Shown here: piece by piece, positions 1 through 24,000 of the stretch
Layout of the letters: each line of letters starts with the position of its first letter
Position numbering within the stretch: position 1 is the stretch's first letter
Assembly (NCBI GenBank): GCA_038850285.1
Contig: JAWCMA010000002.1
Span: 43,773 to 67,772, forward strand
DNA: 24,000 bases
From: Methanocellales archaeon
Lineage (GTDB): Archaea > Halobacteriota > JAWCLZ01
Direction of reading: 5' to 3'
The notes under the pieces: model-generated
What the model saw: only the letters and a program-made list of their open reading frames with translations
Database searches by the model: none
Told to the model about the DNA's origin: nothing
Made by a program: the position numbers and the translations under genes

Positions 1-180
1 AGTTAAAAAAATCGCCTTTAGATTCATCATCCCGGTTTTCGCACGCATCATTTGCTGCTGCGTTCCCTCGCCGCAGTCGAATAAGATGAGCTCTCCTTTT
101 CGATTAATCAATATAGAGCTTGGGTTTCTCTCTGTTGTGGGAAGGGCACCTGCTGTACCTAGAAATGTTACTCGAAGCAT
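1..180 (-). CDS. rnz: Ribonuclease Z, N-terminal part (runs off the window start)
   Basis: Not in the ORF track. Manual translation from ATG 180 gives [60 protein letters not shown], with the RNase Z motifs FLGT, PT..RN and LFDCGEGTQ. Confidence 0.93.
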
Positions 181-211
181 GCGTATTCTTAATGAAATGT
201 AGAGATATTTG

Positions 212-250
212 TAGCTTTTCGCTTCTAGCTTTAGCTTGTAGCTTTAGTTT
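212..250. repeat. Imperfect TAGCTT repeat cluster in the divergent rnz / ACT-V4R intergenic region
   Basis: TAGCTT at 212, 226, 232 and 239; TAGTTT at 245. Confidence 0.55.
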
Positions 251-289
251 CCCCAAAAATATTAATTACTTAGCAAAAAAATTAAATGG

Positions 290-1096
290 GTGAATATTTT
301 GCCACGTGAACTCGGGCTTTACTATGTCTCGAAGCCAGATTCTAAGCTTGCTTGGTTTAAATTTCAATTGAGAGATGAAAAAGGCGCGGTTGCTAGATGT
401 ATAAATGTCCTAGCTAAAAGAGGTGCTGATTTAGTCTTTGGATATTTCGAAGCAGTGGAGAGAGGTAAAACTGGGAAATACATTGCTCTTACTGAATTAA
501 AGAAAGAAGTTGATTTGAATAACTTGATCCAGAATTTAAAGAGCTTAGACGTTGTTCTAGATCTAGAGTACCATACAGCGGAAAAAGTGATTTTTCAAAC
601 CGCGGAATTCCCGCTTACCCTGCTCGGGAGCAGAGCATTTATAGCTCGTTCTGAAACCTTTGTGGATATGATGAGAACAATTGAGGAGAGCTCCCATAGA
701 TCAAGTGAATTAATTTTCCATTCAGGATTAAAATCAGGTATGAATGCTGCGAGCCATTTTTCCGAGAAGATAGGAGTAACAAGAGAAAATGCAATTGAAA
801 GCTTAATTGGACTTCTATCTGCAGCTGGCTGGGGCAAGCTAAGCATAGATATAGATCTCAATTCGCTCTCAGGTTATATATCAGTTAAGGATTCATTCAT
901 TGCAGACGCCTATGGAGCTGCTTCTTCACCTAAATGCAATTGGTTAAGCGGTTTCTTAAGCGGCTTTTTCACAGTGGTATTTAAGGAAGAGGTATTTGTA
1001 AAAGAAATGAAATGCAAAGCAGTTGAAGGGGATATATGCGTGCATCGAATGAGGCGCGCTAGAGATATAAAAAGAGGGGGAAGTGAGAGATTTTGA
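290..1096 (+). CDS. ACT domain + V4R (4-vinyl reductase) domain protein, putative small-ligand sensor
   Basis: N-terminal ACT-like segment (FQLRDEKGAVARCINVLAKRGADL). C-terminal V4R motifs GWGK, DSF, C..LSGFLSG and E.KC....DIC (putative Cys/Glu Zn site). Its stop overlaps the next start (TTGA, 1093-1096). Confidence 0.8.
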   Translation: MNILPRELGLYYVSKPDSKLAWFKFQLRDEKGAVARCINVLAKRGADLVFGYFEAVERGKTGKYIALTELKKEVDLNNLIQNLKSLDVVLDLEYHTAEKVIFQTAEFPLTLLGSRAFIARSETFVDMMRTIEESSHRSSELIFHSGLKSGMNAASHFSEKIGVTRENAIESLIGLLSAAGWGKLSIDIDLNSLSGYISVKDSFIADAYGAASSPKCNWLSGFLSGFFTVVFKEEVFVKEMKCKAVEGDICVHRMRRARDIKRGGSERF

Positions 1097-3003
1097 TAAG
1101 GCAGCCAAATGCAATTCTCGGGAACTCTCAAATTTTGGCATCAATTGGTTCTAGAGGCGAGCTCTTAGCATTTTTCTATCCTCGCATTGATTATGCTCAA
1201 AATATCGAGGAATCTCAAGCTGGTGTTTACTTTGAAGGGAAAATGCTATGGGTAAACGAGGAATGGGAATCAAAGCAAGTTTATTTAGAAGATACAAATA
1301 TTCTACATACCAATTTGCTTCATCCAGCGGGAATTAACATTGCAATTGAGGATATGGTTTTACCTGAGAAACCAGTGCTTGTGAGAAAATTTAAAATAAC
1401 TGCTCCCAGAAATTTAAGGGCGAAGTTCTTCTACTATGCAAATTTCGCAGTTGGAGAGCATAGAGGGAAGAACTCTGGATTTTGCGATTCTGGAATTATA
1501 GTACACTACTGGCAGCAAATCTACATTGGCCTAGCGAGCAATCCTGAATTTGAGGAGTGGCAGATTGGTAAAGCCCTAGACGCTGCTTGGTGGACAAATG
1601 CCAAGCTCGATTCAGAAGATGGTATGCTGAGGCGGAATAGAGAAGAGATAGGCTATGTGAATGCAAGTGCAAGTTGGAACCTCGATCTCCAGCGAGGTGG
1701 CGAGAGGGAAATAGTGCTATTTCTAATTGCCGCGCGCAATCGCTTTAACTTGAAGAATGAAATTCGAAGAATTAAGGAAATCCCATATGAAGAGTTACAT
1801 ACTAAAACCAAGAATTTCTGGCTTCATTGGATCTCAAGAGCCAGGGAACTTAAATTGAAAGAGTATCGAAATATTTATAAACGCTCCTTGCTTGTGCTAT
1901 CGCTTCTTAGGGATAAGCAATTTGGCAGCTTTATAGCTGCACCTGAGTTTGACCATTTCTTTGAAAAAAGCGGGGGATATGGCTATTGTTGGAATAGAGA
2001 TGCCACCTACATGGCTCTTGCCCTTAATGCAGCTGGTTATATTGAAGCAGGCGAATTTTTTGCAGGTTGGTGCAGAAAAATGCAGCTTGAGGATGGCTCT
2101 TGGTTTCAACGATACTGGGTAAATGGAGAGCTTGCACCAAGCTGGGGTAACTTTGATTTCTCAACTCAGCTTGATCAAGTTGGCTGCACGCTGCATTTTT
2201 ATCTCGAGCACGGGAGATATCTCACTGATGAGCGGAGATACTTTATATCGATATGGAGAAGCGTGGAGAGAGCCGCTGGATACATAATGAGGAGAACAGC
2301 CAGCGGCCTGCATGATACCTGTGCTGACCTCTGGGAGAGCCACTTTGGATCCTTTACTTACACCAATGCAGCGCTATATCGAGGCCTTCTTAGCGCAGCT
2401 GAAATCGCGAAGGCAATTGGAGAAAGCGAGCTGGCCGAGGAATGGCAAGCTAGGGCGAGGTTGATCAAGCGGGAGCTTTTAAATAAATTCTGGCTTGAGG
2501 AAGGCTATTTTGCTAGGGGAATAGTGGAGGGCAGGCTGGATAAAACTTATGATGCAAGTTTCCTAGGGCTGCTTGAGCCCTTTGAACTATTGGATTTAAG
2601 AAACAGTGAGGAGCGCTTCATGCTTGAGCATTCCATTCTTTTCATGGAAAAGAAACTTGGGATCTATGTGAATGGGGGAATAGGGATAAAGCGATTTGAA
2701 GGAGATGAATACATAGGCGGGAATCCTTGGACCATTACCACTCTCTGGTATGCCATTGTTCTTCTAAAACTCGCTGATTTTTACTGGAACAAGGATCAAA
2801 CTAAGGCAAGGAATTACTGGGAGAAAGCAGTTGCTTGCGTAGAATGGTGTCTGCGAGGGTGCACTAGCACTGGATTGATGCCTGAACAGGTTGATCGCTT
2901 CACGGGCAAACCCGCTTGGGCAATTCCAATTGGCTGGGCTCATGCCTTAGCAGTCAAATGCCTTATTTTAATGGAGGAATTAAGCCAAATTTTCTCTACC
3001 TAG
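1093..3003 (+). CDS. Glycoside hydrolase family 15 (glucoamylase/trehalase-like)
   Basis: IAAPE, YGYCWNRD, QLDQ, DLWE (catalytic acid region), GGNPW..TLW, G.MPEQVD (catalytic base region), PIGWAHA; N-terminus AILGN...FFYP.ID. Confidence 0.92.
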   Translation: MIRQPNAILGNSQILASIGSRGELLAFFYPRIDYAQNIEESQAGVYFEGKMLWVNEEWESKQVYLEDTNILHTNLLHPAGINIAIEDMVLPEKPVLVRKFKITAPRNLRAKFFYYANFAVGEHRGKNSGFCDSGIIVHYWQQIYIGLASNPEFEEWQIGKALDAAWWTNAKLDSEDGMLRRNREEIGYVNASASWNLDLQRGGEREIVLFLIAARNRFNLKNEIRRIKEIPYEELHTKTKNFWLHWISRARELKLKEYRNIYKRSLLVLSLLRDKQFGSFIAAPEFDHFFEKSGGYGYCWNRDATYMALALNAAGYIEAGEFFAGWCRKMQLEDGSWFQRYWVNGELAPSWGNFDFSTQLDQVGCTLHFYLEHGRYLTDERRYFISIWRSVERAAGYIMRRTASGLHDTCADLWESHFGSFTYTNAALYRGLLSAAEIAKAIGESELAEEWQARARLIKRELLNKFWLEEGYFARGIVEGRLDKTYDASFLGLLEPFELLDLRNSEERFMLEHSILFMEKKLGIYVNGGIGIKRFEGDEYIGGNPWTITTLWYAIVLLKLADFYWNKDQTKARNYWEKAVACVEWCLRGCTSTGLMPEQVDRFTGKPAWAIPIGWAHALAVKCLILMEELSQIFST

Positions 3004-4252
3004 AAGAATGACTTTTAATTGCCTCTTGATATACCTTAATGGTTTCCTTCGCAGTTTTATCCCAAGTGAAGTTATCAAGCACCCTAGCTCTGGCATTTTC
3101 ACCTAAGATTTTTCTAGTCACATCGATCTTCAAGAGTTCTATGGTGAATCTCGCGATATCGCTTGGATCGTATGGATTTATATGCGCTCCGCATCTATTC
3201 GTACCGCTTGGTATAACTTGCTCTCTTAAACCAGAGGTACCAGCTGCTCCTACTACAACTGGTTTGCCCATGCTCATTGCTTCAGTGCATACAATCCCAA
3301 AAGGCTCATATTTCGAGGGCAGCACCACCACATCGCTTGCTGCATAATGCAGGATTCTTTCCCCCTCGCTTACATATTTAAACTCAAGCACAGCGTGATT
3401 TTGAATACCCAAGCTTGCAACCATGTGTTTTATCATATCCTCTTGATCGCCTCTACCGAGGATAACGAGCTTAACATTTGGCACTTCTTTTAAAATCAAT
3501 GGCATGGCTTGAACTAGGCTATCTGCTCCTTTAACCCAAGTAAGCCGGCCGAGGAATAGTATCATAAGTTCATTTCTCTCAATTCCAATTGCTTCTTTGA
3601 ACCTTGAGATTTCTGCTTCCCCATATTTAGCTGGATTGTATTTCTCAGGGTCAACGCCATTGTATATCACTCGAATTTTCTTTTCATCATAGCCAAGCCT
3701 CATAAGCTCATCGCGCATGGCATAGCTCACAGTTATAATTAAATCTGCCTTATTAGCTGCGAGCCGCTCGATCTCCTTAATGGTGGGAGATCCATTCCAA
3801 GCTCTACCCTGCTCAGTGGAATGAAAGTGGAATACAAATGGTAAATTCAAGGCTTTTTTCACAATCAATGCTCCAATGGCAGAGAGCCAGTCATTGGCCA
3901 CGATTATATCAAAGCTTCGCTTTTCTTTCTTAATTAAGTCATTAAGCAGCTTTGTGGATGAAAGAAAATTATAGAGCATGGTTTCACAGAATAGCTCCCT
4001 CGCAGCTTCTGACCATTTCTTCACATCCTCAGAGATCATAAGCGGGAGAATATCAGTGGCATCCACCAATAGAGGTCTATGTACTTCTAAACCTGGAGAT
4101 CTATAAACCGTTGGATCATCTCCAGTATTCCTTGAGAAAATGGTTAAATTATGCCCGAATTTCATGAATTGCTTTGACATCTCCATGGCATAAGTACCAA
4201 GTCCCCCTCTGAAGAACGGCGGAAATTCATCTACGAAGTAGAGAATATCCAT
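2996..4252 (-). CDS. GT4 family glycosyltransferase, archaeal glycogen-synthase-like
   Basis: EFPPFFRGGLGTY, ANDW, HSTE.GR, YNGVD, GRL..VKG and PSKYEPFGIVCTEAM motifs. Substrate is inferred only from the adjacent GH15. Confidence 0.85.
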   Translation of the reverse strand: MDILYFVDEFPPFFRGGLGTYAMEMSKQFMKFGHNLTIFSRNTGDDPTVYRSPGLEVHRPLLVDATDILPLMISEDVKKWSEAARELFCETMLYNFLSSTKLLNDLIKKEKRSFDIIVANDWLSAIGALIVKKALNLPFVFHFHSTEQGRAWNGSPTIKEIERLAANKADLIITVSYAMRDELMRLGYDEKKIRVIYNGVDPEKYNPAKYGEAEISRFKEAIGIERNELMILFLGRLTWVKGADSLVQAMPLILKEVPNVKLVILGRGDQEDMIKHMVASLGIQNHAVLEFKYVSEGERILHYAASDVVVLPSKYEPFGIVCTEAMSMGKPVVVGAAGTSGLREQVIPSGTNRCGAHINPYDPSDIARFTIELLKIDVTRKILGENARARVLDNFTWDKTAKETIKVYQEAIKSHSSR

Positions 4253-4267
4253 ATTTCCACTCTCATA

Positions 4268-5281
4268 TTATCCATTTTTTCTACACTTAAACTCGATTTT
4301 CTTTCTATAATAACTCAGCGGATGTGTTATTGAACTGCAGATTTCATCTCTCTCGAAGCAATTGCCATAGGTCACCATGGTTGAGCAACTCGGGGAGGTA
4401 TATGCAGTGCCGCTTTTACCTGAGATATGCTCAACTTGATATCTAGTTTTTTCTTCATCGAAATCTGGAAGGACTTTAAAAACCTCTATAACTTCCTCAA
4501 CTTTCATGCCTATGTTGAGTAGAAAAGCAGTAAGCGCAAACCTCGCGGAATGCGGTAGATTTCTTCCAGCACTTGCACTTTTAATGAGAAAAGCCATGCA
4601 GGGGGGAAAGCACTCGATTTCCACGCTTGTCAGCTTCGCATGTTCATAGCGCGATTTCAGCTTGAGTAGTCTCGCGCTAACTTCATTTACCTCGCTACCG
4701 AGGAACTTGCTTAGTTCTTCGGGCACTTCTAGTGGAAGGGAATCTTGAATTTTTCTGCGAATGGCCTCTTGCAGGAGCCTAGCGAGTTCATTCTTGGAGA
4801 TCCCGACTTTACTTGACTGAAGCCTTCTATTGACTAGCTTCCACTTGGTATCTCGAATTCCACTTGCCAGTCGCAAGTATATGGGGAAGGGGAGGTAAAA
4901 TTGAGAATTCCAAATAACTTTTATTTTCAAATCCTCGCAAATTTCTTTAAGAACATCGCTTTCTTCTTCTTTTAAATATAGATAAGCAGCTTTAGCCTCG
5001 GCAAGTGCATATCTGCGGGTTAAATAGGGATCGTTTAAGATGGATATAATTATCCTCGCAATTGGATATGAATAGAGTTCCACTTCCATATGGATTTCTT
5101 CTTTAAAACTCGGTTTTTTGATCTCTCCCTCAAGTGCTTGGAGTATTCTCTCCACAGCTCTTTCTCTAACTTTTTTCGCAAAATAATCATCTGTTAATAA
5201 ACTTTCAATTTTCTTGCTGGATTGCTTCACATATTCATGAACCTTGCTAGTGAAGGGATATTTCGCTAGGAATGGAAGCAT
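4268..5281 (-). CDS. priL: DNA primase large subunit
   Basis: KYPF, SYPIARI, RRYALAEAK, WKLVNR, FPPCM, H..RFAL, DFDE..TRYQVEHI.G and PSC..M...G.C (FeS domain). ATG 5281 directly after the pcn stop is preferred to TTG 5296. Confidence 0.95.
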   Translation of the reverse strand: MLPFLAKYPFTSKVHEYVKQSSKKIESLLTDDYFAKKVRERAVERILQALEGEIKKPSFKEEIHMEVELYSYPIARIIISILNDPYLTRRYALAEAKAAYLYLKEEESDVLKEICEDLKIKVIWNSQFYLPFPIYLRLASGIRDTKWKLVNRRLQSSKVGISKNELARLLQEAIRRKIQDSLPLEVPEELSKFLGSEVNEVSARLLKLKSRYEHAKLTSVEIECFPPCMAFLIKSASAGRNLPHSARFALTAFLLNIGMKVEEVIEVFKVLPDFDEEKTRYQVEHISGKSGTAYTSPSCSTMVTYGNCFERDEICSSITHPLSYYRKKIEFKCRKNG

Positions 5282-5282
5282 T

Positions 5283-6023
5283 CTAATCTGTTTCAATTCT
5301 AGGAGCTATCAAATAGCTCACTGTACCATTGCCATTTGCTATTTCAAAATCAAATTTCACTGGATAATCCTTGCCGAGTGAAATTGTAACCTCCCTAGCC
5401 TTTGCAATTGCTTTGCTCACATCGCTTAAGTAATCTAAGGAGAAGAGAGATCGCACATCGCCAGCACTGGTTAGGCTTATGAGCTTATCTTTTGTAATTT
5501 CAAGGCGAACTTTATCGGTATCACCCTCTGCCTCCATGTAGAAGATATCGCCTTTGACTCCAAGTGCCATGTGGTCTCCGATCTTCTCACTAGCCTTAAC
5601 GGCTCGGCGAAGCTCAGCGCCATCGACCACTATCCTCGCAGGAAGCTCTAAATTTGGCACCTTTGGCTCTTTTCTAATTGTCGAGGGATCAAGGAGGGAA
5701 AGAGTGTAGGTAAGCCCCCCAATTTTTATCTTTAGTTTGTGAGCCACTTCATCGAGTTCAAGTTCTACCAGATCACCCTTCTCAGCCATTCCAAGTATAT
5801 CGCCCAGTTTAATGAGATCGATTCCAATTTCTCCCTCTGTGCTTTCATATGATGCAAAAGATTGAGAGCTTAAGGTAAAAGAAACCATCGCGACATTCGC
5901 GGGATCAACAGCTCTAAGAGCAATTCCATCTTTACCCAGCTTGAATTTAGCTTCATCAACAAGTGTAGCGATTGCCTCAATTGAGTCCTTTAAAACATCT
6001 GCTTCAATAACAGCTTTAAACAT
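5283..6023 (-). CDS. pcn: PCNA sliding clamp
   Basis: MFKA, LVDEAKF, AVDPANVAMV, SLFSLDYL, LGKDYP, YLIAPRIE. ATG 6023 is preceded by GGAGAGGAGG; the ORF track start 6038 is probably too long. Confidence 0.96.
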   Translation of the reverse strand: MFKAVIEADVLKDSIEAIATLVDEAKFKLGKDGIALRAVDPANVAMVSFTLSSQSFASYESTEGEIGIDLIKLGDILGMAEKGDLVELELDEVAHKLKIKIGGLTYTLSLLDPSTIRKEPKVPNLELPARIVVDGAELRRAVKASEKIGDHMALGVKGDIFYMEAEGDTDKVRLEITKDKLISLTSAGDVRSLFSLDYLSDVSKAIAKAREVTISLGKDYPVKFDFEIANGNGTVSYLIAPRIETD

Positions 6024-6070
6024 CTTCCTCCTCTCCATCAGTCAAAATCAAAATACAATAGACAGATACT

Positions 6071-6087
6071 TAGTTATATTTTTCGCT
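6071..6087 (-). promoter_or_regulatory. Putative BRE-TATA for pcn-priL-GT4
   Basis: Minus strand reads AGCGAAAAATATAACTA (purine-rich BRE then TATAA), about 50 nt upstream of the pcn ATG. Confidence 0.5.
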
Positions 6088-6096
6088 TGCCTTTTA

Positions 6097-6126
6097 AATT
6101 GTTTAATTGTTTAATTGTTTAATTGT
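6097..6126. repeat. 8-bp tandem repeat (AATTGTTT) x3.75 over the tfs stop codon
   Basis: AATTGTTT at 6097, 6105 and 6113, then AATTGT at 6121. Confidence 0.85.
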
Positions 6127-6439
6127 ATTCCCGCCAGGTTTTCTTGCACTTTGTGCAGCGGAAGAAGCGTACCTCGCTTTCATCACTCCTCCGAAGCTGG
6201 CGCATCCACCAGTAGGCTTCTGAGTTGCCGCATTCAGGGCATTTTGCGTTAACCACTGGCAGTGCGGTGAATTCATCCTCGATTAAACGCTGTATTTTTT
6301 CACGCCTCTCAGTCTTGGAGATGTAGTGATTATCATTATATGGTATTTCCTCTCCGCATTTTCTACATCGATATAGCTTGAGTTCTCCTTCTCTCACTGG
6401 CAGCATGAGGCTTTTGCATTTGGGGCAGAATTCCACCAT
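6119..6439 (-). CDS. tfs: Transcription elongation/cleavage factor TFS (RpoM/TFIIS-like)
   Basis: Two Zn ribbons (FCPKC..CRKC; CPEC..CTKC) and the acidic DE hairpin (QLRRSDESE). ATG 6439 is preceded by AAGGTG. Confidence 0.93.
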   Translation of the reverse strand: MVEFCPKCKSLMLPVREGELKLYRCRKCGEEIPYNDNHYISKTERREKIQRLIEDEFTALPVVNAKCPECGNSEAYWWMRQLRRSDESEVRFFRCTKCKKTWREYN

Positions 6440-6522
6440 AGACACCTTAGAATAAATAAATTGTAAAATAATTGAGTTAATTGCTTATAAGCTTGATGGT
6501 CTTCATCTTCATGTCCTCATTT

Positions 6523-7146
6523 CTATCTCCTCACGCTTACCCTTCCTTTGCTTTCAACTAGTTTTAAACCAAGCTCGCGGAGATATTCTGCAGCTTCTCC
6601 TCTGCCGTGGATTAAAAGCTCAGCGATATCCCAGACTTCATCGATATCGCATGCGGTGAAGAATGAATCATAGGCTTTAAAAGATAGCCCTGCTTCCATA
6701 GCGATTTTTTTATGCTTCAAATAGCTTATTTCATAGTAATCAGCTCTAAACTTAGAGGGCTGTCTAACTAGCATTACATTAGTACCCCCTCCCTTTCCAA
6801 AAGCTATGACTACATCTTCCTTGCAAGCAATGATTTCATCTATATGCTCCGCTTGAATCAAAGGTAAATCTGCCATTACAATTAAAACCGCTTCCTTTGC
6901 TTTTGCAAATTGCTCGTTAATGGCTTCATTTAAGCCTTTATCACTAACCTCAATCTCAACTTCAATATCCCCTAACCCTTCTCTACTCATGGCGAGGACT
7001 TTAACTTCACTTACCTTTGATTTCTTCAGTGCCTTTATCACATCCTTGAGCATCGCTATGGCAAATTTTTCCCTCTCCTCTTGATTGAAGAAGGGAGCCA
7101 GTCTTGATTTAGCATTTTGCTTTTTAAATGGTATAATTGCCCTCAT
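6523..7146 (-). CDS. cofC: 2-phospho-L-lactate guanylyltransferase (F420 biosynthesis)
   Basis: MRAIIPFK..NAKSRL, AMLKDV, GLNEA, MADLPL, GGGTN, S...H and DIDE..D; adjacent to cofG/cofH. Confidence 0.95.
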   Translation of the reverse strand: MRAIIPFKKQNAKSRLAPFFNQEEREKFAIAMLKDVIKALKKSKVSEVKVLAMSREGLGDIEVEIEVSDKGLNEAINEQFAKAKEAVLIVMADLPLIQAEHIDEIIACKEDVVIAFGKGGGTNVMLVRQPSKFRADYYEISYLKHKKIAMEAGLSFKAYDSFFTACDIDEVWDIAELLIHGRGEAAEYLRELGLKLVESKGRVSVRR

Positions 7147-7149
7147 CTT

Positions 7150-7176
7150 ATCACTAACATAAAGCCTATTAGTGAT
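7150..7176. promoter_or_regulatory. Inverted repeat ATCACTAA-N11-TTAGTGAT in the cofC/cofG divergent spacer
   Basis: Perfect 8-bp arms at 7150-7157 and 7169-7176 in a 50-bp intergenic region. Regulatory role is inferred. Confidence 0.4.
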
Positions 7177-7196
7177 CAGTATATTTTATTGCGACT

Positions 7197-8279
7197 ATGA
7201 ATGATATTAGTATAAAAAGACGTGCCTTTCAAATTTTAGAGATGCCCGAGGAAAAACTAATTCTTAGGCCAAGCTATGTTTCTTATTCGCGGAATGTTTT
7301 CATTCCCCTTACCAATGTATGTAGAAATAGATGCAGCTACTGTGGATTTAGAAGAGATATTAAAAGCAGCGAGGCATATCTCCTTGCTCCTGAAGAAGTA
7401 ATTTCCATTTTCAAGCGAGGTAGAAAAACTGGCGCTACTGAAGCTCTTTTTACATTTGGAGAGCTACCTGAGCTGATTCCTGAGTTCAAAGAATGGCTAA
7501 GTAGACTGGGCTATACCAAAACCGTGGACTACCTCTATGACCTATGCAAACTAGCGCTTGAATATGGCCTGCTGCCGCATTCCAACCCGGGTATAATAAG
7601 CTTTAATGACATGAAAAAACTTAAATCAATGAATGCCAGCATGGGCTTAATGCTGGAAACAACTGCAAAACTCAAAGCCCATCGCCTGAGCCCAGGTAAG
7701 GCACCGGAAGTGAGACTTCAAGTTATTGAAAACGCGGGCAAGCTTCAAATTCCATTTACAACTGGGCTATTGATTGGAATAGGTGAAACTTGGGAGGATA
7801 GAGTGGATTCGCTGCTTGCAATACGCAAGCTTCACAATCAATATGATAATATTCAGGAAGTAATAATTCAAAACTTTGTGCCTAAGCCAGGCACTGAAAT
7901 GAGCAATCAGCTACCCCCTGATCTCGAAACTATGAAGAGAACTGTGATACTTGCAAGAGCAATACTGCCGCCTGAGATAGCAATTCAAGTGCCTCCGAAT
8001 ATCTTTCCATACTCTCTGGTTAAATATGGCGCAAATGACTTCGGAGGCATTTCAGAGGTAACAATTGACTATATAAATCCAGAGGCAGCTTGGCCAATGC
8101 TGATCGAACTTAAGCGTCTTGCGAATGGCCTTCCTTTGAGGGAGAGACTGCCAGTTTATCCGCGCTTTGTAAAGCGCAAGTGGTATGGCGATGAAACTAG
8201 AGAGTTGGTCGAGAAATTAGCAGATGAAGAGGGATTCCGATCAAATGAAACTCAATTGCAATTCAAAGCAGGAAGTTAA
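7197..8279 (+). CDS. cofG: FO synthase subunit CofG (radical SAM)
   Basis: [21 protein letters not shown] (CxxxCxxC), [70 protein letters not shown]. Confidence 0.96.
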
Positions 8280-9273
8280 AAAACTGCTTAAGCTGAAATC
8301 ATTTGAGCTATTCAACTTGGCAGATAAACTGCGGGAGGAACTGGTAGGTGAAATTGTAACTTATGTTATTAATCGAAATATAAATTTCACAAATATCTGC
8401 CTAGCTAAATGCAAATTCTGCGCTTTCCACTCTCAAGTTGGAGATGGCTTTTTTTTAAGTATTGAGGAAATTTTGAGAAAAGTGGAGGAAGCAATAAAGC
8501 TAGGTGCAACTGAGGTATGCATCCAAGGCGGTTTATACCCCGGGATGAAAGTTGAAGATTACTGCAATATAATTAGAGCAATTAAAGAGAACTATGATAT
8601 TCACATCCACGCCTTCTCGCCCATGGAAGTTTGGCACGCGGCTCGAAATTCCAAGACCTCTGTGGAGAACACTCTTCGAATTTTAAAACAAAATGGCCTT
8701 GATTCAATGCCTGGCACTGCCGCAGAGATATTGAACGATCGCATAAGAAGAGAGATATGTCCTAGAAAGCTTAAAACCCAAGAGTGGATTGCAATCGTGA
8801 AAAAAGCCCATGAACTAGGAATTCCCACAACCGCTACAATGATGTATGGTCACGTTGAGAGCATTGAAGATAGAATAGCTCATATGTTTTTAATTCGAAA
8901 GCTTCAGCAAGAAACTCGTGGCTTTACTGAATTCATCCCTCTTACATTTATGTCAAAGAACAACCCATTGGGTAAAAAATCCCCAGGTGCCAGCGGTCTC
9001 GAGGACCTAAGAGTAATAGCATTAGCTAGGCTTATCTTCGCTTGCGATCTTAAAAATATTCAAGCCTCTTGGGTAAAACTGGGAGTAAAGCTAGCTCAAG
9101 TTGCCCTGCATTGTGGAGCAAACGACCTCGGGGGAACATTAATGGAGGAAAATATTTCAAAATCAGCTGGAGCTAAAACCGGGGAATATTTATCTCCGCA
9201 GGAGTTTGTACAGTTAATTAAAGCAGCTGGTAGAGTGCCTAGGCAAAGGAACACTTTATATGAGCTCCTTTAA
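8245..9273 (+). CDS. cofH: FO synthase subunit CofH (radical SAM)
   Basis: [15 protein letters not shown]...[77 protein letters not shown]. The start could be ATG 8245 or 8224; both overlap the cofG end. Confidence 0.95.
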
Positions 9274-9293
9274 GGGAAAAAAGTGCTAGAGAT

Positions 9294-10349
9294 ATGCGAA
9301 TAGTTAAACATAGGCTTAAGAATCAAGAGGGCGAGATCACAGTTGTGCCTGAATCCCTCGATGATTTATGGCATTTAAAATATGTACTTGAGAAAGGCGA
9401 TTTAATCTACGCAGATACCATGCGCAGATCAGAAGTGCCAGCGGATAAACTGCGGCCTGAGAAGGCTGAAAAGCGCCCTGTGCGTTTGGGATTAAGGCTT
9501 GAAAATATTGAGTTCCATAAATTTACAAATCGCCTCAGGCTGCAGGGTATAATAGAACAGGGTGTAGATATAGGGAGCTATCATACAATTAATATAGAGC
9601 CAAATTCAGAGCTCTCTATAGTTAAAAAATGGGAAAAAGACCAAATTGAGCGCTTGAATGAAGCAGTGAGAACGAGCAATCAGCCTAAAGTTGCAATTAT
9701 AACCATCGAGGAGGGAGAAGCGGTCTTTGGCTTGGTTAAGCAATATGGAGTGGAAGAATTCACTTATGTAAAAGGGTCTAGGGGTAAAAGAGAGGGAGGC
9801 GATCCTAGAGGGGAATTCTTTGGCGAAGTGCTTGAAAAACTCGATTTGCTAGCAGCTGCTGAAGTTTTTGTAATCGCAGGTCCAGGTTTTACCAAGAAGG
9901 ATTTCATTGCCTATGTAAAAGAGCGAAAGCCTGAGCTTGCAAGTAAATTTGTGGTGGAGGACACTTCCTCTATAGGGACAAGTGGTTTTCAAGAGGTCTT
10001 CAGAAGAGGTGCTATAGATCGCATTCTCAGGCATTCGCGAATCACTCAAGAGGCTATCCTCTTTGAAAAACTTCTGCAGGAGATAGCTAGAGAGGGAAAG
10101 GGGAAAGCTGCTTATGGCATGGCTGAGGTTATTAAAGCTAGCGAATATGGCGCGATAGAAACCCTGCTTATCGTGGATGAAACTCTTCGTGAAGCAAGAG
10201 GAAGCGAGGAAAAAAAGGTGGAAGAACTTTTACGGAGCGTGGAAAAAGCACAGGGGAGAATAGTTATATTTAGCAGCGAGTTTGAACCTGGCAAGAGACT
10301 GCAAGCACTTGGCGGGATAGCTGCGCTGCTGAGATTCAGGGTGGATTGA
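9294..10349 (+). CDS. pelA: Pelota (aDom34) ribosome rescue factor
   Basis: PESLDDLWHL, FHKF.NRLR..G, G.YHT, AGPGF, YG..EV..A..GA, LGGIAALLRF. Confidence 0.96.
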   Translation: MRIVKHRLKNQEGEITVVPESLDDLWHLKYVLEKGDLIYADTMRRSEVPADKLRPEKAEKRPVRLGLRLENIEFHKFTNRLRLQGIIEQGVDIGSYHTINIEPNSELSIVKKWEKDQIERLNEAVRTSNQPKVAIITIEEGEAVFGLVKQYGVEEFTYVKGSRGKREGGDPRGEFFGEVLEKLDLLAAAEVFVIAGPGFTKKDFIAYVKERKPELASKFVVEDTSSIGTSGFQEVFRRGAIDRILRHSRITQEAILFEKLLQEIAREGKGKAAYGMAEVIKASEYGAIETLLIVDETLREARGSEEKKVEELLRSVEKAQGRIVIFSSEFEPGKRLQALGGIAALLRFRVD

Positions 10350-10386
10350 TAGCATATTGTTTGACTTCTTATTCTTATTTTTACAG

Positions 10387-10701
10387 CTATTGCTCTTGCT
10401 TATCAAATAGAATCAAATTCTCGCGCTCCTTTTAGAATAATTCATCGCGGTAATCTGTGAGCAATTGCTCTTCAAATCCAAGTTCGCCAACAAATTCCTT
10501 TTTTATTTTCGCAATAATCGAGATTTTCATCTCAAAAGCAAGCGTTGGTTTTCTTGTATTAATCCCCTTAAAAATCCTGGCAAGTTTTCCGAATTTCGAA
10601 ATAATTAATAAATCGTAGTCACTCTCTTTTTCCCCCCTCTCAAAGCAACCTAAATAGTGCAATTGAGATTAGATTTTCTCCAGCCACTTTTTCATATCCA
10701 T
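10387..10701 (-). pseudogene. Decayed minimal nucleotidyltransferase (MNT, Pol-beta superfamily)
   Basis: Restoring one lost base (about 10680) and removing one extra base (about 10651) gives MDMKKWL-GENLISIALF-GCFERGEKESDYDLLII, matching hhhFGS.ARG....SDhDhhhh. The in-frame TAA at 10432-10434 is followed by a typical ILFDK tail. Confidence 0.72.
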
Positions 10702-10709
10702 ATATCCAC

Positions 10710-10739
10710 GTTAAAAATCTTAAGGTTAAGATTTCTAAC
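10710..10739. promoter_or_regulatory. Near-perfect palindrome upstream of the MNT pseudogene
   Basis: GTTA-A-AAATCTTAA-GG-TTAAGATTT-C-TAAC: 13 of 14 arm positions pair around a 2-nt spacer. Confidence 0.55.
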
Positions 10740-10755
10740 CACTTTAAATCTAGAC

Positions 10756-11412
10756 CTATGAAGCATTCCAACTGTTTTTATAACTCTGCCAAGTTATTTT
10801 CTCATTGAACATTATTAACTCGCGATAGTTTGAGCTATCCCGCGGGAAAACAGTGTAAATATCTCTAATCCAGTAAGTTTTTGAATCATAGAACTCGCAC
10901 CAAGCGTGGAGTAAACCAGCTTTATATCCAATTACCACGATGGCATCGATGCCTTTTGCTCTATATAAGCTGCAGTAAGCAATGGCCCAGTCTTCGCAAT
11001 CGCCTTTTCCATAGTAAAGAGTGTAATCTGGGTTTTGCCAATAGTCTTCTCTTCCATGCAATTGCCAGTCAGAAAATACGCTAACCGCGAAATCTGAATC
11101 AATCCATGGAGAAACAAGATCTGGTCTTATATAAGCTGAGGGATTGGGTGGATGCCAGCAATCGCGGTCTGGAATGCTTGAATAGCTCCATAGATCTGGG
11201 GGAGGTCTAGCTTCAATGGTTTGCTTGGCAGTTACAATTTCACTTTGAATTTGCTCGAGAGAAGTGCTCATTTTAAATTCAATTGCATTATTTTTATTTT
11301 GCTTATTTAATCCCGAAGTAGCGAGAATTAAGATGGAAGTGGCAATGGCAATAGCAATGGCAAAAGCAAAAGCAAAGAAAAAAACTTGATTCCGAGTACT
11401 ATGGCCACCCAT
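10756..11412 (-). CDS. Membrane-anchored/secreted transglutaminase-like (cysteine proteinase fold) protein
   Basis: N-terminal hydrophobic helix; DYWQ.P..TL...KGDCEDWAI, HAW and a downstream Asp give a putative Cys-His-Asp triad. Confidence 0.8.
   Translation of the reverse strand: MGGHSTRNQVFFFAFAFAIAIAIATSILILATSGLNKQNKNNAIEFKMSTSLEQIQSEIVTAKQTIEARPPPDLWSYSSIPDRDCWHPPNPSAYIRPDLVSPWIDSDFAVSVFSDWQLHGREDYWQNPDYTLYYGKGDCEDWAIAYCSLYRAKGIDAIVVIGYKAGLLHAWCEFYDSKTYWIRDIYTVFPRDSSNYRELIMFNEKITWQSYKNSWNAS
11341..11376. repeat. Degenerate in-frame hexamer repeat (RGCAAW) x6 encoding (FA)3(IA)3
   Basis: GGCAAT GGCAAT AGCAAT GGCAAA AGCAAA AGCAAA. Confidence 0.7.
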
Positions 11413-11526
11413 CTAAACCCAAATGAACTTATAAAACAAAATATAAATAATTTTCTAATAATTTTATATACTTTATAGAAATTCTTGCTTAAAATAGAAA
11501 AATTTAATTTCGAAGCTTGCTGATTT

Positions 11527-11859
11527 TTAGCCGTACATTCCTTTTGAAGTATCAGACACTTCTTTAGCTATTCCCTTCTTCAAAGCCTCTTCAAGTTCCT
11601 TGATATGCGAGATCATCCATTCAGCAATGCTCTTGAACTGCGCCGGTGACATGCGAATGTCTATTATCAATTCGCGATTGATCTTCTGAAGCTTCATAGA
11701 TCCAGCTGGATCTTCGAGCATCTCAGGTACAAGTCGATCAACATAGAAAATCATTCTTCCCTCATCTGGGCTTAATCCACCGAAGACGCCATTTATATAT
11801 ATTACCTTATATTCGGGACTCTGGGACAGCTCAAATTTTACCTTCTGCAATAAAATCAC
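11527..11859 (-). CDS. Small conserved hypothetical protein (DUF3467-like)
   Basis: Y.NG..GG......FY and a C-terminal I.MSP.QFK....W helix resemble the DUF3467-like pattern. The start may be TTG 11850 after GGTGA. It lies 22 bp downstream of the AOR-family gene. Confidence 0.6.
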   Translation of the reverse strand: MILLQKVKFELSQSPEYKVIYINGVFGGLSPDEGRMIFYVDRLVPEMLEDPAGSMKLQKINRELIIDIRMSPAQFKSIAEWMISHIKELEEALKKGIAKEVSDTSKGMYG

Positions 11860-11881
11860 CTTCCAAGTAACAAATCAACCT

Positions 11882-13621
11882 CTAAGTCACAATGTCCTTT
11901 AATTTTTCTCTATATAGCTTGAGCATTTCAAGCACTTCTTCCTCGCTGAGCTTGCCCTGCAGGCACTCTGTTTCAAAGAAGCGCTTGGAAATCCTCACTT
12001 CAGATAAGCTGAAGCCCTCTCGCTTTTTGAATTCATATTTAAGCTTGAATATCTCTCTTCCGAGGTCAGCGAGCTCCTCCTTAGTTTTCTTAATCCCAAG
12101 GGTCTCAAGTGCCTTAGAAACAATTTCTTCGCTGTAAACATTTCTCGCAAAGAGACAGATCACAACGGAATTTAGCATAGCACGAGTATTATCCTCGCAA
12201 ATAATTGCATCGATGATCTGCTCCTTTGTCATTCGCTGCTTAACTGCCTTTTGATCAATACTATATCCGGCATTATCCAAGTGACCGTGCCTGGGAGCCA
12301 CTATGTGGCCTATGAGATTGGCATAGCCAGTATGATACCCAGCGATTTCCAGTCCGCCAAGTGCAATGGCAAAGTTCTCTCCTCCATATTTCCTCGCCGC
12401 TGCCATTACTCCTTCAGCTAGAGCTTTATAGAATTCATTAGGCTGCTTGACAATCAACTCCATGGCCTTCAAATAACCCTCCGCATCCCCCCATCGAAGT
12501 TGCACATTCATGGTATCTCTCTTTGAAATCAAATGATTTTCATATGCTTCAGTCGCCCAGCCCAGCACAACTCCAGTGCTCAAAGCATCTAAACCAAGGT
12601 GATCAGCTCGCTCAATAAGGCGAAGCACCCCCTCAGCGAGGGGTATTCCCAAGAAGCTGCCTAGAGCATAAATTGGCTCATAATCATAGGGTATCATTTT
12701 AGTTTCAAATTCAAAGCCCTCTGCAAATGGAATGCGAAGCATGGCTATGTGAATGCAGCCAACTGGGCAGGGAACGCATGCCGTATGCCTTGCCATGTAG
12801 TTCTCAGCAAAATGCTCGCCGGATATATAGTCTGCGTATTCAAATTGAGCACTTTGCAAGTTCCTAGTGGGCAGGGCTTTAAGCTGATTGAGGGCATTTA
12901 CATTTATCGAAGTGCCATAGTCATGATATTTCTTCAGCAAGTCAGTACCCACGATTAAATCATAGATTTCTTTGTATACCTCTCTATATTTCTCCAAGTT
13001 TGCAATTGCAATCTCCTGCGAACCTGAGATCACAACTGCCTTCAAATTTTTGCTGCCAAATACTGCCCCCAAGCCAAGTCTGCCAAAGTGGCGATAGGTA
13101 TCAACATTGACATTTGCATATCTAACTTTTCTCTCCCCAGCAACTCCAATTCTAATTATACTGCGCTTCCCAGCACCTAGCTCAACCTTCCGCAGTATCT
13201 GCCCAACTGTATAAGAACTGCTGATTCCCCATATGGAGGATGCATCTTTGAATTTAACCTCGCCATCGTGTATAGAGAGATAAACTGGACGCAAGGCTTT
13301 GCCTTTAATTACAATCGCGCCATAGTTTGCGAAGCGCATAGCAGCAGCTAGTCTTCCACCGGCGTGGCTCTCTCCCAGTTCATTTGTAAGCGGCGATTTA
13401 AACATAGCTACAACTTTTGTACAAGTGGGAAAGACCGCTGAAAGCGGCCCGATAGCTAGAATAATAGGATTCTCAGGCGAGAATGGATCTATTCTCGGGG
13501 GGCACTCTTCAAGCAATAGCTTGGTGGCAACTCCACTGCCTCCTAGATATTTCTCAAAAAGATCAGCGCGATTCTTAATCTCAATTTTCTCCTCACCTAA
13601 ATTGATATAAAGCACCTGCAT
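11882..13621 (-). CDS. Aldehyde:ferredoxin oxidoreductase (AOR/WOR) family, tungstopterin-binding large subunit
   Basis: YLGG.G.A, DPFSPEN, KSPLT...ESHAGG, IG.AGE..V.YA, GR.GLGAVFGSKNLKA, CxxCxxxC (CVPCPVGC), DYEP, GLDA.S.G and a distal CLF. Confidence 0.93.
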   Translation of the reverse strand: MQVLYINLGEEKIEIKNRADLFEKYLGGSGVATKLLLEECPPRIDPFSPENPIILAIGPLSAVFPTCTKVVAMFKSPLTNELGESHAGGRLAAAMRFANYGAIVIKGKALRPVYLSIHDGEVKFKDASSIWGISSSYTVGQILRKVELGAGKRSIIRIGVAGERKVRYANVNVDTYRHFGRLGLGAVFGSKNLKAVVISGSQEIAIANLEKYREVYKEIYDLIVGTDLLKKYHDYGTSINVNALNQLKALPTRNLQSAQFEYADYISGEHFAENYMARHTACVPCPVGCIHIAMLRIPFAEGFEFETKMIPYDYEPIYALGSFLGIPLAEGVLRLIERADHLGLDALSTGVVLGWATEAYENHLISKRDTMNVQLRWGDAEGYLKAMELIVKQPNEFYKALAEGVMAAARKYGGENFAIALGGLEIAGYHTGYANLIGHIVAPRHGHLDNAGYSIDQKAVKQRMTKEQIIDAIICEDNTRAMLNSVVICLFARNVYSEEIVSKALETLGIKKTKEELADLGREIFKLKYEFKKREGFSLSEVRISKRFFETECLQGKLSEEEVLEMLKLYREKLKDIVT

Positions 13622-14032
13622 TTAAAACACCTCTATGGTTTCAAGCGCGAGTACGTCATGCGGGCAGAACTTAGCACACCACCCGCAGTGAGTGCAAGTA
13701 AGCGGCTTCCCCTCTCTATTGAGAGTGATAGCGCCGATCAAGCAAGCCTTTGCACACTCTCCACATGAATTGCACTTGGAAGCATCGAATTTATTCCCCC
13801 CTCCATCGCGAGCTAGAAGCGCTCCTGTTTTGCAAGCCCTCACGCAAGCGGGATCAGCACAAGCTCTGCAAGCTATAACATTGAATTCGCTTTCAATCCC
13901 TCCAGCTGTAACCACCTTTATAGCGCTGTCATCAAGAGATACCTTTTTGAATCGATTTCGAGCGCAAGAGAAAACACAGTTCAAGCAGCCTATGCAGCGC
14001 TCGGGATTTTTAACTTTGATTCTTTTAACCAT
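13622..14032 (-). CDS. Polyferredoxin small subunit (16 Cys, up to four [4Fe-4S])
   Basis: CIGCLNCVFSC, CRACADPACVRAC, CNSCGECAKAC, CTHCGWCAKFC. Its stop abuts the AOR start. Confidence 0.93.
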   Translation of the reverse strand: MVKRIKVKNPERCIGCLNCVFSCARNRFKKVSLDDSAIKVVTAGGIESEFNVIACRACADPACVRACKTGALLARDGGGNKFDASKCNSCGECAKACLIGAITLNREGKPLTCTHCGWCAKFCPHDVLALETIEVF

Positions 14033-14054
14033 ATGAACTTATCAATTCACTTTA

Positions 14055-14094
14055 AAAATATAAAAATTGCTTTTGTAGGCAAAAATTTAGATAG
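14055..14094. promoter_or_regulatory. Back-to-back putative TATA boxes for the ferredoxin-AOR and ArsA-like operons
   Basis: Minus-strand TTTTTATATT lies about 25-30 nt above ATG 14032; plus-strand GCAAAAA-TTTAGATA lies about 25-30 nt above GTG 14118. Confidence 0.4.
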
Positions 14095-14117
14095 AATTAT
14101 CGAGCATAGATGAGAAT

Positions 14118-15332
14118 GTGAATATCCCAAGAGTAATACTCTATACCGGTAAAGGTGGCACTGGGAAGTCTGTCATAGCCAGTGCCACTGCTCTTAAGAC
14201 TGCGAGCTTGGGATATAGAACTATCATAGTATCCTCGGATCCCGCTCATACACTTATGGATGCTTTTGAGAAGAGAATAAGTGATTCTCTAACCGAGATT
14301 TGCGAAAACTTGTGGGCGATTCAAATAGATTCTATTAAAGAGATGCAGAAGAACTACGCAGTTATTCAAGAATATCTAGCTTCCGTGCTTTCCGCTAAGG
14401 GAATAGAGGAAACCCTAACCTATGAAATAGCCACAATGCCGGGGATGATTCATGTTTTTGCCCTTCTCAAAATCGAGGAACTATTAAGAGAGCAGCAGTT
14501 TGAGGTATTAATTCTCGATACAGTCGCAGCTGGCGAAGCCCTTAGATATATACATTTCCCTAAACTCTTTGGAAGCATAAGCAGAAAGCTAATGAGCATC
14601 GCAGGCTCGGTAGCTAGTGCAGCAAGAGTTATACAGCCACTCATAGGACTGCCTGCTCCAAGAAAAGAGGTATTCCAATCTGAGGTGGAGTTCATAAAGA
14701 GGCTTGAAAAACTGGGGGATATTCTTAAAGATCCGAACATCACGAGTTTAAGGCTTGTGGTCAATCCTGATTCCTTCAGCATTGAAAATACTCGAAGAGC
14801 TCTGCTGCTTTCAAACCTATATGGAATAAATGTAGATCTAGCTATAATCAACAAAATCTTGCCAGAAGGAGTAAGCGATCCATTCTTTAAAAAATGGATT
14901 GAGCTTCAGAAGAAATATATAGCTGAAGCTGAATCAAGCTTTTATCCACTGCCCATTAAAAAGGTAATGCTCTTCGATTCAGAGCTAAAGGGCATCGCTC
15001 GCCTTAAAAAATGTGGAGATGAGTTATTCCAGAGTGAAAATCCCGCTATAGTTTACTTCAAGGGCTCTCCATTCAAAACCATTACCAAGGATAAAGAGCT
15101 TGTTTTGATGGTCAAAGTTCCCTATGTAAGTAGAGAGATGATAAGCGATATTGAAAGAATCGGAGATGAACTCTTGGTTAAGATAAGCACCGAAGTTGGA
15201 GATATAATGCGAATCATACCACTTCCAACAGCCGCGCTTCGAATGAAACTCTCAAGAGCTAAGCTTTTAAGCGATGAACTTCATATTACCTTTACTGATG
15301 ATTATGAGCGAGAGGGAGAGCAGCGCTATTGA
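14118..15332 (+). CDS. Single-domain ArsA/Get3-family ATPase with C-terminal alpha-crystallin (HSP20)-like domain
   Basis: Deviant Walker A GKGGTGKS, switch I SSDPAHTL.D, altered switch II DTVAAGEALRY, INK. C-terminal ~75 aa with GDEL.VKI, R.IPLP and AKL..DEL.ITF. Confidence 0.85.
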   Translation: MNIPRVILYTGKGGTGKSVIASATALKTASLGYRTIIVSSDPAHTLMDAFEKRISDSLTEICENLWAIQIDSIKEMQKNYAVIQEYLASVLSAKGIEETLTYEIATMPGMIHVFALLKIEELLREQQFEVLILDTVAAGEALRYIHFPKLFGSISRKLMSIAGSVASAARVIQPLIGLPAPRKEVFQSEVEFIKRLEKLGDILKDPNITSLRLVVNPDSFSIENTRRALLLSNLYGINVDLAIINKILPEGVSDPFFKKWIELQKKYIAEAESSFYPLPIKKVMLFDSELKGIARLKKCGDELFQSENPAIVYFKGSPFKTITKDKELVLMVKVPYVSREMISDIERIGDELLVKISTEVGDIMRIIPLPTAALRMKLSRAKLLSDELHITFTDDYEREGEQRY

Positions 15333-15579
15333 GGATATCACAAGGGGTGTGGCGAAGTTAATGGCACTGCCCTTTTCTGAGACATTTGACCAAGTTCTCA
15401 TTGAGAGTTTGCCCAAGAAATATGCTCAAACTGCGGAGCATCTTATAAATGCAAGAATTGAGTTTTTAAGTGCGCTGAAGAGCTTGTTGGACTTGAAAAT
15501 AGAGAGACTTAAGGAAGTTAGAGAGAAAATCAAAGAAAAAGCAGAGGTTGGGAAAAAGGAAAAGGTACAAGTTGAGTAA
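15304..15579 (+). CDS. Small helical/coiled-coil hypothetical protein overlapping the ATPase stop
   Basis: Amphipathic EHLINARIEFLSALKSLLDLKIERL and a charged tail ending KKEKVQVE. ATG 15304 is preferred to 15274; 29-bp overlap with the ATPase gene. Confidence 0.72.
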   Translation: MSERESSAIEDITRGVAKLMALPFSETFDQVLIESLPKKYAQTAEHLINARIEFLSALKSLLDLKIERLKEVREKIKEKAEVGKKEKVQVE

Positions 15580-15581
15580 CA

Positions 15582-16256
15582 CTATAGCAGGGATACTAGG
15601 TCTTGAAGCACCGCTTTAGGGTTCTTCGCCTTCACAACACCAGAGGCTAGTAGAACTCCTTCGCTTCCCAGTTCAATTGCAGCTTTCACGTCCTCACCTG
15701 TGCTTATTCCCGCGCCGCAGAGTACCATGACATTTTTATTTATTGCCTTAACTGCTTGCACAGTGCCATGCACGATCTCCGGTTCAGCTTTGGAAACTGG
15801 GATTCCACTGCCTATGAGCTGAGGTGGCTCGACTGCCAGTGCATAGGGATCAAGTGCCGCTACTGCTTTGCTCACCGCTAGATTATTAGTGCATACAATG
15901 GTAAGTAAATCCAGCGCCTTAGCTCGATTTATGATCTCATCTATCTCAGCTATTCGAAGCCGATGCTCAGAGTGATTCACCAATGTACCAATTGCTCCAG
16001 CACTTTTAATTGATTCAAGCGTTACCCAACCAGTGTAGCTCCCAGGGGGGACTGCATCGGCATGCTGCGCTAAGCAGGGGATTTTTATCTGCTTAGCGAC
16101 CCAAGCTAAATCTGAAGTTTGAGGACAGATTGCAATTGAGATACCACTCTCCATAGCTACTTCTTCACAGGCTTTTGCAAGAGCAAGTCCCTTTTCCCCT
16201 GCACTCTCAAGATAAGCCTTTAAATTAAGCACAATTACCGGGGGCTTGATTTTCAT
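15582..16256 (-). CDS. tpiA: Triosephosphate isomerase (archaeal type)
   Basis: NLKAY, AQH.D, NHSE, AVEPP.LIG.G, GAGI, GVLLASG; 224 aa. Confidence 0.97.
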   Translation of the reverse strand: MKIKPPVIVLNLKAYLESAGEKGLALAKACEEVAMESGISIAICPQTSDLAWVAKQIKIPCLAQHADAVPPGSYTGWVTLESIKSAGAIGTLVNHSEHRLRIAEIDEIINRAKALDLLTIVCTNNLAVSKAVAALDPYALAVEPPQLIGSGIPVSKAEPEIVHGTVQAVKAINKNVMVLCGAGISTGEDVKAAIELGSEGVLLASGVVKAKNPKAVLQDLVSLL

Positions 16257-16261
16257 CTCAA

Positions 16262-17380
16262 CTACTCCACTTTTTGAAAGCGCCCCTGCAGCTTACTTAG
16301 AACTTTTGGCAGAGTGGTATACTCCATGTCCTCCAGAGGCAAGCGATGGGGTTCAAATGGGCCGTGTCTGCGCATGTAATCCATTATTTCCTGAGCCTTC
16401 CTTCGAGTGAGATCAAAAGCAGGATCATCGAATAAGTCAACTGGACCTATGAGCAAGCCATTTGCAAGCTGAAAGCCAGCGGCCACAGCCCTTGGAGGGC
16501 CATCGAAGCGAGTGCAGCGAGCATTCGCGAAGGAAACAGGCATAACCGGGCCATTGTGACTCCCTCTCATCCAACCGCTTACAAGATGGGGAAATCCAAA
16601 TGGCTCCAGTATTTCTCCCAATGCAGGCAGCCCAGACTGCGCTCTCACCAGTGCAACTGGATCGTCTTTCCCCACATATTCCCCTGCGATTTGATAGAGC
16701 TTCTCAGTGCTTACCACCGCAACTGGTTCATCCTTAGGTAATTTAGGGTGATTCTCCCTTGGATAAACGCGCTTGATCACATATCTCGACTTCGCTCCTA
16801 TAAGAGCTAGCAGGTCATATATCTCTTCAGGTGCATCCATGAATACCCGCTTATGCTCCACGATATCCCATATTTCAAATCTAAAGCCACCGTGAAGCGT
16901 TGGGTCGATTATCAAGCCAGCGGTGTTAAAGGGATCCGCGAACATTCGATAAACTGGAAGGTTAAATGCCCCTGGCTCAGTTTTATCCATCATAAAAGCA
17001 ACTATAGGCTCAGCTCTTCGCTCAGTAAACTCCATCTCAGCAACCCCAGGTCCCATACCGCGCACGTTGCCTGAGAATGCATCGCTCAGGAGATCTTGAC
17101 CTGCTCCATAGAGCTTTAATTTCTTCGCGACCTCAGTGGCTTTAGTAAATGCTTCCCAAGCTAGGCCGTGGATTTCGGAGCTATCAACGCCTTTTCTATG
17201 GGTCATTATCAACTGCAGATCATCTCCAGCTCCCATCACGTGAAAGTCAACAAGAAGGCCTTTTTCCTTTGCCCTCGCTAGGGTAGCACGCGCACTTGCA
17301 ATTAAATCTGAGTGAACGCTTGCGTGCCCAGGATAGCCGCCTACATCTGCCTTTATTAAACTCACAGTAATTTTTTCCAT
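16262..17380 (-). CDS. fbp: Bifunctional fructose-1,6-bisphosphate aldolase/phosphatase (class V FBPase)
   Basis: IKADVGG.PGH, GDD, LYGAGQDLL.DAFSGN.RGMGPG.AE, DKTEPGAFN, YVGKDDP, GWMRGSH.GP, FDGPPR, RRHGPFEPHRL, MEYT. Confidence 0.97.
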   Translation of the reverse strand: MEKITVSLIKADVGGYPGHASVHSDLIASARATLARAKEKGLLVDFHVMGAGDDLQLIMTHRKGVDSSEIHGLAWEAFTKATEVAKKLKLYGAGQDLLSDAFSGNVRGMGPGVAEMEFTERRAEPIVAFMMDKTEPGAFNLPVYRMFADPFNTAGLIIDPTLHGGFRFEIWDIVEHKRVFMDAPEEIYDLLALIGAKSRYVIKRVYPRENHPKLPKDEPVAVVSTEKLYQIAGEYVGKDDPVALVRAQSGLPALGEILEPFGFPHLVSGWMRGSHNGPVMPVSFANARCTRFDGPPRAVAAGFQLANGLLIGPVDLFDDPAFDLTRRKAQEIMDYMRRHGPFEPHRLPLEDMEYTTLPKVLSKLQGRFQKVE

Positions 17381-17410
17381 CTACATCTCCTCCCAAGTAT
17401 TTCTTATATT

Positions 17411-17432
17411 AGCGATATAAAGTTATGTCGCT
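17411..17432. promoter_or_regulatory. Inverted repeat overlapping the putative TATA box of fbp-tpiA
   Basis: AGCGATATAA-AG-TTATGTCGCT (9 of 10 arm positions pair); the minus strand contains CTTTATAT about 35-40 nt upstream of the fbp ATG. Confidence 0.5.
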
Positions 17433-17442
17433 TGAGCGCCTA

Positions 17443-18003
17443 TTAGCTTTTAGCTATTAGCCAGCGAGCTAGTTTAGAGAGGGATTTGCTTCTATGGGAT
17501 ACCTTGTTTTTCTCCTCGACTGTAAGCTCAGCGAATGTTTTAGCGCCATATAGAAAGATTGGATCAAAGCCAAAGCCAGAGCTGCCTTTAGCTTCATAGC
17601 TTATTTTTCCTCTAACGATTCCGCTGAAAATTTTTATGTTTTCACCATCGTGATAGGCTACAACTGATTTGAAATAGGCTTCTCTTTTTTCAACTCCCTG
17701 CATCAACCTGAGTAATCCAATGTTGCCAATTGTTTTAAAAACATATGAGGAATAAGGCCCTGGGAAGCCATTTAATGCCTTAATAAACAAACCTGAGTCC
17801 TCTACGAATAGGGGTTTTTTCAATTTAGAATAGCAATATTCAGCGCCATACCTAGCAATTTCCATCAAGCTATTGGACTGAATCTCAGGGTATTTTAGAT
17901 TTAGCTGGGCAATTTCAACATTAAGTTTGCTTAAGAATTTCCGAGCTTCTTCAACCTTCCCCAGGTTGCTGGTTATGAAAAGCAGTTTTTTATTCAACAG
18001 CAA
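17443..18003 (-). CDS. rdgB: Non-canonical purine NTP (XTP/dITP) pyrophosphatase, Ham1 family
   Basis: TSN.GK..E, EIQ, EDSGL.I.ALNGFPGPYS, GFGFDPIF, KN..SHR. Confidence 0.96.
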   Translation of the reverse strand: MLLNKKLLFITSNLGKVEEARKFLSKLNVEIAQLNLKYPEIQSNSLMEIARYGAEYCYSKLKKPLFVEDSGLFIKALNGFPGPYSSYVFKTIGNIGLLRLMQGVEKREAYFKSVVAYHDGENIKIFSGIVRGKISYEAKGSSGFGFDPIFLYGAKTFAELTVEEKNKVSHRSKSLSKLARWLIAKS

Positions 18004-18577
18004 TATACCTCCCCCTAGTCTCTATCTCTTTAACTCTAGCTAGCACTTCTTCAGCATGTTTAAATGCTGATTTATAGCCCTTAATAAAACTTGCAACTAG
18101 TTTTTCATAATCCGCATGAGTGCTGTTGAATGTCTGGAAGAGCACGTGTACATCTACCCCTCTTGCTTCTAACTCGTGGCTGTAGAAAGCAAGTCCGAAG
18201 TCTATGAAGTAGATTTTACTATTGCTAAGGATCATATTTGAAGTGGTTAAATCCCCATGGATTATACCCGCGCTGTGAAGTCTTCCCACGAGTACACCAA
18301 TTCTCTCGCTGAGTTCCTCATTTAAAATGTATTTAAGCTGCTTCCCGGGGATGTATTCCATGGTAATTTCAAAGTCATCTATGTCAAAAATAATTGGAGT
18401 GGGAACACCGCTTTTTCTAGCATCAGAAGTAATCTTCGCCTCAATTTTATTCCTTTCCCTCCTTAAAGCTTCATCGATTTCTCGAACTCTATATCGCTTG
18501 GAAATTCTTCGCTTTACCACATATTCGCCTTTGAATTCCACAATAGCCTCCGCGCCCTGTGTTCTCTCCATTTTCAT
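17990..18577 (-). CDS. bud32: KEOPS complex kinase Bud32 (stand-alone)
   Basis: GAEA, VVK.R..K.YR...D..LR..R...EA, MEYI.G, HGDLTTSN, IDFGL, VD.H, I..RGRY. Confidence 0.94.
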   Translation of the reverse strand: MKMERTQGAEAIVEFKGEYVVKRRISKRYRVREIDEALRRERNKIEAKITSDARKSGVPTPIIFDIDDFEITMEYIPGKQLKYILNEELSERIGVLVGRLHSAGIIHGDLTTSNMILSNSKIYFIDFGLAFYSHELEARGVDVHVLFQTFNSTHADYEKLVASFIKGYKSAFKHAEEVLARVKEIETRGRYIAVE

Positions 18578-18579
18578 CC

Positions 18580-19620
18580 CTACCAGAAAATTTTCCCGCG
18601 AGCCTTTACAAGCTCACCAGTGATTGATATTTTTCCCCCGCATTGCCTGCAGCTCTTCTCAGGGGTTATCTCGTGATAAATTGAATGAAAACCACGGCGC
18701 TCTATCAAAAGAGCGCCGCATTCATAGTGATAGGTATTCTCATATCTATGTCCACGAACATTGCCAATATAGGGATATTTCAAGCCCTCTTGCTTTGCAA
18801 TTTCAACTGCTTTCTCCAGGGTTTTAACTGGCGTAGGGTAATGCTGAGACATTTTATGCATGGGTGTGAAGCGAGTGAAGTGAATAGGGGTATCCTGCCC
18901 GAGGTTTTCATATACCCATTTCGCGAGAGCGCGAATTTCCACTTCAGAATCATTTTTCTCAGGGATTATAAGATTGATTACTTCAACATGCATTCCTAGT
19001 TCTCTAGCTTTCTTCGCAGAATTAAGCACGGGCTGAAGCTTTGCTGAGCAGATTTCTTCATAGAATCTATCGCTGAATGCCTTTATATCCACCCGAAATG
19101 CATCTAAATAAGGAGCAATGTATTTCAGTGCTTTAAGGGTTATATAGCCATTGGTTACATAAACTGTGTATAAACCAGCTTGCTTCGCGAGTTTAGCGGT
19201 GTCATAGGTGTATTCAAACCAGATCGCTGGCTCGTTATATGTCCACGCTATGCCCTTGCAATCACTTGCAATTGCATACTCAACTGCTTCCTCAGGTGGA
19301 ATTTCAACCGCTAGACTTGGATCAGGTTTAGCGTGGGAAATCCTCCAGTTTTGACAGTGATTGCATCTAAAGTTGCAGCTAAGCGTGCCAAGGGAATACA
19401 CCAAGCTTCCGGGGTAGAAGTGATAAAGTGGCTTTTTCTCGATTGGGTCTACATTTTCCGAGGAAACCCAGCTATATATTATAGAATAAAGCTTGCCCTC
19501 TTTATTCTCCCGGGTTAAGCAAAAACCTTTTTTGTCTTGAGCAATGATGCATTCTCTAGCACAGATGTTGCATTTAACTTTATTCTCCTCAAGCTTTTCA
19601 TAGAGATAGGCTTCTTTCAT
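18580..19620 (-). CDS. AmmeMemoRadiSam-system radical SAM enzyme
   Basis: KEA.LY, C.IC...C......GFC..R.N, DPIEKKPLYHF.PG, CNFRC.HCQNW.IS, TYNEP, VTNGY, D.KAF, P.HFTRF.P, Y.GNV. ATG 19620 is preferred to the GTG at 19668. Confidence 0.92.
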   Translation of the reverse strand: MKEAYLYEKLEENKVKCNICARECIIAQDKKGFCLTRENKEGKLYSIIYSWVSSENVDPIEKKPLYHFYPGSLVYSLGTLSCNFRCNHCQNWRISHAKPDPSLAVEIPPEEAVEYAIASDCKGIAWTYNEPAIWFEYTYDTAKLAKQAGLYTVYVTNGYITLKALKYIAPYLDAFRVDIKAFSDRFYEEICSAKLQPVLNSAKKARELGMHVEVINLIIPEKNDSEVEIRALAKWVYENLGQDTPIHFTRFTPMHKMSQHYPTPVKTLEKAVEIAKQEGLKYPYIGNVRGHRYENTYHYECGALLIERRGFHSIYHEITPEKSCRQCGGKISITGELVKARGKIFW

Positions 19621-19708
19621 CGATTCAAAAATAGCCCTCTGCCTATATCTCTTTTTCTTTGCATCCACATAGGTATTTTATACTGCAAAATGACTTAAAT
19701 TATCATTA

Positions 19709-21409
19709 ATGCTTGACCTAAAAATCTTGATCGAGAAATATGCTCTTCAAAATGCAATTAAATATGACTCAATACCTCTAGCTAGTGCTGTTATTGGCAA
19801 GGTAATGGCTGAACATGAGGAGTTAAGATCCAGGGCAAGGGAAATATCCATTCTCGCTAGTGAAGTAATCACGAGTGTGAAAAAATTATCTAAAGAAGAG
19901 AGAATCACTCGACTTAAAGAGATCGCTCCAGAGTTACTTGAGAAAATGTGGGAGGAGAAGCATAGAGAGCGCGGTTTGCCGGAGTTAAAGGGAGTTTTAA
20001 CTGGTGGAAAAGCTGTGCTAAGGATTGCACCCAATCCAAATGGTCCCCCGACTCTTGGCAATGCCCGAGGGATAATAATAAATCATGAATATGCAAGGCG
20101 CTATAATGGCAAATTTATAATGCGCTTCGATGACACCGATCCAGCGACCAAGCGACCCATGCTTGAAGCATATCAATGGTATTTGGAGGACGCTGAGTGG
20201 TTGGGTGCGAAGCCTGATGAAGTTATAGCAGCTTCAGATCGCATAGAATTATACTATAAATACGCTGAAGAACTCATTAAACTTGGAAAAGCCTATGTAT
20301 GCTTTTGCTCTAGGGAAGAATTCAAAAAACTAAAGGATGCAATGCAAGCTTGCCCTCATCGTGAAACCCCTCCGGAGGAAAATGCCAAGCACTGGCAGAG
20401 CATGCTAAAGGGAAACTATGATACTGGAGAAGCAGTGCTGCGCATCAAAACAGATATCCAGCATAAAGACCCAGCTCTCCGAGACTGGGTGGCATTTCGA
20501 GTCATAAAAGCAGATCACCCTAGAGTGGGCAGGAAATACGTGGTCTGGCCAACGTTGGACTTTGAATCTGCAATTGAAGATCACTTGCTCGGCACCACGC
20601 ATATAATACGCGGAAAGGATCTTATGGATAGTGAGAAGAGACAGAGATATATCTATGAATACTTTGGATGGACATATCCAGTTACACTTCACTGGGGGAG
20701 AATTAAAATACATGAATTTGGCAAATTCAGCACAAGTGCAACTAGAAAGGCAATTGAGCAGGGGATATATGCAGGCTGGGATGACCCTAGGCTACCTATT
20801 ATAAGAGCGCTTAAGCGCAGGGGCATAGCTCCTGAGGCAATTCGGCGCTTTATAATTGAGATGGGTATAACTGAAACAGATATAGCTGTGAGCATGGAAA
20901 CTCTATATAGTATTAATAGAAGTATCATTGATCCCAGAGCAAATCGCTATTTCTTTGTTCATAACCCGGTGAAAATGCAAATCCTTGATGCAAGTCCAGT
21001 GGTTGTAAAAGCACTTCTTCATCCAAAGGAGAAACGTGGATTTAGAGAAATCCAAGTTGGCTGTGAATTGTTCATCAGTGAATCTGATTATAGAAATCTA
21101 GCGATTAAGCAAAAACTGCGCTTGAAAGACCTTTATAATATAGAGATCGAGAGCTTGAAGCCACTTGTTGCAAGATGCATTGGTAATGATCTAAATTTAG
21201 TTAAACAGGGAGCGATGATAATACACTGGGCTCCAGTTAATGGAATAAAGGTAAAGGTAATAGCACCTGAGGGAATCTACGAGGGCATTGGAGAGAGAAA
21301 TATTTTAAGTGAAAAGGTGGATAGCATTGTGCAATTCGAGCGCTTTGCATTTTGCAGAATTGATAAAATAAGCGAGAGCGAGGTAATCGCCTACTGGACA
21401 CATAAATAG
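19709..21409 (+). CDS. gltX: Glutamyl-tRNA synthetase (archaeal type)
   Basis: R.APNPNGPPTLGNARG (HIGH variant), RFDDTDP, ASDR, AYVC.C, DPALRDW, WPT.DF, THIIRGKD, KFSTS (KMSKS variant), GWDDPRL, QFERF.F.R.D. Confidence 0.97.
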   Translation: MLDLKILIEKYALQNAIKYDSIPLASAVIGKVMAEHEELRSRAREISILASEVITSVKKLSKEERITRLKEIAPELLEKMWEEKHRERGLPELKGVLTGGKAVLRIAPNPNGPPTLGNARGIIINHEYARRYNGKFIMRFDDTDPATKRPMLEAYQWYLEDAEWLGAKPDEVIAASDRIELYYKYAEELIKLGKAYVCFCSREEFKKLKDAMQACPHRETPPEENAKHWQSMLKGNYDTGEAVLRIKTDIQHKDPALRDWVAFRVIKADHPRVGRKYVVWPTLDFESAIEDHLLGTTHIIRGKDLMDSEKRQRYIYEYFGWTYPVTLHWGRIKIHEFGKFSTSATRKAIEQGIYAGWDDPRLPIIRALKRRGIAPEAIRRFIIEMGITETDIAVSMETLYSINRSIIDPRANRYFFVHNPVKMQILDASPVVVKALLHPKEKRGFREIQVGCELFISESDYRNLAIKQKLRLKDLYNIEIESLKPLVARCIGNDLNLVKQGAMIIHWAPVNGIKVKVIAPEGIYEGIGERNILSEKVDSIVQFERFAFCRIDKISESEVIAYWTHK

Positions 21410-21417
21410 GGATTGAG

Positions 21418-22032
21418 ATGCCAGTTGATTATCTCCTTGCCTTCGCAGTGCTTTTCACTCTTGCTTGCATTCTCTGGGCAATCTCAAGCTATAGCTTGAG
21501 GAGAGCCAAGCGCAATACCATTTCCCATCTCAAAAAATTTGCCGAGCACATTAATGCATCGCATAGCTATAGCTTTTTTCTGGATTACGATAAAGCAAAG
21601 GGAGAGCATCGCAACCATAGCTTTGAATATAAGTTCTTTGAACGCCGAGGAGCTTGGCTCAGTTTAACTATATTGCTGAAGGAAACCCTTGATTTTTATA
21701 TTAGAATTGCAAGGAAATCGCTGAGGGAGTCCATAATTAAGGGAAGGAAAATAGATCTAGAAAGAGGAGATTTGCTACCTTTCCTTGAAAACACGCTTGT
21801 GATCAAAACCAGCGATTCAAAATTGGCTAAAGCACTGCTTGATTCAAGCACGCAGGCAATTGTGCTTCGCTTATTTGAGGATTTTAAAATCGCTAAAATG
21901 GAGATAAATCAAGGAGTGCTGAGGATTGATATAAGCGATCCCGAGATTGCAGGGGAGAAGTACTTTAGCACGCTGCTTGATATAGCAATTGACTTTGCAG
22001 AGCAAGCTGAGAAAAGAGTTGGCTTAGGCTAA
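21418..22032 (+). CDS. Hypothetical protein with a single N-terminal transmembrane helix
   Basis: Hydrophobic LLAFAVLFTLACILWAI followed by the basic RRAKR; starts 8 bp after gltX; no family recognised with confidence. Confidence 0.65.
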   Translation: MPVDYLLAFAVLFTLACILWAISSYSLRRAKRNTISHLKKFAEHINASHSYSFFLDYDKAKGEHRNHSFEYKFFERRGAWLSLTILLKETLDFYIRIARKSLRESIIKGRKIDLERGDLLPFLENTLVIKTSDSKLAKALLDSSTQAIVLRLFEDFKIAKMEINQGVLRIDISDPEIAGEKYFSTLLDIAIDFAEQAEKRVGLG

Positions 22033-22646
22033 TGTATGCGATATGGCTCTTCCCTCCAAGTAGTCTCCATATCGAACATAAGCCCTTTTTGGCAGCCTCC
22101 GCAGACTCTTTTAAATTCACAGCGTCCGCATTTGCCCTTTGCTTCTCAGGGTCACGCAATTCTTGGAATTCCCGAATTAAACAGATCTCCGCGAAGGGTT
22201 TATCTCGTACATTTCCACCTATAAGTGGAAGATATCCACATGGCTGAATATCTCCCGTGCTTGAGATGAAGCAGAAACCAGTACGGCTAAGCAGCCTTTG
22301 GTAACTTGCTCAAGTGGAGCTTTCTGCTCGGCTTTCTTCAAACCTTTTTGATGCATTATCTATAACCAAAGTTGTCGATAGAAGGAGCATTTATTTTAAA
22401 CTCTCTTGCGGTGATATATCTCGCGATATCAAAAACATCCTTCGAAGAAGCGGCTTTCCACCTAATATAACCCTGGCTTGCAAAACATAGCTATACTTTA
22501 AATTAAATTTTCAACTTCACAGGTTAGCTCTCTAGATTCGAGTGTGTTATTGCTGAGATCGGCAGTGTTTGCAGGTTAAATTGCAAGCTCTTGTGAGCTT
22601 TAGAGCAATCAGCCCTGGCTTAATTTGAGTTTTATATTCATTTCAT
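22029..22646 (-). pseudogene. ahbD: Decayed AhbD-like (heme b synthase) radical SAM/SPASM gene
   Basis: Minus-strand fragments in changing frames: KPGLIALKLTRACNLTCKHCR (CxxxCxxC at 22562-22585); ELTCEVENLI*SIAMFCKP; GGKPLLR/DVFDIARY; YR/IMHQ..VTKGCLA/TGFCFISSTGDIQPCGYLPLIGGNVRDKPF; ELRDP/KGKCGRCEFKRVCGGC/RAYVRYGDYL/EEPY. Many frameshifts, stops and a large internal deletion. The 5' boundary is approximate. Confidence 0.85.
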
Positions 22647-22667
22647 TTTTTGGGTTAATAGGTAAAT

Positions 22668-22697
22668 TAAGCAAAATATTTAATTTAAACTTGCTTA
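22668..22697. promoter_or_regulatory. Inverted repeat TAAGCAA-N16-TTGCTTA around an AT-rich TATA-like core upstream of larA
   Basis: Perfect 7-bp arms at 22668-22674 and 22691-22697; spacer AATATTTAATTTAAAC. Confidence 0.4.
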
Positions 22698-22717
22698 TCA
22701 ATCTTTGAGGTAATTGA

Positions 22718-23971
22718 ATGGCAAGAATTCCATTGAAATACGGTAAAAGTGAAGTTGAGATTGAAATTCCAGATCCAAATTTGCAGCAGATATTGAAACC
22801 AAATGAAATTCCCCCTCTTGGCGATGGAGAGATCTCGCGAGCATTGCAAAATCCAATTGCTTCGAAGCGACTATCTGAAATTGTGAAGCGCGGGGATAAA
22901 GTGGCAATAATTGCTAGCGATATCACGCGTCCAGCTCCATCTAAGAAGATGCTTCCACCTTTGCTTGAGGAATTGAATAAAGGAGGGGTAATGGACGAGG
23001 ATATCACTATAATCTTCGCTTTAGGTATCCATCGCAAGCAAACTATTGAGGAGCAAAAAAACTTAGTGGGAGAAGCTATTTATAATAGAATTAAATGCAT
23101 CGACCACGACCCGGAGAATGTTGTTAGTATTGGCAGAACAAAGAATGGCACGCGAATTGAAGTATTCAAACCAATTTTCGATGCAGATATTGTGGTCTGC
23201 ACAGGGAATATTGAGTTCCACTACTTCGCAGGCTACAGCGGTGGAGCCAAAGCTATAATGCCAGGTGTATGCTCTAAGACAACCATTCAAGATAACCATA
23301 GTCAAATGCTGCATCCAAAAGCAGCTGCGGGGGTTCTTGAGGGCAATCCTGTTCGCGAAGATATGGAGGAAGTGGGAGAGAAAGTTGGCATAGATTTTAT
23401 TTTAAATGTGGTATTGAATGAGAAGAAGGAAATTGTAAAAGCAGTTGCGGGTCATCCAATACTTGCCCATCGCGAGGGCTTGAAATATGTGGATGCTATG
23501 TATAAAATACCCATTGAAAAGCCTGCTGATATAGTAATAGCCTCAGCTGGCGGCTTTCCAAAGGATATTAATCTCTATCAAGCTCAAAAAGCGCTTGACA
23601 ATGCTAAAAATGCAGTGCGCGAAGGCGGTACGATAATTCTCCTTGGCGAGTGCAGCGATGGACTTGGCGAGCGCGTGTTTGAACGTTGGATCAATGAGGC
23701 TTTAAATCCAGAGGATGTGCTTCAAAAGATTAAAAGCAAATTTGAACTAGGCGGCCATAAACTCGGGGCAATAGCACTGGTGCGGAAGAAAGCTGAAATA
23801 TATATTGTTTCCAAGCTCTCAGAGGAACTCGTGAGGAAAGCATTTCTCACCCCATTTAAAGATGTGCAAAGGGCTTTAAAAAGTGCCTTCCTCAAGCACG
23901 GTAATAATGCAAGTATCATTGTCATGCCCTATGGTGGTTCAACGCTGCCATTTATAACTGGAGGAATATGA
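22718..23971 (+). CDS. larA: LarA-family nickel-pincer-dependent lactate/2-hydroxy-acid racemase or epimerase
   Basis: AL.NPI.S..L, SDITR, ALG.HR, HD, HYFAGYSGG.K...PG, NH, NP.REDM, GG.P.D.NLYQ..KA, C..G.G, GGHK. Substrate cannot be determined from motifs. Confidence 0.9.
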   Translation: MARIPLKYGKSEVEIEIPDPNLQQILKPNEIPPLGDGEISRALQNPIASKRLSEIVKRGDKVAIIASDITRPAPSKKMLPPLLEELNKGGVMDEDITIIFALGIHRKQTIEEQKNLVGEAIYNRIKCIDHDPENVVSIGRTKNGTRIEVFKPIFDADIVVCTGNIEFHYFAGYSGGAKAIMPGVCSKTTIQDNHSQMLHPKAAAGVLEGNPVREDMEEVGEKVGIDFILNVVLNEKKEIVKAVAGHPILAHREGLKYVDAMYKIPIEKPADIVIASAGGFPKDINLYQAQKALDNAKNAVREGGTIILLGECSDGLGERVFERWINEALNPEDVLQKIKSKFELGGHKLGAIALVRKKAEIYIVSKLSEELVRKAFLTPFKDVQRALKSAFLKHGNNASIIVMPYGGSTLPFITGGI

Positions 23972-24000
23972 TTAGGATAGATGATGTTGATCTTAAAATC
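23968..24000 (+). CDS. Start of an Lrp/AsnC-type HTH protein (possibly siroheme decarboxylase AhbA); truncated by the window end
   Basis: ATGA overlap with the larA stop and GGAGG upstream. MIRIDDVDLKI fits the D..D..I start of Lrp/AsnC proteins. Only 11 codons are visible. Confidence 0.45.
   Translation, partial: MIRIDDVDLKI

Follow-up and report, generated by a model that had tools for sequence, protein, structure and literature searches.

What does an archaeal ATPase of the Get3/ArsA fold do when it ends in an alpha-crystallin domain (aCD) and its stop codon is overlapped by a second, much smaller gene? Such a locus lies in a 24,000-nt stretch of the genome of a Methanocellales archaeon (hereafter the window, meaning the whole of that stretch). 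A sequence-only reading of this DNA had proposed an uncharacterised two-gene targeting or chaperone module, unrelated to arsenic resistance. The ATPases that this protein resembles, the Get3d type, have solved structures and an undefined role, and the one paper found to be devoted to them ties the family to photosynthesis (Barlow 2023, PMC10248533). The gene pair makes the role of this poorly understood chaperone family testable. The features of the locus are collected in Table 1.

Table 1. Coordinates of the gene pair and its features in the window.
Feature	Position	Strand	Basis
ATPase gene, 404 aa, single-domain Get3/ArsA-fold protein with C-terminal aCD	14118..15332	+	GTG start; Pfam, TIGR00345, AF2
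ATPase domain, residues 5-303	14130..15026	+	Pfam ArsA_ATPase (PF02374), E 5.4e-72
Deviant Walker A P-loop GKGGTGKS, residues 11-18	14148..14171	+	conservation in 76 relatives
Switch I SSDPAHT, residues 39-45, with conserved Asp	14232..14252	+	conservation in 76 relatives
PGMIH, residues 108-112, in place of the PG.(D/E)E of the family	14439..14453	+	101 aCD-clade rows
Switch II DTVAAGEALR, residues 134-143	14517..14546	+	101 aCD-clade rows
aCD, residues 319-394, seven beta strands	15072..15299	+	AF2, Pfam, Foldseek
Small gene, 91-aa AF_1253-family (PF27253) helical protein	15304..15579	+	identical P0002; profile matches; AF2
Overlap of ATPase gene end and small gene start, 29 bp	15304..15332	+	sequence
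Conserved core of long helix, H46 to D63, HLINARIEFLSALKSLLD	15439..15492	+	86-sequence alignment; pLDDT 86-93
Tail K-V-Q-V-E, residues 87-91, IXI-type motif at -4 to -2	15562..15576	+	tail counts
A/T-rich TATA-like stretch in 85-bp divergent intergenic region, candidate promoter element	14051..14066	.	read from sequence only

The architecture of the ATPase was analyzed with profile HMMs and a structure model. Both ArsA_ATPase and ArsA_HSP20 matched the protein, the former in a single stretch, and the latter (PF17886) over residues 325-392 with 27.9 bits against a cut-off of 22.5. TIGR00345, the profile of the Get3/TRC40/ArsA superfamily, scored 216.9 bits (cut-off 135). In the AF2 model (pLDDT 83.4, pTM 0.83) the C-terminal domain formed a beta sandwich with strands at residues 319-324, 327-333, 342-348, 351-358, 361-368, 376-384 and 387-394, and Foldseek aligned the model with the Get3d structures 8egk, 3igf and 8elf over 394-425 columns. 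These results agree with the earlier description of one ATPase domain followed by an HSP20-like domain. The aCD ends soon after its last strand, and the protein has no IXI-type tail of its own. Residues ~141-204, which correspond to the client-binding helices, were also modelled as helical, but confidence was low (pLDDT 51-67 over residues 150-180).

We placed the ATPase on a tree built by a quick search from the ATPase domain alone, in which Chlorobiota and Chloroflexota sequences stood in for the cyanobacterial and plant Get3d proteins. A branch with SH-aLRT support of 99 separated all 101 aCD-bearing rows, archaeal and bacterial, including that of the window, from Get3 and ArsA. By source labels, the full ATPase-aCD architecture was found in Nitrososphaerales, Archaeoglobaceae, Methanophagales, Bacillota, Actinomycetota, Dormibacterota and others, and it is therefore common in non-phototrophic archaea and bacteria. 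The sequence-only reading had described Get3d-type proteins as mainly those of photosynthetic organisms; this is how the cited work describes them (Barlow 2023, PMC10248533), but the distribution of the architecture is wider.

The motifs of the ATPase were then compared across these rows. The P-loop residues G11, K12, G13, G14, G16 and K17 and the switch I residues S39, D41 and H44 were invariant in 76 relatives, and the same switch I motif occurs in canonical Get3-like rows. Judged from these intact motifs, the protein is probably a catalytically intact member of the aCD-bearing branch of the Get3/ArsA fold. Its translation contains two Cys and, as had been noticed, no CxxC. Switch II reads DTAPTGH in canonical cytosolic Get3, which also has the CXXC zinc motif, and DTVAAGE in the window ATPase. 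At the position of the His, aCD rows had E (77/101) or D (8/101) and never H (0/101), whereas H was present in 10 of the 15 single-domain rows without an aCD and in all four tandem halves. The whole string DTVAAGE was seen in only 3/101 aCD rows. The PGMIH motif also departs from its relatives, of which 87/101 have D or E at position 111 (I in 1/101) and 87/101 have E at position 112 (H in 2/101). Thus, Glu or Asp in place of the switch II His, seen in 85 of the aCD-clade rows, is a trait of the whole clade and not an oddity of this protein, and only the 'VAA' of switch II and PGMIH are departures specific to the genus. Of the two deviations remarked on before, PGMIH was real and confined to the genus, while that in switch II was only partly particular to this ATPase.

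The layout of one ATPase domain and a C-terminal aCD without CXXC is shared with the Get3d proteins At1g26090 (PDB 8elf) and Nostoc All4481 (PDB 3igf, 8egk). Sequence similarity to them was, however, low (E 1.9e-9 and 6.4e-8, compared with 9.5e-42 for archaeal Get3), and the cyanobacterial equivalog NF050088 (NosGet3d) scored 73.8 against a cut-off of 325, too low for orthology. The At and Nos proteins are described as having a degenerate switch I and no A-loop (Barlow 2023, PMC10248533), whereas the window ATPase has intact catalytic motifs. The window ATPase grouped on the tree with aCD-bearing ATPases of Chlorobiota and Chloroflexota, which the same paper counts as Get3d. We would call the aCD-bearing branch Get3d in a broad sense and would assign it to the type named 'green sulfur and nonsulfur', whose switch loops are conserved. 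The host, a hot-spring archaeon, also differs from the phototrophs. In the solved Get3d structures the aCD is reported to pack on the dimer interface; its role is described as unclear, and the usual oligomerisation features as absent (Barlow 2023, PMC10248533). The window has a putative dedicated small partner gene, and the main text of PMC10248533 mentions none. Among the matches listed in our literature search, no title or abstract on Get3d named a prokaryotic partner, and a search combining Get3, archaea, small heat shock and tail-anchored returned nothing on a partner.

The closest solved ATPase domains, by both sequence and fold, were those of archaeal Get3/TRC40 from M. thermautotrophicus (3zq6) and M. 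jannaschii (3ug6), aligned by Foldseek over ~305 columns with E about 1e-23. Like the window ATPase, these proteins carry the deviant P-loop and the Asp of switch I. Archaeal Get3/TRC40, however, lacks an aCD, lies on the opposite side of the well-supported branch, and differs in the switch II His and in CXXC, which was found in 11/15 rows without an aCD and in 0/101 rows of the aCD clade.

The small ORF is a real gene of the AF_1253 family. PF27253.1 (Uncharacterized protein AF_1253 family) is a precomputed match on P0002, a 91-aa database protein identical to the product of the ORF (identity and coverage both 100%), and each of the 120 relatives listed carries it as well. P0002 uses the ATG at 15304, which gives the overlap with the ATPase stop as it was first read; the frame is also open from an upstream ATG at 15274 (101 aa), an alternative start. 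The overlap suggests translational coupling of the two genes. In several genomes, in-frame stops within the ATPase matches raised the idea of recoding, which was rejected; these matches overrun the true stop by a few codons into the small-gene overlap. No literature was found under PF27253, and under AF1253 only unrelated work by title and abstract.

The AF2 model of the small protein contains helices at residues 3-24, 26-35 and 38-87. The protein has a long amphipathic helix, then a Lys/Glu-rich linker and a free C-terminal tail. In an alignment of 86 sequences, H46, A50 and K87 were invariant, and P23, P37, E53, L55, A57, S60 and D63 were conserved in at least 90%. The helix that had been singled out as HL..A..EFL.A....LD..I is thus a real conserved helix of the form H..A..E.L.A..S..D. 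No fused form was found when longer proteins with the small-protein profile were searched, which is weak evidence. P0123 (469 aa) was examined as a fusion and discarded; its extra residues are N-terminal and resemble translation from an upstream start.

Conservation of the pair was surveyed in other genomes. Among 401 genomes of the same phylum, the small gene was found in 66, a full-length aCD-ATPase in 85, and both in 58. In 49 of these 58 genomes the small gene was directly downstream of the ATPase on the same strand, with gaps between profile matches of -14 to +124 nt and one of +226. Across phyla, 80 loci representing some ten phyla were surveyed, and at 45 of them a family member ended 60-700 nt after the ATPase stop; 14 further loci, where the downstream ORF ends in the tail motif without a profile match, are excluded from this count. 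Every family match in these 80 loci was directly downstream of the ATPase, and none was found elsewhere in them. By phylum label, the partner was present in 7/7 loci of Dormibacterota, 12/16 of Actinomycetota, 11/19 of Chloroflexota and 2/2 of Planctomycetota, and Brevibacillus and Cohnella loci carry the pair. No partner was detectable at the other 35 loci, including those of Chlorobiota (0/6); in Nitrososphaeraceae, the nearest outside relatives of the window, it was present in 0/3 loci. The pair is therefore conserved, and more widely than the sequence-only reading knew. The AF_1253 namesake belongs to a lineage, identified as genus g56 from gene order and source names, in which no ATPase is adjacent, and this may have made the pairing easy to miss.

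The most conserved feature of AF_1253 proteins was the extreme C-terminus, K-[IV]-x-[IV]-[ED]. An ending of the form [IVL]x[IVL]x was shared by 119/120 close relatives, of which 119/120 also had K at -5, and by 119/146 distant representatives. Among adjacent partners from other phyla it was present in 43/45, compared with 113/4180 control ORFs (2.7%). The tail had pLDDT <50 in the free AF2 model, in which the helix was confident.

C-terminal IXI motifs of small heat shock proteins (sHSPs) bind the beta4/beta8 groove of neighbouring alpha-crystallin domains, and IPV motifs of the co-chaperone BAG3 bind the same groove. The small protein resembles these ligands in having [IV]-x-[IV] at -4 to -2 of a flexible C-terminus. 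It differs from them in that the motif is on a separate small helical protein, encoded beside an aCD-bearing ATPase, and in that its binding is a proposal. A stand-alone sHSP of the same genome ends in ...RTIPVK, with IPV in the same -4 to -2 register.

We tentatively favour the reading that the two genes form a conserved chaperone/targeting module in which the small protein serves as adaptor or regulator and docks its tail on the aCD of the ATPase. By analogy with Get3 and Get3d, the ATPase would work as a dimer, driven by ATP, and hold hydrophobic segments of its clients. The AF_1253 protein would be its dedicated binding partner, and the tail would lie in the beta4/beta8 groove of the aCD as an extra strand, as sHSP IXI and BAG3 IPV motifs do. 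This would leave the conserved helix available for contacts with the ATPase dimer or with some further component. The data above show the architecture of the ATPase, its intact motifs, its place in the clade, the pairing of the genes and the conservation of the tail; we infer from them that the two proteins bind, where they would bind, and that binding would affect the ATPase cycle. Complex predictions with two ATPase copies and the small protein, made from their own alignments, scored 0.01 and 0.02 (mark 0.32) and were counted neither way.

Four observations run against docking by the tail. The small gene occurs without the ATPase or unlinked to it in some genera, a substantial part of the cross-phylum loci (35/80) has no detectable partner, the beta4/beta8 groove may not be free in an aCD packed on the dimer interface as in the solved Get3d structures, and the invariant or near-invariant polar residues of the helix, H46, E53, S60 and D63, are left unexplained.

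These helix residues are the starting point of another explanation. Get4 and the cytosolic helices of Get1/Get2 act on Get3, and MinE and ParB are small activators of deviant-Walker-A ATPases. Following these models, the small protein might regulate the ATPase cycle by placing its conserved helix on the nucleotide-binding dimer, and the tail would serve another purpose. In favour of this, the small gene closely follows that of a deviant Walker A ATPase, to which it is tightly coupled, and the strongest internal conservation lies in the amphipathic helix. The aCD of Get3d is also reported to occupy the Get4 site and is suggested to act in regulation (Barlow 2023, PMC10248533). However, conservation is highest in the terminal pentapeptide and not in the helix, and the pentapeptide is left unexplained; moreover, the small gene persists in genomes without a Get3-family ATPase. 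We consider regulation through the helix rather unlikely.

The genomes without the pair suggest instead that the small protein could serve aCDs generally, including those of stand-alone sHSPs, or something unrelated, with adjacency to the ATPase reflecting shared regulation. In genus g56, all five genomes checked have the small gene and no aCD-ATPase, only stand-alone sHSPs. There the ATPase has apparently been lost while the small gene has kept its GNAT-like and ornithine carbamoyltransferase-like neighbours, and the genus has two stand-alone sHSPs. In five genomes of genus g15 both genes are present and unlinked, the small gene having moved next to surE. Mapped on the ATPase tree, the presence of the partner takes 17 changes or more. 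On the other hand, the cross-phylum loci held family members only directly downstream of the ATPase, adjacency is seen in each of the two deep subclades of that tree, and the two genes often overlap or are a few nucleotides apart. A general role of this kind is accordingly unlikely in our judgement.

The sequence-only reading had offered the small protein as client or adaptor. If it were a client or cargo, the ATPase would take up its helix in a hydrophobic groove or chamber and deliver it to a membrane or a storage granule. Get3d is reported to bind tail-anchored proteins in vitro and to have a hydrophobic chamber (Barlow 2023, PMC10248533), and the helix of the small protein is amphipathic. 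The protein has, however, no hydrophobic or transmembrane segment (the Kyte-Doolittle value for stretches of 19 residues peaks at 0.92), so it would not be a tail-anchored client. It is highly charged (17 K+R and 17 D+E in 91 residues), its conserved positions are polar or fall in the docking-type tail, and its extreme C-terminus differs from a tail anchor in being charged and conserved. While the adaptor half of the earlier proposal may hold, the client half is very unlikely.

ArsA has metalloid-binding cysteines, and these are not present in the window ATPase. ArsA of E. coli R773 (1f48) has the same fold and belongs to the same P-loop family (E 5.2e-22), but it consists of two fused halves with ars operon partners, and the window ATPase has neither. 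Although 'arsenite-transporting ATPase' is among the source names of relatives and the genome has ArsB-family permease matches, unlinked on contigs C30 and C1, an ArsA-type arsenite/antimonite pump ATPase is hardly credible here, because the protein is single-domain, has no CxxC and only two Cys, scored far below the cut-off of TIGR04291 (ArsA; 91.4 bits against 650), and has no arsenic genes in the window by Pfam scans. NF041417 likewise gave 113 against a cut-off of 800. Neither an acr3 nor an ArsD match was found in the genome (93% complete), and no ars gene adjoins the ATPase here or in 97 related loci. On the tree, its clade was separate from the tandem ArsA-like rows. The ATPase thus appears not to be an arsenic-resistance protein, in agreement with what had been proposed from the missing second half, the missing CxxC and the lack of ars genes nearby. 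Many 'arsenite-transporting ATPase' annotations would need correction.

Two things make the role of these ATPases testable: archaea and bacteria that are not phototrophs commonly have an aCD-ATPase whose catalytic motifs are intact, and its usual small partner has as its most conserved feature a tail resembling an alpha-crystallin-domain ligand. It is possible, if doubtful, that AF_1253 proteins are widespread, unrecognised prokaryotic co-chaperones that give an IXI-type tail in trans to alpha-crystallin domains. The pair would in that case be an ancestral two-component Get3d, older than photosynthesis and independent of it, whose partner would have been lost in phototrophs or replaced with a tail of the ATPase. 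ATPases with a tail of their own were seen in Chlorobiota and Caldilineae.

The surroundings of the pair were also analyzed. By Pfam, the convergent neighbours are TIM and an FBP aldolase/phosphatase, and the divergent neighbour of the ATPase gene is a pair of AOR and a 4Fe-4S ferredoxin. The A/T-rich stretch between the divergent genes is possibly a promoter element. A link to the AOR operon, which had been raised as an alternative, was rejected because the ferredoxin/AOR neighbour is shared only within the genus of the window and clustering of flanking ORFs over the 97 related loci gave no third conserved gene. The five sequencing runs listed as containing the sequence are all DNA, four from hot springs and one from sediment.

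The C-terminal alpha-crystallin domain (aCD) that the sequence-only reading assigned to the Get3/ArsA-fold ATPase was borne out by an ArsA_HSP20 match over the Pfam cut-off, by the predicted structure and by structural alignment to Get3d, the aCD-bearing Get3 homologues. The AF2 model on 76 relatives was confident (pLDDT 83.4, pTM 0.83), and a seven-strand sandwich at residues 319-394 closed the chain. Foldseek placed the archaeal Get3 structures 3zq6 and 3ug6 at the top, over about 305 columns, and the C-terminal domain was covered only in the alignments to the Get3d structures 8egk, 3igf and 8elf (394-425 columns). A sequence search of the PDB gave the same order, with archaeal Get3 (9.5e-42) ahead of ArsA (5.2e-22) and Get3d (1.9e-9 and 6.4e-8). 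The ATPase was assigned to the TRC40/GET3/ArsA subfamily of NCBIfam (216.9 bits vs a cut-off of 135), and it is expected to be active, because its P-loop and switch I Asp are unbroken. In the window's genome (1.28 Mb, 93% complete), a PF02374 search found no second full-length family member; the four matches elsewhere covered at most 133 profile positions each, in frames of 260-268 aa.

Positions of the ATPase, its domains, the small gene and two further ORFs
Feature	Position	Strand	Description
ATPase gene	14118-15332	+	open frame, 404 codons
ArsA_ATPase domain, single	residues 5-303	+	Pfam, E 5.4e-72
ArsA_HSP20 domain	residues 325-392	+	Pfam, 27.9 bits, cut-off 22.5
Small gene	15304-15579	+	91 aa
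ORF	11527-11859	-	110 aa, directly downstream of AOR gene; weak DUF3467 match below cut-off, 19.3 vs 25 bits
ORF	21418-22032	+	204 aa, after GluRS gene; no Pfam family at E <= 1e-4

Arsenic resistance had been set aside from the sequence, and this judgement stood. The protein has one ATPase half with two cysteines and no CxxC, it stayed far below the ArsA equivalog models of NCBIfam (91.4 vs 650 and 113 vs 800), and no ars gene was found among the genes of the window, which code for primase, PCNA, F420 biosynthesis, a Pelota-like protein, AOR with ferredoxin, TIM, FBP aldolase/phosphatase, HAM1, a Bud32-like kinase, GluRS and LarA. ArsB-family permease matches were on two other contigs, and acr3 and ArsD were not matched in the genome. 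The ATPase is virtually certain not to pump arsenite.

The architecture is widespread. Of 8000 candidates scored in a word-indexed search with the ATPase, 1175 proteins reached E <= 1e-20. Among the matches listed, PF02374 and PF17886 occurred together in 115 of 120 proteins, usually named 'ArsA family ATPase' or 'arsenite-transporting ATPase', with labels including Nitrososphaerales, Nitrosocaldaceae, Thermoprotei, Geothermarchaeales, Nezhaarchaeota and Methanophagales. A scan of genome_contigs confirmed 518 of 600 pattern matches, and the best 80 of these 518 loci came from Chloroflexota, Dormibacterota, Actinomycetota, Bacillota, Spirochaetota, Planctomycetota, Acidobacteriota, Chlorobiota and Poribacteria, and also from Nitrososphaerota, Thermoplasmatota and Archaeoglobaceae.

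A tree of the ATPase domain only, with the aCD columns omitted, was calculated by a quick IQ-TREE search on 120 rows: 101 with an aCD (from the window's phylum and the 80 cross-phylum loci), 15 from single-domain proteins that lack it and four that are halves of tandem ArsA-like proteins. Duplicate loci, six matches that were fragmentary or split, and cyanobacterial and plant sequences were outside the tree. One branch (SH-aLRT 99) separated all 101 aCD-bearing rows to one side. The window's genus grouped with Nitrososphaeraceae (97), and both lie in an archaeal subclade of 14 rows (99); the other 81 rows comprised sequences labelled Archaeoglobaceae and bacterial ones, Chlorobiota and Chloroflexota among them. 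The switch II His position held E in 77 and D in 8 of the aCD rows and H in none, and H in 10 of the 15 rows without aCD and all four tandem halves. CxxC after residue 200 was absent from all 101 aCD rows and present in 11/15 and 4/4 of the other classes. Judging from these sequences, the switch II E/D and the missing CxxC are derived traits common to the aCD clade. Of the unusual switch II and PG motifs noticed earlier, the Glu of DTVAAGE is therefore a family trait, and only 'VAA' (3/101 aCD rows) and the His of PGMIH at position 112 (2/101) are specific to the window's genus.

Barlow 2023 (PMC10248533) defines Get3d by an aCD and an absent CXXC, describes the switch loops of green sulfur and nonsulfur Get3d as conserved, associates Get3d with the emergence of photosynthesis and regards what the aCD does as unclear. 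By these criteria the ATPase counts, broadly taken, as a member of the aCD-bearing clade. It is no ortholog of the solved cyanobacterial and plant Get3d, and it did not reach the cyanobacterial Get3d equivalog NF050088 of NCBIfam (73.8 vs 325).

The small gene's frame, open from 15274, overlaps the ATPase gene at its end. The 91-aa version, which begins at ATG 15304, has an identical counterpart in the database, so the overlap is 29 bp, as proposed before. This counterpart carries PF27253, named 'Uncharacterized protein AF_1253 family' (ESM Atlas). No hydrophobic segment was found in the small protein (maximum 19-residue Kyte-Doolittle value 0.92), which has 17 basic and 17 acidic residues. 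Folded alone with 86 relatives, it was predicted to form helices at 3-24, 26-35 and 38-87, with pLDDT of 86-93 in the conserved core, falling below 50 in the five C-terminal residues. When 1.84 billion cluster representatives were scanned in full, 994 belonged to the family at E <= 0.001, and the 150 matches listed ranged from 48 to 166 aa.

Within the window's phylum, 401 genomes were searched with the small-protein and ATPase profiles. The former matched in 66: the window's own genome and 3/3 of family f1, 59/64 of f4, 1/54 of f10 and two others. Among the 150 ATPase matches listed, 90 reached the aCD end, in 85 genomes. Both genes were present in 58 genomes among the matches listed, and in 49 of these the small gene came immediately after the ATPase gene on the same strand, the two profile matches being -14 to +124 nt apart, or +226 in one case. 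Four of the nine non-adjacent cases were fragmented assemblies; the other five were genus g15 genomes, whose small gene has moved to a site between an MptD-like gene and surE (L041, L052, L054, L055). The surroundings of this site, lipid synthesis and surE/rpiA, are conserved; the ATPase gene lies elsewhere and is followed by an aminotransferase gene. The 27 'ATPase only' genomes among the matches listed were mostly of f10, where the ATPase was followed in 4/5 loci fetched by a divergent ORF (about 100 aa) with KEKVKVE at its end; the profile is therefore blind in f10 and the gene is not absent. Two f10 loci (L057, L058) had tandem aCD-ATPase genes, with a small ORF after the downstream copy in L057 and none in L058. 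In two f4 genomes (G394, G264; loci L160, L161), a second aCD-ATPase paralogue, highly divergent (branch length 1.66), was located at a great distance from the first copy.

Across phyla, the small-protein profile was iterated twice on the best 80 loci. An AF_1253 member ended 60-700 nt past the ATPase stop in 45, and no match was found elsewhere in those 80 loci. The loci with the partner, counted by phylum label, were Dormibacterota (7/7), Planctomycetota (2/2), Methanobacteriota (3/3), Actinomycetota (12/16), Chloroflexota (11/19), Bacillota (2/9), Chlorobiota (0/6) and Nitrososphaerota (0/3). It occurred in both deep ATPase subclades, and at least 17 changes are needed on the tree. Clustering of flanking ORFs found no third conserved gene around the ATPase; the next clusters were an antisense artefact (11 loci) and a MarR-like regulator (8 loci). 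Conservation of the small ORF beside homologous ATPases thus held within the phylum and beyond it, and the two genes very probably form a functional module.

The MarR-like gene was just upstream of the aCD-ATPase in seven Bacillota loci (e.g. L071) and one of Spirochaetota, which hints at stress-responsive control in the Bacillota lineage. Some partners labelled Actinomycetota or Planctomycetota, and that of an unclassified bacterium (L132), carry an N-terminal C-x4-C-P-x-C motif ahead of the conserved helix, which may bind metal (L079, L108, L113, L114, L118, L124, L128, L132, L135, L139). In the sole other genus of the window's family (L012, G003:C1), the partner has a CPLC motif, and the aCD-ATPase groups with Aminicenantes and Spirochaetota (98), apart from the window's genus; this placement suggests horizontal transfer of the module between the bacterial and archaeal domains.

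Among 120 close relatives of the small protein, 119 end in [IVL]-x-[IVL]-x, with I or V at -4 and -2, Lys at -5 in 119 and an acidic residue (Glu or Asp) at -1 in 98; 86 additionally have an N-terminal [KRE][IVL]x[IVL][PS] motif. The tail was kept in 43/45 cross-phylum partners, even with the remainder diverged, and in 119/146 distant representatives (some of 18 without it look truncated), vs 113/4180 (2.7%) of control ORFs of 50-200 aa from the same loci. In sHSPs, a C-terminal IXI motif docks in the beta4/beta8 groove of an adjacent alpha-crystallin domain, and BAG3 binds sHSPs via IPV motifs. The main sHSP of the window's genome ends in ...RTIPVK, with a classical IPV motif likewise at -4 to -2, and the ATPase aCD ends right after its last strand, without a tail extension. 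On the simplest reading, the AF_1253 protein would use its tail to dock on the aCD of the adjacent gene's product, leaving its helix for contact with the ATPase dimer or for recruiting another component. We hold this reading only tentatively.

A broader role of the small protein as an aCD ligand fits genus g56 equally well. Eight genomes had the small gene without the ATPase among the matches listed, six of them g56; no aCD-ATPase was found in 5/5 g56 genomes checked, which had only stand-alone sHSPs (139-180 aa, two per genome). The g56 small gene adjoins GNAT-like and ornithine carbamoyltransferase-like genes, as after the pair in a sister genus. Of all results, its persistence there without the ATPase speaks most strongly against a partnership that is strictly dedicated. 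On its other side is a pyruvate-carboxylase-B-like gene (L048-L051).

Partner-less ATPases of Chlorobiota (4/6) and Caldilineae have a C-terminal extension of 25-28 aa (L126, L133, L141, L146; L072, L096, L103). In Chlorobiota it starts with I-P-V, I-K-V or V-P-V, followed by an amphipathic helix. The extension may be the equivalent of the partner tail, carried on the ATPase itself.
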